The notes under the pieces were generated by a model that saw nothing but the letters and a program-made list of their open reading frames with translations, was not told the DNA's origin and searched no databases. A stretch of DNA of 64,000 nt from Myxococcota bacterium (GTDB taxonomy: Bacteria; Myxococcota_A; UBA796; UBA2385). The first letter of the stretch is position 1, and every line of letters starts with the position of its first letter. Shown piece by piece: positions 1 through 64,000 of the stretch. Location of the stretch: NCBI GenBank assembly GCA_044344255.1, contig JBIJDH010000024.1, forward strand, positions 32,001 to 96,000, written 5' to 3'. The position numbers and the translations under genes are program-made.

Positions 1-560
1 TGGGCGATGCCGCGGTTCTCGGGCACCGTCTCGACACCGTCGATCCACATGTCTTCGGTGTTGCCGGGGTTCACGACCAGACAGACGAACTCGTCGGCGC
101 CGCCGCGCGAGCTGTAGCTGCCGGTGGCGGGGAGCTCGAGCACGTCGCCGCTCAAGGTCTCGGGCTCGGTGAGCTCGGCGGGGGCGGCCTCATCTGGGTC
201 TCCCACGGGGGCTCCGGCGGCGGCCCAGGCCTGGATGGTCTCGATCTCCGCCTCCGACAGCCGCCGATCGTCGGCCCAGGCGCGGGTGGGCGTGCACTCG
301 TCGGTCTCGAAGGCCCCCCAGGGCGGCATGCGCCGAGCGGTGACCGCGTCCGACACCGAGGAGGCGAGGGAGGCGGCGATCGCGGGATCGGTGAGGTCAA
401 AGGAGGCGCCGTCGGGCCGATGGCAGCCCGCGCAGCGCTCCGCGACGATCGGCGCCACCTCGCGGTGCCAGGTGGGGCCCGTGGCACCAGAGCCACCGCT
501 GGCGGCCTTGTCCGCGGCGTCATCCGACGAGCAGGCGAGGAGGGCGAGGGCCAGCAGCAT
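1..560 (-). CDS. Lipoprotein with cytochrome c motif, probably leading into a copper type II monooxygenase-like domain (partial; runs off the window edge)
   Basis: Manual translation MLLALALLACSSDD...TWHREVAPIVAERCAGCHR...RMPPW; lipobox, CxxCH and GGAGGA RBS. Not in the ORF track because it is truncated. Confidence 0.7.
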   Translation of the reverse strand, partial: MLLALALLACSSDDAADKAASGGSGATGPTWHREVAPIVAERCAGCHRPDGASFDLTDPAIAASLASSVSDAVTARRMPPWGAFETDECTPTRAWADDRRLSEAEIETIQAWAAAGAPVGDPDEAAPAELTEPETLSGDVLELPATGSYSSRGGADEFVCLVVNPGNTEDMWIDGVETVPENRGIA

Positions 561-651
561 GAGAGATCCTCCGACCAAAGAGACCTCGCCCCCCTTACCC
601 GCGGGGGACGCTCCCCGCCGCAGGGGCGCACAAAATTCACCCCACACGCTC

Positions 652-1149
652 TCAGTCCACGCGCACCGCCGTCGAGAGCCCCGACGCGGTGATCAGGGCC
701 CAGTCCCCTGCGGGGACGCCCGTGATCCGATAGGCCACGTCGAGGGCGCAGATGCAGTCGCAAAAGTCATTGACGAGCTCATAGGAGAGGTACAGCTCAC
801 CAGCCCCCTCTGCGACGGAGGGCACCACGTCCTCGGGGCAGCACCCATCGGCGAAGGCGAAGTGGGTGACCTCGATGGTCCCGACAGTAGACGCCGCCGC
901 CTCGAGCCGCTCCTCCCGGCCCTCTCCGCAGCCGAGGTTCTCCACGTCCTCGACCGCCAAGCTGGTGCCGTCGGTCCCGTCCGTCCCGTCGGTCCCGTCG
1001 GTCCCGTCCGTCCCGTCCGTCCCGTCGGTCCCGTCGGTCCCGCCGCTATCGACGGAGCCGTCCGGATCATCCTTGTCGGCGGCGCCTCCGTCACAGGCGA
1101 GGGCGCCGAGGGTCAAGAGCGAGGCGAAAGCGAGGAGGGGACTGCGCAT
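652..1149 (-). CDS. Lipoprotein with (DGT)n linker and a small Cys-containing domain
   Basis: Lipobox ALAC; DGT tandem repeat; C-terminal DGCC...CDCIC. Confidence 0.75.
   Translation of the reverse strand: MRSPLLAFASLLTLGALACDGGAADKDDPDGSVDSGGTDGTDGTDGTDGTDGTDGTDGTDGTSLAVEDVENLGCGEGREERLEAAASTVGTIEVTHFAFADGCCPEDVVPSVAEGAGELYLSYELVNDFCDCICALDVAYRITGVPAGDWALITASGLSTAVRVD
966..1040 (-). repeat. 9-bp tandem repeat encoding (DGT)n
   Basis: Repeated gtcccgtcc/gtcccgtcg units. Confidence 0.85.
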
Positions 1150-1347
1150 GGTTTGGCCGAGGTGGGGGTGGGTAGCCAGGGCCCGGAGGGGCCTTCGCCC
1201 TCACCCCTAGGATAGTCACCGGCCGTGGGCTGGCCCATAGAGCAGATCTGCACGCCTGCGGGCCAAGATGACCCACGGCTTGTGCGGCCCCGCGGTGGAC
1301 GCCGGCGACGAGGGGCCGCATAAGAGAACATCCACTTGGAGCCCTCC

Positions 1348-2934
1348 ATGCGCCGCTCTCCGCTCAGCCTGCTCGTCCTCCTCCTCGCCGCCTGCGGCGA
1401 CTCCACCCCGAAGGGCTCCACCTCCGAGACACCCGCCGACGGCGCGGATGGTGCGGACGGCGGCGACGGCACCGACGGCAGCGAGGGGGAGGGCGAGGGC
1501 GAAGGTGAGGGTGAGGGTGAGGGGGAGGGGGAGGGTGAAGGGGACGCCGACACCGACGCCGACAGCGACACCGACGTCGATGACGAGAGCCCCGCCGACA
1601 CCGACCTCCCCGAGGACACCGGCGAGCCCGAGTGTGACGAGGCCACCCCGGTGACCCTCTACCTCTCCCCGGACGACTCCAACTCCATGTCTTCGCCCGT
1701 CCAGGTGCGCGAGAAGGTGCTCGCGGCCGGGTATCCCGGCAGCGCGCCCATCCGGGTCTGGGAGTTCTTCAACTACTACCGCTTCGCCTACGCCCCCGCG
1801 GAGCCCGGCGCCCTCCGCCTCGACGCCGCGCTGGTCCCCCGGGTGGGCGGATCCTGGACCCTCCAGCTCGGCTTGACGAGCCCGCCCGCCGACACGGACC
1901 GCGATCTCATGAACCTCACCTTCGTGCTCGACACCTCGGGCTCGATGGAGGGTCGATCGATGGACATGATGAAGGCCTCGATGTCCGTCATCGCCGGGCA
2001 GCTCCAGGCCGGCGACATCGTCTCGATGGTGACCTGGTCGAGCGACGATCGGCTGATCCTCGACAGCCACACCATCACTGGTCCGAGTGACACGGCGCTG
2101 AAGGGTGCCATCACGGACCTCTCCGCCGCCGGCGGCACCGACCTCTCCAACGGGCTCACCAAGGGTTACGCGCTGGCCGAGAAGAACTACTCGGTCGGGC
2201 GGATCAACCGGGTGGTGCTCATCAGCGACGGGGGCGCGAACATGGGCGTCACCGACGGTGCGCTCATCGGCGCTCACGCCGCCGACAGCGACGCCGAGGG
2301 GATCTACCTGGTCGGCGTCGGGGTCGGCACCCACAACTACGACGACACCTTGATGGACGACGTCACCGACCTCGGGAAGGGCGCCGCGGTCTTCATCCCC
2401 ACCGAAGCGGAGGCGGAGCGGGTGTTCAGCGAGCGCTTCTCGAACACCTTCGGCGTCTCGGCCCGCGATGTGGGGCTCCAGCTCACCCTGCCGCCGGGCT
2501 TCGAGATCGTGCGCTTCTCCGGAGAGGAGTACAGCACCGACTTCACCGAGATCGAGCCCCAGCACCTCGCACCCGACGACAGCATGGTCTTCTTCCAGGA
2601 GATCGAGACCTGCGCGCCCGAGGGCATCAGCGACGAGAGCCCGGTGACCGTCACCGCCGTCTGGAAGGACCCCCTCACCTTTGTGTCCAACGAGCAGGTC
2701 CTGTCCACGACCTTTGGCGAGCTCGCGGCCGCCGACACCGTCGAGCTCACCCGCGGCGCGGCCCTCTTCGCTTATGTCGAGATGCTCAAGGCCTGTCGGT
2801 ACGGCTGCAGCGACGCGGTCGGGCTGGCGGCCTGGGACACGAGCATGGACGCCCTCGACGCCGCCGACCTCCTCCTCCCCGGCGACGCCGATCTGGCCGA
2901 GCTGCGCCTCATCACCGAGGCCCTGGCGCCCTGA
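1348..2934 (+). CDS. VWA-domain lipoprotein (YfbK-like) with GE/DT acidic linker
   Basis: Lipobox LAAC; MIDAS DTSGSM, GGTDL, ISDGGAN; (GE)n then DADTD repeats. Confidence 0.85.
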   Translation: MRRSPLSLLVLLLAACGDSTPKGSTSETPADGADGADGGDGTDGSEGEGEGEGEGEGEGEGEGEGDADTDADSDTDVDDESPADTDLPEDTGEPECDEATPVTLYLSPDDSNSMSSPVQVREKVLAAGYPGSAPIRVWEFFNYYRFAYAPAEPGALRLDAALVPRVGGSWTLQLGLTSPPADTDRDLMNLTFVLDTSGSMEGRSMDMMKASMSVIAGQLQAGDIVSMVTWSSDDRLILDSHTITGPSDTALKGAITDLSAAGGTDLSNGLTKGYALAEKNYSVGRINRVVLISDGGANMGVTDGALIGAHAADSDAEGIYLVGVGVGTHNYDDTLMDDVTDLGKGAAVFIPTEAEAERVFSERFSNTFGVSARDVGLQLTLPPGFEIVRFSGEEYSTDFTEIEPQHLAPDDSMVFFQEIETCAPEGISDESPVTVTAVWKDPLTFVSNEQVLSTTFGELAAADTVELTRGAALFAYVEMLKACRYGCSDAVGLAAWDTSMDALDAADLLLPGDADLAELRLITEALAP

Positions 2935-3003
2935 TATCTCCCTGCTCCCCACTGCCTCCGGGCGCCAAGCACACTTTGTACTCTCGGACCGATCGGAGGC
3001 GCG

Positions 3004-4050
3004 GTGGAGTCTGAGCACCTGGACTATGAGAAGCTCGGCCGAGAGCTGCTCCTCGCCCTGCGAGGAAAACGCTCGCAGACCGCCTGGTCGCGGCGCCTTG
3101 GTTACAAGAGCAACGTCGCTTATGCCTGGGAGGCGGGCCGCCGCTGGCCGACCGCCGCCGAGACCCTCCGCGCCGCCGCCCGCACCCACATCGACGTCCG
3201 CGCGGCGCTGGAGCGCTTCTACGGCAAGCCTCCCCCCTGGCAGAGTGACCTCGACCCCACCACCCCCGCGGGCGTCGCCGCCCTCCTCGATGACCTGCGG
3301 GGGAGCACCTCCATCGCCGACCTCGCCCGACAGACCGGCCTCTCCCGATACGCGATCTCCCGCTGGCTCTCCGCCGCGACCGAGCCGCGCCTGCCGGACT
3401 TCCTCCGCCTGGTCGAGGTCGCCTCGGTGCGCCTCGTCGATCTCCTCGCCGCCTTCCTCGATCCCCGGCTCCTCCCCTCTATCGCCCCCCTCTGGGAGCG
3501 TATCGAGGCCCGCCGACGCGGCGCGGCGGAGCTGCCCTGGACCCAGGCCATCGTGCGGGTGCTCGAGCTCGACGCCTATCGGGCCCTCCCGGCCCACGAG
3601 CCCGGCTGGGTCGCCCAGCGACTGGGCATCGAAGAGGCCGAGGAGGCCCGCTGCCTCGCCTTCCTCCGCGACACCGGCCAGGTGAGCTGGACGGGCACTC
3701 ACTACCACCCCGATCTGCAGGCCGTCGACACCCGCCGGCACCCCGAGATCGGCCGCAAGCTCAAGGCCCACTGGACCCGCGTGGGCGCCGAGCGGATCGA
3801 GGCGGGCGCCCCCGGCCAGTTCTCCTACAACGTGTTCACCGTCTCGGCGGCAGACTTTGAGCGCATCCGAGAGGCGCACCTCCAGTACTTTCACGCCCTC
3901 CGCTCGATCGTCGCCGCCTCGTCGCCCAATGAGGTGGTCGCGGTGGCCAACGTGCAGCTCTTCGCCCTCGGGCCACAGACGACAGGGCCCGTCGGGCCGC
4001 AGACGACAGGGCCCGTCGGGCCGCAGACGACAGGGCCCGTCGGGCGCTAA
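3004..4050 (+). CDS. Double-HTH transcriptional regulator, DUF4423/TIGR02147-like
   Basis: Two XRE-like HTHs (SQTAWSRRLG...WEAGRR; SIADLARQTGLSRYAISRWL); C-terminal ANVQLF. Confidence 0.7.
   Translation: MESEHLDYEKLGRELLLALRGKRSQTAWSRRLGYKSNVAYAWEAGRRWPTAAETLRAAARTHIDVRAALERFYGKPPPWQSDLDPTTPAGVAALLDDLRGSTSIADLARQTGLSRYAISRWLSAATEPRLPDFLRLVEVASVRLVDLLAAFLDPRLLPSIAPLWERIEARRRGAAELPWTQAIVRVLELDAYRALPAHEPGWVAQRLGIEEAEEARCLAFLRDTGQVSWTGTHYHPDLQAVDTRRHPEIGRKLKAHWTRVGAERIEAGAPGQFSYNVFTVSAADFERIREAHLQYFHALRSIVAASSPNEVVAVANVQLFALGPQTTGPVGPQTTGPVGPQTTGPVGR
3968..4044 (+). repeat. 24-bp tandem repeat x3 encoding GPQTTGPV
   Basis: cc(a/g)cagacgacagggcccgtcggg three times just before the stop codon. Confidence 0.9.
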
Positions 4051-4553
4051 TTTCCGCTCCGGGCCTCGCTCCCGCGCTTCGCCGCTCGGCGTCGGAGCTC
4101 GGCCGGCCCGAGAAAGAGGCCATAGGGCTCCTCCCCGCGCACGTGGTGGACCTCGTGGGCGGCGACGATCCGCCGAAAGAACCGGGAGCGCCCAAGGAAG
4201 GCCACCGGCAGCCTCCCGTGGATGAGCCCGTCGTGTACCACGGAGTAAGACAGTCCAAAGGCGGTCATGCCGAGGCCCACCGCGAAGAGCACCTCGCGGA
4301 GCAGCCCCGGCGCGCCGAGGCAGCCATAGAGGATCATCGCGATAGCCGGGGGCGCGTGGAGGACGGCGAAGACGTCGTTCTTCTCGAAGCGGCCGACCCT
4401 CGGCTCATGGTGAGAGCGGTGCCAGCCCCAGAGCGGGCCGTGCCAGACCCGCCCGTGCACGAAGGCCGACCAGGGCTCCATCATCGCGGCGACGGGGAGG
4501 CCGACGAGGAGCCAGACGAGCACCTTCTGCCCCGCCTCGGACAGGTCGCTCAT
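4047..4553 (-). CDS. crtZ: Beta-carotene hydroxylase
   Basis: His boxes HGRVWHG, HRSHH, FEKND, VHDGLIH, HEVHH; lies in the crt cluster. Confidence 0.9.
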   Translation of the reverse strand: MSDLSEAGQKVLVWLLVGLPVAAMMEPWSAFVHGRVWHGPLWGWHRSHHEPRVGRFEKNDVFAVLHAPPAIAMILYGCLGAPGLLREVLFAVGLGMTAFGLSYSVVHDGLIHGRLPVAFLGRSRFFRRIVAAHEVHHVRGEEPYGLFLGPAELRRRAAKRGSEARSGN

Positions 4554-5434
4554 TTTGCGGCCTCGCGGACGAGGAGGGAGGAGGCGCTGCCGACCCACTC
4601 CACGCCGCGCACGGGGGGCAGCAGCTCGGTGTCGATCCCGCGGCCGCCGATCACCACGCGGGTGGCCTCATCACAGCCCCCCCGGAGGGCCCGCGCATAG
4701 GCGACGAGCTCGCCCATGTGCTGGGTCAACATCACGCCGATGCAGACCATCTGCGGCCGCGCGTCGCGCAGCATCAGCAGGAGGTCCGGGAGGGGGACGT
4801 CCGCGCCGAGGTAGGTCACCCGCCAGCCCTGGAGGGCGAGGAGCACGGAGAGGCCGAGGAGGCCACCGTCATGCCGCTCCGCGGGGAACCCCGCCGCGAC
4901 GACGCCCGGCCCGCCCACAGGCCCGCACTCGAGGCTGAGCAGCATCGCCACCATCTGCTCGCGGCAAAACTCGCTGGCGAAGTGCTCCTGAGCGACCGTG
5001 ATCTCCCCCCTCGACCAGCGCTCACCGAGCTCGCGCAGGATGGGGAAGTAGACATCGAGGACGAGGCGGTTGTAGCCGAGCGTCGCCATCCTGGGCACCA
5101 ACCGATCGGCCCGGGCCCGCTGGTAGGCCAGCAGCTCGACGACGAGCTGAGCGCGGAGTTGGTCGATGCCCTGGGGCTCCGGGAGCTCCGCCAGCGGCGG
5201 CGGCGGCGCCAGCTTGGCCCGATCTCCGAGCAGCGAGATGGCCTCGCTCACCTTGTGCCCGGCGTCTACGAGCCGCTTGATCTCCTTGAGAACCGCGACG
5301 TCCTGCTCCGAGAATTCCCGATAGCCGTTGTTCTGTCGCTCCGGCGTGAGCATTCCATAGCGCCGCTCCCACGCCAGGAGGGTGTTTCGAGGGATGCCCG
5401 TCAGCTCAGCTACAGTCTTGATGCGATAACCCAT
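4550..5434 (-). CDS. carH: MerR-family cobalamin-dependent photoregulator (CarH/LitR type)
   Basis: MerR HTH (WERRYG); W-x9-EH motif (WSRGEITVAQEH); B12 motif ERHDGG, YLGADVP. Confidence 0.85.
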   Translation of the reverse strand: MGYRIKTVAELTGIPRNTLLAWERRYGMLTPERQNNGYREFSEQDVAVLKEIKRLVDAGHKVSEAISLLGDRAKLAPPPPLAELPEPQGIDQLRAQLVVELLAYQRARADRLVPRMATLGYNRLVLDVYFPILRELGERWSRGEITVAQEHFASEFCREQMVAMLLSLECGPVGGPGVVAAGFPAERHDGGLLGLSVLLALQGWRVTYLGADVPLPDLLLMLRDARPQMVCIGVMLTQHMGELVAYARALRGGCDEATRVVIGGRGIDTELLPPVRGVEWVGSASSLLVREAAK

Positions 5435-5437
5435 GAT

Positions 5438-6358
5438 TTAAGAGCCTCGGGGAGCCGGAAGAGCCGCGGTGCCGGCGACCTGTCGCCATTTCAAGAAGTC
5501 CATCAGACCGGAGACGACCGCTCCCAGTCGGGAGAGGGGGGGCAAGATGGTTCGACCGTGGCTGGGGTCGGCGCCATGGACCGCCACGAGGCGGTGCCCA
5601 ATGCCCTGGTAGAGGCGCGCCGCGACGAAGATCGCGACCCGGCTGCGGAGGGGGATGAAGCCCATGCCGGCGCGACCGAGATCGTAGAGGCCGTCCGCCC
5701 GGCGCAGCAGCGCGCGGACCACCCGGGACAGGGCCGCGCGGTCGGCGGTGCCTGCGAGCACCGCCTCCGGGGTGAGGCCCTCTGCCGACAGGCGGGACGC
5801 GGGGAGGTAGACCCTGCCCATTCGGGCGTCCTCGACCACGTCGCGACTGAGGTTCGTGAGCTGCATCGCCATCCCGAGGGCGATGGCGTGCCGCCGGGCG
5901 GTGGGGTCTGTCACCCCGAGCACCCCGCACATGAGGAGGCCCACCGTCCCCGCCACCCGATAGCAGTAGAGATCGAGGACGGCATCGTCGGAGATCCGGA
6001 CGGGCTCCAGATCGGAGAGGGCGCCCTCGATGAGGTCGAGCGCGGCCTGGACCTCGATCTGCTTCTCCGCCGCCATCCGCAAGAAGTGGGAGACGAGGGG
6101 GCGAGGCACGGCCTCCTGACGCAGCTCGGCCTGCAGCTTCGAGAGCTCCAGGCGGGCGATCGCGGGGTCGGGGGACTCATCGGCGAGGTCATCGATGAGC
6201 CGACAGAGGGCATAGACCACCGCCGCGTCGTCGGTGGCCTGGGCGGGAAGGAAGAAGGCGGCCAATCGAAAGGAGCGGGCGTGCTTGGACAGGACCGCCC
6301 GGCTCTGGCTCACGAGCTCCTCGGCCCGCTCGACCTCCCCGGCGACGGCGGTGCTCAC
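5438..6358 (-). CDS. crtB: Phytoene synthase
   Basis: ARSF, YALCRLIDDLAD, YCYRVAGTVG, QLTNLSRDVVED, GRVYLP. Confidence 0.95.
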   Translation of the reverse strand: MSTAVAGEVERAEELVSQSRAVLSKHARSFRLAAFFLPAQATDDAAVVYALCRLIDDLADESPDPAIARLELSKLQAELRQEAVPRPLVSHFLRMAAEKQIEVQAALDLIEGALSDLEPVRISDDAVLDLYCYRVAGTVGLLMCGVLGVTDPTARRHAIALGMAMQLTNLSRDVVEDARMGRVYLPASRLSAEGLTPEAVLAGTADRAALSRVVRALLRRADGLYDLGRAGMGFIPLRSRVAIFVAARLYQGIGHRLVAVHGADPSHGRTILPPLSRLGAVVSGLMDFLKWRQVAGTAALPAPRGS

Positions 6359-7947
6359 TTTGCCACGCTGGGAAGCACGCGGGGGAGGCGGGCGCTCACC
6401 AAACGCGCGGCCGAGGGCAGCGGGAGGGCGGCCACCGGCAGGGGCACCACCTTCTCCATCACCTTGGCGCCGCAGAGCACCCCCGGTACGCCGGCGCCCG
6501 GGTGGGTGCTGGCGCCGACGAAGTAGAGCCCGTCTACGTCCTCGGAGCGGTTGTGGTATCGGAACCAGGCCGACTGGGTGAGCACGGGCTCGATGCCGAA
6601 GGCCGCGCCCTGATAGGACCGCAGGTCTCCGGCGAAGTAGCGCGGATCGACCGAGTGGCAGGTGACGATGTGCTCGCGCAGGCCGGGCAGCACCCGGGCC
6701 TCGAGGTGAGAGAGGATGCGCTGCTCGTACTCTGGCGCCGCCTCTGCCCAGTCAATGCCCGAGAGCTGGTTGGGCACCGGCGAGAGCACATAGAAGGCCT
6801 CTCCCCCCGGCGGTGCGAGATCGGGATCGGAGCGAGTGGGGGCGTGGAGGTAGAGCGAGAAGTCGTCGGCCAGCACCTTCTTGTTGAAGATGTCGGTGAG
6901 CAGCCCCTCGTAGCGGGGCCCGAGCACGATCGAGTGGTGGGCCTGATCGGCATACGGGATGTCGGTGCCGAAGTAGGTCACGAACAAGCTCATCGACTGG
7001 CGCTTTCGGGCGACGGCGCGGTCGCTGTGCTTGCTCCGGTGCTCTGGCGCGATCATCTTCGTGTAGACCATCGAAGGATCGGCGTTGCTGACCACGAAGC
7101 GACAGGGGATCCGCTCGCCGCTCTCGAGCACCACCGCCACCGCGCGCCCGTCCTTCACCTCGATACGCTCGACCGGCGCCTCGGTGCGCACCTCGACGTC
7201 GAGCTCGGCGAGGAGGTCCGTCAGCGCGGTCACGAGGGCGCCCGTGCCGCCCTTCGGGAAGAAGACCCCCCATTTTCGCTCGAGCCAGTGGATGAGCATG
7301 TAGATGGAGGTGGTCTCCATCGGGTTGCCGCCCACCAGCAGGGGCTGAAAGGTGAAGACCTGCCGCAGGCGGGGGTCTTCGATGTACTTGCTCACGAGAC
7401 CATAGACGGTGCGGTAGCTCTCGAGGCGCACCATGTCGGGCACGGCGCGCAGCATGTCCGAGAGGCGGTCGAAGGGCTGATCGGCCAGCTTCATGTAGCC
7501 GACGTCGAAGATGCGCTCGGCGTGGGCGGCGAGGCGGCGATAACCATCGACGTCGCGAGGGGAGAGGGCCTGGATCTGCGAGAGGATCCGCTCCTCCTCG
7601 CCCACGTAGTCGAAGGTGGCGCCGTCGGGGAACATCACCCGGTAGAAGGGATCGACCGGCAGCAGCTCGACATAATCTCGCCGGTCTCTCCCCACGAGGC
7701 TGAAGAGCTCGTCGATGAGGTAGGGAGCGGTGATGACGGTGGGGCCGGCGTCGAAGGTGAAGCCCTCTCGATGGAAGACCCGCGCGCGGCCGCCGGCCTG
7801 GGGCCCCGCCTCGAGGACACGCACGGGGTGACCCATGGCGCGGAGGCGGATGGCAGCAGCGAGGCCGCCGAAGCCGGCGCCGATGACGACGACGGGCGCG
7901 CCGTCCGCGGTGGGGCGGGCCCCGGTCTGTTCAGGATTGGGGGACAT
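6355..7947 (-). CDS. crtI: Phytoene desaturase
   Basis: GAGFGGLA, FDAGPTVIT, SLYLHAP, VGASTHPGAGVPGV. Confidence 0.95.
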   Translation of the reverse strand: MSPNPEQTGARPTADGAPVVVIGAGFGGLAAAIRLRAMGHPVRVLEAGPQAGGRARVFHREGFTFDAGPTVITAPYLIDELFSLVGRDRRDYVELLPVDPFYRVMFPDGATFDYVGEEERILSQIQALSPRDVDGYRRLAAHAERIFDVGYMKLADQPFDRLSDMLRAVPDMVRLESYRTVYGLVSKYIEDPRLRQVFTFQPLLVGGNPMETTSIYMLIHWLERKWGVFFPKGGTGALVTALTDLLAELDVEVRTEAPVERIEVKDGRAVAVVLESGERIPCRFVVSNADPSMVYTKMIAPEHRSKHSDRAVARKRQSMSLFVTYFGTDIPYADQAHHSIVLGPRYEGLLTDIFNKKVLADDFSLYLHAPTRSDPDLAPPGGEAFYVLSPVPNQLSGIDWAEAAPEYEQRILSHLEARVLPGLREHIVTCHSVDPRYFAGDLRSYQGAAFGIEPVLTQSAWFRYHNRSEDVDGLYFVGASTHPGAGVPGVLCGAKVMEKVVPLPVAALPLPSAARLVSARLPRVLPSVAK

Positions 7948-9091
7948 GGGAGGGGCTCCAGAGCTGGGCGATCGGGGCGAGGGAGGCGTCCACGAGCTCG
8001 GTGGCCACGCCCCGGAGGGCGGCGGTGAGCGCGGGATCGGAGAGGACCTGTTCACGGATCTGCATGATCTCGGTGAGCACGGCGTCGAGCGCGCCGCTCT
8101 TGCGGAAGCGCCGGATCGCGAGCTCGACGCTCGAGTCGGGGGTGGCCTCGCGGGGGGCCTGGAGCAGGGCGAGCAGCCAAGGCCGGTCGGAGGGGGCGCG
8201 CTCGAGGTGGGCGACGACGAGGCTGCTCACCTTGCCCTCGCGGAGGTCCGCGCCAGGGCGGCCGCGACCTTTGTCTCCGTAGAGGTCGACCACGTCGTCC
8301 TGGAGCTGGAAGAGCACGCCGAGCTCGGCGAAGGGGGCGGACATCCGGGCGGCGGCGGCGGCGTCGTAGCCGGCCACCAGCGCGGCGCCCTCGACCGGCA
8401 GCGAGAAGAGCCCGCCGGTCTTTCCCCGAGCGGCCCGCACCCAGGCGGCGCGGTGGAGGTGCTCGCCGGGCAGGAGGTCGATGTCTTCCACTTGACCGCG
8501 CACGGTGCGGACCGCAGCCTCAGCGAGCGAGCGGGAGAGGGCGGCGCGATGGTCCCCCGAGACCTGCAGGCTGGCGAGGGCCACGAAGGGGAGCATCAGG
8601 AGGAGGTCACCGGCGTTGATGGCCTGGTGGACCCCGTGGCGCACCCAGGTGGTGGGCTGGCCGCGGCGGACGGTGTCACCGTCCTGGATGTCATCGTGGA
8701 TGAGCGTGGCATTATGAAGCAGCTCACAGGCCGCGGCCCAGGGCGCGGCGGCGGCGCGGTCGCCCCCGAGGGCGGCGGTGGCGGCGAGGGCGAGGCGGGC
8801 CCGCACCCGCTTGCCGCCGGTGGAGAGGTGCTCCTGCACCATCACGCCGGCCCGATCGAGCCGATCTCCAGACGCCAACCGCCCCATCATCGCCTCGACG
8901 AGGTCGAGCCCCTCATCGCAGAAGATGGAGTCTTCCCCCATCACGACGGGTGAAACGGGCGGGACCGGCAGCGGCAAGACCGGCAGCGGCAGGACCGGCA
9001 GCGGAAGGACAGACAGGGGCAGGACAGACAAGGGCAGGACAGACAAGGGTAGTGCGGACATCGGGCTCCCTTCGGGGGCGGGCGGCATCAT
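7931..9091 (-). CDS. crtE: Polyprenyl (geranylgeranyl) diphosphate synthase
   Basis: GGKRVR, LIHDDIQD, RRG, KTG, FQLQDD; ATGA overlap with the upstream cyclase; start uncertain (9091, 9061 or 8941). Confidence 0.85.
   Translation of the reverse strand: MMPPAPEGSPMSALPLSVLPLSVLPLSVLPLPVLPLPVLPLPVPPVSPVVMGEDSIFCDEGLDLVEAMMGRLASGDRLDRAGVMVQEHLSTGGKRVRARLALAATAALGGDRAAAAPWAAACELLHNATLIHDDIQDGDTVRRGQPTTWVRHGVHQAINAGDLLLMLPFVALASLQVSGDHRAALSRSLAEAAVRTVRGQVEDIDLLPGEHLHRAAWVRAARGKTGGLFSLPVEGAALVAGYDAAAAARMSAPFAELGVLFQLQDDVVDLYGDKGRGRPGADLREGKVSSLVVAHLERAPSDRPWLLALLQAPREATPDSSVELAIRRFRKSGALDAVLTEIMQIREQVLSDPALTAALRGVATELVDASLAPIAQLWSPSHVPQS
8962..9051 (-). repeat. 15-bp tandem repeat x6 encoding LPLSV/LPLPV
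   Basis: Three ggacagaca-type and three ggaccggca-type units. Confidence 0.9.
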
Positions 9092-10371
9092 GCGCTCACG
9101 AGGCGGAGGAGGAGGTCGACCCCGCGGGGGCTGGCCCCGGCGCGGGCGAGGGTCTGTCGCAGATCGTTGCGGGCCTCGAGGAAGAAGGCGGCCATCGTGC
9201 GGAGCAGCTCGGGGGAGGGCGAGCCGGCGTCGAGGAAGCCCTGCCAACGCTCCGCGGGAAGCGCGAAGAAGGCGTCGAAGAAGGCCTCGGTGCCGGCCCG
9301 GTCAAGGCCGCCGATCACGCCCATCCCAAATCGATAGACCGCCCACTGCCGCAGGCGGTCGAGGGGCCAGAGGGTGTCCCACGCCTGCCGAGAGACCTCC
9401 GCGGGGCTGCCTTCGGCCGTGGCGAGCAGGCGGGCGAGGGCGGGGGCCTCCCGGAGGGCTCGGGCGACCTGATAGCCCGTAGCGGGGTGCACCATCCCGG
9501 CGGCGGCGCCAAAGCCGAGCGTGCGCTGTCCGATCGCCGGCATCGTGCCCCCCATCGGGATGACACACCGCTCTTCGGAGAGGACCCGCGTGGGCCGGAG
9601 CCCCATCCGGCTGAGCCGGCGAGAGAGGCGCCCCGCCAAGACCTCGAAGGAGACAGGCTGATCGCGGACGAGCACCGTCTCCTCGACGAAGATCTGGTGC
9701 CGGCCGAGAGGCAGGGCATAGAGGAAGGTGGGGAGGGCCTCGACGGCCGCGTCGACGAGCTCCGGCCCAGGGCGAAGGGCAGAGAGGGGCCGCCAGTCCA
9801 TCAGGACCATCTCACCCGGCTCGAAGGGGTGGCCCTCGACCTCGATGAGCTGCCCATAGGCCGACTGGAAGCCCGGAGAGCCGGAGCGCCCGGGGGTGAG
9901 CAAGGTCTGTCGGCCGGTGGCGTCCACCACGTGGCGGGCCTCGAAGACCCGCCCATCCGAGAGGGTGACGGCGCTGCCGCGCTCGCCGTGAGAGACCGCC
10001 ACGGCCTGCCCGGGCTCGTGATCGACCCCTAAGCAGAGGCAGCGGTCTGCGAAGAGCTGCTGGAGCCGTGCCGTGTCGAGCCGGGCGTACCGACGCCCCA
10101 GGTTGAGCTCGGGGCGGGAGGAGGTGGAGACGCGCGGGCAGAGCCAGGTCGCCTCGACCACGCCCGGGTCTTCCGGGAAGAGGCCCTCGATCTCCGAAGA
10201 CCAGGCACCGTAATTGTGCGTCCAGCCGGCCAGCGGCTCCGGGGAGATCAAGCGGACCCTCAGGCCCTCCGCCGCGCTCGCCGCGGCCAGCGAGACCGCG
10301 GCGGGGCCGCCGCCGACGACCAGAAGATCGACGGAGGGGGCGCCCAGGGTGCGGTCGGGGAGTGCGTTCAT
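9088..10371 (-). CDS. crtY: Lycopene cyclase (CrtL/CrtY FAD family)
   Basis: VVGGGPAA, NYGAW, FQSAYG, MDWR, PTFLYA, EET, IPMGG, AGMVHPATGY. Confidence 0.85.
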   Translation of the reverse strand: MNALPDRTLGAPSVDLLVVGGGPAAVSLAAASAAEGLRVRLISPEPLAGWTHNYGAWSSEIEGLFPEDPGVVEATWLCPRVSTSSRPELNLGRRYARLDTARLQQLFADRCLCLGVDHEPGQAVAVSHGERGSAVTLSDGRVFEARHVVDATGRQTLLTPGRSGSPGFQSAYGQLIEVEGHPFEPGEMVLMDWRPLSALRPGPELVDAAVEALPTFLYALPLGRHQIFVEETVLVRDQPVSFEVLAGRLSRRLSRMGLRPTRVLSEERCVIPMGGTMPAIGQRTLGFGAAAGMVHPATGYQVARALREAPALARLLATAEGSPAEVSRQAWDTLWPLDRLRQWAVYRFGMGVIGGLDRAGTEAFFDAFFALPAERWQGFLDAGSPSPELLRTMAAFFLEARNDLRQTLARAGASPRGVDLLLRLVSA

Positions 10372-10410
10372 GGGGAGCCTCGAGGGAGGGCCGAAGGTGT
10401 GTGCGAACCA

Positions 10411-10449
10411 CTTGCCAAGTGTATACACAGGTTGTATATGGATGGCAAG
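10411..10449. promoter_or_regulatory. Dyad operator overlapping divergent crt promoters (candidate CarH site)
   Basis: CTTGCCA-N4-TATACA-N5-TGTATA-N4-TGGCAAG; AT-rich; TTGCCA -35-like hexamer on both strands. Confidence 0.7.
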
Positions 10450-10466
10450 AGCCAAGTGCAAAGTCC

Positions 10467-11651
10467 ATGCGCACCGCCCCTCCACCGGAGGATCCCCTGC
10501 TCCAGCTCAGCCCCACGCACAGCCAGCCCAGCGCAGACGCCCTGCAGCGCCCTGGCGCCTTCCTTTGGTGGTACCTGGACTTGATCGACGAGCGCGGCGA
10601 CGGCCTCGTGCTCATCTTCTCGTGGGGCCTGCCCTTCCTCCCCGGCCTCGCCGCCGCCGCCCGTGACGGACAGGCGACCCCGCCGTCGGCCCGGCCGAGC
10701 GTCTGCTTCTCGCTCTATGAGGGTGGAAAGACCACCTTCTACCTCCTTCAAGAGCTCGATCCCGGCGCAGCCCACTGTGACGTCTCGGGGCGGCTCCGCA
10801 TCGGCAGCTCGACGCTCGAGACCACCCTCGAGGCCGACGGCGGCCTCCTCGTCGAGGCCTCGCTCGACTGCCCGATCCCCGGCAGCGTCGAGCGCCTCGT
10901 GGGGCGCGTCGTGGCGCGGGGCCGCCCTCGCGTCGGCGGCGACGACGGCGACGGCGACGCCTACCCTGCACACACCTGGAGCCCCCGCCTCGCCGCCGCC
11001 GATGCCACCGCGCGCCTGCTCATCGGCGGCCGGCGCAGCGTCGAGCTCCACGGCCGCGGCTACCACGATCGTAACGACGGCACGGCCCCCCTCCACGCCC
11101 ACGGCATCCGCGAGTGGTGGTGGGCTCGGCTCGCGCTGCCCGATCGGGAGCTGGTCTGGTACGCCCTCGCAGCGGAGGTCTCCGCGGGGGCCACAGCCTC
11201 CGGTGACCGGCAGATCCTGATGGAGATCGGCCGCGACGGCGCCGCCCGACGGCTGGACTCCCCCGAAGATCGCCACCCCGGCGCGCTCGGCCCCGCGGCC
11301 GACCTTCACCTCTTCGGCCCGCGTAGCCCCCGCCGCCTGCGCCTCCACGACAGCGCGGGAGCCCCCGTCGAGGCCCGCCTGCGCTGCATCGACGACAGCC
11401 CCTTCTACCAGCGCTTCACCCTCGAGGGGCGCTCGGCCCAGGGCCCCGTCCGCGGCTTCGCGGAGCGGGTGCGGCCGGCGGCGATCGACCCCGACTGGAT
11501 GCGCCCCCTGGTGCGGATGCGGGTCCACGCCGTCGGCCGCCAGAGCTCCCGCTGGCTGCCCCTCTTCAACGGCCCGGTCGAGACCCGCCTCTCCCGGCTC
11601 ATCCAGCATATGCTCCGCCCCTCCCTCCAGCTCGCCGCGGTGACCGGGTGA
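10467..11651 (+). CDS. crtC: Carotenoid 1,2-hydratase (CrtC-like)
   Basis: WWYLD, HTWSP, GYHDRN, WWWAR, DDSPFYQR; lies in the crt cluster. Confidence 0.75.
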   Translation: MRTAPPPEDPLLQLSPTHSQPSADALQRPGAFLWWYLDLIDERGDGLVLIFSWGLPFLPGLAAAARDGQATPPSARPSVCFSLYEGGKTTFYLLQELDPGAAHCDVSGRLRIGSSTLETTLEADGGLLVEASLDCPIPGSVERLVGRVVARGRPRVGGDDGDGDAYPAHTWSPRLAAADATARLLIGGRRSVELHGRGYHDRNDGTAPLHAHGIREWWWARLALPDRELVWYALAAEVSAGATASGDRQILMEIGRDGAARRLDSPEDRHPGALGPAADLHLFGPRSPRRLRLHDSAGAPVEARLRCIDDSPFYQRFTLEGRSAQGPVRGFAERVRPAAIDPDWMRPLVRMRVHAVGRQSSRWLPLFNGPVETRLSRLIQHMLRPSLQLAAVTG

Positions 11652-12835
11652 ACGCTCCCCTTGACGAGCTCATGCCCTGGCTCCTCCTCACGCTGCCGGC
11701 GGCGGTGCCCTTCGGCCTGACCCTCTTGAACCTCGCCACCTGGGCCGACGCCCCGCGGGAGGGCGCCTTCCGATCGTCGGTCTCGGTGCTGATCCCCGCC
11801 CGCGACGAGGCCGCCACCATCGAGCGCTGCGTCCGCGCCGTGGTGGGATCCGGCCTACCGGTGCGGGAGATCGTGGTCTGCGACGACGGCTCCACCGACG
11901 GCACCGGCGACATCCTCCGCCGCCTGCAGGCCGAGCTCCCGCTCCTCCGCGTGATCCAGGGAGCCCCCCTGCCGCCGGGCTGGGTGGGCAAGGTGCACGC
12001 CACCCACCAGCTCGCGCAGGCCGCCCAGGGTGAGCTGCTGCTCTTCCTCGACGCCGACGTCGCCCTCTCTCCCGGCGGCCTCGCCCGCCTCGCCGCCCTC
12101 GCCGAGACGCCGGTGCCGGGCACGCTCTCCGGCCATGTGGGCCCGCCCGACGTGGTCACGGCCGTGCCGCTCCAGCGTATGGGCACCGCCGCCGAGCGGC
12201 TGCTGATGCCTCTGCTCTACCTCTCCTACACGGCCTGGCTGCCCGAGCTCCTGGTGCCCCGCCTCTCCGACCCTCGGCTGCTCGCGGCCAACGGCCAGCT
12301 CCTGCTCATCCGCCGCGCGGCGCTCGATCGTATCGGCGGCTTCGGCGCGGTGCAGGCCGAGGTGGTCGATGACATGGCGCTGTGCCGGAGGGTGAAGGCG
12401 TCGGGCGGCCAGGTGCTCTTCGCCGACGGCCGTCGCCTCGCCACCTGCCGCATGTATGACTCGGGGAGCGCGCTCTGGCGCGGCTTCTCGAAGAACCTCT
12501 ACGAGGGGGTGGGCGGGCACCCGCTGGCGCTGGCCTTCGTGGTGGCCCTGCACCTCGCCTGCTTCGTGGTCCCCTACCTCGCCGTGCCCATCGCCCTCCT
12601 CGCCGACGCCCCCGCCTGGGCCCTGGCCGGGCTCGCGGGCGTGCTGCTGAACACGGCGATGCGGGGGGCGATGGCGCTCCGCTGGGGGCACCCCCTCTGG
12701 AGCGTGATCGCACACCCCGTGGGCGTCCTCGGCCTGCTGGGAATCGCCTTCACCTCGATGCGCTGGAGCCGCCAGGGCCAGATCCAGTGGCGGGGCCGCA
12801 GCTACGCCGCCCGACCGCTGCGGGGGGCTCCATGA
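11648..12835 (+). CDS. Family 2 glycosyltransferase, probable carotenoid glycosyltransferase
   Basis: IPARDE, DDGSTDGT, GWVGK, FLDAD, ANGQ, VDDMAL, CRMY, WRGRSY. Confidence 0.85.
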   Translation: MNAPLDELMPWLLLTLPAAVPFGLTLLNLATWADAPREGAFRSSVSVLIPARDEAATIERCVRAVVGSGLPVREIVVCDDGSTDGTGDILRRLQAELPLLRVIQGAPLPPGWVGKVHATHQLAQAAQGELLLFLDADVALSPGGLARLAALAETPVPGTLSGHVGPPDVVTAVPLQRMGTAAERLLMPLLYLSYTAWLPELLVPRLSDPRLLAANGQLLLIRRAALDRIGGFGAVQAEVVDDMALCRRVKASGGQVLFADGRRLATCRMYDSGSALWRGFSKNLYEGVGGHPLALAFVVALHLACFVVPYLAVPIALLADAPAWALAGLAGVLLNTAMRGAMALRWGHPLWSVIAHPVGVLGLLGIAFTSMRWSRQGQIQWRGRSYAARPLRGAP

Positions 12836-13599
12836 GCGAGTCCCTGCGCCTGCCACGCCCGCCGCGAGACGCGCGCTCGCCTACGTTCCTGCGGCTCGTG
12901 CGCCCCTACGTGCGGCGGCGAATCTCGCGCGAGCTCGACGGGCTGTGGGTCTCCGGCCTGGAGCCGCTGCGCGCTCGGCTGGCCGAGGGGCCCCTGCTGC
13001 TCGCACCCACCCATGTCTCCTGGTGGGACGCCTTCCTGCTCGTCGCCCTCGACGAGGCCCTGGGCGCCGAGGGCTGGTGCCTGATGGACGCCGACAACCT
13101 CGCCCGGCTGCCCTTCTTCGGCTGGATCGGCGCCCTGCCCCTCGACCGCACCGGCGGCGCGCGCGCCCGACGGGGGCTCGAATTTGCCGCCGCCAAGCTG
13201 AGCGGCCCCGGCAAGGCCCTCTGGGTCTTCCCACAAGGTCGGCAGCGGCCGGCCCACCTCCGCCCGCTCGGCCTCGCGCCCGGGGTCCGCCTCTTGCAGC
13301 GGCTCACCCAGGCGCCGGTGGTGCCGATCAGCCTGAACTACCTCTTCCGCGAGGGCGAGCGGCCCGCCGCCTTCGCCGCGATCGGGCGCCCGGTGGAGGG
13401 GGACCTCCTCCCCGGCCTCGAGGCCTCCCTCGTCCAGGGCCTCGACGCCATCGATCGGTTCGTCGATCGGGGCCAGGGCGACTTCCGGCCCCTCGTCGCC
13501 CCGCACGGCGCCCGCAGCGAGGCGGGCCGCGGCGCGCGCCTGCTGCGGCAGCTCGGCGGCGCCACCCCCGAGCGCGACCCGGCCGGAGCGGGGCCATGA
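12832..13599 (+). CDS. PlsC-like acyltransferase, probable carotenoid-glycoside acyltransferase
   Basis: HVSWWD (HxxxxD), VFPQG; coupled to the glycosyltransferase. Confidence 0.8.
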   Translation: MSESLRLPRPPRDARSPTFLRLVRPYVRRRISRELDGLWVSGLEPLRARLAEGPLLLAPTHVSWWDAFLLVALDEALGAEGWCLMDADNLARLPFFGWIGALPLDRTGGARARRGLEFAAAKLSGPGKALWVFPQGRQRPAHLRPLGLAPGVRLLQRLTQAPVVPISLNYLFREGERPAAFAAIGRPVEGDLLPGLEASLVQGLDAIDRFVDRGQGDFRPLVAPHGARSEAGRGARLLRQLGGATPERDPAGAGP

Positions 13600-15125
13600 G
13601 CAAGGCTCGCGGCCCGCGGGTGATCGTGGTCGGCGCGGGCCTCGGGGGCCTCGCCGCGGCCATCGAGCTGGCTCACGCCGGCTGCCAGGTCCGCCTCCAA
13701 GAGGCGTTGGACCGCCCCGGCGGCAAGGCGGGGGTGGTGACCTGCGATGGGGTGGAGCTCGACAGCGGGCCGAGCCTGCTCACCTTACCCGACGTGGCCT
13801 TCGCCCTGCTCGACCGCCTCCCCGGCGGCCGCGACCGCCTCAAGCTCCGTCGGCCCTCTCCCGCCTTCCGCTACCTCTACGTGGATGGCGCCGTAGTCGA
13901 CGTCTTCGTCGAGCCGGAGGCCACCCTCGCGAGCGTGCGCGCCGCGCTCGGCGCCGAGGCCGCCGACGACCTCCAGGGCTTCCTCGACTACTCCCGGCAG
14001 ATCTGGGAGGCCGCCGCCCCGCCCTTCGTCTTCGGCCCGGCGCCGGAGTTGTCCAACCTCTTCGGCCTCGCCCAGGGCTGGTCGGCGCTCGGGGCGCTCC
14101 GCCACATCGACCCCCTCCGGACGATGAAGACGGCGATCCACGGGCGGATCCGCTCCCCGCACCTGCGGATGCTGCTCGAGCGTTACGCCACCTACAACGG
14201 CTCCGACGTGCGGGCCGCGCCCGCCACCCTCAACTGCATCGCCCACGTCGAGCTCGCCCTCGGCGGCTTCGGCGTGGAGGGCGGGATCGGCGCCCTGATC
14301 GAGGCCCTGACGGCGGTGGCCGTGGGCCTCGGGGTCGAGCTCCACCTCGGCGCGCCGGTCGCGGGCCTCCGCGTGGAGGGCGGCCGGGCGCGCGGGATCC
14401 GACTTCCGGACGGCGCGGAGATCGACGCCGACGCCGTCGTCGTCAACGCCGACGTGGCCTCGCTCTCCGAGGGTCCCGGGGGCCCCGAGGGCGGCCTCCT
14501 CCCCGCCGCCCATCGCGGGGCGGTGTCGGCCCCCGCCACCCCCTCGATGTCCGGCTGGACGGCCCTCTTCCGCGCCCGCCGCAGGCCCGACCGTGTCGCT
14601 CACACCGTCCTCTTCCCTGCTGACTATGGTCAGGAGATGGTCGACCTCTTCGACCGCGGCCGCCCGCCCGAGGCCCCGACCGTCTATGTCTGCGCCCAGG
14701 CGGTGGCCCACGGCCGGGCCGGCTGGGCCGAGGAGGAGCCCCTCTTCGTGATGATCAACGCCCCCGCCGAGCCGCGCCGGGGCCCCTCGCCCACCGACGG
14801 CGCGCGCCTCTGTGCACAGGCCCGCCAGCGCCTCGAGGCCGCGGGCCTGCTCCTCCCGAACGATCGGCTCCTCTGGGAGCGTGCCCCCGCCGGCCTCGCC
14901 GCCGCCTTCCCCGGCAGCCGCGGCGCCATCTACGGCGCCGCCTCCAACAGCCCCACCGCCGCCTTCGCCCGCCCGGCCAACCGCGTCCGCGCCCTGCCGG
15001 GCCTCTACCTCGCCTCCGGAGGCGCCCACCCCGGCGGCGGCATGCCCCTCGTGATGATGTCGGGTCGGCTCGCCGCCGCCGCCCTGCTCGAAGACCACCC
15101 CGCCGCCGCCTGGAGCCGCCCGTGA
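13596..15125 (+). CDS. Second CrtI-family FAD desaturase (CrtD-like)
   Basis: GAGLGGLA, DSGPSLLT, YATYNGS, GAIYG, HPGGGMP. Confidence 0.8.
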   Translation: MSKARGPRVIVVGAGLGGLAAAIELAHAGCQVRLQEALDRPGGKAGVVTCDGVELDSGPSLLTLPDVAFALLDRLPGGRDRLKLRRPSPAFRYLYVDGAVVDVFVEPEATLASVRAALGAEAADDLQGFLDYSRQIWEAAAPPFVFGPAPELSNLFGLAQGWSALGALRHIDPLRTMKTAIHGRIRSPHLRMLLERYATYNGSDVRAAPATLNCIAHVELALGGFGVEGGIGALIEALTAVAVGLGVELHLGAPVAGLRVEGGRARGIRLPDGAEIDADAVVVNADVASLSEGPGGPEGGLLPAAHRGAVSAPATPSMSGWTALFRARRRPDRVAHTVLFPADYGQEMVDLFDRGRPPEAPTVYVCAQAVAHGRAGWAEEEPLFVMINAPAEPRRGPSPTDGARLCAQARQRLEAAGLLLPNDRLLWERAPAGLAAAFPGSRGAIYGAASNSPTAAFARPANRVRALPGLYLASGGAHPGGGMPLVMMSGRLAAAALLEDHPAAAWSRP

Positions 15126-15892
15126 TCACCCTCAGCCTGTGGGCGGCGCTCACCCCCTCCGCGGCCGCCCTCCCGCCCGGCGGCGACCTCCTGCCCGGGA
15201 CCTATGGCCTCGAGCTCTCGCTCGCCTCCCTGGCCGACCTCCCCTTCCTCGGCTCGACGCCGGGGAGGAGCCTGTCCTGGAGCCTCACCACCGTCTCGGC
15301 CACCCCGGAGGGCCTCGTCCAGTCCCACAAGACCTGCGCCGTGCGCATGGAGGGCCGGACGGGGAATTCGAGCGTCCACGTGCCCGCCGCCTTCGTCGCC
15401 GCCCTGCCGGTCCGCACCTACCCGATAGACCTGAGCGCCGGCTATACCGCCGACCTCGGGCTCGACGCCGTCGGCTTCGACCCCGCCCGCGGCCCGCTGC
15501 CCACGCGGATCGACGAGCCCGCCGTGATCGACTGGGACCACGACGGACAGCCCGGCGCCACCGTCGAGCTCCGCATCCCCCTCCTCGGCACCTTTCAGCT
15601 CTATGTCGCCCAACAGGCCCACATCCGCCTGGAGGGAAAGACGAATGGGGCCGACGGGGCCAACGGAGGCGGCGGCGCGAGCGGCGGTGTCGCCTACGTG
15701 GCCTTCGACCAGCACACCCTCGGCGCCAGCAGCGCCTTCTTCGATCGCTCCCCCCGGGTCGCGCCGGTGCCGGAAGACAGCCGCTTCACGCTGATCCCCC
15801 TCCCCGCCGGCGCCCGCTGCGAGGCCGTGCGGACCGTCTTCTGTGACCGCGGCCTCTCCCGCAGCGCCTGCGCCGACCCCTCGAAGGAGTGA
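15122..15892 (+). CDS. Secreted hypothetical protein
   Basis: Signal-like N-terminus; DWDHDGQPG; GTGA overlap with the desaturase. Confidence 0.65.
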   Translation: MITLSLWAALTPSAAALPPGGDLLPGTYGLELSLASLADLPFLGSTPGRSLSWSLTTVSATPEGLVQSHKTCAVRMEGRTGNSSVHVPAAFVAALPVRTYPIDLSAGYTADLGLDAVGFDPARGPLPTRIDEPAVIDWDHDGQPGATVELRIPLLGTFQLYVAQQAHIRLEGKTNGADGANGGGGASGGVAYVAFDQHTLGASSAFFDRSPRVAPVPEDSRFTLIPLPAGARCEAVRTVFCDRGLSRSACADPSKE

Positions 15893-15962
15893 GCCCACCG
15901 GCGACGGCTCCCGGCCCTCCCCGGGGGCTTGAGTTACGCTGGAGGTCGCCGAGAGGTTTTGT

Positions 15963-16844
15963 ATGCTTTCCCTGCTGCTGATGCTCCTCGCCTGCCGCTC
16001 CAACGCACACCGGGGGATAGAGGCCAAGGGCGGAAGCGGCGAAGACAGCGGCGAGCCGACGGACAGCGATGAGCCCGGCGACAGCGATGAGCCCGGCGAC
16101 AGCGATGAGCCCAGCGACAGCGGAGAGGGGCTCCCAACCGGCTGGCCGGAGGAGCTGCCCGCCTGCGCCGATCTCGCGGACCCCTTCCCTCTCGCGGGGC
16201 TCGACGACATCGACGCGGCCTGGGCCGGTCGCCCCGAGTCGGCGGTGGTGGGCGCCGCGATGGCGCTCGTACGAGGCGCCTCCGAGGCCGGCGGCTGTCC
16301 GAGCCTGGTGGACGATCCCTGTGGCGCGGGCACCGTCTTTACGGGCGGCTGCGAGGCCGGGGATGTGACGGCCACGGGCTCTGGTTGGAGCGACGCCTGC
16401 GACGATGGCGGAACCTGGACCTGGTCCGACTTCTCCGTCGCCGATCCGGTGGCAGGTTGGTCCTTCGCGGCGGAGGGGATGGCCTCCTTCGTTATCTCGG
16501 GCGACCAGCTCGAGGACTGGGAGATGGAGGCGACCCTGCACGGTGTCTGCGCCGACGGTGGCTGCGACGGCGTCTATCATTGGAGCGGCACCCACTTCAT
16601 CGGGGGAATGGTGGAGGAGCGACACCAGCGGGCCACCATCGAAGCAGAGGGAGACAGCCGCCAGGGGGAGCTCTGTATCGATGAGTCCCGGGTCCCCGAG
16701 CCCACCTGTGCGGAGGAGGATGTGGGCTGGACCATCCTCCAGGGAGACCGGGTCGTCGTCGCCCTCTGGGACGGAGACATCGCCTGCGATGGCTGCGCGC
16801 GGCTCTTCATCGAGGGGGAGGAGGTGGGCGGGTGGTGTCCCTGA
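15963..16844 (+). CDS. Cys-rich lipoprotein with DSDEPG repeats
   Basis: Lipobox LLAC; 18-bp repeats near 16042-16120; many Cys. Confidence 0.7.
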   Translation: MLSLLLMLLACRSNAHRGIEAKGGSGEDSGEPTDSDEPGDSDEPGDSDEPSDSGEGLPTGWPEELPACADLADPFPLAGLDDIDAAWAGRPESAVVGAAMALVRGASEAGGCPSLVDDPCGAGTVFTGGCEAGDVTATGSGWSDACDDGGTWTWSDFSVADPVAGWSFAAEGMASFVISGDQLEDWEMEATLHGVCADGGCDGVYHWSGTHFIGGMVEERHQRATIEAEGDSRQGELCIDESRVPEPTCAEEDVGWTILQGDRVVVALWDGDIACDGCARLFIEGEEVGGWCP

Positions 16845-16921
16845 GCGCGCAGGTGGGCGGCCGCCGAGAGGGAGCGCCCCTCGGAGGCCCGGGGTATGGC
16901 ACCCGCAAAACCGAGGTCCTG

Positions 16922-19321
16922 ATGCGCCGCCGCCGTGGAGTCCCGCCGCTCCTCCTCCTGGTCCTCTTGCAGGCCGCCTGCGGGGGGTCGGAGCCCCCGA
17001 GCGGCTCCCCCGACGCGGCCGACGGCTCGGCCATCGACACCGACACCCACGACCCGACAGACGCGGACACCGACGCGGACACCGACGCGGACAGCGACAC
17101 CGACACAGACACGGACGCTGACGATTCGGGCGACACCGGCTCCGCCGCCTCCTGTGGCCAGCGCTTCGCGGGCTGGCCGGCCCCCGCACGGGCGCGTTTC
17201 GCCGGCTTCTCGGCGGCGACCGTGCTCGACCTCGACGGCGACGGCCTCCTTGACTTCGCCACCTGCTGGATCAACGTCAACTGGGCCCTGAACCAGGGAG
17301 GCCCCTGGGTGGTCGAGGGTGAGCTGGCCGTCACGCTCGAAGGGATAGACCTGGACGACTACTGCGAGGACATCGAGGGCCTCGACGTCGATGGGGATGG
17401 TGACCAGGACGTCCTCGTCTCCGCCTACTACACCGGTGGGCTCCGCTGGTTCGAGAACGACGGCGCGGGCGGGCTCACCGACGGTGGCCTGCTCGGGAGC
17501 GGGGTCACCTCTCTGGCCTACATGGCGGTGGGTGACTTCGACGGGGACGGCGCCGTTGACGTGGCGGCCCACCCCCTGGTCTTCTGGAATGACGGAGGCG
17601 GGACCTTCACCCCCGCGCCCTCACCTTGCACCGGGACACCACGGTACGGCGCGGCCGCCATCTTGCCCGGCGGGGCCTCTCTGCTCACCTGTACCTCGGC
17701 CGGCACCGCCTTTGTCGCCAGCGCCGCGCGTATTTGGACCGCCGCCTCTATCGATCCCGATTGCGGCGCCTGGCAGATAGACGGGGGACCTGTCAGCGCG
17801 GCTGACTTTGACGGGGACGGCGACCTGGACACGCTCGCGACCTGGAACGAGAGTGTCTATGTGTGTGAGGGAGACGGTTCGGGTGCGCTCAGCCTCGGGG
17901 CGACGCTGACCCCGGGCGGCGATGCCCGGGTCTCCAACCTCATGGATGTGGACGGGGACGGCTTCGTAGACTTCGCGGTCTACAGCGGGGGCAACCTCGC
18001 CGGCGCCGACCTCACGCTCTATCATGGGAGCGCCTCGGGCTTCGTGGCCACCGATCTGCTCCACCTGTCGGAGGAGACCGTGCAGAGCGGGGGCGCCATC
18101 TATCAGGACATGGACGGAGATGGCTCCGCAGATGTGTTGGTGTGGAACGGTCACAGCGACACCATCTCCTGGTTCGCCTCCGACGGGGCGGGTGGGTTCC
18201 CAGAGAGCTGGTCCGTCATCCCCGAGGTCAATCATGACCAGGCGGCCACCGCTGCCGACCTGGACGGCGACGGAGCGCCCGAGATCGTCGCCGCGACCTA
18301 TGACTCGGCCCGTGTCTACTGGAACGACGGAGCGCGTATCTTGACTGAAGGCGGCGAGGCGACGGTCGACCTCAGCTCCTGGTTCAACGACACACGCATC
18401 TGGCCAGGCGGCGTCGAGCTCGACGGTACCCCGGGAGAGGAGGCCATAGCCACCACATCCGACGGCGCCACCTTCGCGGTCCTGGACGGCGATGGGCGTG
18501 GCTTTACCGCCACCGCCTACGCCGGGCCGGAGGTGGACGTAGACACCACCTTCCAACACGCGGCAGACCTCGACGGCGACGGAGATGACGAGCTCCTGAT
18601 CGAGAACGCGGCCGTCAACAGAGGAGACATGGACGGCGATGGCGTCATCGACGACGAGGTGAAGATCCTCATCGGCGGCCTCGGCGAGGCGGGCTTCCCC
18701 ACCGCCTGGACCGACCTCGTGTTCAGCCTCGGGCCCGACCCGGTGCTCGCCCTGACGATGGACGCCGACCTCGACGGCGACGGCCTCGTCGACCTCGCGA
18801 TCGTAGACGCCGCGGGCGTCCGCCTGTGGGGCTGGGACGGCGCTGCGCTGGTCGAGCGCGTCTCCACCGACCTCATCTGGGGCGGAGGCTCCGCCGATTA
18901 CACCGCCCGCGCCTGGCTCGCCTCCACCGACGCCGACGGAGACGGCGACATCGACCTCCTCATCGCGCTCCGCGGGCTGGCCTCTGTCCAGGTGCTCGAG
19001 AACGACGGCGCCGGAGCCTTCACGGCCGGGGCCATCGTGGCCGTGCCCGCGTCGCTGGAGGAGGCGGCCTACGCAGCGCTGGCCGACCTCTCCGGGGACG
19101 GCCACCTGGACGCCTGGACGCTCGACGGCGACGACGGCGTCGTCCGGAGCTGGCGAGAGACGGAGGCGGGCTGGGAGACGCTGTTGCTCCAGACGATCGG
19201 CATCCTCAACCACGGCACGGCCCGGGACATCGACGGTGACGGTGTCGCCGACCTCGTGGGCGCGGGTGGCCGCCAGTTGTGGGTCTATTGGGGCACGGGC
19301 AAGGAGGTGCCCTGCGAGTGA
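16922..19321 (+). CDS. FG-GAP/VCBS repeat lipoprotein
   Basis: Lipobox QAAC; DADT linker; many D(L/F/M)DGDG..D motifs. Confidence 0.85.
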   Translation: MRRRRGVPPLLLLVLLQAACGGSEPPSGSPDAADGSAIDTDTHDPTDADTDADTDADSDTDTDTDADDSGDTGSAASCGQRFAGWPAPARARFAGFSAATVLDLDGDGLLDFATCWINVNWALNQGGPWVVEGELAVTLEGIDLDDYCEDIEGLDVDGDGDQDVLVSAYYTGGLRWFENDGAGGLTDGGLLGSGVTSLAYMAVGDFDGDGAVDVAAHPLVFWNDGGGTFTPAPSPCTGTPRYGAAAILPGGASLLTCTSAGTAFVASAARIWTAASIDPDCGAWQIDGGPVSAADFDGDGDLDTLATWNESVYVCEGDGSGALSLGATLTPGGDARVSNLMDVDGDGFVDFAVYSGGNLAGADLTLYHGSASGFVATDLLHLSEETVQSGGAIYQDMDGDGSADVLVWNGHSDTISWFASDGAGGFPESWSVIPEVNHDQAATAADLDGDGAPEIVAATYDSARVYWNDGARILTEGGEATVDLSSWFNDTRIWPGGVELDGTPGEEAIATTSDGATFAVLDGDGRGFTATAYAGPEVDVDTTFQHAADLDGDGDDELLIENAAVNRGDMDGDGVIDDEVKILIGGLGEAGFPTAWTDLVFSLGPDPVLALTMDADLDGDGLVDLAIVDAAGVRLWGWDGAALVERVSTDLIWGGGSADYTARAWLASTDADGDGDIDLLIALRGLASVQVLENDGAGAFTAGAIVAVPASLEEAAYAALADLSGDGHLDAWTLDGDDGVVRSWRETEAGWETLLLQTIGILNHGTARDIDGDGVADLVGAGGRQLWVYWGTGKEVPCE

Positions 19322-19417
19322 AGGGCAGCGTCGGATGTGCGGCCGAGGCGGCGCTCATCGGCCTCGGAGAGGTGGAGCCCCCGCGCCGCCAGATGGCCGC
19401 GCCGATGTGGGCCTGCA

Positions 19418-20377
19418 TCACCGGTCTTTCGGGACCACCCGCACCGCCGAGCCCGCCTTCCCGATCTTCCTCAGGTTCTTCGCCGGCCCCTTCCCGATCG
19501 GATAGAGTGACGGCCCCACCGGCTCGACGACCACGAAGGTCTCTCCCTTGCCGCTCTTCTTCGTGGCCTGAAAGGTGGCGTCTCCCTTGGCGGGCTTGAT
19601 GCCCACGCCGGCGAAGGCGTGGCCGGGCAGATAGACCACCGCGGCGGGGAGCTTCGGCAGCTCGGCCCGCAGGAGAGCCAGGAAGAGCACGACCTTGGAG
19701 TCACAGTCGGCGCGGTTGCGGGAGAGGAGGGCCAGCGGGCGGCGATAGCCGGGGTCGTCGCCGTTTCGTTTGGCGACCTCGTAGGGGATGCTCTGGATGA
19801 AAGAGAGGACCCGCTCGACATAACGTCGCTCGCCGTTGACCCCCTCTCGCAGGGCCTCGGCCAGCGGCCGCACGGCGTCGGTGTACTCGACGACGAGGCG
19901 GGCGTGGTCATAGGACAGCAGGGTGGGGGAGAGCCAGAAGAAGTCATTCTTCTCGATGAACCGATTGAGCGCCTCTCGCTGGACCTCCTGGGCCCCGGCC
20001 AGGGCGCGCTGGATCACCTTCTTGTTGGGGCCGGTGGCGCGGAGGGAGAGGCCGCCTTCCCCATCCTCGCTCACCTTGAGCACGACGCCGTCGTTGAGCG
20101 ATCGTGCATAGTCACGGATCGCCTCCTCAACGGCGTTGTTGGCTCTCTTCTTCGGGAAGCCGGTGGTCTTCTTGAGGTCGGCCTCCACCTCGTCTGTGGG
20201 GAGGGAGAAGTCGACCTTGTGCGCCTTGTGGTCACCGTCCTTCCAGCCCACCTTGAATTCGGTCTTTCGCCCGCCCTCGTCCTTGTTGAATTGGGTCTGC
20301 TCCCCGTGGGCGGCGGCCGACAGGAAGAGCCAGAGCAGGAGGCCCGACGAGAGGCAAGCCCGCAGCAGGGGCCTCAT
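19418..20377 (-). CDS. Secreted transglutaminase-like protein
   Basis: Signal peptide; FIQSIPY, ADCDSK, PGHAF, VEPVGP. Confidence 0.65.
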   Translation of the reverse strand: MRPLLRACLSSGLLLWLFLSAAAHGEQTQFNKDEGGRKTEFKVGWKDGDHKAHKVDFSLPTDEVEADLKKTTGFPKKRANNAVEEAIRDYARSLNDGVVLKVSEDGEGGLSLRATGPNKKVIQRALAGAQEVQREALNRFIEKNDFFWLSPTLLSYDHARLVVEYTDAVRPLAEALREGVNGERRYVERVLSFIQSIPYEVAKRNGDDPGYRRPLALLSRNRADCDSKVVLFLALLRAELPKLPAAVVYLPGHAFAGVGIKPAKGDATFQATKKSGKGETFVVVEPVGPSLYPIGKGPAKNLRKIGKAGSAVRVVPKDR

Positions 20378-21201
20378 GCGGCCGCCCAGGGCGCTTCGGC
20401 GAGCCCGTCGAGCCTCCAGGGCTCGGCGAAGAGGGCGCGCACGGTCTTGGCGAGCACGCCGCCCTGAGCGCCGTCGAGGTAGCGGTGGTCTATGGTCGCG
20501 GTGATGATGACCTCCGACCGCGCGACCACCGCCCCGTCCACGATGGCGGGCTGCTCGGTGACCGCGCCGATGAGCACGAGCAGGGGCACGTGGGCCCAGG
20601 GGGTGTGGGGCGCGAAGCCCTCGTCGAGGCCGAACATGCCCACGCTCGTGATGATGCAGCTCCCGAAGGGGAATTGTTCGAGGCCGAGGGCCGGCACCGA
20701 CAAGCCCGCGCAGGCGGTGAGCCAGCCGCTCAGGCGCACGAGCGGGCGGATGAGCCAGGTCGGCAAGAGCTTGAGCGGGCCCTGGCTCTTCTGGAAGGCG
20801 GCGTCCTGGCCCTTTTGGAGGCGCTGGGCCCCCTCCCGGAGCTCGCGAGCGAGGGCGCCCGTGCCCTTCTTGTCCACGTCCTCCACCTTGAACTTGGCGA
20901 GGTTGCCGCCCTCCTCGATGCTGACGAGGAAGGCCACCGCCACACGATCGTGGGGGATGTACCGCCCAAGGAAGATGCGACCGTTGAGGCTCGGGGTCTG
21001 GGCGAGCGCGAGGCCCACCGCGCGGCCGACGATGTGGGTCATCGTCACCTTCTCGCCAGTGGTGGCCCGGAGGTGGTCGATGTACCGGAGCACGTTCGTG
21101 CAGTCGAGGCGCAGCTTCCCGTAGATGTTGCCCTCCGAGGGGGCCGTCCAGGAGGCGATAGCGAGCTTGCGGCGGGTGGTCATGGCGTTCATGCCGGACA
21201 T
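20374..21201 (-). CDS. Stand-alone 2-oxoacid dehydrogenase E2-type acyltransferase catalytic domain
   Basis: ITSVG, TIDHRYLDG; no lipoyl domain. Confidence 0.85.
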   Translation of the reverse strand: MSGMNAMTTRRKLAIASWTAPSEGNIYGKLRLDCTNVLRYIDHLRATTGEKVTMTHIVGRAVGLALAQTPSLNGRIFLGRYIPHDRVAVAFLVSIEEGGNLAKFKVEDVDKKGTGALARELREGAQRLQKGQDAAFQKSQGPLKLLPTWLIRPLVRLSGWLTACAGLSVPALGLEQFPFGSCIITSVGMFGLDEGFAPHTPWAHVPLLVLIGAVTEQPAIVDGAVVARSEVIITATIDHRYLDGAQGGVLAKTVRALFAEPWRLDGLAEAPWAAA

Positions 21202-21257
21202 CGTAGCACCCCCTCGGACGCGGGCGCGTTAGCCCCGGCGGACCCAGAGGAGCGCGC

Positions 21258-22231
<974 letters not shown>

Positions 22232-22235
<4 letters not shown>

Positions 22236-23557
22236 CACGTCCCTGGGCGGGGATCCCGACGGACCGCGCGATCTGGCTGTGGGCGGCGGTCAGCCTCGTC
22301 GCGGTCTTCGGCTTCGTGACCCCCGCCCTCGGCCTCGTCGCGCTCGGCCTCGATGTCATCGTGCTGATCGCGGTCCTCATCGATCTGCGACGCGCCGGAC
22401 AGACGGCCCTGCAGCTCGAGCGCCTGCTCCCCCCCGTGGCCCACCAGGGCGAGCCGATGGAGGTGGTGCTGCTCATCGACAACCCGAATGACCACCCCCT
22501 CGGCCTGCGCATCCGGGAGGTGCTCTCCCCCGCCCTGTCGGCCGAGCCGGTGGCCCTCGAGCTCGAGCTTCCGGCCCGCTCTCGGGCCCGCCTGCCCTAT
22601 TCGGTCCGCCCCCTCCGCCGCGGGCGCAGCGTCGCCGCCCCGCTGGCCCTGCGGGTGCGAGGCCCCCTCGGCCTCGCCTGGGCCGACCGCGCCCTCCTCC
22701 CCGACCAGTCCATTCGGGTCTATCCGCGTGCGCACCTCGAGGGACAGGCCGGCCTCGTCGTGCGACAGGCGCTGCGCCAGCGGGCCGGCGCCAACCCCCG
22801 AGAGCGGCGCGGCCTCTCGACCGAGCTCTATGCCCTCCGGGAGTACCAGAACGGCGACCCCATGCGCTCGATCCACTGGCGAGCGAGCGCCCGCCGCGGG
22901 ATGCCGGTCACCCGAGAGACCTGCTGGGAGCAGCACCAGCACATCGTCATCCTGCTCGACTGCGGCCGGCCGATGTCCTCGCTCGCCGACGACCTCAACA
23001 AGCTCGACCACGCCCTCGCCGCCGTCCTCGCCCTGATGCGGGTGACGCTCTCCCAGAACGACCACGCCACCCTCGTGCTCTTCAGCCAGGACGTGCGCCG
23101 GGTGGTGACCGTCGACCGCCGCACGGCCTCCTTCCACACCGTCTTCGAGGCGGTCCACGACCTCGAGGCCGACCAGGACGAGCCCGACTACACCGCCGCC
23201 GTGGCCTGGTGCGCCCGCAAGGTGCCCCGCCGCTCCCTCGTGCTCGTCGTCACCTCGGTGCTCGACGCGCTCGGCGCCGAGCGGCTCCAGGGCGCCCTCA
23301 AGGGCCTCGCCGCCCGACACCGGCCCCTGCTCGTCAACCTCGAGGACCCCGGCCTGATGGCCCACGCCCGCTCCATCCCCGAGGAGCCCCTCGAGGCCTA
23401 CGCCAAGACCTCGGCGATGGCGATGCTGGCCCGCATCAGCGGGCTGACCCGGGCCCTGCGCGAGCAGGGGGTAGACGTGGTCTCCATGCCCGCCTCGGAG
23501 CTGGCGATCGGGATGATTGACCGATACCTCGCTTTCAAGGCGCGGCGGGGGATGTAG
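22232..23557 (+). CDS. DUF58 family protein
   Basis: [26 protein letters not shown]; follows MoxR with a TTGA overlap. Confidence 0.85.
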
Positions 23558-23576
23558 GGTGCGAAATACCTCATGA

Positions 23577-23636
23577 TTGAGTTAACTCGGACTTGAGTTA
23601 ACTCGAACCTGAGTTAACTCAGCGTTGAGCCAACGC
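23577..23636 (+). repeat. 16-bp-period array with palindromic core GAGTTAACTC (3 copies plus 1 degenerate)
   Basis: ttgagttaactcggac ttgagttaactcgaac ctgagttaactcagcg ttgagccaacgc. Confidence 0.9.
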
Positions 23637-23682
23637 GGGGCATCGCATGGCCGCCCGTCGAGGTGCTGATTAGGTGCGGTCG

Positions 23683-25005
23683 ATGAGCCCTGTCGAAAAG
23701 GACCATCTCCTCAAGACCTTCTACCAGGCCATGGAAGATCGCCCGCTCGAGCCGGACGACAAGATGCACGTCGACCTGTCCCGCGAGGAGCTGCGGGGGG
23801 CCGATCCGGTCGCCAGCTTGGAGACCACCATTCGTTGGGCCCTCCAGGGCAGCGCCCAGTTGATGAGCGGCTTTCGGGGCACGGGCAAGAGCACGGAGCT
23901 GCGGCGACTGAAGCGGCGCCTCCAGGACGGTGAAGGCGACTTCGTCGTGCTGCTCTGCGACATGGACGACTACGTCAACATGACCACCCCGCTCGACGTG
24001 AGCGACCTGCTGCTCACCATGGCGGGAGCGGTGGGCGAGGGGCTCGCAGCGGTCAACAAGAAGCTGGCCGGGGAGGGCTACTACGGCCGCTTCCTCGGCT
24101 TCCTCCAGTCCCTGCGCATCGATCCGGAGCTGAGGGCCAGCCTCCCCCTCTCGCCGGTCGAGCTCAAGCTCAGCCTCCGGCATGACCCGACCCTGCGGGA
24201 GCGCATCCAGAAGCAGCTCAGCGGCCACGTCGCCGCCCTTGTGCAAGACGTACGCGCCTGGTTCGCCGAGCGGCTCCTTGCCTTGCGGGCGGAGCGGGGC
24301 GAGGGCACCCAGCTCGTGGTGCTCTTTGACTCGATGGAGAAGATCCGGGGGACCTCGATCAACGAGGCCGAGGTCACCGCCTCGCTGGAGACGGTCTTCG
24401 CCGGCCATGCGGCGCGCATCGTCATCCCGGAGGTGCACCTCGTCTTCACGGTGCCCCCCTGGCTCAAGGTGAAGGTGCCCGCGCTGCGCAGCCTCTACCA
24501 GAACTTCGAGATGCTCCCCTGCGTCAAGGTGAAGACCCGCGACGGGGCGGTTCATCCCGCGGGGGTGCAGGCCCTCGTGGAGCTCGTGGAGAAGCGGGCC
24601 GCCTGGCGGCCCGTGATCTCCGATCGGGAGCTCCTGGAGCGGCTCATCCTCTGCTCGGGCGGCTACCTCCGCGACCTCCTCCACCTGCTGCAGTCCGTGG
24701 CCCGCCTGAGCGCCCAGCAGAGCCTGCCCGTCGCCCGGCCGGTGGTGGAGGCGGCCATCAGCAAGATTCAGAACGGCTACCTACCGCTGACCCACGAGGA
24801 CGCGCGTTGGCTCGCCGCCATCCATGCGCACCGCTCGACGGAGCTCGAGGGCCTCGACGGCCTGGGCCTGCTCGCGCGGCTCTTCGACAACCTGCTCGTG
24901 CTCACCTATCGAAACGGGGCCGAGTGGTACGACGTTCACCCGTTGGTGCAAGAGCAGGCGATCGAGATGGCCGGGCGGAAGAGCGCGCCTGCCGCCGCCG
25001 GTTGA
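23683..25005 (+). CDS. P-loop ATPase (STAND/AAA-like)
   Basis: Walker A GFRGTGKS; Walker B-like LVVLFDSMEK; SGGYLRDL; C-terminal WYDVHPL. Confidence 0.85.
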   Translation: MSPVEKDHLLKTFYQAMEDRPLEPDDKMHVDLSREELRGADPVASLETTIRWALQGSAQLMSGFRGTGKSTELRRLKRRLQDGEGDFVVLLCDMDDYVNMTTPLDVSDLLLTMAGAVGEGLAAVNKKLAGEGYYGRFLGFLQSLRIDPELRASLPLSPVELKLSLRHDPTLRERIQKQLSGHVAALVQDVRAWFAERLLALRAERGEGTQLVVLFDSMEKIRGTSINEAEVTASLETVFAGHAARIVIPEVHLVFTVPPWLKVKVPALRSLYQNFEMLPCVKVKTRDGAVHPAGVQALVELVEKRAAWRPVISDRELLERLILCSGGYLRDLLHLLQSVARLSAQQSLPVARPVVEAAISKIQNGYLPLTHEDARWLAAIHAHRSTELEGLDGLGLLARLFDNLLVLTYRNGAEWYDVHPLVQEQAIEMAGRKSAPAAAG

Positions 25006-27815
25006 TCGGCGCATTGACCTCTCTCTCTCCCAGCGGTGAGTCGGCCTGGCAGGAGCTGGAGGCGCACCTCGCCTGGTCGGATCGGCCCTGGATCGGCTGG
25101 ATCTTCACCGGCCATACGGCCTCGGCCCTGGAGCTCCTGCGCCGAATGCAGGCGGCCTGGTCTGACCGCGACAACGAGGTGCGGACGCCCGACCAGCCCG
25201 GCGAGCTGCTCGCGGCCATCCCATGGCTCGTAGACGAGCGGGAAGGTCGGAGCGGCTTCGCCGCGCTGCACGTGCGCCACCTCGGCGCCGCCTGGGCCCA
25301 GGCCTGGGACGCGCTGCACCTTCGGCTGAACTCGCTTCGGGAGCGCGTTCGCCGCGAAGGGAGGGGCGGCGTCCTCCTCATCGCCCACCCCGACTGGAAG
25401 CCGCGGGTGCGCGACGCGGCGCCCGACCTCTACAGCGTCGCGAGCTTCGTCTTCGACGTCGAGCCGCCTCCCTCCGAGGAGGCCCCGGCGCTCATCGGGC
25501 TCGGCCCGCTCTCTGGCTGGGCCTTCGTGCCCTTCCCGCGGCCGGGCTCGGAGGACCAGATCCGACTGCTGGAGCAGGACATCGCCCGCCAACCCGAGCG
25601 CGCCGCGGAGCTGGCCCTCTCTCTCGGCCGGGCCCTCTTCGCCGCCGGCCGCTTCTCAGAGGCCCTGGCCCGGGTGGAGGCCATGGAAGAGCCGGCCGCC
25701 TTGGAGCTCCGCGGCCTCGCGCTGGCGCACCAGGGTCAGCGCGACCTGGCCTTGTCGGCATTGCGGGCTGCCTTCGCGGTGGAGCCTGGGGCTCTGTCTG
25801 ACGAAGGGGCCTCGACCCTCCACAACCTCCTCTGCGCCGACGCCTCCCCCCTCGAGGCTGTGGAGATGGCGGAGCGGTGGGTCAAGGCCCTTCAAGCGCG
25901 CCTGCAGCGACCAGGGGCCCTCCTCGAGGATCAGGTGGCCCTCGCCCAGGCTCGCCTGGCCCTCTCACGGGCACAGCTCCTCCAGAACGCGCCTCAGCTC
26001 GCCGTCGACGCCGCCCGAGCCGCCGAGGCGGACCTCGAGGCGCTGCATCGCCTGAACCCCCACCTCCACACCCTGCGCGGGCACCTCGGCGCCGCCCGGC
26101 TCCGGCTCGCCGAAGCCTCGAACCACCTCGGGGACACCGTCCGGGCGCTGGCCACCGCGGAGCAGGGCCTGGAGGAGCTCCGCGAGGCCGGCGCGGACTG
26201 GACGGCCGTCGAGCTGGCCTGTGGTTGTCTGGTCATCCAGCTCCTCCTCGGGATGGGTGAGGCGCAGGCCGCGAGGGCACAGGGCGACAAGGTCCTCGCG
26301 CGGCTGCTGGCCCTCGACGGGGAGCCGGCGCCGCCTCGCGGGCTCAGCCCGGCCAGCATCGGCGCCCTGTTTGGACAGATCGCCGCAGCGCAGAGCGCCG
26401 CCGGCGATCTTCGACAGGCACTGAACTTGTACGCACATGCTCAGGCACAGTTTGTCACGCGGCCTCTCCAACGACCTGAACAGGCCTCCTACGCCGCCTT
26501 GCTGGCGTCCTTCGCCTCCGCGCTCTTCGACGCTGGCGATCGAGAGCAGGCCATGGCCCTGGCGGAGGAGTCCCTTCGACACTTCCAGGCTCTTCCGGCG
26601 GAGGAGGTGGATAAACGAGCGGCCCGACGTGCCCAAGGGCGCTGTCTCCTCCAGCTCTCGAGAATGAAGATTGAGTTGGGGGATGCGCCCCTGGGAAAAG
26701 AGCTGTCCAAGATAGGAGTTCGGCTCTTTGACCAGCTCCGTCGAGACGGCGCTTCGGTACAGACGGAGCTCCTCGTGGCGATGGCGAGGCTCGCCCATGC
26801 CGAGCGGGAGGTTGGGAACGCGCCTGCGGCGCTCCGCCTGGCCGACCAGATCCTCTCCGAGATGGGTCCGCTCGCCAGGGACAACCCCGCTGAGCTGGCG
26901 CTCCACGCCGACATCCTCACCACACGGGCGAACGCGCTGCTTGACCTGAGAGGGCCCTCCGCCGCGTTGCCGGCTCTCGAGGCGGCGAGAGCAGCCTGGG
27001 TTTCCGTGGTGGGAAGCGGGCGAGGCCGTGCGGAGTGGCTCTTCAGCCTGTCCCAGGTAGAGGTTCAGCTCTCCTCCGCCCAGTCATCCTCGGGGCGGTC
27101 GGAGGAAGCCATTCGGCTCGCAGAGATGGCCCTGCTGCATTCTCACGAGCTGAAGGCTCCCTACCCGTCCCGCGCTCACGGCCGTTCGTTGGCCATTACA
27201 CGGTCGCACATTGCTCTGGGTGTCGTCCAGCTCGAGCTCGGGAGAGTTGCCGCGGCGCGAAAGGCCCTCGAAGACGCGCTCCTGCAGAATCGCGAGATGG
27301 AGCAAGCGGAGGGTGAGACACCGCACGGCCTCCACCAGCGCAGCAACATCCTCCGACTCCTGGGCCGAGCCGAGGCGAAGGGCGGAGACACCCTGCAGGC
27401 GCGGCGCCATCTGCAGGAGGCAGCCGACACTTCGAGGTACCTGATCCTTCGTTATCCCGGCTTCCTAGCGGGGCGACGGGAGCTCGATATGGCTCTCATG
27501 GAGCAAGCAGCCATTTTGCAAGGAGCAGGAGACACCGCTGGCGAGAGGACGATCCTCCGAGAGGCCACGGAGGTCCTGAGGGCGGACCCTACCCCAGAAG
27601 GCAAGCGCAGCCTCGCTCAGGTGCTGCACCGGCGAATCAGCCTCGAGGTCGCCGCCCAGGAGCCGGGCCTTCGTCAGGAGGCGCTCTCTCTGCTGAATGA
27701 CCTGGAGCGCCAGGGACTCAGCCGACCCGAAGATCGAGACCTCCATCGCACGCTGTCGGAGCCGCCCGCCCCCGGCCCGGGGAGGGCCGCCCGACGGGCT
27801 CGTCGCAGCGGCTGA
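25002..27815 (+). CDS. Large TPR-like helical repeat protein with an N-terminal degenerate P-loop-like domain
   Basis: TTG start overlaps the ATPase stop; N-terminal LNSLRE...APDLYS; Ala/Leu-rich helical repeats. Confidence 0.75.
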   Translation: MIGALTSLSPSGESAWQELEAHLAWSDRPWIGWIFTGHTASALELLRRMQAAWSDRDNEVRTPDQPGELLAAIPWLVDEREGRSGFAALHVRHLGAAWAQAWDALHLRLNSLRERVRREGRGGVLLIAHPDWKPRVRDAAPDLYSVASFVFDVEPPPSEEAPALIGLGPLSGWAFVPFPRPGSEDQIRLLEQDIARQPERAAELALSLGRALFAAGRFSEALARVEAMEEPAALELRGLALAHQGQRDLALSALRAAFAVEPGALSDEGASTLHNLLCADASPLEAVEMAERWVKALQARLQRPGALLEDQVALAQARLALSRAQLLQNAPQLAVDAARAAEADLEALHRLNPHLHTLRGHLGAARLRLAEASNHLGDTVRALATAEQGLEELREAGADWTAVELACGCLVIQLLLGMGEAQAARAQGDKVLARLLALDGEPAPPRGLSPASIGALFGQIAAAQSAAGDLRQALNLYAHAQAQFVTRPLQRPEQASYAALLASFASALFDAGDREQAMALAEESLRHFQALPAEEVDKRAARRAQGRCLLQLSRMKIELGDAPLGKELSKIGVRLFDQLRRDGASVQTELLVAMARLAHAEREVGNAPAALRLADQILSEMGPLARDNPAELALHADILTTRANALLDLRGPSAALPALEAARAAWVSVVGSGRGRAEWLFSLSQVEVQLSSAQSSSGRSEEAIRLAEMALLHSHELKAPYPSRAHGRSLAITRSHIALGVVQLELGRVAAARKALEDALLQNREMEQAEGETPHGLHQRSNILRLLGRAEAKGGDTLQARRHLQEAADTSRYLILRYPGFLAGRRELDMALMEQAAILQGAGDTAGERTILREATEVLRADPTPEGKRSLAQVLHRRISLEVAAQEPGLRQEALSLLNDLERQGLSRPEDRDLHRTLSEPPAPGPGRAARRARRSG

Positions 27816-27927
27816 GATCTTCAGGGCCAGTCGAACGGTCAGGCGATATCGATAGGGCCCCGTGAGGGGGAGCTCGTCAGCCGCGAAGACCCGGCCCGGA
27901 TGGCCCAGGCCGAGCCCCTCCAGCGGC

Positions 27928-28323
27928 TCAGCCCGACCCGGGCCCGGAGGGGCGCTCCGCACGAGGGCTCTCCGTCTCCGGGTTGTGCTTCCGCCAGGCC
28001 CAGGCGCCGGCGAGGGGCAGCTCGTACCACTCCCCGTCATTGGCGGCGACGCAGGCCCGGATCTCATAGAGCACGTAGACGATGAGGGCCGGGAAGGCGA
28101 GGATGCCGCAGGAGCAGAGGCTCACCGCCAGGATGATGGCGCCGAAGTAGAAGCTCTGGAGCGCGTGGAAGGCGACGAACTCGCTCTCATCGCGCTTGTA
28201 GAGGTAGAGCAGCAGGGGGGCGAGCACGCCGCCCTCGAGGAAGGTGACCCCGTGCGCGGCGAAGGCCCAGGTGGTCTCGTCTCGGGTGATGTTCAAGCCC
28301 TTGGCCACCCGGTGTTCCGACAT
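27928..28323 (-). CDS. DUF4870-like small membrane protein
   Basis: ETTWAFAAH, PLLLYL, FVAFHALQS, GEWYELP; GGAG RBS. Confidence 0.8.
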   Translation of the reverse strand: MSEHRVAKGLNITRDETTWAFAAHGVTFLEGGVLAPLLLYLYKRDESEFVAFHALQSFYFGAIILAVSLCSCGILAFPALIVYVLYEIRACVAANDGEWYELPLAGAWAWRKHNPETESPRAERPSGPGSG

Positions 28324-28351
28324 GCTCTCCTCCAGAGATCCCGACCCCAGA

Positions 28352-28441
28352 GATCTTGACCCGCAGGGATCTTGACCCGCAGGGATCTTGACCCGCAGGG
28401 ATCTTGACCCGCAGGGATCTTGACCCGCAGGGATCTTGACC
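28352..28441. repeat. Perfect 16-bp tandem repeat GATCTTGACCCGCAGG x5.6
   Basis: Units start at 28352, 28368, 28384, 28400, 28416 and 28432; no spacers. Confidence 0.95.
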
Positions 28442-28499
28442 ACGGCCCGGGCTACGTTCCAAGAGGAACCCTATTTCGTCGCCGATGTCGGAGCGATGG

Positions 28500-29513
28500 A
28501 TGAAAGCCGAATCTCGCCTCCCCGCCGCCCTCCTGCTGTCCGTGGTCAGCCTCATCTTCTTGAGCGGCTGCCTGTTCTTGCGGCTCCATCCCTCGGCCAG
28601 CGGGCCCGCGGCCGCTGACCCCCGCGCCCGCACGGAGGTGGAGGCGACGGTGCGCGCGCTGTCGGGGCCCCGCAACGTCGATCACCCCGCCGCCTACCGC
28701 CGGGCCGCCGACTGGATCGAGGCCGCCTGGGTGGACCAAGGCTACACGGTCACCCGCGAGGCGGTGATGGGCGACGTGCCCAACCTGATCGTCGAGCTCC
28801 CCGGAGTCGAGCCCCCCGGCGCGGACCTCCCCGGCGCCGAGGCCCCTGGAGGCCGAGGCGTGGTGCTCCTGGGCGCGCATTACGACTCCTGCATGGGCGC
28901 GCCGGGCGCTGACGACAACGCCTCGGGGGTGGCGGCGATGCTCGAGGTCTCCCGCCGCCTCGCCGGCCAGCGCCTGCCGCTCACGGTGCGCTTCGTCGCT
29001 TATGCCAACGAGGAGCCGCCGTGGTTTCAGGGGCCGGGCATGGGCAGCCCCGTCAACGCCGCCGCGGCAGCCCTCCGGGGCGACCGCCTCGAGGCGGTGA
29101 TCGTGCTCGACGCCGTCGGCTACTTCGACGACCGCCCCGGCAGCCAGCGCTGGCCCCTCGGCCTCAGCCTGCTCCTGCACGACCGCGCCGACTTCATCGC
29201 CGTCGTCGCCGACACGGGCTCGGCCCGGATGATGCGCCGGGTGACGGCCGAGCTGCGCCGCCAGGGCGGCCTCCCCACCCTCGGCGCCGCGATCCCCGCC
29301 TTCGTGACCGGGGTGGACTGGTCTGACCACTGGTCCTACTGGCAAGAAGGCTACGAGGCGGTGCTTGTCACCGACATGCCCCCCTTCCGGAACCCGCACT
29401 ACCACGAGCCCACCGACACCCCCGACAAGCTCGACTACGACCGCCTCGCCGCGCTCTCCCTCGCGCTGTCGGGCACCATCTCCAGCCTCGCCGGTGGTCC
29501 CGGCAACTTCTAG
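28500..29513 (+). CDS. M28 family peptidase
   Basis: GAHYDS, GADDNASG, NEEPP, SDH, YHEPTD. Confidence 0.9.
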   Translation: MKAESRLPAALLLSVVSLIFLSGCLFLRLHPSASGPAAADPRARTEVEATVRALSGPRNVDHPAAYRRAADWIEAAWVDQGYTVTREAVMGDVPNLIVELPGVEPPGADLPGAEAPGGRGVVLLGAHYDSCMGAPGADDNASGVAAMLEVSRRLAGQRLPLTVRFVAYANEEPPWFQGPGMGSPVNAAAAALRGDRLEAVIVLDAVGYFDDRPGSQRWPLGLSLLLHDRADFIAVVADTGSARMMRRVTAELRRQGGLPTLGAAIPAFVTGVDWSDHWSYWQEGYEAVLVTDMPPFRNPHYHEPTDTPDKLDYDRLAALSLALSGTISSLAGGPGNF

Positions 29514-29549
29514 ACAGGCGCGGCCGACCGCCCTGACTATGATGCGCGT

Positions 29550-32033
29550 ATGCGCACCTGTCCCCCGCTGTGCTCCGCCCCCTCGACCACCGCCCGGGTC
29601 GGCGGCCCGGCGCCCTCCCTCACCGGCTCCCTTGTCCTCATCGGGCTGCTCGGGCTCAGCGCCTGCGGGAGCGGCAAGGCCTCCCTCGGCGGCGGGGACG
29701 ACGGGGTAGACGGGGCCGACGGGACAGACGGGGCCGACGGGGCCGACGGGGCCGACGGCGGAGACGACACCGACCCCCTGCCGCCGCCGGCCTGCGGCCT
29801 CACCTGGACGGTCGCCGGCGGGGACGCGGCGCGCGGCGTCTACCTGCCGCTCGACACCGACGCCCTCGACGAGGCCGCCTGGGCCACCGAGCGCCTCCGC
29901 CTGCGGCCGATCACCCTCTCCGGCGCCGCCGACGAGGTCGGGCTCACGGTCACCGGCGAGGGCGCGCTCCTGCTCTTCGCCGCCGACGGCAGCGCCCGCT
30001 CGCTTGAGGCCCCGCTCACCGCGGCCGAGCTCCCCGCCACCCTGTATGTGCAGGGCGCGGTGGGCGGAGCGGTCGCGCTCACCGCCACGGGGAGCGCCGG
30101 CGGCCTGGACTGTGACCTCCCCGCCAGCCTCTCCCTCGACGTCGGCGCGCCCACCGGCCTCGGCGGCCGCAGCCTCAGCGTCGCCCCCGGCTTCGAATTC
30201 GTGCGCAGCGTGCAGGACGGCGACGCGCTCGAGGTGGCGCTCGACCCCAACCGCCACACCGACCGGGTCGGCCAGCCCTTTGACCTCTACCTCGTCCCGC
30301 ACAAGAGCCCCGCCGACTGGGCCACAGACCCGAGCCTGACGGGCCTCGTCGGGACCGAGACCCTCGCCGAGGGGGCCCTCGGGATCTGGACCGTCGGGGA
30401 AGACCTCGCTGTCCCCTCGGGCGCGCTCTACGTCGCCTACGACCTCGTGCTCGACTTCGGCCAGGACGGGCAGCTCGACCCCGGCGACATCGCCGCTGGC
30501 CCTGGGCGTGAAGAGGCCGGCGCCTACGTCGTCGCCGACCTCACCACGAAGGGCCCCCACGCCGTCACCACCGTCGAGTACTCGGGCGGCCGCTGGCTCG
30601 GCCAGCGCACCTACTTTCCCACGGACATCGCGGCCTTCGAGGAGGCCCGCCCCCTCGTCGTGGTGAGCCACGGAAACGGGCACAGCTACACCTGGTACGA
30701 CTACCTGGGGGAGCAGCTCGCCTCCTGGGGCTACGTCGTGATGTCGCACGAGAACAACACCGGTCCCGGCATCGAGAGCGCGTCCGAGACCACGCTCACC
30801 AACACCGACTACCTGCTCTCGCACCTCGACAGCATCGGCGATGGCGCGCTCGAGGGGCACATCGACAGCCACCGCATCGTCTGGATCGGCCACTCCCGGG
30901 GTGGAGAGGGCGTGGCGCGCGCGGCCGACAAGCTCTTCACCGGCAGCTTCGTCCCGGATGAATACACCTACGAAGACATCGTGCTCATCAGCTCGATCGC
31001 CCCCACGGTCTTCCTGGGCACGGGTCACTCGACCCCCCATGACCGGCCCTACCACCTCATCGCGGGCGCGTCGGACGGCGACGTGACCGGCGGCGCAGAC
31101 TGTGAGATCTGCCAGTTCCTCCGCATCCCGGAGGCCGCCGAGGCCGAGGTCGCCGTGACCTACGTGGAGGGGGCCAGCCACAACGACTTCAACTGCTGCG
31201 GCTTCGACGACGGCACCGGCCCCGACCTCATCGGGCGCGCGGCCGCTCAGCAGGTGGCCAAGGCGGCCTGGATGGCGCTCCTCACCTGGCGGGTGGAGGG
31301 CGACCCCGCCACCCGCGACTTCGTCGAGCGCCCCTACGAGAGCTTCCACTCCATCGGCATCCCCGACACGGTGATCGTCGCCAGCCAGTGGAGCGACCCC
31401 GGCCTCGATCGGCTCGTGCTCGACGACTTCGAGTCGAGCCCGGAGCTCACCCTCTCCTCGAGCGGCGGCGCGGTCAGCGCCACGGTCACGAACCTCGTCG
31501 AGGGCCGCCTCGACGACGGCAACAGCAGCTTCGTCTGGGACGACTCCGATCCCATGAACGGGATGACCCTGTCCACCTCGGCCTCGGAGGCGACCTCGGG
31601 GGCCCTCTTCGACTGGACCGAGGAGGGCAGCTATACGATCGAGGTCCCGGCGGGCGAGGGCGACTGGCTGGCGAAGCGCTGGCTCTCCGTCCGGGCCTGT
31701 CAGCAGAGCCAGCACCCGAACACCGAAGACCTCGACGGTGGCCTGTCCTTCAGCGTCACGCTGGTGGACGGGGCCGGCGTCGAGGCCAGCCTGCCGATCG
31801 CCCCGCTCAGCCGCCTCCCTGCCCCTTACGCCCGCTCCAGCGGCTGGGGGGCCGGCTCGACCGGCTGGGCCAATGAGTGGCAGACCCTCCGCCTGCGCCT
31901 CGCCGACTTCGAGGCGGGCGGCACCGGCATCGACCTCCAAGACATCGCCCTGCTGCGCTTCGACTTCGGCGGGGAGGCGGGAGACGCCCCGGGCCGCATC
32001 GGCATCGACGACATCGAGGTCCTCTCCGAATGA
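29550..32033 (+). CDS. Large lipoprotein with an alpha/beta-hydrolase domain
   Basis: Lipobox LSAC; DGA linker; SHGNG, GHSRGGEG, DGDV, ASHNDF. Confidence 0.8.
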   Translation: MRTCPPLCSAPSTTARVGGPAPSLTGSLVLIGLLGLSACGSGKASLGGGDDGVDGADGTDGADGADGADGGDDTDPLPPPACGLTWTVAGGDAARGVYLPLDTDALDEAAWATERLRLRPITLSGAADEVGLTVTGEGALLLFAADGSARSLEAPLTAAELPATLYVQGAVGGAVALTATGSAGGLDCDLPASLSLDVGAPTGLGGRSLSVAPGFEFVRSVQDGDALEVALDPNRHTDRVGQPFDLYLVPHKSPADWATDPSLTGLVGTETLAEGALGIWTVGEDLAVPSGALYVAYDLVLDFGQDGQLDPGDIAAGPGREEAGAYVVADLTTKGPHAVTTVEYSGGRWLGQRTYFPTDIAAFEEARPLVVVSHGNGHSYTWYDYLGEQLASWGYVVMSHENNTGPGIESASETTLTNTDYLLSHLDSIGDGALEGHIDSHRIVWIGHSRGGEGVARAADKLFTGSFVPDEYTYEDIVLISSIAPTVFLGTGHSTPHDRPYHLIAGASDGDVTGGADCEICQFLRIPEAAEAEVAVTYVEGASHNDFNCCGFDDGTGPDLIGRAAAQQVAKAAWMALLTWRVEGDPATRDFVERPYESFHSIGIPDTVIVASQWSDPGLDRLVLDDFESSPELTLSSSGGAVSATVTNLVEGRLDDGNSSFVWDDSDPMNGMTLSTSASEATSGALFDWTEEGSYTIEVPAGEGDWLAKRWLSVRACQQSQHPNTEDLDGGLSFSVTLVDGAGVEASLPIAPLSRLPAPYARSSGWGAGSTGWANEWQTLRLRLADFEAGGTGIDLQDIALLRFDFGGEAGDAPGRIGIDDIEVLSE

Positions 32034-32674
32034 CCGCGCTCCTCACCGCCCTCGGGCTCCCTGTCGCGCTCTGGCTCCACACCGGCGCGGCCTCGGCCGG
32101 CGAGGGCGCCACGCCCGCCCCCGTCCGCGCCTCCGCCCCCGCAGCGCCGGTCGCCCTGACGCCGCTGGTCGTCCAGCCCTTTCGACTCCGCACGCCCTAT
32201 CGGTACGACTGGAGCGCCGACCACCCGATGGTGTCCGAGGGGCTGCTCGTGGTGCTGCGCAGCCCCGCGGCGGCGCCCCGCGACGCCCTCGAGCCCCTGC
32301 TCTACGCCGGCGCCGTCCCGATGGAGCGCCTGTCCTGGAGCCCGACCGACACGGCCGTGGTGGCGATCATCCCCGGCCCGCTCGCCCACCGCCCCCTCTC
32401 GGAGACCCTGCTCTATTGGGGGGCCCCCGCGCTGGCCGAGCAGCTCGACGCCCCCTCCGGCGCCGCCGAGCTGCGCCGCGCCCTCGCCGCGGGGGTCCGC
32501 CCCGCCTCCCCGGCCGCCCTCTCGAAGGTGACGGCGCCCCAGGTGCAGGTCGAGAGCGCCGAGGCCCTGCTCTGCCTCGCCGCCGACCTCGTCTCCGCGT
32601 GGGCCCCCGCCGACGCCGCGCGGGCCGCCGGCTGGCGCGCCGCCCCCGCCTGTGCGCGCGCCGAAGCGCCTTGA
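32030..32674 (+). CDS. Secreted hypothetical protein coupled to the hydrolase
   Basis: ATGA overlap; signal peptide. Confidence 0.65.
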   Translation: MTALLTALGLPVALWLHTGAASAGEGATPAPVRASAPAAPVALTPLVVQPFRLRTPYRYDWSADHPMVSEGLLVVLRSPAAAPRDALEPLLYAGAVPMERLSWSPTDTAVVAIIPGPLAHRPLSETLLYWGAPALAEQLDAPSGAAELRRALAAGVRPASPAALSKVTAPQVQVESAEALLCLAADLVSAWAPADAARAAGWRAAPACARAEAP

Positions 32675-32704
32675 GCCCCTCACCGCACCCTGCCTGGAGA
32701 CCGC

Positions 32705-33586
32705 ATGAACGCTCGCCTGTACCCCGCCCTCCTGCTGCTGCTCCCCCTCGGCCTCGGCTGCTCGGACAAGTCCGACGGTGACAAGAGCGGGGAGGAGTCC
32801 GACGCCGACACCGACGCCGACGCCGATGGGGACGCCGACGGTGACGCCGACTCCGACGCCGACTCCGACGCCGACTCCGACGCCGACCCCACCGGCGGCC
32901 TCTCCGGAAAGGTGGTGTGGGAGAACGGAGCCCCGGCCGCCGAGGGCATCCAGATGCGCCTCTGCCAGGTCTCCTGCATGTCGATCTTCCCTGAGTCCGA
33001 TGGCAGCTACAGCTTCGAGGGGGCGCCGGCCGGCTGGAGCGCCTTCGAGGCCGCCCCGCTCGTGGAGCCGAAGGTCTACGCCACCCCGGTCGCCCCGGTG
33101 AACATCACCGACGAGGTCGTGCACCTCGACGCCCCGCTCGTGGTGGCCGCCTACACCGACTCCAAGAACCTGAGCGGCACCGGCGACTTCACCGTCACCG
33201 GCCCCGATGGTGTCCAGCTCACCGTGAGCTACGACGCCGCAGGCTTCACCCCCGGCCCGACCAGCCCCACCACCGACGCCTTCATCGCCGGCGTGCAGGT
33301 TGATCCCGCCACCGCCGGCCTGCCCATCGCCGGCATCGAGTACGGCTCAGTGGCGGGCATGTGGTACTTCGGCAACCCGGAGGCGGAGATCGATCCCGGC
33401 TGGTCGTTCACCGTCAACGACCCCCTCGGCCTGCCCGAGGGCACCGTGCTCAACGTCTGGGTGGCGGACTACACCCACATCGAGTGGAAGAGCGGCGGCA
33501 CCGCCACCGTCACCGGCGGCCAGATCGTCTCCGAGGGCGGGCTGACCATCCTGTCCACCCTCATCCTGACCACGGCGGCCGAGTAG
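32705..33586 (+). CDS. Lipoprotein with DADS linker and a beta-sandwich (carboxypeptidase regulatory-like) domain
   Basis: Lipobox GLGC; (DADS)n; LSGKVV...DGSYSFEG. Confidence 0.75.
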   Translation: MNARLYPALLLLLPLGLGCSDKSDGDKSGEESDADTDADADGDADGDADSDADSDADSDADPTGGLSGKVVWENGAPAAEGIQMRLCQVSCMSIFPESDGSYSFEGAPAGWSAFEAAPLVEPKVYATPVAPVNITDEVVHLDAPLVVAAYTDSKNLSGTGDFTVTGPDGVQLTVSYDAAGFTPGPTSPTTDAFIAGVQVDPATAGLPIAGIEYGSVAGMWYFGNPEAEIDPGWSFTVNDPLGLPEGTVLNVWVADYTHIEWKSGGTATVTGGQIVSEGGLTILSTLILTTAAE

Positions 33587-33606
33587 CCGGGGCCGCGCGG
33601 CCCCGG
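33587..33606. terminator. Perfect 20-bp palindrome between convergent genes; possible terminator
   Basis: ccggggccgcgcggccccgg; no U-tract. Confidence 0.35.
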
Positions 33607-33613
33607 TTCACCC

Positions 33614-34072
33614 TCAGACCTTGGGGCCGTGGGTGACCATCACGGGGATCGGGCACTCGCGCACCACCCGCTCGGTGACCGAGCCGAGCAGGGCCCGCTT
33701 GAGGCCGGTGCGGCCGTGGGTGCCCATCACCAGGAGATCGTAGCTCCCGCTGCGGAGCTCCTCCAGCACCTCCTCCGGTGGCCAGCCCTCGCGGATGACC
33801 GTGGCGGTGGCCACCTCCGACGGGAGGTTGCCGAGGCGGATGCTCTCGAGCTTGGCCTTCTGCTCGGTGGCCAGCTCCTGGCTCATCTGCGTGAACAGCG
33901 GGCCCGAAGACTCCGACAAGCCAAACTCGGTGGCGTAGAAGTGGGGGATCACGCCGATGTGCAGCAAGGTCACCCGCCCCCCCGTCTTGGTGGCGAGGGC
34001 CCCGGCGAGCTTCACCGCGTGTAATGAAGCGTCGGAGAAGTCGATCGGCACGAGGATGTTCTTGAATTCCAT
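33614..34072 (-). CDS. Universal stress protein
   Basis: ILVPIDFS, DLLVMGTHGRTG...LLGSVTERVVR. Confidence 0.95.
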   Translation of the reverse strand: MEFKNILVPIDFSDASLHAVKLAGALATKTGGRVTLLHIGVIPHFYATEFGLSESSGPLFTQMSQELATEQKAKLESIRLGNLPSEVATATVIREGWPPEEVLEELRSGSYDLLVMGTHGRTGLKRALLGSVTERVVRECPIPVMVTHGPKV

Positions 34073-34081
34073 GGCGGCCCC

Positions 34082-34735
34082 CTAAGAAGCGTGAGCGTGG
34101 CAGGGAGGTACCGTAGCGTCTGCGGAGTCGGGAGAGAAGGCCCCGCTTCGAAGGAGCAGGGCCCCCATCCCGAGAACGAAGACCGCCGCCGCCACCGAGC
34201 GGCGCAGCCGGGGGCCTCGGCCGGCCAGCCAGCCGAGGGCCGCGCGGGCGGAGGCCAGCGCCGGGACGGTGCCGAGGCCAAAGACCACCATGACGAGGGC
34301 CCCGGCGACCGGGCTCGGCGCGGCGACGGGGAGCGCCATCGCGGTGTAGACGAGCCCACAGGGTAAGAGCCCGCTCAGCAATCCGAACGTGAAGGCCGCC
34401 ACCGGCCCGGACCGCGCGGCGAAGCGAGAGGCGACCCGAATGAAGCCGGCCGGGGCGAAGCCCGGCGCCGCGCCCACCACACCGGCGAGGCGGAGCGCGA
34501 ACCAGGCGAGCAGCGCGCCCGCCACCGCCGTGCCGACAAAGCCCGGCCCCGGGAGGACGGAGCCGAAGCTGCCGGCGAGGGCACCGAGGGCGCCGTAGGT
34601 GGTGAGCCGACCCGCGTGCCAAAGCAGCCCGCCCCCCTTGGCGGTGGCCGCGCTGGCGAAGCCGCCACACATGCCGACGCAGTGGGGGCTGCCAGTGAGG
34701 CCGGCCAGAAAGGCGCCGCCGAGGAGAGGGATCAT
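34082..34735 (-). CDS. Sulfite exporter TauE/SafE (DsbD_2) family membrane protein, cbb3-associated
   Basis: [32 protein letters not shown]. Confidence 0.85.
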
Positions 34736-34989
34736 CGCTCGAGCTCCAAGCTCAACAGGGCGGGGCTCTCCCCACCCCGAATGACGTGAATTCGAGGCCA
34801 CCCCAGCGCCAGATCGGCGAGCCGCTCCGCGAGCAGGGACCCGAAGTCGTCAAAGTCCGCACCCGATGGGATCCGGAGACCCAAACCCACGAGGCGCCGG
34901 CCTGGACGCGAGCGGACAAAGTCGTGCACGGCCCGCGCGAGCTCGGCGACCCAGGCATCGATGGTGGGGACGGGCAGACGCGACAACAC
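34732..34989 (-). CDS. Small hypothetical protein (85 aa), weakly HypA-like
   Basis: GGAGG RBS with GTG start; ATGA overlap with the next gene; ends LLSLELER. Confidence 0.55.
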
Positions 34990-35012
34990 GTGAACCTCCG
35001 CGCCCTTCGAAG

Positions 35013-35028
35013 GCAAGGGGCGTGCCAA
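35013..35028 (-). promoter_or_regulatory. Sigma-54 -24/-12 promoter
   Basis: Minus strand TTGGCACG-CCCC-TTGC, a consensus match about 24 bp upstream of the GTG start. Confidence 0.8.
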
Positions 35029-35179
35029 GCCCCCCGCAGTGAGGCGCGACGCCCCTTTCCCGGCGCAGGGGCCCCCGAGCCTCGGCAGGTCTGTGCCGAC
35101 TGCCCCATCTTCTCCGTGCGATTTCCCACAGCGTCCGTCGCGTGCCAGGGGGGATCGAACCTTTTCGAAGCGCGGCCCA

Positions 35180-35195
35180 CGGCACGAAACATGCA
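35180..35195 (+). promoter_or_regulatory. Sigma-54 -24/-12 promoter for ccoN
   Basis: CGGCACG-AAAC-ATGCA (GG-N10-GC), 25 bp upstream of the ccoN start. Confidence 0.65.
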
Positions 35196-35220
35196 TGGCG
35201 CCCGGTCGGAGGAAGCCCCC

Positions 35221-36672
35221 GTGTCCACCACACAAGCATCATCACCGGCTCCGGTGATTCAATATGACGACGCCATCGTCAAGAAATTCGTCTTCGTCAC
35301 CCTGCTGTGGGGCGCTGTCGGCATGCTGGTGGGGGTCATTCTGGCCCTCCAGCTCGCTTGGTGGCCCGCCAATCTCAGCCTTCCGTACACCACCTTCGGC
35401 CGGCTGAGGCCCCTGCACACCAACGCGGTCATCTTCGCCTTCACCGGCAACTTCATCTTCGCCGGCGTGTACTACTCCATGCAGCGCCTCCTCAAGACGC
35501 GCATGTTCAACGACACGCTGTCGAACATCCACTTCTGGGCCTGGCAGCTCATCATCGTCTCCGCCGCGATCACCCTCCCCCTCGGACTGACGCAGGGCAA
35601 GGAGTACGCCGAGCTCATCTGGCCGATCGACATCGCCATCACGCTCGTCTGGGTCGTCTTCGCGGTCAACTTCTTCGGCACCATCGCCATCCGCAAGGTC
35701 AAGCACCTCTACGTGGCGATCTGGTTCTACATGTCGATGGTCATCACCATCGCCGTCCTGCACATCACGAACAGCCTCGCGATCCCCGCCACCCTGACCC
35801 GCTCCTACTCGATCTACGGCGGCATGACCGACGCGCTCGTGCAGTGGTGGTACGGCCACAACGCGGTGGGCTTCCTGCTGACCACCCCGATCCTCGGCCT
35901 GATGTACTACTTCCTGCCGAAGTCCGTGGAGCGGCCGGTCTTCTCGTACCGCCTCTCCATCGTGCACTTCTGGGCCCTCGTCTTCCTCTACATCTGGGCC
36001 GGCCCCCATCACCTGCTCTACTCCGCGCTCCCCGAGTGGGCTCAGACCCTCGGCATGGTGTTCAGCATCATGCTCATCGCACCCTCCTGGGGTGGGATGC
36101 TGAACGGACTGCTCACCCTGCGCGGCGCCTGGGACCGTCTCCGCACGGACCCCGTGGTGAAGTTCTGGGCCGTCGCCATCAGCTTCTACGGAATGAGTAC
36201 CTTTGAAGGCCCGATGATGTCGATCCGCGCCGTGAACTCCCTGTCTCACTACACGGACTGGACCATCGCCCACGTGCACGCCGGCGCCCTCGGCTGGGTC
36301 GGCATGGCGGCCTTCGCGATGCTCTACTGGCTGGTCCCCCAGCTCTACCACCGCAAGCTGCACAGCGTCGCGCTCGCGAACGTCCACTTCTGGGTCTCGA
36401 CCATCGGCATCGTCCTCTACATCATCGCGATGTGGACCGCCGGAATCACCCAGGGCCTGATGTGGCGCGCCATCGACGACCAGGGCCAGCTCCAGTACCC
36501 GGCCTTCCTCGACACCGTCACCCAGCTGATCCCCTTCTACTGGATCCGCCTCCTCGGCGGCACCATGTACCTCGGTGGTCTGCTCCTGATGGCGTGGAAC
36601 CTGTTCCAGACCACCAAGGACGCTCCGGCCTCCTCCACTGTCCCCTCCGCAGCCCGCGCTTCGGCGAAGTGA
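35221..36672 (+). CDS. ccoN: cbb3-type cytochrome c oxidase subunit I
   Basis: [36 protein letters not shown]. Confidence 0.97.
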
Positions 36673-36676
36673 CATC

Positions 36677-37390
36677 ATGAGCACCGAACAGAACGCTCCT
36701 CAGGAATCCTTTCATCGCCGGGTGCTCGAGCACCGCAGCGCGGCCTTCGCGGTCCTGACGACGGTGACGATGCTGATCGGCGGCATGGTGGAGATCATCC
36801 CCATGTTCTCGGCGAGCGCCGGCCCCGACACCCTGGACAACGTCACCCCCTACACGCCGCTCGAGCTGGCCGGGCGCGACATCTACCTGCGGGAGGGCTG
36901 CTACAACTGTCACTCCCAGATGGTGCGCCCCTTCCGCGCCGAGACGCTGCGCTACGGGCCCTGGTCCCGGGCGGGTGAGTACGCCTACGACCACCCCTTC
37001 CAGCTCGGCTCCCGTCGTATCGGGCCCGATCTGCACCGAGTGGGCGGCAAGTACCCGGACGCCTGGCACTTCGAGCATATGAAGGACCCGCGCGCCACCT
37101 CCCCCGGGAGCGTGATGCCGTCCTACCCCTGGCTCATCGACGACAAGGTCGATCCCGCGGACATCCAGGCCAGCGTCCGCGCGATGAAGACGATCGGCGT
37201 CCCCTACACCGACGAGGACATCACCAACGTGCCCGCCTCCTTGGCGGCACAGCAGGCCACCATCGTCTCCAGCCTCGCCAGCGCCAAGATCACCGTCGAA
37301 GGCGATCGAGAGATCGTGGCCCTCATCGGCTACCTCCAGCGGCTCGGCAAGGACGGCCGCGCCGCGGTCGCCGCCGGGGGTGCCCCATGA
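36677..37390 (+). CDS. ccoO: cbb3-type cytochrome c oxidase subunit II
   Basis: GRDIYLREGCYNCHSQMVRP, GSRRIGPDL, SVMPSY. Confidence 0.97.
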   Translation: MSTEQNAPQESFHRRVLEHRSAAFAVLTTVTMLIGGMVEIIPMFSASAGPDTLDNVTPYTPLELAGRDIYLREGCYNCHSQMVRPFRAETLRYGPWSRAGEYAYDHPFQLGSRRIGPDLHRVGGKYPDAWHFEHMKDPRATSPGSVMPSYPWLIDDKVDPADIQASVRAMKTIGVPYTDEDITNVPASLAAQQATIVSSLASAKITVEGDREIVALIGYLQRLGKDGRAAVAAGGAP

Positions 37391-37572
37391 GCCAGCTCAC
37401 CACCGCGGTGGGTCAGGCCAGCGACGGCGGGATGCTGATGGGCGTGATGACCATCGTGTTCTTCGCTTTCTTCGTCGGATGGGTGGTCTGGGCCTGGAGC
37501 CCCGCCCTCCGCAGCCAGATGGACGCGGCGTCCCGCATGCCGCTCGATGATGAATCCGGAGGTGTACGGTGA
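37387..37572 (+). CDS. ccoQ: cbb3 oxidase small subunit
   Basis: Single TM, then ASRMPLDD; position in the operon. Confidence 0.85.
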   Translation: MSQLTTAVGQASDGGMLMGVMTIVFFAFFVGWVVWAWSPALRSQMDAASRMPLDDESGGVR

Positions 37573-38078
37573 GCGAAAAAGTCGACCAGATCCTCGGTCA
37601 CGGCGCCGACTGTGACGGAATCGAGGAATACGACAACAAGCTGCCGACCTGGTGGCTCGGGCTGTTCTACTTCTGCATCCTGTGGGCCGGCGGGTACGCG
37701 GTGCACTACCACTTCGTAGCGACCCGATCGCAGACCTCCGAATACGAGGCGGAGATCGCGGCCGCGGCCATCGCCTGGCCGATGCCCGAGGCCCCGGCTG
37801 GCGGCGTCGCGGGCACCCCCACGGCGGCCGACATCGAGGCCGGCAAGGCCATCTACACGGCCAACTGTGTAGGCTGCCACGGCCCGGAGCTGAAGGGTGG
37901 GATCGGCCCCGACCTGACGGACGGGGAGTGGATCCACGGCGGGACGCTCACCGAGATCACCAAGACTGTCACAGAGGGCGTCCCGGCAAAGGGTATGCTG
38001 ACCTGGGGCCCAATCCTGGGGCCTCAGAAGGTGGCCTCGGTCTCCGCGTTCATTCACAGCTCCGGCGGCGGAAAGTAA
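37569..38078 (+). CDS. ccoP: cbb3 oxidase subunit III, short mono-haem form
   Basis: DGIEEYDNKLPTWW; a single CVGCH; GPDLTD. Confidence 0.9.
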   Translation: MSEKVDQILGHGADCDGIEEYDNKLPTWWLGLFYFCILWAGGYAVHYHFVATRSQTSEYEAEIAAAAIAWPMPEAPAGGVAGTPTAADIEAGKAIYTANCVGCHGPELKGGIGPDLTDGEWIHGGTLTEITKTVTEGVPAKGMLTWGPILGPQKVASVSAFIHSSGGGK

Positions 38079-38123
38079 CGAAGCCCCCTGCGAAGAGCGC
38101 GCTTCGAAGACAAGGAGACGGTC

Positions 38124-39461
38124 ATGTCCGAGCAGAAGAAAGGTCGAGCCTGGGTCTACACGGCGTCGGTGAAGGGTCGCTTCCAGCGCCTCCACCGGCT
38201 CTCCGGGTTGGCCCTCCAGCTCATCCTCTTCGTGACGCCCTGGGTGACCATCGGTGGGTACCCCGCCTTCCGGCTGGATCTCCCCGGGCGGCGGCTCTTC
38301 GCCCTCGGGGCCACCTTCACGCCCAGGGACACCATCTTCCTGGTCCTCCTGCTCCTCTTCGGGGCCTTCTCGCTGTTCCTGTTCACCTCGCTCTTCGGGC
38401 GGCTGTGGTGCGGCTACGCCTGCCCACAGACCGTCTTCCTCGAAGAGTGGGTGCGCCCCATCGAGAAGGTGATCGAGGGGGACCGCGCTCGCCGGATGGC
38501 CCGTGACCGCGGCCCCTGGAACTTCGACAAGGCCTGGCGGAAGGTCCTCAAGAACACGCTGTACGCCGCGCTCGCTGTGGTGGTCGGCGCCACCTTCATG
38601 AGCTGGTTCGTCGATCCGCGGCTGCTCTGGACCGGAGAGGCGAGCGGGGTGGCCTACGGCCTCACGGGCTTCTTCAGCGCCGTGATGTTCGCCGACTTCT
38701 CCTGGTTCCGTGAGCAGTTCTGCAACTACCTCTGCCCATACGCCCGCTTCCAGGGCGCGCTCACCGACGACGAGAGCAAGGTCGTCGCCTACAACGTGGT
38801 GCTCGGCGAGCCCCGCCGCACCCGCGGGGACGCCGCCGCCACCGGCGCCTGTATCGACTGTGGAAAGTGTGTCGCTGTCTGTCCCCAAGGCATCGACATC
38901 CGCAAGGGCTACCAGCTCGAGTGTGTCAACTGCGCTCGCTGCGTAGACGCCTGCGAGGGGGTGATGGACAAGCTCGGCCACGAGCCCCTGATCCGCTACA
39001 CCACGGTGGCCGCCGACCAGGGCAAGGAGGCCCGCCTGCTCCGGCCGCGGACCGTGCTCTACAGCGCGGTGCTCTTCCTGATCGCGACCGTCTTCACCGT
39101 CCAGCTCACCGATCGGCACGACATCGAAGGGGCGGTCAACCGCGTCCCCGGCGCGCTCTACACCCTCGACGCCGACGGCTGGGTGCGCAACACCTTCCTG
39201 CTCGAGGTGACCAACAACCACGGGGTGCCCGGCGGCGACCCCGACACCATCACCGTGAGCATCGAGGGCCTCCCCGACGCCCAGGTCATCATCCCGCCGA
39301 TCGCGCTCGGCCACACCGAGAGCACGCGGATGCCGCTGGTCGTGCGGGTGCCCCCGGACACGCAGATCGGCCGGACCGCGAACATCGAGGTCCGCCTCCG
39401 CACCGAGCACGACGAGATCGTGCTCCACAGCACCTTCAAGAACGCGAGCCCCGAGAGCTGA
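38124..39461 (+). CDS. ccoG: cbb3 accessory 4Fe-4S protein
   Basis: GRLWCGYACPQT, CPYARFQ, CIDCGKCVAVCP, ECVNCARCVDAC. Confidence 0.95.
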   Translation: MSEQKKGRAWVYTASVKGRFQRLHRLSGLALQLILFVTPWVTIGGYPAFRLDLPGRRLFALGATFTPRDTIFLVLLLLFGAFSLFLFTSLFGRLWCGYACPQTVFLEEWVRPIEKVIEGDRARRMARDRGPWNFDKAWRKVLKNTLYAALAVVVGATFMSWFVDPRLLWTGEASGVAYGLTGFFSAVMFADFSWFREQFCNYLCPYARFQGALTDDESKVVAYNVVLGEPRRTRGDAAATGACIDCGKCVAVCPQGIDIRKGYQLECVNCARCVDACEGVMDKLGHEPLIRYTTVAADQGKEARLLRPRTVLYSAVLFLIATVFTVQLTDRHDIEGAVNRVPGALYTLDADGWVRNTFLLEVTNNHGVPGGDPDTITVSIEGLPDAQVIIPPIALGHTESTRMPLVVRVPPDTQIGRTANIEVRLRTEHDEIVLHSTFKNASPES

Positions 39462-39499
39462 GGCGCACGCCTCTCCCCGCCGGGCCCCCAGGAGCGCAC

Positions 39500-39628
39500 A
39501 TGCCGGATCGTTGGACCCTCGGAATCATCAGCGGCTTCCTGGTGGTGTTCTTCGCGAACGGCCTGCTGGTCTGGTTCGCGCTGGACCAGCCCCTCGAGCT
39601 CGATCCCACCTACACCGACTCCCGGTGA
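39500..39628 (+). CDS. ccoH: Minimal FixH/CcoH-like peptide (42 aa)
   Basis: MPDRWTLGIISGFLVVFFANGLLVWFAL...; GGAG RBS; lies between ccoG and ccoI. Confidence 0.65.
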   Translation: MPDRWTLGIISGFLVVFFANGLLVWFALDQPLELDPTYTDSR

Positions 39629-42006
39629 GCTCCCCCGTGCCCACCGCTCCCGCCCAGCCCGCCGACCCGCGCGCCCCCGAAAGCGGGGAGTGCGCACACT
39701 GCGGGACCCGAATGGAGGGCGCCCTGGGCGGGCCGGCCTACTGCTGCAGCGGCTGCGAGGTGGCGGCGGCCATCATCTCCGGCGCCGGCCTCGAGCGGTA
39801 CTACAGCGAGCGGGAGGCCCTGCCCCCGCGGCCCAGCGGAGACGCCCAGCACGGGTGGAGCCGGATCCCGCACCGCGAGAACGCCGACGGCACGCGCTCC
39901 GCTGAGCTCTGCATCGAGGGCCTGCGCTGCAGCTCCTGCGTCTGGGTCACCGAGAAGGTGCTCGAGCGCAGCCCGGGCGTGCGCGAGGCCACCGTCAGCT
40001 ACGCCTCGGGCCGGGCCTCCCTCCGCTGGGACCCCGCAGAGGGCGACCTCGACACCATCCTCGGCCGCGTGGGCGCGCTCGGCTACAGCCCGCGGGCGCT
40101 GACGGCCACCGGCACCTCGCCGGCCGACCGCGACCTCCTGATGCGCCTCGGCGTGGCGACCTTCTCCGCCACCAACGTGATGATGATCGCGGTCGGGGTC
40201 TACCTCGGCTGGTTCAGCGGGATGGAGGACCGCTTCAGCCGGCTCTTCCAGTGGGCCTCGCTCACGCTGGCCACGCCGGCCGCCCTCTGGTCGGCGGTGC
40301 CCTTCTACCGCGCCGCCTGGACGGGCCTGCGCCACCGGGTCCTCTCGATGGACCTGCCCGTGAGCATCGGCGTGCTCTTGATGTTCGGCCACGGCACCGC
40401 CGCGACCCTCCGCGGGGAGGACGCCTACCTCGACTCCCTGACCATGCTCGTGGCGCTGCTCCTCGCCGGGCGGGTGGTGGAGCAGCGCGGCCGCCGGGCC
40501 GCCGCCAGCGCCGCCACCACCCTCGCCGCCGAGGCCCCCCGCAGCGCCCGCCGTGTCGAGGGTGACCGGGTGGTGGAGGTCGCGCCCGAGCGCCTCCGCG
40601 TCGGTGACCTCGTGGAGATCGGCGCCGGCGGGGAGATCCCGGCCGACGGGGTCGTGGTGGCCGGGCGCGCCGGCGTGCGCATGGCCCTGCTCACGGGCGA
40701 GTCCGAGCCGGTCGCCCGCACCGAGGGGGACGCCGTCATCGCCGGTGCCGTGGTCCAAGAGGGCTCGCTGCGGGTGCGCGTCGAGGCCGCAGGCGAGGGC
40801 ACCCTCCTCTCCCGCATGGCAACCGCGCTCCGCGAGGCGGCCGACAAGCCCGCCGCGACCCGCGAGGACCGCATCGCCCCCTGGTTCACCGCGCTCACGC
40901 TCTTCGCGGCCACGGCCACGCTGACCACCCACGCCTTGCTCTCCGGGCTCTCGGCGGCCCTGCCCCCGACCGTCGCCGTGCTCGTGGTGGCCTGCCCCTG
41001 CGCCCTCGCCCTCGCCGAGCCTCTGGCCCGCGCCGCCGGCCTCGGCGCCGCCGCCCGCCGGGGGCTGCTCTTCCGCTCCGGCGACGCCGTGCTCGACCTC
41101 GCGGAGGTCACCCACATCGCCCTCGACAAGACGGGCACCGCCACCGCCGGGCGCCCCGTGGTGGTCGAGGCCGACGACAAGGTCCTCCGCATCGCCGCCG
41201 GCATCGAGCGCAACAGCATCCACCCCATCGCCCGCGCCATCGTCGACGAGGCGGTGCGGCGCGGCATCCCCCTGCCGGCCGGCCAGCTCATCTCCGAGAC
41301 GGCCGGCGAGGGCATCGTGGGCGAGGTCGACGGGGCCCGCTACACGATCGCGAGCGCCGGGCCGGGCCTCGTCTCCGTGGTCGGCGGAGGCCCCTCCGCG
41401 GGTGAGGGGCCGGCGCTCTCCGGCACCATCGTGCTCCGCGACGTGCTGCGGCGCGACGCGGCCAGCATCGTGGCGGAGCTCCAGGCCGAGGGCCTGAAGG
41501 TGACCCTGCTCACCGGAGACCACAAGGACATCGCCCGCCGCGTCGGCTGGGCCGCCGGCATCAACGACATCGTGGCCGGCGTGAAGCCCGACGAGAAGGC
41601 CGCCTGGATCCGCGCCCGGCAGGCCGAGGGTGCCCGCGTGCTCTTCGTGGGCGACGGCATCAACGACGGCCCGGCCCTCGTCGAGGCCAGCGTCGGCCTC
41701 GCGATGGGCACCGGCGCCCCCTCCTCGATGCTCGCCGCCGACGCCATCGTCGCCGTCGACGGCCTGGGCCCGATCCTCGCCGGCCTCCGCGCCGCCCGCG
41801 CCGCCGCCGCCGCCGTCCGCTCGAACCGACGCCGCTCGCTGGTCTACAATTTCAGCGCCGTGGTCGCCGCCTCCCTCGGGCTGGTCAACCCCCTCGTCGC
41901 CGCCCTCCTGATGCCCCTGTCGAGCGGGATGGTGCTCTACGGCGCCACCCGGGTAGAACGTCGAGTCCAAGCCGCCGAGCGCGCGGCCCGCCCGGTGAGA
42001 CCATGA
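39625..42006 (+). CDS. ccoI: Heavy-metal (Cu) P1B-type ATPase
   Basis: CAHCG..CCSGC, CSSC, TGES, CPC, DKTGT, HP, GDGIND, YN, MPLSS. Confidence 0.92.
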   Translation: MSSPVPTAPAQPADPRAPESGECAHCGTRMEGALGGPAYCCSGCEVAAAIISGAGLERYYSEREALPPRPSGDAQHGWSRIPHRENADGTRSAELCIEGLRCSSCVWVTEKVLERSPGVREATVSYASGRASLRWDPAEGDLDTILGRVGALGYSPRALTATGTSPADRDLLMRLGVATFSATNVMMIAVGVYLGWFSGMEDRFSRLFQWASLTLATPAALWSAVPFYRAAWTGLRHRVLSMDLPVSIGVLLMFGHGTAATLRGEDAYLDSLTMLVALLLAGRVVEQRGRRAAASAATTLAAEAPRSARRVEGDRVVEVAPERLRVGDLVEIGAGGEIPADGVVVAGRAGVRMALLTGESEPVARTEGDAVIAGAVVQEGSLRVRVEAAGEGTLLSRMATALREAADKPAATREDRIAPWFTALTLFAATATLTTHALLSGLSAALPPTVAVLVVACPCALALAEPLARAAGLGAAARRGLLFRSGDAVLDLAEVTHIALDKTGTATAGRPVVVEADDKVLRIAAGIERNSIHPIARAIVDEAVRRGIPLPAGQLISETAGEGIVGEVDGARYTIASAGPGLVSVVGGGPSAGEGPALSGTIVLRDVLRRDAASIVAELQAEGLKVTLLTGDHKDIARRVGWAAGINDIVAGVKPDEKAAWIRARQAEGARVLFVGDGINDGPALVEASVGLAMGTGAPSSMLAADAIVAVDGLGPILAGLRAARAAAAAVRSNRRRSLVYNFSAVVAASLGLVNPLVAALLMPLSSGMVLYGATRVERRVQAAERAARPVRP

Positions 42007-42137
42007 ACGCCATCCTCTTCCTGCTCCCGGTCGCCGTCGGCCTCGGCGCCTTCTTCGCCTGGAGCTTCCTCAAGGCGGTGCGAGACGGTCAGTTCGATGA
42101 CCTCGACGACCCGCCCCGGCGCATGCTGCGCGACTGA
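42003..42137 (+). CDS. ccoS: cbb3 assembly protein
   Basis: MNAILFLLPVAVGLGAFFAWSFLKAVRDGQFDDLDDPPRRMLRD. Confidence 0.9.
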   Translation: MNAILFLLPVAVGLGAFFAWSFLKAVRDGQFDDLDDPPRRMLRD

Positions 42138-42187
42138 CCCCGGGTGACCGTCCACCTGTGGAGGCTCCCCGGTCCGAGGTTCTCCGG

Positions 42188-42940
42188 TCAGAGGCTCCCG
42201 GGCGCGATGCCGCTGCCGTCTGGGCGGACCATCACCTCGTGCGCCCCTTGGTAGTGCGGGCCGAGCGCGGTGGCGCGGCGGCTCACGTGGTCGAGCATCT
42301 CCCGCAGCGAGGACAGGGCCCAGCGGGTGGCGACCTCATCGGGCACGATGCCGCCGATGAGGGTGTGCACCTGATAGACCGCCAGCGTCCCGCCGCCCGC
42401 GCTGGCCAGGAACCAGGCCCCGTCATTGGCGGGGAGCCAGACCCCCTCCGGATCGGGGTGGGTGGCGAGGGTGGGGTCCGCGAGGGTCCAGGTGCGCTCC
42501 CAGACCCGCCCCTCGGTCGCCTGGTAGAGCGCGCGGTTGTTGGAGAGGTCAATCACCCACTGGCGATCGGTGAGCGGCCAGGGGAGGTCGATGTGCTGGA
42601 AGAGCAGCTTCCGGTTGGGGGTGGTGCCGGGGAGCTGCTCCTCGCGGAGCCCGGAGACGATGGTGTCGTGCTTGTCGTCGAGGATGGCGATCCAGAGCGC
42701 CTCCTTCGAGAGGGGCGACCACATCGCCCCCTGCGCCCGGTCTGTCCCGGAACCCGACACCCGCCGCCGGACCGTCTCTCCGGCGGCGATACGCCGGAGG
42801 TCGGCCTCGGAGAGCCGCGGCGGCATGCGACCCTCCGACCGCAGCGCCGGCCCGAGCGCCGCCCAGTCGGCGATCAGGGCCGCAGGATCCGGCCCGGCGA
42901 GGGCCACTTGGAGCAGCAGCGAGGCGAGGAGCAGGCTCAA
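42188..42940 (-). CDS. Secreted START/SRPBCC-like protein
   Basis: Signal peptide; DLPWPLTDRQW; GGIVPD. Confidence 0.6.
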   Translation of the reverse strand: MSLLLASLLLQVALAGPDPAALIADWAALGPALRSEGRMPPRLSEADLRRIAAGETVRRRVSGSGTDRAQGAMWSPLSKEALWIAILDDKHDTIVSGLREEQLPGTTPNRKLLFQHIDLPWPLTDRQWVIDLSNNRALYQATEGRVWERTWTLADPTLATHPDPEGVWLPANDGAWFLASAGGGTLAVYQVHTLIGGIVPDEVATRWALSSLREMLDHVSRRATALGPHYQGAHEVMVRPDGSGIAPGSL

Positions 42941-43335
42941 TCGAGGCTTCGCAGCAGCGCCGGCAAGCGACGGAGGAGCTCGTCGCGGGTGGCCCGATAG
43001 GCCTCGAGCCGCTCCTCGGGGGGAGCGGAGGAGGGGTCTGGCAGGGGCCAGGCGACCCGACGGGTGGGGAGCTTCGCGCCCGGGCAGTCCCGCTCGGCCG
43101 CCAGGGTCACGAGCAGGGCGGTCTCCTCGAAGGGGGTCTCGCCGATGGCCCGCGCCCGCAAGAAGGCGGCGTCGATGCTCATCTCCCGCAGCACCTGCTT
43201 GACCTCCGGCCGCACGTGGGAGGGCCGCAGGCCCGCCGACCAGACCTCGAGGTCGGGCCGGATGTGGCGGGCGATCGCCTCAGCGAGGGGCGAGCGGGCG
43301 CTGTTTGTGTCGCAGACGAAGAGGACGAGGGGCAT
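42937..43335 (-). CDS. LMW phosphatase / thioredoxin-type arsenate reductase family
   Basis: LFVCDTNSARS, SAG, WPLPDP. Confidence 0.85.
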   Translation of the reverse strand: MPLVLFVCDTNSARSPLAEAIARHIRPDLEVWSAGLRPSHVRPEVKQVLREMSIDAAFLRARAIGETPFEETALLVTLAAERDCPGAKLPTRRVAWPLPDPSSAPPEERLEAYRATRDELLRRLPALLRSLD

Positions 43336-43420
43336 CGGCAGACCTTGTGCGGCGCAGCCTAGCTGCCACAGGGCCACTTGCCCAGGGGTCGCACCGTCGA
43401 CGGGCTCGCGCGCGTTAGCG

Positions 43421-44125
43421 GTGCGGGTGCTCGCCCTCCTGCTGCTCGCCTGCGTCGCCGCGCCCGCGCCTGAGGCGGCCCGCTCCACCCTCGTCTGGTG
43501 GGCCTGGGAGCAGCCTGAGGACCTGCGGGGGCTGCCCGCTCCCGAGGAGGTCGCCGCCCTGCTCCGCACCCTCCGGGACGAGGGGGGCGCCCTCCAGGTG
43601 ATCCCGCGGCGCCAGCCCCTCCGCATCGACCCCGGCACGCCGCTCACGGCGGTGGTCCGCCTCGAGCTCGACGGGCAGCCCCTCATCGAGGAGGTGGTCG
43701 CGGCGCTGCTCCCCGCCGTCTCTCGCCCGGAGGTGGTCCGCCTACAGCTCGACTTCGACGCCCGCGCCTCTCAACGCGCCTGGTACCGCGCCCTGCTGGA
43801 GGCGCTGCGGCCGCGCCTCTCTGTGCCCCTCTCCATCACGGCCCTCGCCTCCTGGTGCACGGGAGACCCCTGGCTGGAGGGGGCGCCGATCGACGAGCAG
43901 GTGCCGATGCTCTTCGACCTCGGCGCCGACGCGCCCGTCCTCCAGGCCCGCCTCGCGCGGGGAGGCGACGTGCTCCCTGACTGCCAGTCCGCCTGGGGGC
44001 TGTCGTCGGCAGGCGAGCTGTTTCCGCCGCCCTCCCCGCGGAGGATCTACCTCTTCCACCCAGGCCCGGGCTCGGCCGAGGCGCGGGCCGGCTTGCGCCA
44101 GCGGCTGGCCAGAACGGCGGGATAA
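43421..44125 (+). CDS. DUF3142-like protein
   Basis: WAWEQPEDL, LQLDFDARAS, LSITALASWC, VPMLF. Confidence 0.7.
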   Translation: MRVLALLLLACVAAPAPEAARSTLVWWAWEQPEDLRGLPAPEEVAALLRTLRDEGGALQVIPRRQPLRIDPGTPLTAVVRLELDGQPLIEEVVAALLPAVSRPEVVRLQLDFDARASQRAWYRALLEALRPRLSVPLSITALASWCTGDPWLEGAPIDEQVPMLFDLGADAPVLQARLARGGDVLPDCQSAWGLSSAGELFPPPSPRRIYLFHPGPGSAEARAGLRQRLARTAG

Positions 44126-44134
44126 GGTCAGCCG

Positions 44135-46219
44135 ATGCTCCTGCTCGCCCTCCTCGCCTCGCTCGCTCCCGCCGTCGCCTGCGGCCCCTTCATCGAGAGC
44201 ACCGTGTTCTCCTACGAGCGGCACCCCGAGCCCCCGCTCGCCGCCTTCGTCGCCGGGCCCCCAGGGGTGATCCACCCCCGCTGGCTGGACAGCTTCCAGG
44301 TCGCGGCCTGGCGCGCGATGATCGGGCGCCCCCTCTCGGTCACCGAGCAGGCGGCCTTTCGAGAGGCCTGGGCGGTCGAGCTCACGAACGGGAGCCCAGC
44401 CTCCCCCGGCCTCGACGCCTGGACGGAGGCCCGCGCCAAGCTGCCCGATCCGCCGCCGGTCAACCCCTCTCGAGAAGACCCGGCCACCTGGAGCGCCTGG
44501 ACGAACTGCGGCGACGACGCCTTTCGAGTGGCCGCGGCGACGCTGCGGCGCCTGTCGGTCGCCGATCCCGAGGGGGAGCGTGACGACTGGCTCGCCGCCC
44601 AAGACCGCGTCTTCGCCGCCTGCTCCGACGCCGCCGCCCCCGCGCCGAGAGACGCCCCGCCGCGGGCCTCCCGTTGGCTGAAAGAGGAGCGCGACTGGCA
44701 GGTGGCGGCCTGGTATTTCTATCAGGGCCGCTGGGACGAGGCCGACCAGGCCTTTACGCCCCTCGCCCGCATCGGCCCGCGCTCCGAGGAGGCCGAGCTC
44801 GTGCGGGCTCGAATCCAGGTGCGGCGCTACAGCCTCAGCGACTTCAAGGACGCCGAGGCCGGCGCACGCGCGCGAAAGATGCTCCAGGACATCCTCGACA
44901 ACAAGCGCCTCGCCTCTGTTCACGCGAGCGCCACCCGGCTGCTCGACTACGTCTCCTTTCATGCCGCGCCCGTGGTGCAGCGGGACGCCCTCGCCAGTCA
45001 GCTCTCGGCGGGCCCGGCCACCGTCCACAAGCTGCGCGACTTCACACTGCTGATGGACCGCACCCTCGACACCGACGGCACCAACGGGATGGTGGAGTGG
45101 ATTCGGGTCTATCACCGCGGCCTCGGCGCGCCCGACTACGCCCAGCGCCGCTGGGAGAAGGGGCATGAGCTGCCCTGGCTGGTCGCCGCCCTGTCCCGGG
45201 CCGACCCCCGCGGGCCCGCCTGGGCCCGCCTCGCCGCCGACGCGGAGGCCGTGCCGCTACCGGACCCCGCCCGCCCCACCCTCGACCTCTCCCTCCTGCA
45301 GGGGGAGGTCTCCCGCGGCGAGGAGGCCGCCGCCCGCGCCCGCGGCGACCGCCTCCTCCGCGACACCCGCGCCTACTCCGACCGCAACATGATCGCCGCC
45401 CTGCGGCTGATCGTCGCCGCCTCCGCCGAGGAGTGGCTCTCGCTCGCGGTCGCCCAGCCCGTGGCCTGGGGCTTTGACGAGGGGCAGTACGACTGGTTCG
45501 GCGACGTCGCGATCGGCCCGGGGCCCACCTCGGGGCAGGTCGTGCCCCGCGGCCTCCTCCGCGGCGCGGCCCTCACCTGGGGCCTCGACCTCCCCCAAGA
45601 CCTGCTGCTCGACCTCGCCCCCCGCCTGGACCCTGCGCCCCGGCCCCGCGCCCTCCTCTCCGTTTGGACCCGCGCGGCGGTGCTCGGCCACGACAGCACC
45701 TACGCGGCCCTCGGGCCCCGCCTCGCCGTCGAGGTGCCCGAGGCGAGCGCGATGGTCGAGGAGGTCCGCGCCGCCCGCAGCGCGAAGGAGCGCCGCTTCG
45801 CCGCCGCCCTCGGCCTCCTCCGCCTCCCCGGGAGCCGCTACATCCCCGACGCGGGGGTCGGCCGGAGGACGCCGATCGATCAGATCGATGACTACCGCGA
45901 CAACTGGTGGTGCGCGGTCACCGGCGCGCCGCCGCCGCCGAGCTTCCTCACCGACGCCGAGCGGCGCCGCGCCGCCGAGGAGCAGGTCACCCTCATCGCC
46001 GCCGGCAGCGGGCCGGTGGCCCTCGGGCAGATCGTGCTCGACTGGGTGGGCGGGCACAAGTCCGACCCCCGCTCCGCCGAGGCGCTGGCCCGCATCGTGC
46101 GCGCCACCCGCTACTCCTGCGGAGGGAACGCCGCGATCTCCCAGCGCGCCTTCAAGCTGCTCCAGAAGGACTACAAGGACACGGCGTGGGCGAAGGACAC
46201 GCCCTACTGGTATGACTGA
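44135..46219 (+). CDS. Large secreted helical protein, DUF3142 partner
   Basis: Signal ending ACGP; NCGDDAF, RDNWWC, RATRYSC, TPYWY. Confidence 0.7.
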   Translation: MLLLALLASLAPAVACGPFIESTVFSYERHPEPPLAAFVAGPPGVIHPRWLDSFQVAAWRAMIGRPLSVTEQAAFREAWAVELTNGSPASPGLDAWTEARAKLPDPPPVNPSREDPATWSAWTNCGDDAFRVAAATLRRLSVADPEGERDDWLAAQDRVFAACSDAAAPAPRDAPPRASRWLKEERDWQVAAWYFYQGRWDEADQAFTPLARIGPRSEEAELVRARIQVRRYSLSDFKDAEAGARARKMLQDILDNKRLASVHASATRLLDYVSFHAAPVVQRDALASQLSAGPATVHKLRDFTLLMDRTLDTDGTNGMVEWIRVYHRGLGAPDYAQRRWEKGHELPWLVAALSRADPRGPAWARLAADAEAVPLPDPARPTLDLSLLQGEVSRGEEAAARARGDRLLRDTRAYSDRNMIAALRLIVAASAEEWLSLAVAQPVAWGFDEGQYDWFGDVAIGPGPTSGQVVPRGLLRGAALTWGLDLPQDLLLDLAPRLDPAPRPRALLSVWTRAAVLGHDSTYAALGPRLAVEVPEASAMVEEVRAARSAKERRFAAALGLLRLPGSRYIPDAGVGRRTPIDQIDDYRDNWWCAVTGAPPPPSFLTDAERRRAAEEQVTLIAAGSGPVALGQIVLDWVGGHKSDPRSAEALARIVRATRYSCGGNAAISQRAFKLLQKDYKDTAWAKDTPYWYD

Positions 46220-46311
46220 GATTGGACTGGGTAGGACGGAGGCTGCGGCGCGCCGCAAACTGGCGCCGCCCGACGCGCGCCGATAGCCGGCTGTCCCTTC
46301 GGAGCCCGGCC

Positions 46312-47523
46312 ATGCGCAACGTCGTCTTTGTCCTCCCCTTCCCCTTCGAGGAGTCGCTGCGCTTCCTCCGCGCGGTCGCCGCGCTCCCCGACGTGCGGGT
46401 GCTCGGGGTCCACCAGCGGGCCCCGACGCGGGAAGAGGCGCCCCTCCACGACGCGGTCGAGATCGCCGATGGCCTCGACCCCCAGCAGATCATCACCGGC
46501 ATCGAGATCCTGCGCCGCAAGCACGGCCCCATCTCCCGGATCGTGGGCGTGCTCGAACCCCTCCAACACGCGCTGGCCGTGGCCCGCGAGCACTTTGACG
46601 TGCCCGGGCCCCGCCCCGCCACCGCCGAGCGCTTCCGCGACAAGGCCGTGATGAAGGACGCCCTGCGCGCCGCTGGGATCCCCTGCGCCCGCCACAGCCT
46701 CCTCACCTGCGCCGCCGACGCCCAGGCCTTCGTGCGCCACGTGGGCTTCCCGATCGTGATGAAGCCGCCGCAGGGGGTGGGCTGCCGCTCCACCTACCGC
46801 ATCGACGGCCCCGCCGAGCTCGCCGCCGCCCTCCAGGACACCCGCCCGAGCCCCGGCCGCCCCGTGCTCGCCGAGGAGTTCCTCACCGGCGAGGAGCGCA
46901 CCTTCGACGCCCTCACCCTCGGCGGAGAGGTGGTCTTCCACTCGATCAGCCACTACCGGCCGAGCCCGCTCGACGCGATGCGCAACCCTTGGATCCAGTA
47001 TGTGGTCCAGCTCCCGCGTGACATCTCCGGGCCCGAGTACGCAGGCGCCCGCGACATCGGCGTCCGCACCATCCGCGCCCTCGGCCTCGACCACGGCATG
47101 ACCCACATGGAGTGGTTCCGCCGCGCCGACGGCTCCGTGGCGGTCGGCGAGATCGCGATGCGGCCCCCCGGCGTGAACCTCGTCCCGATGATGAACGAGG
47201 CCTACGAGACGAGCCTCTACCGGGCCTGGGCCCGCGCCGTGGTCGACCAGGCCTTTGACGGCCCCTGGCGCCGCCGCTGGTCGGTGGGCTGCGCCTTCCT
47301 CCGGGGCACCGGCCGGGGCCGCGTGGTCGCCGTCGAGGGCCTCGAGGAGGCCCAGCGCGCCGTAAAGGGCATGGTGGTGAGCGCCCGCCTCCCCCGCTAC
47401 GGCCAGCCCAAGGCCGACGGCTACGAGGGGGAGGGCTTCGTGATCCTCCGCCACGAGGACGACGGGGCCCTGTCCCAGGCCCTGTCGACCCTCATCGAGA
47501 CCGTGAAGGTCCGCTACGCCTGA
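46312..47523 (+). CDS. ATP-grasp domain protein
   Basis: RDKAVMK, GFPIVMKP..GVG, EEFLTG, THMEWF, EIAMRPPG. Confidence 0.85.
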   Translation: MRNVVFVLPFPFEESLRFLRAVAALPDVRVLGVHQRAPTREEAPLHDAVEIADGLDPQQIITGIEILRRKHGPISRIVGVLEPLQHALAVAREHFDVPGPRPATAERFRDKAVMKDALRAAGIPCARHSLLTCAADAQAFVRHVGFPIVMKPPQGVGCRSTYRIDGPAELAAALQDTRPSPGRPVLAEEFLTGEERTFDALTLGGEVVFHSISHYRPSPLDAMRNPWIQYVVQLPRDISGPEYAGARDIGVRTIRALGLDHGMTHMEWFRRADGSVAVGEIAMRPPGVNLVPMMNEAYETSLYRAWARAVVDQAFDGPWRRRWSVGCAFLRGTGRGRVVAVEGLEEAQRAVKGMVVSARLPRYGQPKADGYEGEGFVILRHEDDGALSQALSTLIETVKVRYA

Positions 47524-47530
47524 CGCAGGG

Positions 47531-48244
47531 TCAAGGGTGGCTCGCTGGCTCCTCGGCAAGGCGGAGGGCCTGGAGCACCTGCAGCCCGGCTCGCTCCGCC
47601 CGCGCAAGGTCGAGCGGAGTACCCGGGCACCCCGATGCACCCGCCACCTCCGCGGTGCGGACCATCGCGCCCAAGCCTCGTCGCCGACACTCCCGCACAA
47701 AGAGTGGGTTGACACCCTCGAGACCGTCCAACAGAGCCTCCTGGTGCGCACGGTCCTCCTGCAAGCGCTCAGCGGAGGCGTCTCGTGCCCAGGAGTCGCG
47801 GACGATCAGCGGCGCATGACCGAGCTCGAACAACGCAGCGACAAAGGTCGCGCAGGTCAGTCCGGACCCCGACCCCGAGGAAGTGAGCGCACCGTCTCGA
47901 CGGAAGGCCTGCTCCATATTCAAGCCAAACGGAAGCATCGCCTCACGCTCCCAGCGATCTCGGACGATGTCTGCGGCAAGCAACACACCTTCGAGGATCT
48001 CGTGCGGCAGGGCTGGCTTCACGAGGCGGAGCGTACGGTCCGGATCGAAGACGCGTTGCTCCAACGGCTCGAATGGCTGCTGGCTGAGGTAGAGAGCGTC
48101 ACTCCCGGCTTCACCGGCTACGACAACCCCAACGTGGGAGGCGTCCGGGAGGATCGCCACCGCGACCAGGAGCCCATCCTGGAGCGCGGAGTGAGCCGGG
48201 AGGAGGCAGGGAGGGTCGTCGGCCTCCGCGGCTGTGACGCTCAA
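47531..48244 (-). CDS. Hypothetical protein, possible permuted papain/NlpC-P60-like enzyme
   Basis: TTG start overlaps the upstream stop; SHVGVV precedes GLTCATFV. Confidence 0.55.
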   Translation of the reverse strand: MSVTAAEADDPPCLLPAHSALQDGLLVAVAILPDASHVGVVVAGEAGSDALYLSQQPFEPLEQRVFDPDRTLRLVKPALPHEILEGVLLAADIVRDRWEREAMLPFGLNMEQAFRRDGALTSSGSGSGLTCATFVAALFELGHAPLIVRDSWARDASAERLQEDRAHQEALLDGLEGVNPLFVRECRRRGLGAMVRTAEVAGASGCPGTPLDLARAERAGLQVLQALRLAEEPASHP

Positions 48245-49665
48245 GACAGGCGCTCCAGCCAACGCTCGACCTCTGCGCTCAGAGGGCCCTCGCGCTCCAA
48301 ATCGCTCCGGAACCAAGACACGAGCTCGGCGCGCCCCTCGACCGGCCAGGGTGACCGAACGGTGGACAACAGCACGGCCCGAACCAACGGCCGCCGGAGC
48401 GCCCGCGCGGACACCTCTCGCACCAAGGCCGCGGCGAGCTCGCGGTCGTACGCGTACTGCATGTCGTCCGCGAGCTGAGCGAGGACCACCGCACCCTCAC
48501 GTGGGCGCCCCCTCTCGTCGGCCGCGAGGGCTCGAGACACGGCTGCCGAGACGAGCGAGCTCCGCCGCATCGCCTCCCCCCGCGCTGCGGCGAGCACCAG
48601 GGGATCGACCGCCCCATCCTCCCCGGGGAGCGCTGGCAGCGGAGCGCAGCCCGGCGAAGGGGAATCCACCGGCGGGAGCTCCACATCGCACGCAGCATAC
48701 TCCTTGGTGTCCACCAGGTGCCGATGGGTCGCCCAACGCGGGAGGTAGCCCTGATTGACGAGCTGATATTGGGCGACCCCAACGGTCGCCTTGAAGACAT
48801 CCACGACGCGCCGGACACGCTCCGCGCAGGCTGCGGAGCCGCCCGCAGGCCCCCCATCCGGCGGGCCGAACAGTTCAATCAGGCCCTGCAACGGAACGAG
48901 CAATTCGGCAGCGAACCCCTTTGCGCGCGACTCCGCGAGGTCCTTGGTCTCCGACCCGTCCTCCTTGTCTTCGGTGTCCAGGGTGAGGACAGTGCCACCC
49001 GCAGCCGGCGAATCATAGAGAATGTGGCAAATCTCGTGGGCGATGTCCACACGCGCTGACCTGGGCTCGATTGGCCGCGCCTCCGCGATCACCGCAGCCG
49101 CAGCCGAGCGATCGGCAGCCATCACCGCCACCGCGCGCAAGCCCGAGGATCGAAGACGACGATGGAGGACCGGTATCCCCAGCTCCGCGGCGAGCGAGAC
49201 CAGGTCGGGTACCGGCTTGCTCCCCAAGCCCCGCTCGTGCCGCAGCCGACGGGCGAGGCGATAGCCCTGTTGAGCTGCCGCCGTGGGGTAGGTGGCCGAG
49301 ATGACAACCGGGAGAGGGGGGGGCAACCGCGCGTCCGGGGAGCAAGCGCGCGCGGCCCAGTCGCGACCGCAGCGCAGCGCCTCCAGGAGCGTCGAAACAT
49401 CCGCGCCGTCCAGCGAGCCGAAGGGACCTCGAAATGTGAAGAACCTCGCGATGGACGGATCATCATCGGCCGGGGTGAGCACATCAAAGGCCCACGCGCC
49501 CCGGTGCAAACCCAGCGCCGCCGTCACCGCTCGCACGACCTCGGGCTCCCGCTCTGGCGCGCTCTCCGCACGGAGGAGTTCCGCCACCGAGACCTCCGCC
49601 CCGGCCGCGAGCTCCGCAGCGGACAAGCCCGCGAGGTGCCGCAGCGCGGAGAGATCGCGAAACAT
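48241..49665 (-). CDS. HTH plus ImmA/IrrE-family metallopeptidase with an extra C-terminal helical domain
   Basis: N-terminal XRE-like HTH; AHEICH; ESRAKGFAAELLVP; AGGAGG RBS. Confidence 0.85.
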   Translation of the reverse strand: MFRDLSALRHLAGLSAAELAAGAEVSVAELLRAESAPEREPEVVRAVTAALGLHRGAWAFDVLTPADDDPSIARFFTFRGPFGSLDGADVSTLLEALRCGRDWAARACSPDARLPPPLPVVISATYPTAAAQQGYRLARRLRHERGLGSKPVPDLVSLAAELGIPVLHRRLRSSGLRAVAVMAADRSAAAAVIAEARPIEPRSARVDIAHEICHILYDSPAAGGTVLTLDTEDKEDGSETKDLAESRAKGFAAELLVPLQGLIELFGPPDGGPAGGSAACAERVRRVVDVFKATVGVAQYQLVNQGYLPRWATHRHLVDTKEYAACDVELPPVDSPSPGCAPLPALPGEDGAVDPLVLAAARGEAMRRSSLVSAAVSRALAADERGRPREGAVVLAQLADDMQYAYDRELAAALVREVSARALRRPLVRAVLLSTVRSPWPVEGRAELVSWFRSDLEREGPLSAEVERWLERLS

Positions 49666-49742
49666 TACTTACCTCCTACCCATCTCGACTTCTAACCCGT
49701 CGCAGGTCGCCTCGCCATGCGAAGACCGAGTCGCCCCCGCGC

Positions 49743-50888
49743 TCAATCGGCGAGGGCGGGGCGCTTCGCGGTGCTCTTCGTCTCGAGGAAGCGCTTCGCC
49801 TTCTTCTGGCTCGGGCCGTAGACGTCGCCGATGTTGTTGTCGGTGACACGGTTGCCGTGGCTGTCCGCTTCGCCGGCCGTCGGGTTCCAGAACTCGGAGA
49901 CCAGCGTGCGCAGCCCCGCGTTCCGCGACCGATTGTCGGTGATCTGATTGTCATTCGAGGCGTTGGACACGCGCACCGAGTCGCCGGAGATGTCCTTGAA
50001 GCGGTTTCCGGAGACGGTGTTGTTCGAGCTGTGGTCGCGCAGATAGACCCCGTGGATCAGGCGGGGCCCCGTGCTCGTGCCCTTGACGTCTCCGTTCTCG
50101 AGCCCGTCGAAGACGTTGTCGGTGATCTGCGAGCCCTGGAGCCCGCGGGCGAGCACGCCGCCCACGCCGTAGCGCTGCTTGGACCAGTCGGCGGCGCCCG
50201 GCTTGGAGTGGAGGCTCCCGAGGTCTTCGAAGCGGTTGTGGTCAATCACGGCGCCGCTGAGGAAGGCCGACACGCCGCCGTCCCACTTGTGGTCTGAGCC
50301 GGACTGCGTCTGGGGGGAGATCTCGACGCCGCCCGACTCATAGCCGCGCACCGTGACGCCGCTCATCGTGAAATTGGCCGCCGCGGGGGCCGCCTCGGTG
50401 GTGCCGGCCCCGACGTTGGGCCGATAGGACAGGAAGAAGCCGGGCGTGGGCCGGCCACCCTTCAGGCCCGACACGACGGCGCCGTTGCCCTCGATCACGA
50501 GGCGCTGATCGGGGGAGTAGGTGGTCCACAGCGTCTGCTGCCGCTCATGGATGATGGAGTCGGGCGTCAGGCTCACCTTCAAGACCGGCTCGTGGGGCAC
50601 GGTGCTCGTGGGGTCCTGCTTCTGGGCCTCCACCCAGTCGTGCACCGCCTGGAGGGTCGCGAAGCGCTGGCCCAGCAGCTCGAAGGAGCCGGCGACGCGC
50701 CCCTTGTCGCCGTCGGCGGCGCGGGTGGAGCGCTCGGAGGCCTGGTCGCTGGCGAGCTGGTCCTGGGCGAGGCTGTTGCTCTGGTCGGCGCTGTCGGCGC
50801 CCCCGGCCGACCGCGCGCTGCTGGCGGCCGACTTCGCCGATGTGTCCTTCGATACGCTGCGGCTGCTGCGCTGCTGCTGACCAGACAT
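49743..50888 (-). CDS. Right-handed parallel beta-helix protein with a low-complexity N-terminus
   Basis: Repeats such as ITDNVF, VSGNRF, ITDNRS; HGVYL; no signal peptide. Confidence 0.7.
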   Translation of the reverse strand: MSGQQQRSSRSVSKDTSAKSAASSARSAGGADSADQSNSLAQDQLASDQASERSTRAADGDKGRVAGSFELLGQRFATLQAVHDWVEAQKQDPTSTVPHEPVLKVSLTPDSIIHERQQTLWTTYSPDQRLVIEGNGAVVSGLKGGRPTPGFFLSYRPNVGAGTTEAAPAAANFTMSGVTVRGYESGGVEISPQTQSGSDHKWDGGVSAFLSGAVIDHNRFEDLGSLHSKPGAADWSKQRYGVGGVLARGLQGSQITDNVFDGLENGDVKGTSTGPRLIHGVYLRDHSSNNTVSGNRFKDISGDSVRVSNASNDNQITDNRSRNAGLRTLVSEFWNPTAGEADSHGNRVTDNNIGDVYGPSQKKAKRFLETKSTAKRPALAD

Positions 50889-50911
50889 GCTCACCTCACG
50901 GAGGGCCGAGC

Positions 50912-52258
50912 TTACACCAGCTCACCGAGCGCGAGGCTCACCGCGTCTCCCTTACCGCCGAAGTGCTGATCCAGCGCGGCGGAGCGGGCGGCGATGCGGG
51001 CGTCGCGCGTGGCGCCGAGGGCCCGCGCCGCCGCGACGCCGCGCTCGAGCACCGCCCGCACGGCGACCCGGGCGCGGGTGGCGGTGTAGAAGCGCGCGCC
51101 GTGGCGGGAGAGGGCGGCCGGATCGACCTCGGCGCCGAGGCCCGGCGTCTCGGGGAGCACGAGGCTGCCTCGGTCATGCAAGAAGGGGCGCTGCAGCACG
51201 CCGTCGCGGCCCTCGGGCACCCAGCCCGGCGGATCGAGCGGGTACTCGAGCCGCACCCCCTCGCGGAAGGGGCTCGCCGCGAAGAGCTGCGTGTTGAGCG
51301 CGAAGCCGAAGCCGTTGGTCCAGGTGTGGGGGCTGTAGCGCCCGCCGGCCGCGGCCACGGCGCGGATGATCTCCCAGGTGCCGGAGACGCCGCCGTTGAA
51401 CACGGCGTCGGGCTGGTAGAGGTCAAGGCAGCCCTTGTCGAGCATCAAGCGAAACTCCGCTACCGTCTGGTTGTTGAGCTCGCCGCCGGCGACCGAGACC
51501 GCCGCGCCGGCCTCCCGCAGGCGCCGACGGAGCTCGACCTGGGCCTCGTAGGCGTCAAAGGGCAGCGGCTCCTCCACCCAGTCGAAGCCGAGGCGGGCGG
51601 CCTCGACGCAGAAGGCGGTTGCCCGATCGAGGTCCCAGCGGGGGGCGTCCGCCACCACCGCGACGCGCCAGCCCTGGTTGGCGTCGACCATCAGGCGCAC
51701 GCCGTCCCCCACGCGGGCGCGGACCGCCTGCAGCACGGCGACGTCTTCGGCGAGGGTGGGGGCGTGCACGCGCAGCTTCACGGCGCCGAAGCCCTCGGAG
51801 ACCCGCGCCGCCGCCATCTCTGCGGCCTCCGCAGGCGGGCGGCAGACCCCCGAGCTCGCGTAGAGCTGGAGCCGCGGCGCCGGGCCGGACTCACCGGAGA
51901 GCAGCCGCCAGACGGGCTTACCGGCCGCCTTGCCGAGGATGTCCCAGAGCGCGGCCTCCATCCAGGAGCAGCGCCAGCCGAGGTAGCTCATCTCGCGGAT
52001 GCGCTGGCGGATCGAGGGCACGTCGTCGGCCCGCTCGCCGAGCACGTAGCTGCCGAGCAGGGCGCCCATCCCCGAGCGCTCGTGGCCCATCGCCGGCGCC
52101 GCCGCCCAGCCCTCGAGCCCCCCCGCCGTGGTCAGGCGGAGGAGGTCAAAGTGGTTGTCCGCCATCGCCATCCCGGGGATCCAGGAGGGGCAGAAGGGGG
52201 CGGGGAGGGGCACCGAGACGTGCCAGAGGTCGATCCGATCGATCTTCATGTCGCTCAC
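50912..52258 (-). CDS. Mandelate racemase/enolase superfamily enzyme
   Basis: ALWDILGK, KLRVH, LMVDANQG, WVEEP, GGE, QPD. Confidence 0.9.
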   Translation of the reverse strand: MSDMKIDRIDLWHVSVPLPAPFCPSWIPGMAMADNHFDLLRLTTAGGLEGWAAAPAMGHERSGMGALLGSYVLGERADDVPSIRQRIREMSYLGWRCSWMEAALWDILGKAAGKPVWRLLSGESGPAPRLQLYASSGVCRPPAEAAEMAAARVSEGFGAVKLRVHAPTLAEDVAVLQAVRARVGDGVRLMVDANQGWRVAVVADAPRWDLDRATAFCVEAARLGFDWVEEPLPFDAYEAQVELRRRLREAGAAVSVAGGELNNQTVAEFRLMLDKGCLDLYQPDAVFNGGVSGTWEIIRAVAAAGGRYSPHTWTNGFGFALNTQLFAASPFREGVRLEYPLDPPGWVPEGRDGVLQRPFLHDRGSLVLPETPGLGAEVDPAALSRHGARFYTATRARVAVRAVLERGVAAARALGATRDARIAARSAALDQHFGGKGDAVSLALGELV

Positions 52259-52343
52259 GGCACACCCTTCCTGCTGCTCAATTTCATCCTGTCGCACGGT
52301 CGATCCCGCGCGGCCGAGGCCCGATTAACCCGCGACGCCGCGC

Positions 52344-54653
52344 TCAGTCGGCGCCGTAGACCCCGATGAGCCCCCGCAGCAGCGCCTCGGCGTGGCGTCG
52401 CCGCGCCCGCCGGCCCTCCGCGGCCCCGGCGGCGTGGAGCGGCTTGGCGGCCCGGAGGCTGCGGACGAGCGCCTCCACGCCCACCTCGGCCTCCCCGCGC
52501 CCGAGCACCGCCTCCCCCTCGCGGAGCACGAGGCGGACCTGCCGCAGGTCGCGGCGGGCGTCGGCCCCGGGCCCGTCTTCGAGGCGGCGGGTGGCCACGA
52601 GCAGGAGGCGACGGCCATCGGGGGCGGTGAGCGGCAGGCGGTAGCGGACGAGGCGCGCGGCGGGCTCATCGGGGTCGCGCCCGAGCAGGGTGAAGCGGCC
52701 CCCGTTGACCAGCAGCGGGGTGGGCGAGAGGGCGGGCAGCGACACCGTGCCCACCACCCGCCCGGCCGTCTCGGGCGCGCGCAGCGTGGCCTCGAGGTCA
52801 GCGTGGGTGGAGCAGAGGTCGAGCACCACCGGCGCGCCGCGGCCGCCGAGCTGGAGCGCGCCCTCGAAACGCTCGGAGAAGCGCAGGCCGAGCTTGGAGG
52901 CCGGTCGCGGGCGCGGCGGCCGCGAGGTGGAGCCGACCGTGAGGGGCGAGGCCCAGCCCCGCGCCTGGAGGGCCAGCGCGAGGCAGCGCTCGGCGAGGGC
53001 GGTGATGGTGAGCGAGGGGTTGACCCCGAGGCCGGTGGGCATCACGGCGCCGTCACAGACGAAGAGGCCCTCGTGCACCGCCACCCCGCTCGAGCCGGCG
53101 TAGACGCGGCCCTGATCGTCCACCACCCCGCGCGCGGCGTCGTCGCCCATCCCGCAGCCCCCGAGCGGGTGAACGGTGATCAGGTTGTGGTCAGTCCAGC
53201 GGTTCCACACCGGGCTCGGGATGTGCGCGCCGGACAGCGTGTCGGCGAGGGTGTGGGCCCGCCGGTCCTGAGCCTTGTAGACCGCCTGATCGCCCACGCC
53301 GGGCCAGCGGATGTGGAGCTGGTCGGCGACGAGCCGGAGCTCGCCCTTGGCGTCGTCGTGGCCCATCAGCAGCCAGACCACCGAGCGCTGCATCACGCCC
53401 CCCCGCGGGCTGAGCAGCGAGGCCGCCGCGCGGAAGGCCCGGGCGAGGGCCGGCTCGGGCCCCGAGCCCTTGGAGAGCAGGGCCGCCGAGGCGGCGAGGC
53501 CGGCCGGCAACAGCGGCACGAGGGGCCCCGGGAACACCCCGTCCTGGATGACAAAGCCCTCGGAGAGGGGCCGCTTGGGGTCGCGCCCGTCGAGCAGGCC
53601 GGCGATGGTCGGCCCCACCGGCGGCAAGGTCCCCGTCGGGGCCTCCCCCCAGCCGAGCGCCCCCTGCTCGGCCGCCGCCCCGTAGGTGATGCCGAGGAAG
53701 TCACCGTTCCCGCTGAAGGCCCGGCCGAGGCGCGGTGAGAGGGGCAGGCCCCGGTCGCGGGAGCGCAGCAGGATCTGGGTCGAGCCGAGCGCGCCGGCGC
53801 CGAGGAAGACGAGGTCAGCCTGGACCCGGTCGGGCGCGCCCAGCACCGCGTGGCCCGCCTCGTCGAGCACCTCGATGTGGACGATCCAAAAGCCCAGGCC
53901 CCGCTCGAGGTGACGCACCGAGACGCAGGTGAAGAGCTGCGCGCCGTGGTTCACGGCGTCGGGCAGGTAGTTCATCAGGGTCGTGTTCTTGGCGCGGTGG
54001 TTGCAGCCCGTCACGCAGTCCCCGCAGCCGACGCAGGGCTCCTGGTGCACGCCGACGTGGTTCGGCCCCGCGGCGCCGAAGTGGACATACTGTCCAGGGC
54101 GGCTGAACGGCGCCTGGAGGGGGGCCGCGCCCTGGGCCATGGTGGCGAGGCGAGGCAGGGCCGGCGCGCTCACGGGGTAGGCCGCCGGCTTCAGCATCTC
54201 GACGGCGCGCGCGAAGTAGGGCGCCAGCGCCCCCTCGGAGTGGAGGGCCGCCGGCCAGGACGGCTGTTGGAAGACGCGCGGATCGGGCGTGAGGGCGACG
54301 TTGGCGTTGATGAGCGAGGTGCCGCCGAGCCCGCAGCCGACCAGCACGTCGATGTCGCCGTTGACGTGGAGGTCGAGCAGGGCCGTCCGCGCCCCCATGC
54401 GCCGCGCCTTGCCCCCGAGGTTGAGCTCCACCTGCACCTCTCCGGCCGACTCGAGGGCGGTGTCGGGGTACTCCCCGGGGCGGATCTCCCGCCCCCGCTC
54501 GAGCAGGCAGACCCTCCGCCCGGCCCGGGCGAGGCGCGCCGCGGCCACCCCGCCGCCGTAGCCGGAGCCCACCACCACGGCGTCATAGCGGCCGGAGGGG
54601 GCAGAGTGTGGGTGGCGGTTCAGGGCGGAGAGGTCTTCGGAGAGTCGGGACAC
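52344..54653 (-). CDS. GMC oxidoreductase, cholesterol oxidase-like
   Basis: GSGYGG, LERGRE, GLGGTSLINAN, CVGCGDCVTGC, TVHPLGGC, GVNPSLTI. Confidence 0.88.
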   Translation of the reverse strand: MSRLSEDLSALNRHPHSAPSGRYDAVVVGSGYGGGVAAARLARAGRRVCLLERGREIRPGEYPDTALESAGEVQVELNLGGKARRMGARTALLDLHVNGDIDVLVGCGLGGTSLINANVALTPDPRVFQQPSWPAALHSEGALAPYFARAVEMLKPAAYPVSAPALPRLATMAQGAAPLQAPFSRPGQYVHFGAAGPNHVGVHQEPCVGCGDCVTGCNHRAKNTTLMNYLPDAVNHGAQLFTCVSVRHLERGLGFWIVHIEVLDEAGHAVLGAPDRVQADLVFLGAGALGSTQILLRSRDRGLPLSPRLGRAFSGNGDFLGITYGAAAEQGALGWGEAPTGTLPPVGPTIAGLLDGRDPKRPLSEGFVIQDGVFPGPLVPLLPAGLAASAALLSKGSGPEPALARAFRAAASLLSPRGGVMQRSVVWLLMGHDDAKGELRLVADQLHIRWPGVGDQAVYKAQDRRAHTLADTLSGAHIPSPVWNRWTDHNLITVHPLGGCGMGDDAARGVVDDQGRVYAGSSGVAVHEGLFVCDGAVMPTGLGVNPSLTITALAERCLALALQARGWASPLTVGSTSRPPRPRPASKLGLRFSERFEGALQLGGRGAPVVLDLCSTHADLEATLRAPETAGRVVGTVSLPALSPTPLLVNGGRFTLLGRDPDEPAARLVRYRLPLTAPDGRRLLLVATRRLEDGPGADARRDLRQVRLVLREGEAVLGRGEAEVGVEALVRSLRAAKPLHAAGAAEGRRARRRHAEALLRGLIGVYGAD

Positions 54654-54748
54654 GGGCGCTCCCAAGCGGTCTCCCCCCCTATCGCCGCGCTCCAGGCCGG
54701 GGCCGCGGCCCCTGGACAGGCTCCCGGGCGCTCTGGCAGCATGCGCCC

Positions 54749-55537
54749 ATGTCCGGCACCCCACCCCGCCCGCTCCACCCCGTCAGCGTCGCCCTCCGTC
54801 TGGTGATCGGCGCCTCCTGGGGCCTCTTCTGCCTGCTGCCCACCCTGGCGATCGCGACCCTGCTGCTGCCCTGGCGCGGCCTGCGGGTGCGCCTCGGCAA
54901 CCTCTATGCCCGCGTCGCGGCCCTGCCCTTCGTGCGCATCATGGGCTTTGACTGGCACATTGACCACCCGGAGCGGCTCGGTGGACAGCAGGCGATCTAC
55001 CTCTGTAACCACACCTCGTCGCTCGACCTCTTCCTCGGCTCGGGCCTCTGCCCGATGGGGGGCTGCGGGACCGCGAAGAAGGAGATCATCTACATCCCGG
55101 CGATCGGACAGGCCTTCTGGCTGACCGGCCACCTCCGGCTCGACCGCGGCAACACTGACAAGGCCAAGGCCTCGATGCGGGAGCTGGCGGAGGTCGTGGG
55201 CCGGCACGCGCTTTCGGTGTGGGTCTGGCCGGAGGGCACCCGCGCGAAGGACGGGCGGCTCCAGCCCTTCAAGAAGGGCTTCGTCCACATGGCGGTCGCC
55301 ACGGGCCTGCCGATCGTGCCCGTCGTGCTCGTCGGCGCCCACAAACACTGGCCAGCCAAGGGCTTCCGCCTCGTCCCGGGCACCATCGAGGTCAAGGTGC
55401 TGCCCGCGATCTCCACGGTCGGATGGACCGTCGAGGGCGCGGACGCCCACATCGCCGAGCTCCAGGCCGTGTACACTCGGGAGCTCCCCGCCGACCAGCG
55501 CCCCCTCCTCGGGCCGACCGTCCCCTCGCTCGAGTGA
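54749..55537 (+). CDS. plsC: 1-acyl-sn-glycerol-3-phosphate acyltransferase
   Basis: NHTSSLD, WPEGTR, PFKKG, PIVPV. Confidence 0.85.
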   Translation: MSGTPPRPLHPVSVALRLVIGASWGLFCLLPTLAIATLLLPWRGLRVRLGNLYARVAALPFVRIMGFDWHIDHPERLGGQQAIYLCNHTSSLDLFLGSGLCPMGGCGTAKKEIIYIPAIGQAFWLTGHLRLDRGNTDKAKASMRELAEVVGRHALSVWVWPEGTRAKDGRLQPFKKGFVHMAVATGLPIVPVVLVGAHKHWPAKGFRLVPGTIEVKVLPAISTVGWTVEGADAHIAELQAVYTRELPADQRPLLGPTVPSLE

Positions 55538-55542
55538 CCCCC

Positions 55543-55965
55543 ATGCGATTCCTCCACACGATGATCCGTGTCCTCGATCTGAACGCCACGCTGCGCTTCT
55601 TCAGCCTGGTCGGCCTCCAAGAGCTGCGCCGCCACGACTACCCCTCCGGGCGCTTCACGCTCGTCTTCCTGGGCACCGGCACGCCGGGGGACAGCGCCGA
55701 GATCGAGCTCACCCACAACTGGGATCAGGCCGAGCCCTACAGCAACGGGCGCGCCTTCGGCCACCTCGCCTTCGCCGTAGATGACATCTATGAGCTCTGC
55801 CTGCGCCTGCAGGCGGCGGAGGTGGTGATCCACCGCCCGCCCCGCGACGGGCGGATGGCCTTCGTGCGCAGCCCGGACGGCGTCTCCGTCGAGCTGCTCC
55901 AGGCCGGCAACCCCCTCCCCGTCGCCGAGCCCTGGGCCTCGATGCCCAACACCGGCACCTGGTAG
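55543..55965 (+). CDS. gloA: Lactoylglutathione lyase (glyoxalase I)
   Basis: FLHTMIRV, ELTHNWD, FGHLA, RPPRDG, SPDG...ELLQ. Confidence 0.92.
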   Translation: MRFLHTMIRVLDLNATLRFFSLVGLQELRRHDYPSGRFTLVFLGTGTPGDSAEIELTHNWDQAEPYSNGRAFGHLAFAVDDIYELCLRLQAAEVVIHRPPRDGRMAFVRSPDGVSVELLQAGNPLPVAEPWASMPNTGTW

Positions 55966-55990
55966 GGGATGCCCCTCCGCGGCCGGAGGA

Positions 55991-56764
55991 TCAGTGGCCG
56001 GAGCCGTGCCCGCCCTTGCCGCCGCCCTTGCCGGCACGGCGGGTGGTGCGCTTCGCCTCGCGATCGGCGGCCCGCGGCGGGGTGACCCGCGTGGTGGAGG
56101 GCGGTAGCCAGTCCACCATGCCGGTGTCGAGGTCGTAGACCGCGCCCATCACGTTGAGCTGGCCGGCGTGGACCCGCTCCTCGATGATGTGGCTGCCGAG
56201 CAGGGCCTCGATCTGCTGGTAGACGTTGATCCGCACCGCCCGCGAGAGGTCGGTGGTGCCCTTCAGGGCCGGCCGGATGCGGGAGAGCAGGAATTCGAGG
56301 TTGGGGCCGAGGTCATCGGAGCCGAGCGCCGCCTTGACGGCGCCGCAGCCCTCGTGGCCCATCACCACGATCGTGGGGACGTCGAGGTGCTCCGAGGCGT
56401 ACTCGACGGAGCCCGTGGTCGAGGGCTCGGCCACCTCGCCGGCGACCCGCACGGTGAAGAGCTCGCCCACGCCGGTGTCAAAGACGATCTCGGGGGGGAC
56501 GCGCGAGTCCGCGCAAGAGAGCACCGTGCACCAGGGGTGCTGGGAGGTCGAGGTGGCCGCGCGGGCCGCCGAGAAGCTGACGTTCTTTCGGACGTCGCCT
56601 CGATAGCGCTCATTGCCCGCGCGGAGGCGCGCCATGACCTCATCCGACGAGGGCTGCGCCGAGGCGGCGGACTTCGGGTGGGCCGCGGCAGCCTTGGCGG
56701 GAGGGGTCTCGGCCGCGTGGGCGAGGCCCAGGCCGAGGACGATGGCCAGCAGGATGCGATGCAC
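55991..56764 (-). CDS. Secreted beta-carbonic anhydrase
   Basis: Signal peptide; CADSRV, RVAG, GHEGCGAV. Confidence 0.92.
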   Translation of the reverse strand: MHRILLAIVLGLGLAHAAETPPAKAAAAHPKSAASAQPSSDEVMARLRAGNERYRGDVRKNVSFSAARAATSTSQHPWCTVLSCADSRVPPEIVFDTGVGELFTVRVAGEVAEPSTTGSVEYASEHLDVPTIVVMGHEGCGAVKAALGSDDLGPNLEFLLSRIRPALKGTTDLSRAVRINVYQQIEALLGSHIIEERVHAGQLNVMGAVYDLDTGMVDWLPPSTTRVTPPRAADREAKRTTRRAGKGGGKGGHGSGH

Positions 56765-56856
56765 CGGTGACTCCAAGGAGGGGGGCGTTTTCTACCACAG
56801 GTCACCCCCTCATCGGCACAAGGGCACAATAGAGGGCCGACGCCACCGGATGACCC

Positions 56857-58137
56857 GTGTCCCCCCTCCGCTCCGCCCTCCCCTCTGCCCTGGCCGCCCT
56901 CCGCCGCCCCGGGCCCCGTCGCCTGCTCATCGCCGTCTTCACCGCGATGTACCTTGTGTTCGGGCTATACCGCTCGGGGGCCACCGTCTTCGCCGGCGGC
57001 GGGGGCCGCGACTACGCGACCTACCACTACGCCGTCCAGGAGGCCGTCGCCGGGGGCGATCCCTACGACACCGCGGCGCTCGGCCTGCGGAGCGCCGCCG
57101 AGGGCACGCGCAAGTCTGTCCACCCCTTCTTCTACCCGCCCCCCTTCCTCTTCTCGATGCTCTGGGCGGCCCCCCTCTCGCTCATGACGGCCTATCGGGT
57201 CTTCTGGGCGGTCAATCAGCTCCTCCTCGTGGGCACGCTCTTCGCCCTCCGGCGCTGGTTCGGGCCCTCGCTGCTCCTGCTCGCCTTCGTCGCCGCCACC
57301 TTCAGCCCGATCCCCGACAACGCCAAGATGGGGCAGGCCAACCTGCTCGTGCTGCTGCTCGCGGTGGCCGGGCTCGCGCGCGGCAGCGGCGGCCTCGTGG
57401 GGGCGGCGGCGATGGCCAAGATGTCGCCGGCCCTCTACCTCGTGGGCTGGCTCTCTCGCCGAGAGTGGCGGCCGGTGCTCACCGCAGGGGTCACGGCGAT
57501 CGGGCTCTCCCTCCTCGCCCTGCCGCTCGTGCCGCTCGAGACCCAGCGGATGTTCTACCTCGACATCCTGCCGGGCTTCTCCTCGGGCGACTACCACGGC
57601 TTGAAGGTGAAGATCACCCTGCCCGCCAACCACTCGATCCCCGATCTCTGGAACCAGCTCTGGCCGGGGCCGAGCGGGCACGCCCTCTCCCCCGCCGCCC
57701 AGCGCGCCTCCTCGCTCTCAAGCCTCGGCCTGCTCGGCCTGCTCGGCCTCGTGGGCGCGCGCACCCGCGGGGACGCCGACCCGCTCCGCCTCGCCAACCT
57801 GATGGGCGCGCTCACCGTGCTCATGCTGATCACGCCGGTCTACACCTACGAGCACCACCTCACGCTGCTGATCCTGCCCGTCGTCGCCCTCGGCGCCGCC
57901 ATCGAGCGGGGGCGCCTCGGCCGGGGCTGGGTCGTGCTGGTCCTCGTGGCCTACTTCTTCGTCGCCTGGCCCCTCGCTTGGCTCCGCGGCCTCCAAGACC
58001 TCGTGCCCCTCCTCGACTGGCCCCTCCAGGAGAGCAAGTTCCTGGGGGCGCTCCTGCTCGGCCTCGCGAACGCGCGGGTGGCCTGGAGCCCGGCCCCGCC
58101 CGCCGCCGCCGATCAGCCCGCCCGCGCCGAGAGCTGA
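56857..58137 (+). CDS. Family 87 (DUF2029) membrane glycosyltransferase
   Basis: RDYATY, FFYPP, GQAN, AKMSP, YEHH; multiple TM segments. Confidence 0.8.
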   Translation: MSPLRSALPSALAALRRPGPRRLLIAVFTAMYLVFGLYRSGATVFAGGGGRDYATYHYAVQEAVAGGDPYDTAALGLRSAAEGTRKSVHPFFYPPPFLFSMLWAAPLSLMTAYRVFWAVNQLLLVGTLFALRRWFGPSLLLLAFVAATFSPIPDNAKMGQANLLVLLLAVAGLARGSGGLVGAAAMAKMSPALYLVGWLSRREWRPVLTAGVTAIGLSLLALPLVPLETQRMFYLDILPGFSSGDYHGLKVKITLPANHSIPDLWNQLWPGPSGHALSPAAQRASSLSSLGLLGLLGLVGARTRGDADPLRLANLMGALTVLMLITPVYTYEHHLTLLILPVVALGAAIERGRLGRGWVVLVLVAYFFVAWPLAWLRGLQDLVPLLDWPLQESKFLGALLLGLANARVAWSPAPPAAADQPARAES

Positions 58138-58211
58138 TCGAGCAGGCCGACGAGGATGTGGGCCTGGTACCAGGCGTCGTAGTCGGCGCGGTGCTTCTGA
58201 CCGAGGTCTTC
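58065..58211 (+). repeat. 147-bp direct repeat, left copy
   Basis: Matches 62828-62974 with one mismatch found (58130 a vs 62893 c). Confidence 0.95.
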
Positions 58212-58251
58212 AGACGGTCAGCGCCTTACAGGAGGCCCGCTGGGAGAGGCC
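58113..58251 (-). pseudogene. Remnant copy of the exonuclease 3' end with an internal deletion
   Basis: 58113-58211 corresponds to 62876-62974; 58211-58251 matches 63195-63235 at 37/41. Confidence 0.8.
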
Positions 58252-58579
58252 ATGACCATGAGCACGGGCATCAACACTGGGTCGCCGGATTCCAGCGGGA
58301 AGAGGCGTTTCGGTGGACGTCCGCGGGGGAGGTCGGCAAGACCAGCTCAACCGACGGATGCCTGAGCCTTGACTCCCGACCTCCACCCCGACTGGACATC
58401 GCGGGCGGCATCACGGTGTCACCGAGAAGAGGTCGAAGAGGTCGATGGTGCCCCAGTCGGAGATGCCGGGCAGAATTGGCATGAGGATTTCGCCGAGGTG
58501 GGTGAAGTTGGTGCCCTGAAGGTCGCTGTTGAAGAAGGCGATCATGGCGGCGTTCTGCCAGGGCGCGAGGCCGGGAGCC

Positions 58580-59071
58580 TCAGCCGCTTGTCGGGTAGTC
58601 GCACTCAGCATACGCTCCCGGCTCGGAGCACTCCTCCGGGCTTCGCCTCGTGAGATCGCACCACTCCTCCACGCCCATGTCGCCGCTGAAGACCCTGTCC
58701 AGCGCCGTCAGGTAGCGGCAGTCCCTTTCGCGAGTACACATCGCCACCGCACAGGGGTCATAATCGTCGCACTCGGCAGTAGGATCGGAGCGGATTTCCT
58801 CCCAGGCGACAATTCCATTCGCCACGCAGGTGTCGTAGTAATCTCTAAATTCCTCGAGAGAATACCCATCGTCACACAGCCGAGAGCTCGCACAGTCCAC
58901 GGCCGCATCCACCTCATCGTACCGATAGATGTCGAAGGTGTCGCACTCATCTTCGCCCGGGTAACCAGCCGCGCAGTCCTCATACGCCTCTTCGGGTCTG
59001 TCTCCTTTGTCCGAGCATGCGCAGAGCAGTAGGATGGCGAGCAACCCCAGGCGCTGGACGACGACCCACAT
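58580..59071 (-). CDS. Cys-rich acidic lipoprotein (163 aa)
   Basis: MWVVVQRLGLLAILLLCAC lipobox; 14 Cys; lower GC. Confidence 0.65.
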   Translation of the reverse strand: MWVVVQRLGLLAILLLCACSDKGDRPEEAYEDCAAGYPGEDECDTFDIYRYDEVDAAVDCASSRLCDDGYSLEEFRDYYDTCVANGIVAWEEIRSDPTAECDDYDPCAVAMCTRERDCRYLTALDRVFSGDMGVEEWCDLTRRSPEECSEPGAYAECDYPTSG

Positions 59072-59099
59072 GTTACTGCTGAAGGCGAATGCGGTTGTG

Positions 59100-59341
59100 G
59101 TGCTTGGAGGGGCAGCCGACTTCCTCGCGAGGTCTTTCATGGTGCGGTAACCGCTGGTAAGATAGGCGGTTCCGAGCTCCACCTTCACGCCATCGACGAT
59201 GTGGGGGTCGCTCTGCCCGCCGACATCGCCGGAGGCCTCGAAGAGATCGACCTTGAGGTGGGAGAGGGGGCGGAGCTGCGCCGCGAGGGAGACACCGGCC
59301 GGTCCGGCGCCGATGATGGCGATGCGGAGGTTCTGGGTCAT
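59100..59341 (-). pseudogene. N-terminal fragment of an FAD-dependent oxidoreductase
   Basis: IAIIGAGPAG...FEAS..VGG...VELGT; only about 80 codons before unrelated sequence. Confidence 0.7.
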
Positions 59342-59516
59342 GCGGTCGCTTAACCCGGCGCATTCAGATGCACCGATGCGCCTCTCGAGTCTCTTTGACT
59401 TTTCGGTCTTCGGCTCTCCCGCCCAGGCGGGCGTCCTCACGGAGCTCGAAGGGCCGGAGCACAAGGTCGATGAGGGCCAGGTGATCGACGTGGAGGAGCC
59501 GCCGCAGCGCTGAGCC

Positions 59517-61382
59517 TCAGGCGGGGAGGGTGGGAGCGACGAGGGCGGCGAGGTCGGGGCGGCCGCGTGTGAGGGCAGCCTCGTGCCAAAGAGAGCGTTC
59601 GGCGGCAGGGAGGGTAGCGAGCACCTCAGTCGACCATAAGTCGTGGCCGTCTATGATCAGTCGCCACCCGGTGCCCGGCTTCAAATACGCATCGACGGTG
59701 TTCGCCAAGCTGGAGCTATGCGAGATGAGCGTTCGATAGGCCGCCGCCGCGGCTGCACAATTTTCACGACTGAGAAAGGTAATTTCGAAAATCTTAAATA
59801 GAAGCGATAGCACCAGCAGTTTGCGGATTACATCTGTGCCGACCCCGGGTAGGGTCTTGATCAGATTGCTTGCGATTGATTGTTGTTGAGGGGATGTCGT
59901 CCAGAAGATCGATCCCAGGAAGTTGGCGAGGACCATGCCGATGTCGAAGCGCTGGATGAGCTCGTCGTACGAGCTGTTCGCACGGACCCACTCGCCGAAC
60001 AAGATGAGTGCGAATACCTGACAAGCTGCAGTTGTAACACACGGCTGGCGCAAATATAGTTCGTTTGCCAGCTCAGCGGCTCGAGTAGGGCTGTCCTCCA
60101 TTTCGTTCGCGATTGCTTTGAACAGGTGGCTATCCACCAGAATCTCGTCTCCTTCCCACATCAAGGCTTCATGAAACCAAGATTGGTGACCTTCGGGGGT
60201 TCCTTGGCGAGCCAGAAGCTCTGACCGGGTGTGCCAGAAGCGCAAGAACCGAATGAATACCTTTGGCGCCTGGTCCGGACGTTTCATGGCTCGTGCGATA
60301 CGCCAGAGCGGATCGCGCAGCTCGTAGAAGCTCTCTCGCCCTACGCTGTGGCTCTGCACGAGGCCATCGCGCCTAAGGAAGCGGAGCTGACCGGAGACGG
60401 TGCCCTGCGTCGAGAAGGTGGCATCGACGAGCTCACTCACGGTCAGCGGTCGCCAGCTCTCGCTCAGGCGCTCAAGCAGGGCCTGCTGGCCGGGGGCGCG
60501 GGCGCGGATCTGCTCCTGGAAGTAGGGGGTGAGCTCATCCCCGAGCTGGTAGAAGGCTGTCTCCAGCTCGTCGAGGCTCTCCCTCGTCAGGTAGGGGAAG
60601 AGCAGGGCCATCCCACGGGGAGAGCCGCCGATCAGGTGGTGAATTGCTCGCACACGGGCGAGGCCAAGCGGGCTCTGGAGGCGCTCGGCGAGGCCGGGGT
60701 CTGGCCGGTCCTCTGCCAGGGTGAGGAGCATGTCTCGACACCCCTCCGGGCTGAGCGGCCCGACGGGCTCCTCGATCCACATGCGGTAGAAGGGCCGGTC
60801 CCGATTGTGGAAGTCGTCGCCGGTGGCCTGGGCGGTGGCGAGCACGCTCCAGCGCTGTTCGGTGACGATGCCGCGCAGGCGCCACTGCTCCTCAGTGCTC
60901 ATCGCCGAGAGGATGCGGTCGAGGTTCTCGAGGCCGATGAGGAAGGGCCTCGCCTGGAGACGCCCCTCGATGAGGCGGAGAGCCCGCTCGACGGCCTCGG
61001 CGCGGTCACTGCCGCGAAGGAGTGCCACCTGACTCGCCGCGGTGGGCAGCCCCTCCACCTCGGGTAGGCGGGAGAGCAGGCGGGCGAGGAGGTCGAGCAG
61101 GCTGCCCACATGCTCCTCCTCATCGAGCGCGGCGACCACCGGGGCCTGGGGCAATGCCGCCGCCCGGATGCGCGCCAGGAGCACCGCGAAGAGGTGGCTC
61201 TTCCCGCTGCCGCGGGCTCCAACGAGGACGACGTGCCGGGCCCCCCCTTCGGCGAGGGTGCCGACCAGGCCCTCCACGACGCCGTCGACCAGCGACCCGC
61301 GCTCGACCAGGCGGCGCTCCAGGAGCTCGGTGGGCAACAGATGGGGGGAGAAGCGGGAAAACTGGGGGCGGGTCAGAGACAT
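59517..61382 (-). CDS. P-loop ATPase plus winged HTH plus a divergent helical C-terminus
   Basis: GARGSGKS; LIGLENLD; GGSPR; HTH LTVSEL...TVSGQLRFL...GRESFYEL. Confidence 0.85.
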   Translation of the reverse strand: MSLTRPQFSRFSPHLLPTELLERRLVERGSLVDGVVEGLVGTLAEGGARHVVLVGARGSGKSHLFAVLLARIRAAALPQAPVVAALDEEEHVGSLLDLLARLLSRLPEVEGLPTAASQVALLRGSDRAEAVERALRLIEGRLQARPFLIGLENLDRILSAMSTEEQWRLRGIVTEQRWSVLATAQATGDDFHNRDRPFYRMWIEEPVGPLSPEGCRDMLLTLAEDRPDPGLAERLQSPLGLARVRAIHHLIGGSPRGMALLFPYLTRESLDELETAFYQLGDELTPYFQEQIRARAPGQQALLERLSESWRPLTVSELVDATFSTQGTVSGQLRFLRRDGLVQSHSVGRESFYELRDPLWRIARAMKRPDQAPKVFIRFLRFWHTRSELLARQGTPEGHQSWFHEALMWEGDEILVDSHLFKAIANEMEDSPTRAAELANELYLRQPCVTTAACQVFALILFGEWVRANSSYDELIQRFDIGMVLANFLGSIFWTTSPQQQSIASNLIKTLPGVGTDVIRKLLVLSLLFKIFEITFLSRENCAAAAAAYRTLISHSSSLANTVDAYLKPGTGWRLIIDGHDLWSTEVLATLPAAERSLWHEAALTRGRPDLAALVAPTLPA

Positions 61383-62545
61383 CGGTGGAGCTTCCAGAAG
61401 CGACGAAGGCAGTCGAGGCGGAAGAGCCAGCGCTCATTGCGCCGATCGAGGTACTGGTCGCGCCGCAGCCACTGGAGGACCTCGACGAGCCGGTCTCCAG
61501 GGAACAACCGACGAAGCTCGGTGATGGACTGGCCTGTCGGATGAAGGCAGAGGTGGTCGAGCAGATGCAACGCGAGGTCATGATCCTCGGCGCTCAGCGT
61601 GCGCTTCATCCGCTGGACGTAGTGCTCGAGCTCCAGCGGATCCTGATCATTGTCGAGGAGGGCCTCGAGTGCCTGATCGGCGGCGTGGCGGGTGTAGCGC
61701 CGCTCCATGCGCACCCGCTCGGCGATGTGCTGCAGCACGAAGGGGTGCCCTTCGGAGATACGCGAGAGGTGCTGCGCCAGATCGGCCGCGTTGGCGGACT
61801 CCTTCTCGAAGCTCGCCACGAGGCGCCCGGCCAGCTCCAGCGCTCCGCCGGGCTCGAGGACCGGGAGGACCTCCCGGGCCATCTTGTTGTCGGGGTCATT
61901 CGTGTACCCGCGGGCCTGCAGCCCGCGGATGATCTCGTGCAGCCCGATCGAGCCGGTGTAGACGAGGCGCAGCCGGGGCCAGCGCTGGGCGTCGCGCAGG
62001 AAGTCGAGGAGGGCGGTGACCTCGCGGTCCCCCCGCACGGTGACGAGGCCGTCGAGGAAGATGGTGAGCTCATCCCAGACGAGGACGACGATCCGCTCTT
62101 TTTCGTCAGCCCACTTCTGTAGCCCCTCGAAGGCCTTGTCGAGGACGGGCTGCCACTCCGCCCCCGGCAGGCGGAGCGCCAGCTTCACCCCCTTGAGCTC
62201 CACGCCCCCGGCGAGGCCCTCGACGTACCGGGCGAAGGGGAGGTAGCGCCGGAGGAAGCCACCCGTCAGCCCCTCGATCTGCTCCAACACGGCCTGCACG
62301 AAGTCCGGCAGGCCGCGCGGCACCTTCTCCAAGCTCGCGTAGCGGAGCGCGAAGTGGGCAGGCTGGTGCGCCGGATCGGCCATGCGGCGCCAGAGGCTCG
62401 TCTTGCCCATCCGGCGCGGGGCGGTGAGCACGAGGGAGCGCGTCTCCAGGATCTCCCGGAAGCGGCGAATCAGCTCATCCCGGCCGACGACCTGCTCCGG
62501 GCTGAGATCGCCGCCGGGGTTCGGGGTCAACGCGGTGGTGGACAT
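61373..62545 (-). CDS. P-loop ATPase (PRRxGKTS type)
   Basis: VVGRD, APRRMGKTS, VLVWDE, YTGSIG, EGHPF; 3' end overlaps the next start. Confidence 0.88.
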   Translation of the reverse strand: MSTTALTPNPGGDLSPEQVVGRDELIRRFREILETRSLVLTAPRRMGKTSLWRRMADPAHQPAHFALRYASLEKVPRGLPDFVQAVLEQIEGLTGGFLRRYLPFARYVEGLAGGVELKGVKLALRLPGAEWQPVLDKAFEGLQKWADEKERIVVLVWDELTIFLDGLVTVRGDREVTALLDFLRDAQRWPRLRLVYTGSIGLHEIIRGLQARGYTNDPDNKMAREVLPVLEPGGALELAGRLVASFEKESANAADLAQHLSRISEGHPFVLQHIAERVRMERRYTRHAADQALEALLDNDQDPLELEHYVQRMKRTLSAEDHDLALHLLDHLCLHPTGQSITELRRLFPGDRLVEVLQWLRRDQYLDRRNERWLFRLDCLRRFWKLHRCL

Positions 62546-62592
62546 CGTCGTTCCAAGGGGGGACCGGGAAGGCCCTCGACCCATGCTGGAAT

Positions 62593-62621
62593 CAACATAT
62601 GTCAAAAACAACATATGTCAA
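62593..62621 (-). promoter_or_regulatory. Two copies of TTGACATATGTTG at 16-bp period upstream of the ATPase pair
   Basis: Plus strand caacatatgtcaa at 62593 and 62609; contains TTGACA and the palindrome ACATATGT. Confidence 0.65.
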
Positions 62622-62699
62622 CATCGACATGCATATCCCCCACCCCGCCGCAGCAGGATGCACCGAGGTGCTTCGCCGATCTCCTCGCATTCCCCGCCG

Positions 62700-62824
62700 G
62701 GGCCGTCGTGCATGGCCTCCAGTCGGGCGTCCTGTAGCCGTCGAAGCAGGCGCTGCGCGGCGTTGATGGCCGGGTCGAGGGCCTCCACCCGGTCGAGGCA
62801 GGCGTCGATCTCCAGGGGGTCCAC
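62700..62824 (-). pseudogene. Possible amidase N-terminal fragment
   Basis: IDACLDRVEALDPAINA resembles amidase-signature family N-termini; the rest is absent. Confidence 0.4.
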
Positions 62825-62827
62825 CCC

Positions 62828-62974
62828 CGCGAACGCGCGGGTGGCCTGGAGCCCGGCCCCGCCCGCCGCCGCCGATCAGCCCGCCCGCGCCGCGAGCTGA
62901 TCGAGCAGGCCGACGAGGATGTGGGCCTGGTACCAGGCGTCGTAGTCGGCGCGGTGCTTCTGACCGAGGTCTTC
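62828..62974 (+). repeat. 147-bp direct repeat, right copy
   Basis: Matches 58065-58211. Confidence 0.95.
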
Positions 62975-63511
62975 GGCGGGGAGCCGCAGCCGCTCGGCCA
63001 GCACCTCCTTGTTGCTGTCGAACCAGTGCACCCCGAGGGCGCCGGTCGCCATCGCCTTCGTGCAGAGCGCCTTGTAGCCGAAGGGGTTCGGGAGCTCCTC
63101 GGCGGCGTAGGCGTAGCTCACGAAGCTCCAGTCAAAGGGCGCGTTGTGGCCCACGAAGGAGGGCTTCGTGCGGGGCTTCGTCCGTGCCCGCACCCAGGCG
63201 GTCAGCGCCTCGCAGAAGGCCCGCTGGGAGAGGCCCTCGGCAGCCAGCTTGCCCTGGTCGAGGCCGTGGATCGCGGCGGCGCGGGCGTCGAAGCGGGGCG
63301 CCCCGGGACGGAGCTCGGCGTAGAAGGGGTTGCCCTCGATGACGAGGTGGCCCTGCTCGTCGGGGGAGACCACCACCGCGCCGAGCGACACCATGTCGTA
63401 GAGCCCTGGAACGGGGCCGTTGCACTCGATGTCGATGCAGAAGTACGTTGTGCGGGACTCCCGATGGCGGGAGGAGGGGGCGGCGGGGTGGGAGACAGGC
63501 AGGCCGGTCAT
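62876..63511 (-). CDS. DEDDh 3'-5' exonuclease
   Basis: IDIECNG, GHNAPFD, HRADYDA; start uncertain. Confidence 0.85.
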   Translation of the reverse strand: MTGLPVSHPAAPSSRHRESRTTYFCIDIECNGPVPGLYDMVSLGAVVVSPDEQGHLVIEGNPFYAELRPGAPRFDARAAAIHGLDQGKLAAEGLSQRAFCEALTAWVRARTKPRTKPSFVGHNAPFDWSFVSYAYAAEELPNPFGYKALCTKAMATGALGVHWFDSNKEVLAERLRLPAEDLGQKHRADYDAWYQAHILVGLLDQLAARAG

Positions 63512-64000
63512 GACGAGCTCCGAGCGAGGCTGGGCGATGGGCCCGGTCGGGGGCCCGCGTCGCCGCGGCTTATCCAGCCGCCGCGGAGCCCGCGCCAGCG
63601 TCAAGTCGAAGAGGCCCTCCGTAAGCTCATCCTCCTGAGCTACCTCCTCTCCATCCCCGGCCTGCTGCTCAGCACCTGGCTCCTGCTCGGCGCGGGCGTG
63701 CTCCGCCACGGCGGGGCCACCGCGGTGGCCGCGGGCGCGGCGCTGCTCCTCCTCCTGCCGGCGATGGGCGTGGCCAGCCTCTTCCCGCGGCGGCTCCACG
63801 GCCTCGGCCTCGGCCTCCTGCTCTGGCCGCTGGGGCTGCTGATCGGCTTCCCGCTCTACTTCCCCGCCGAGCGCGGCCCGGCCCTCGTCGCCGGGCTGAG
63901 CGTGGCCGCAGGCGCCCTCCAGCTCCACCCGGACCCCTCGATCGCCCTCGCCCTCGACCGCCTGCTCCCCGCCGTTGAGGGCAGCCGCCCGCCCGCCGTC
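63464..64000 (+). CDS. Membrane protein (partial; runs off the window edge; start uncertain)
   Basis: Open frame with hydrophobic segments LILLSYLLSIPGLLL...LLWPLGLLIGFPLYFP. Confidence 0.5.
   Translation, partial: MAGGGGGGVGDRQAGHDELRARLGDGPGRGPASPRLIQPPRSPRQRQVEEALRKLILLSYLLSIPGLLLSTWLLLGAGVLRHGGATAVAAGAALLLLLPAMGVASLFPRRLHGLGLGLLLWPLGLLIGFPLYFPAERGPALVAGLSVAAGALQLHPDPSIALALDRLLPAVEGSRPPAV

Follow-up and report, generated by a model that had tools for sequence, protein, structure and literature searches.

Genes A and B and the repeated DNA element before them form a complete three-part unit of 3 kb in the window (the whole stretch of 64,000 nucleotides analysed here). We propose that A and B are a self-regulated, horizontally spread pair of STAND ATPases, a sensor and its helper, that acts in conflict with invaders, although this full reading is tentative, at slightly under an even chance. 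Its architecture, a heteromer combined with autoregulation, is very probable. The conflict or defence purpose is the doubtful part, and we lean marginally against it.

Gene A (61373..62545; 390 amino acids) and gene B (59517..61382; 621 amino acids) are uninterrupted minus-strand ORFs that overlap by 10 nucleotides, as the sequence-only reading had described them. Both encode paralogous STAND/ORC-Cdc6-like ATPases, nearest to archaeal PAB2304/SSO1545. A locus search with single proteins yielded no relatives, and an alignment-based search found them. In 75 of 80 loci, B comes next after A, and a contig edge cuts the remaining five. When the search starts from B, A or a piece of A lies upstream in 33/36 loci. 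Pairing is near-obligate, and one sequence (P0134) is a natural A-B fusion. The A profile matches 1,128 clusters (50% identity) at E <= 1e-30, and the loci are spread over Cyanobacteria, Planctomycetota, Pseudomonadota, Myxococcota, Acidobacteriota and Actinomycetota, among others.

A model of the A/B heterodimer reaches an ipSAE of 0.70, compared with 0.00 for the best control, and passes a mark that 116 of 157 solved pairs and 2 of 215 mismatched pairs attain. Contacts agree between runs at a level of at least 92%, and partner pLDDT is at least 84. The predicted interface consists of conserved residues, with the NPGG of A and the F198/Q174 region of B, and the model packs the two proteins head to tail in the manner of AAA+ oligomers. 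The score may stem from resemblance to solved Cdc6/Orc1 or NLR oligomers. Linkage and model together bear out the coupling of two NTPases that had been suggested for this locus.

Protein A has an NPGG N-terminus, an RRxGKT Walker A (APRRMGKTS, residues 42-50), an hhhWDE Walker B (VWDE, residues 156-159), a TGSIGLH sensor-1 region and a helical lid. It also terminates in a winged-helix domain, which the earlier reading had not mentioned. Protein B carries the Walker A motif GARGSGKS at residues 55-62 and LENLD at residues 151-155. Of the Walker A and B motifs that had been assigned to each gene, both Walker A motifs and the VWDE of A are confirmed, but the LENLD of B departs from the canonical Walker B of AAA+ proteins. 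The asymmetry extends through the family: A has DE in 169/169 rows with residues, whereas B has EN in 148 and DE in 0 among the 162 rows displayed of 165, with the ENLD of the window's B as an example. Judged from these alignments, the catalytic DE is kept in A only. The Walker A of B is intact (GK[TS] in 163/163 rows with residues), and R170 of B is invariant.

The likely start of A is 62545, because the in-frame ATG at 62614, which would add 23 amino acids, falls within the promoter array, and homologues begin at the NPGG motif. The fold of A best matches 2qen (PAB2304; Z 25.7, rmsd 4.1, 324 residues aligned) and 2fna (SSO1545; Z 23.9). These structures also match B (2qen: Z 22.1, rmsd 3.6, 317 aligned; 2fna: Z 20.4), and 6mfv and 8bob also occur among the fold matches. 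Sequence searches of solved structures return no match for A and nothing but ArsR matches for B. AAA_35 scores 13.4 bits on A against a cut-off of 27, over the P-loop only, and some Atlas neighbours have this domain, which (as PF14516) we take to be tied to Npun2340/2341 of the MNS clade. No sensor or effector domain is found in A. Longer fused forms of A number two among the best 150 of a profile search and none in a word-based search, the latter being weak evidence. A SAV_2336 N-terminal domain precedes fused A in two sequences (P0152 and P0221), where A occupies the vWA effector slot.

The winged helix of B (60303..60494, minus strand; about residues 297-360) is ArsR/MarR-like. It matches Pfam HTH_5 (E 2.8e-8, residues 302-344) and, below the cut-off, NF033788 (E 5.7e-11), and is probably the operator-binding domain. 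The helical tail (59517..60302, minus strand), whose counterparts in most homologues are TPR arrays, is entirely helical in the structure model; a winged HTH followed by such a tail had been predicted from sequence. GC3 is low in the tail, at 0.55-0.68 over residues 361-560 versus 0.82-0.93 in the core. The best match of the tail among 204 other B proteins has an E of 2.7e-4, and six of the seven B differences from allele P0227 fall at residues 513-591. Composition and comparison suggest that the tail was probably swapped in. Tails of homologues vary, with total protein lengths of 420-1262 amino acids and TPR Pfam matches in 18/30. The tail in the window has no TPR Pfam match, and its Atlas matches do not exceed 0.79, nor TM 0.44.

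The operator-like array (62575..62638) is palindromic with a 16-bp period, TTRACGTACGTYAA, and is the strongest functional clue. This third part of the unit was absent from the sequence-only reading. Two strong units at 62591-62622 (TTGACATATGTTG twice, minus strand) are flanked by two degenerate ones, and the array reaches 32.0 bits under a matrix whose training set left out the window. After removal of 22 near-duplicates from the 80 loci, which applies to motif and neighbour counts alike, an array lies over the promoter in 53/58 loci and in 0/433 controls. A search with DNA only places 42 of 56 matches directly upstream of gene A, or 36 of 50 once previously seen loci are subtracted. Within the 8.2-Mb genome (G000), the window's array is the best site, and the only second strong site is at the promoter of a paralogue. 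Because no other target is found in the genome, the array is most likely an autoregulatory operator to which binding is predicted; it is treated as a DNA site since Rfam has no match in 58000-63000. The main clade keeps the recognition helix of B and its GRES.Y wing, and both are altered in subfamilies that have a different array, such that a different recognition helix accompanies a different array; one subfamily is marked by TGCTGTACAGCA.

Within the array is a sigma-70-type promoter-like site (62594..62621, minus strand; TTGACA, 16 nucleotides, TATGTT). It has 10/12 consensus matches and is the best of four sites where shuffles expect 0.5, making it a promoter candidate by consensus match only. 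Arrays are also upstream of a SIR2-NB-ARC-TPR gene (L078), a DS-8-like phosphoesterase gene (L127) and an NTPase-TPR gene (L163); L078 alone offers a possible cis target beyond the A/B operon. We rejected a regulon in G000, where the genome scan shows no further targets, and an array match in another locus (L057) that falls within a coding region. Orphan arrays were also set aside as regulon sites: main-clade A is present in 0/10 such genomes and a distant A in three, in assemblies that may be incomplete. Arrays at both ends are not the rule, as they occur behind B at 10 bits or more in 0/60 cases and in 4/207 control windows. One locus (L159) has an array just behind a B gene.

The unit resides in a 4.6-kb insert between 150-nucleotide direct repeats that are 99% identical. 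The left repeat (58062..58211, plus strand) contains the true 3' end of a GT87 gene and a copy of an exonuclease 3' end, and the right repeat (62825..62974, plus strand) contains a copy of the GT87 3' end and the true exonuclease 3' end. The host genes in question encode a GT87 glycosyltransferase (56857..58137, plus strand; Pfam GT87 E 1.1e-20) and an Rv2179c-like 3'-5' exonuclease recognized by Pfam (62876..63511, minus strand), the latter with matches in 28/31 genomes searched. A and B had been called the only large intact genes of a repeat-bounded island. The repeats are as described, but the island also holds the array, host-like fragments and a chimeric ORF of 294 amino acids (58580..59464, minus strand). 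This ORF, a passenger, joins an N-terminal FAD oxidoreductase fragment (76% at the amino acid level to an entire gene of contig C70) to an in-frame, Cys-rich, lipoprotein-like ORF with a probable start at 59071 and a lipobox read from sequence. A 139-nucleotide fragment (62705..62843), which shares 86% identity with a portion of a small C18 gene, is mosaic debris, and a 41-nucleotide exonuclease-like piece (58211..58251, plus strand) is 90% identical to the interior of that gene (63195-63235).

No integrase is present in the insert. With regard to an empty site, no exact skip of 4,763 nucleotides occurs among 15 joints listed (of 24) in four runs, and two short-sided joints near the limits of the insert are uninformative. 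None of 11 genomes of the same family has GT87 closer than 1.5 kb to the exonuclease gene. The depth of the ATPase contig is lower in run X17 (20 versus 32-38), a mere hint. RNA reads of run X19 reach a depth of 2-3 over parts of A and the beginning of B, which is insufficient to show transcription.

Enrichment near defence genes had been named beforehand as a test on which the defence proposal could fail, and we do not observe it: domains resembling TA or defence Pfam families are found in 11/119 neighbours within 3.5 kb and 14/150 further off (150 of 254 far neighbours scanned; Fisher p = 1.0), a Pfam proxy that differs from the DefenseFinder test of Lee et al. 2026. Anti-phage genes are recognizable within 3.5 kb in few of the 58 loci, such as restriction-modification (L058) and SIR2-STAND (L078) genes. 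Neighbours are mostly housekeeping genes, and no third gene recurs across phyla. The 213 near neighbours include no helicase, integrase or transposase, and viral contigs, plasmids and phages contain no match to A/B. Distribution among relatives is patchy (16/61 genomes at E < 1e-9), and the count of pairs in relatives excludes five weak P-loop matches (L113-L117). Sites are stable inside some genera, namely Microcoleus, Brasilonema and Competibacter.

Gene loss is unequal. A broken A accompanies an intact B in eight loci (nine with L178) and the reverse holds in one (L064) of 148, a weak asymmetry (p 0.02-0.04) among non-independent loci, of which those found via B favour an intact B. Further cases of A loss are a 134-nucleotide deletion allele and the paralogue on C18. 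When L152 and L081 are compared, both genes are cleanly gone and the array is left, with one deletion breaking inside an array unit. The apparently swapped tail, the patchy spread, the more frequent breakage of A than of B, the fusion of A in a vWA effector slot and the arrays ahead of the L078, L127 and L163 genes are conflict-like signs, as far as sequence comparison suggests.

Effector domains are absent from the Pfam matches of A, of B and of 30 B homologues, and the NTPase begins near residue 20 in both proteins. The expectation that nuclease and TIR effectors would be missing agrees with 0/30 homologues carrying one. The proposed lack of a named system also withstood library searches. 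PADLOC-DB 2.0 (2023) gives no match for A and only short HTH/P-loop matches for B, and NCBIfam gives no full-length match for either. In Pfam, nSTAND5 (PF25199) scores 12.5 bits on B against a cut-off of 34, nSTAND6 (PF25201) has no match in the window at E <= 1, and PF01637, which is present in distant A homologues, is missing from the matches listed for either protein at E <= 0.1. The family is nameless in the libraries and literature searched. In that literature the pair and motif are undescribed, and Leipe 2004, the tables of Lee 2026 and current DefenseFinder models may already cover the family.

In the mechanism we envisage, B, probably with A, would rest on the array, keeping expression low and A restrained. 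Binding of a foreign ligand to the tail of B, a phage protein being the likeliest candidate, would cause nucleotide exchange and A/B oligomerisation, which would lift repression and amplify the response. As the pair lacks an enzymatic effector, the ATPase oligomer that contains A would itself be the output, perhaps as an ORC/TnsC-like DNA clamp or through growth arrest; this step is the weakest link. The exact predicted operator, the predicted interface and the catalytic asymmetry make each step directly testable. A bolder version, which we consider rather unlikely, makes the pair a bacterial equivalent of the sensor-helper NLR pairs known from plants and animals, one without an enzymatic effector, whose sensor represses its own operon, whose ligand both assembles the hetero-oligomer and induces its synthesis, and whose weapon is a DNA-clamped ORC-like oligomer.

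The housekeeping neighbourhoods, the ArsR-like HTH of B and the conserved operator array would also suit a signalling regulator outside immunity, akin to MalT/IniR/PH0952 but split into two subunits. Its tail would sense a metabolite or host protein, and it would regulate itself and reach other targets via weaker sites or protein contacts. Bacterial STANDs have indeed been studied chiefly as transcription regulators (Kaur 2020). However, the second strong site in the 8.2-Mb genome is only at the promoter of the paralogue, no target or neighbour gene is conserved across phyla, and a useful metabolic regulator would not usually be patchy, have its tail swapped or be lost often. We assign this explanation a fairly low probability.

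A low probability, too, attaches to a selfish addiction module resembling toxin-antitoxin systems, in which A would be a toxic ATPase, B its antitoxin and repressor, and the array a means of stoichiometry-dependent autoregulation, with no sensing of invaders and only incidental benefit to the host. An autoregulated two-gene operon, inserted between unrelated housekeeping genes, that loses A oftener than B (8-9 versus 1) or both genes cleanly while the array remains (L152 versus L081) fits this idea. Such a module has no need of a large hypervariable TPR tail, yet B keeps one along with a full nucleotide-binding STAND module; moreover, L064 pairs an intact A with a broken B, and plasmids lack A/B matches. 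Finally, A and B might be a minimal ORC/Cdc6-like initiator or mobility module, with the array as origin or end sequence and the A/B oligomer replicating or mobilising the cassette. Their fold is near that of the origin-bound Cdc6/Orc1 heterodimer (2qby, Z 17) and of TnsC/MuB, the repeats adjoin ATPase genes, the insert in the window is repeat-bounded, one deletion breaks within an array unit, and the L159 array is just behind B. This possibility is nevertheless very improbable given the near neighbours without helicase, integrase or transposase, the absence from plasmids, phages and viral contigs, the counts of arrays behind B given above and the overlap of the array with a promoter just before the start codon.

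If the sensor-helper pair is immune, it would represent an NLR-like receptor that works without a nuclease, NADase or protease, and a minimal sensor-helper model. If it is not, the pair would provide a first function for the long-orphan ATPases of the PAB2304/SSO1545 type. Those proteins (2qen and 2fna) are the best fold matches of A and B over NTPase, lid and winged helix, and share with them an AAA+ core with a helical lid and a winged helix, within about 350-390 amino acids. They are, however, only 14-16% identical and are single proteins with no known function, whereas A and B are paired paralogues that follow an operator array, and one of them bears a sensor tail. Pfam ATPase_2, to which this type belongs, is presumably the MJ/PH/SSO-type family of the MNS clade. 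The archaeal Cdc6/Orc1 heterodimer (2qby, Z 17) likewise comprises two paralogous AAA+-winged-helix proteins beside repeated DNA boxes, but A/B is bacterial and patchy, has a sensor tail and boxes that overlap a promoter, and bears no sign of replication.

MalT, PH0952 (PDB 6mfv) and IniR are STAND transcription regulators that, like B, combine STAND, TPR sensor and HTH in one chain. The HTH of B appears to have a cognate conserved site, as HTH_5 and its co-variation with the array suggest. In contrast to these regulators, B uses the winged helix of the STAND itself as its HTH and needs a second ATPase, and the G000 scan finds no strong target but the promoter of the pair.

Kaur et al. 2021 (PMC8195603) describe the nSTAND2 operon as mobile, with two STAND genes, a predicted hetero-oligomer and one less active partner whose NTP-binding motifs are eroded and which carries GT4 or HEPN as a fused effector. 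A and B are also adjacent genes, each with a STAND module. In contrast to the nSTAND2 partner as portrayed there, B retains Walker A but lacks DE, and has a winged helix and TPR tail, with no GT4 or HEPN in 30 homologues or the window; nSTAND2 is not among the Pfam matches listed for A/B. CARD-NLR/LypABC (PMC13236601) includes two interacting ATPase-domain proteins, one degenerate and one with TPRs, and is transcriptionally repressed because overproduction is toxic. A/B resembles it in paired ATPase proteins, a degenerate member, TPRs in one and putative repression. LypABC differs in its CARD, trypsin peptidase domains and separate repressor CdxB, none of which A/B has, and in A/B the TPR-bearing partner is the degenerate one. 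Avs/AVAST proteins (Lee et al. 2026, PMC13581612) resemble B in having, behind the STAND module, a variable tail of TPR-like type that could read a phage protein, and defence-associated STAND clades are defined there by defence genes enriched within 5 kb or effectors in at least half of members. Compared with Avs/AVAST, A/B has no N-terminal effector, PADLOC match or defence-neighbour enrichment, and consists instead of two genes with built-in predicted operator binding.

Both members of the ATPase pair are intact and lie on the minus strand: A spans 61373-62545 (390 aa) and B spans 59517-61382 (621 aa). The two ORFs overlap by 10 nt and contain the Walker motifs quoted in the sequence-only reading. 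Neither protein reaches the cut-off of any Pfam NTPase family, NCBIfam or PADLOC model, in line with that reading's failure to assign them to a named system, and an ArsR-like HTH in B is the sole above-cut-off match in profile searches of the two. In AlphaFold models (mean pLDDT 88.8 for A and 83.6 for B), the closest folds are those of two archaeal ATPases, PAB2304 and SSO1545. The top alignment has Z 25.7 over 324 residues (rmsd 4.1) for A and Z 22.1 over 317 residues (rmsd 3.6) for B; plant NLR NB-ARC modules and Cdc6/Orc1 come next. Homology between A and B extends across the entire core (hhalign probability 97.9, E 3.6e-13), and an invariant arginine occupies the equivalent position in each (A R184, B R170). 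Walker B of A is DE in 169 of 169 alignment rows with residues. Walker A of B reads GK[TS] in 163 of 163 such rows; at its Walker B, 148 of the 162 rows displayed (from a total of 165) read EN and none reads DE. Because DE is kept in A and B has EN instead, A is presumably the catalytic subunit, while B would bind nucleotide and hydrolyse it poorly. STAND proteins can employ other acidic residues, so a hydrolysis defect in B is not proven.

The two genes are coupled well beyond the window. A scan of GTDB genomes confirmed at least 264 relatives, and B lies directly downstream of A in 75 of the 80 loci kept, the remaining five stopping at a contig edge. Seen from the other side, 36 loci were found through B, and 33 of them have A or a piece of it upstream; of the three exceptions, two begin where their contig does, and in the third (L186) ~980 nt contain nothing that matches A. 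Within the host's order, 16 of 61 genomes (the window's own included) match at E < 1e-9, and 17 of 18 loci fetched at this threshold from the other genomes carry B, while the eighteenth is truncated by an edge. A second, diverged pair with its own 16-bp array is found on another contig of the same genome (C18; L001 8298-11059), where an in-frame internal deletion removes ~110 residues of the A paralogue. One protein, P0134, fuses A to B; this lone example may be a product of misassembly.

Modelling also favours a complex: when A is paired with residues 1-395 of B, the heterodimer scores 0.70, and the best control 0.00. Of 157 solved complexes, 116 attain the heterodimer's mark, as do 2 of the 215 mismatched pairs. 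Runs agree on at least 92% of contacts, with partner pLDDT of at least 84. A-B binding is predicted on this basis, and the pass may stem from resemblance to solved AAA+ oligomers. In the modelled interface, the N-terminal NPGG segment and lid of A meet helix 1, helix 163-175 and the 192-203 region of B, probably packed head to tail as is typical of AAA+ proteins.

Upstream of A, 30-110 nt from its start, the palindrome TTRACGTACGTYAA recurs as a tandem array of two to four 16-bp units. Scored by leave-one-out, 53 of the 58 non-redundant loci have at least 10 bits, a level that none of 433 regions upstream of neighbouring genes attains. The window's array, excluded from training, scores 32.0 bits, is the top-scoring site in the 8.2-Mb genome and overlies the region's best sigma-70-like site. 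The only other site in this genome tied to a pair is the paralogue's promoter; other matches are weak and resemble AT-rich background. Because the motif was first noticed in the scored loci, we tested it independently with DNA alone. This pattern search of the genome collection detected 56 loci, where ~9 are expected by chance assuming even base composition. An A homologue is within 400 nt downstream in 42 of them, or in 36 of 50 when six previously seen loci are removed.

The remaining 14 matches comprise two before A remnants (L154, L166), two before conflict-type genes (L127, L163), six unexplained, and one each cut by a contig edge (L174), located after a B gene (L159), preceded by genes common to a pair-bearing relative (L169) or at a pair-bearing relative's site that lacks the pair (L152). 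The six (L125, L133, L138, L141, L145, L177) are intergenic arrays of 2-3 units away from any pair, and the searched genomes contain no main-clade A; L138 and L163 come from one genome. L152 (1152-1164) and L081 (9949-13836) represent the same site, with both genes cleanly absent from L152 and the breakpoint halfway through the third array unit. Arrays without the pair stand upstream of a DS-8-like phosphoesterase gene (L127 2513-4543) and an NTPase-TPR gene (L163 2513-5022), and are possibly cargo slots where one conflict gene replaces another while the promoter stays in place. Diverged subfamilies have different arrays, for example TGCTGTACAGCA, and different B recognition-helix residues, whereas the winged-helix surface of A varies freely. 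Given this co-variation, B is the likely reader of the array, and the array is likely an autoregulatory operator.

B proteins range from about 420 to 1,260 aa. The window's B tail has a GC3 of 0.55-0.68, against 0.82-0.93 for the core, and finds no good relative in a set of 204 B proteins; six of seven differences from a close B allele fall within residues 513-591. Both genes are intact in 112 of 148 distinct loci. A is broken and B intact in eight (nine with L178), the reverse occurs once and both are broken once, an asymmetry (p 0.039 or 0.021) among loci that are non-independent and partly biased by discovery route. In a related strain (sequencing run X17; P0003), a 134-nt deletion at window 61597-61730 truncates A, and a full-length B allele (P0227) is present on contigs of equal length.

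Two further associations hint at conflict. In P0152 and P0221, an A-family ATPase is fused C-terminal to a SAV_2336 N-terminal domain (445.7 bits in P0152; cut-off 200), which we take to be the vWA component of MoxR-vWA conflict systems. According to one study, STAND NTPases are often at the effector position of such systems (PMC7159879). At L078, from a record labelled Phenylobacterium although the stretch reads as AT-rich, a second array (13171-13236) lies ~90 nt upstream of a SIR2-NB-ARC-TPR gene (13323-16232); this arrangement is 0.8 kb behind A and B, and a Phd/ParE pair occupies the space between. In several Microcoleus loci (among L012, L015, L018, L022, L032 and L033) a Uma2 putative endonuclease gene is just downstream; Uma2 genes also occur far from the pair in other cyanobacteria.

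We tentatively prefer a reading in which B represses the operon and holds A in check. A foreign ligand, as predicted, would bind the B tail and cause oligomerisation and derepression, and the output would be an oligomer containing A, with predicted toxicity and protection. The tail variation accords with such a sensor, and the surroundings of the pair argue against a place in defence islands, one of the checks that the sequence-only reading proposed: TA/defence-like proteins, by our own sorting of Pfam matches (thresholds 1e-5 and 1e-8) on own-script gene calls, number 11 of 119 near the pair and 14 of 150 far from it in loci L005-L053 (Fisher p = 1.0). That reading's observation of no nuclease or TIR effector holds, with effector domains in 0 of 30 B homologues. 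The 213 proteins encoded no more than 3.5 kb from the pair (58 loci) are mostly housekeeping, and none recurs across phyla. Such neighbours would suit a regulator outside immunity, which we consider unlikely beside the conflict-like variation of the tail. A selfish addiction module, in which the pair would serve its own persistence, is also unlikely; the surplus of broken A beside intact B speaks for it, as does the clean loss at L152. An initiator or mobility module recalls the Cdc6/Orc1 fold and is highly improbable: integrases and transposases number 0 among the 213 proteins, and the viral contigs, plasmids and phages searched yielded no match to the family.

The pair resides in a 4.6-kb insert between two 150-nt repeat copies (99% identical) that cover the stretch where a GT87 gene and an Rv2179c-like exonuclease gene overlap at their 3' ends. 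The repeats of the sequence-only reading are present on both sides. No integrase is found within, and the insert was probably captured through homology and does not look like an island that moves by itself. It also contains fragments that share 82-90% identity with genes found elsewhere in this genome. An insert-free GT87/exonuclease junction was not found in 11 same-family genomes or among the joints listed from four sequencing runs. A Cys- and acid-rich lipoprotein-like ORF inside it (58580-59071, minus strand, 163 aa) has GC below the host and no family match except a fused oxidoreductase fragment. Elsewhere in the window, a 474-aa XRE-like/IrrE protein (Peptidase_M78, E 1.4e-5) and, after it, a 261-aa ORF with no Pfam match (47531-49665, minus strand) form a possible TA-like or Abi-like pair; beside the IrrE-like gene is one for a 383-aa protein with a right-handed beta-helix region (49743-50894, minus strand; E 6.6e-6).

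A, B and the array are a real, widespread three-part cassette, apparently without a name so far; the literature searched holds no description of the pair or motif, and the family may already be one of the 589 clades into which Lee et al. divide STANDs (PMC13581612). The neighbour count does not support defence association, and no output is visible. By their defining tests, the cassette falls outside Avs, nSTAND2 (PMC8195603) and CARD-NLR/LypABC (PMC13236601). BREX has active and inactive STAND/ORC-Cdc6 modules inside larger operons, whereas A and B are a two-gene unit (PMC12839542). In its working, the cassette resembles a STAND sensor and a STAND transcription regulator, and it is a new form of STAND-based sensing that is compact, odd and open to direct testing.
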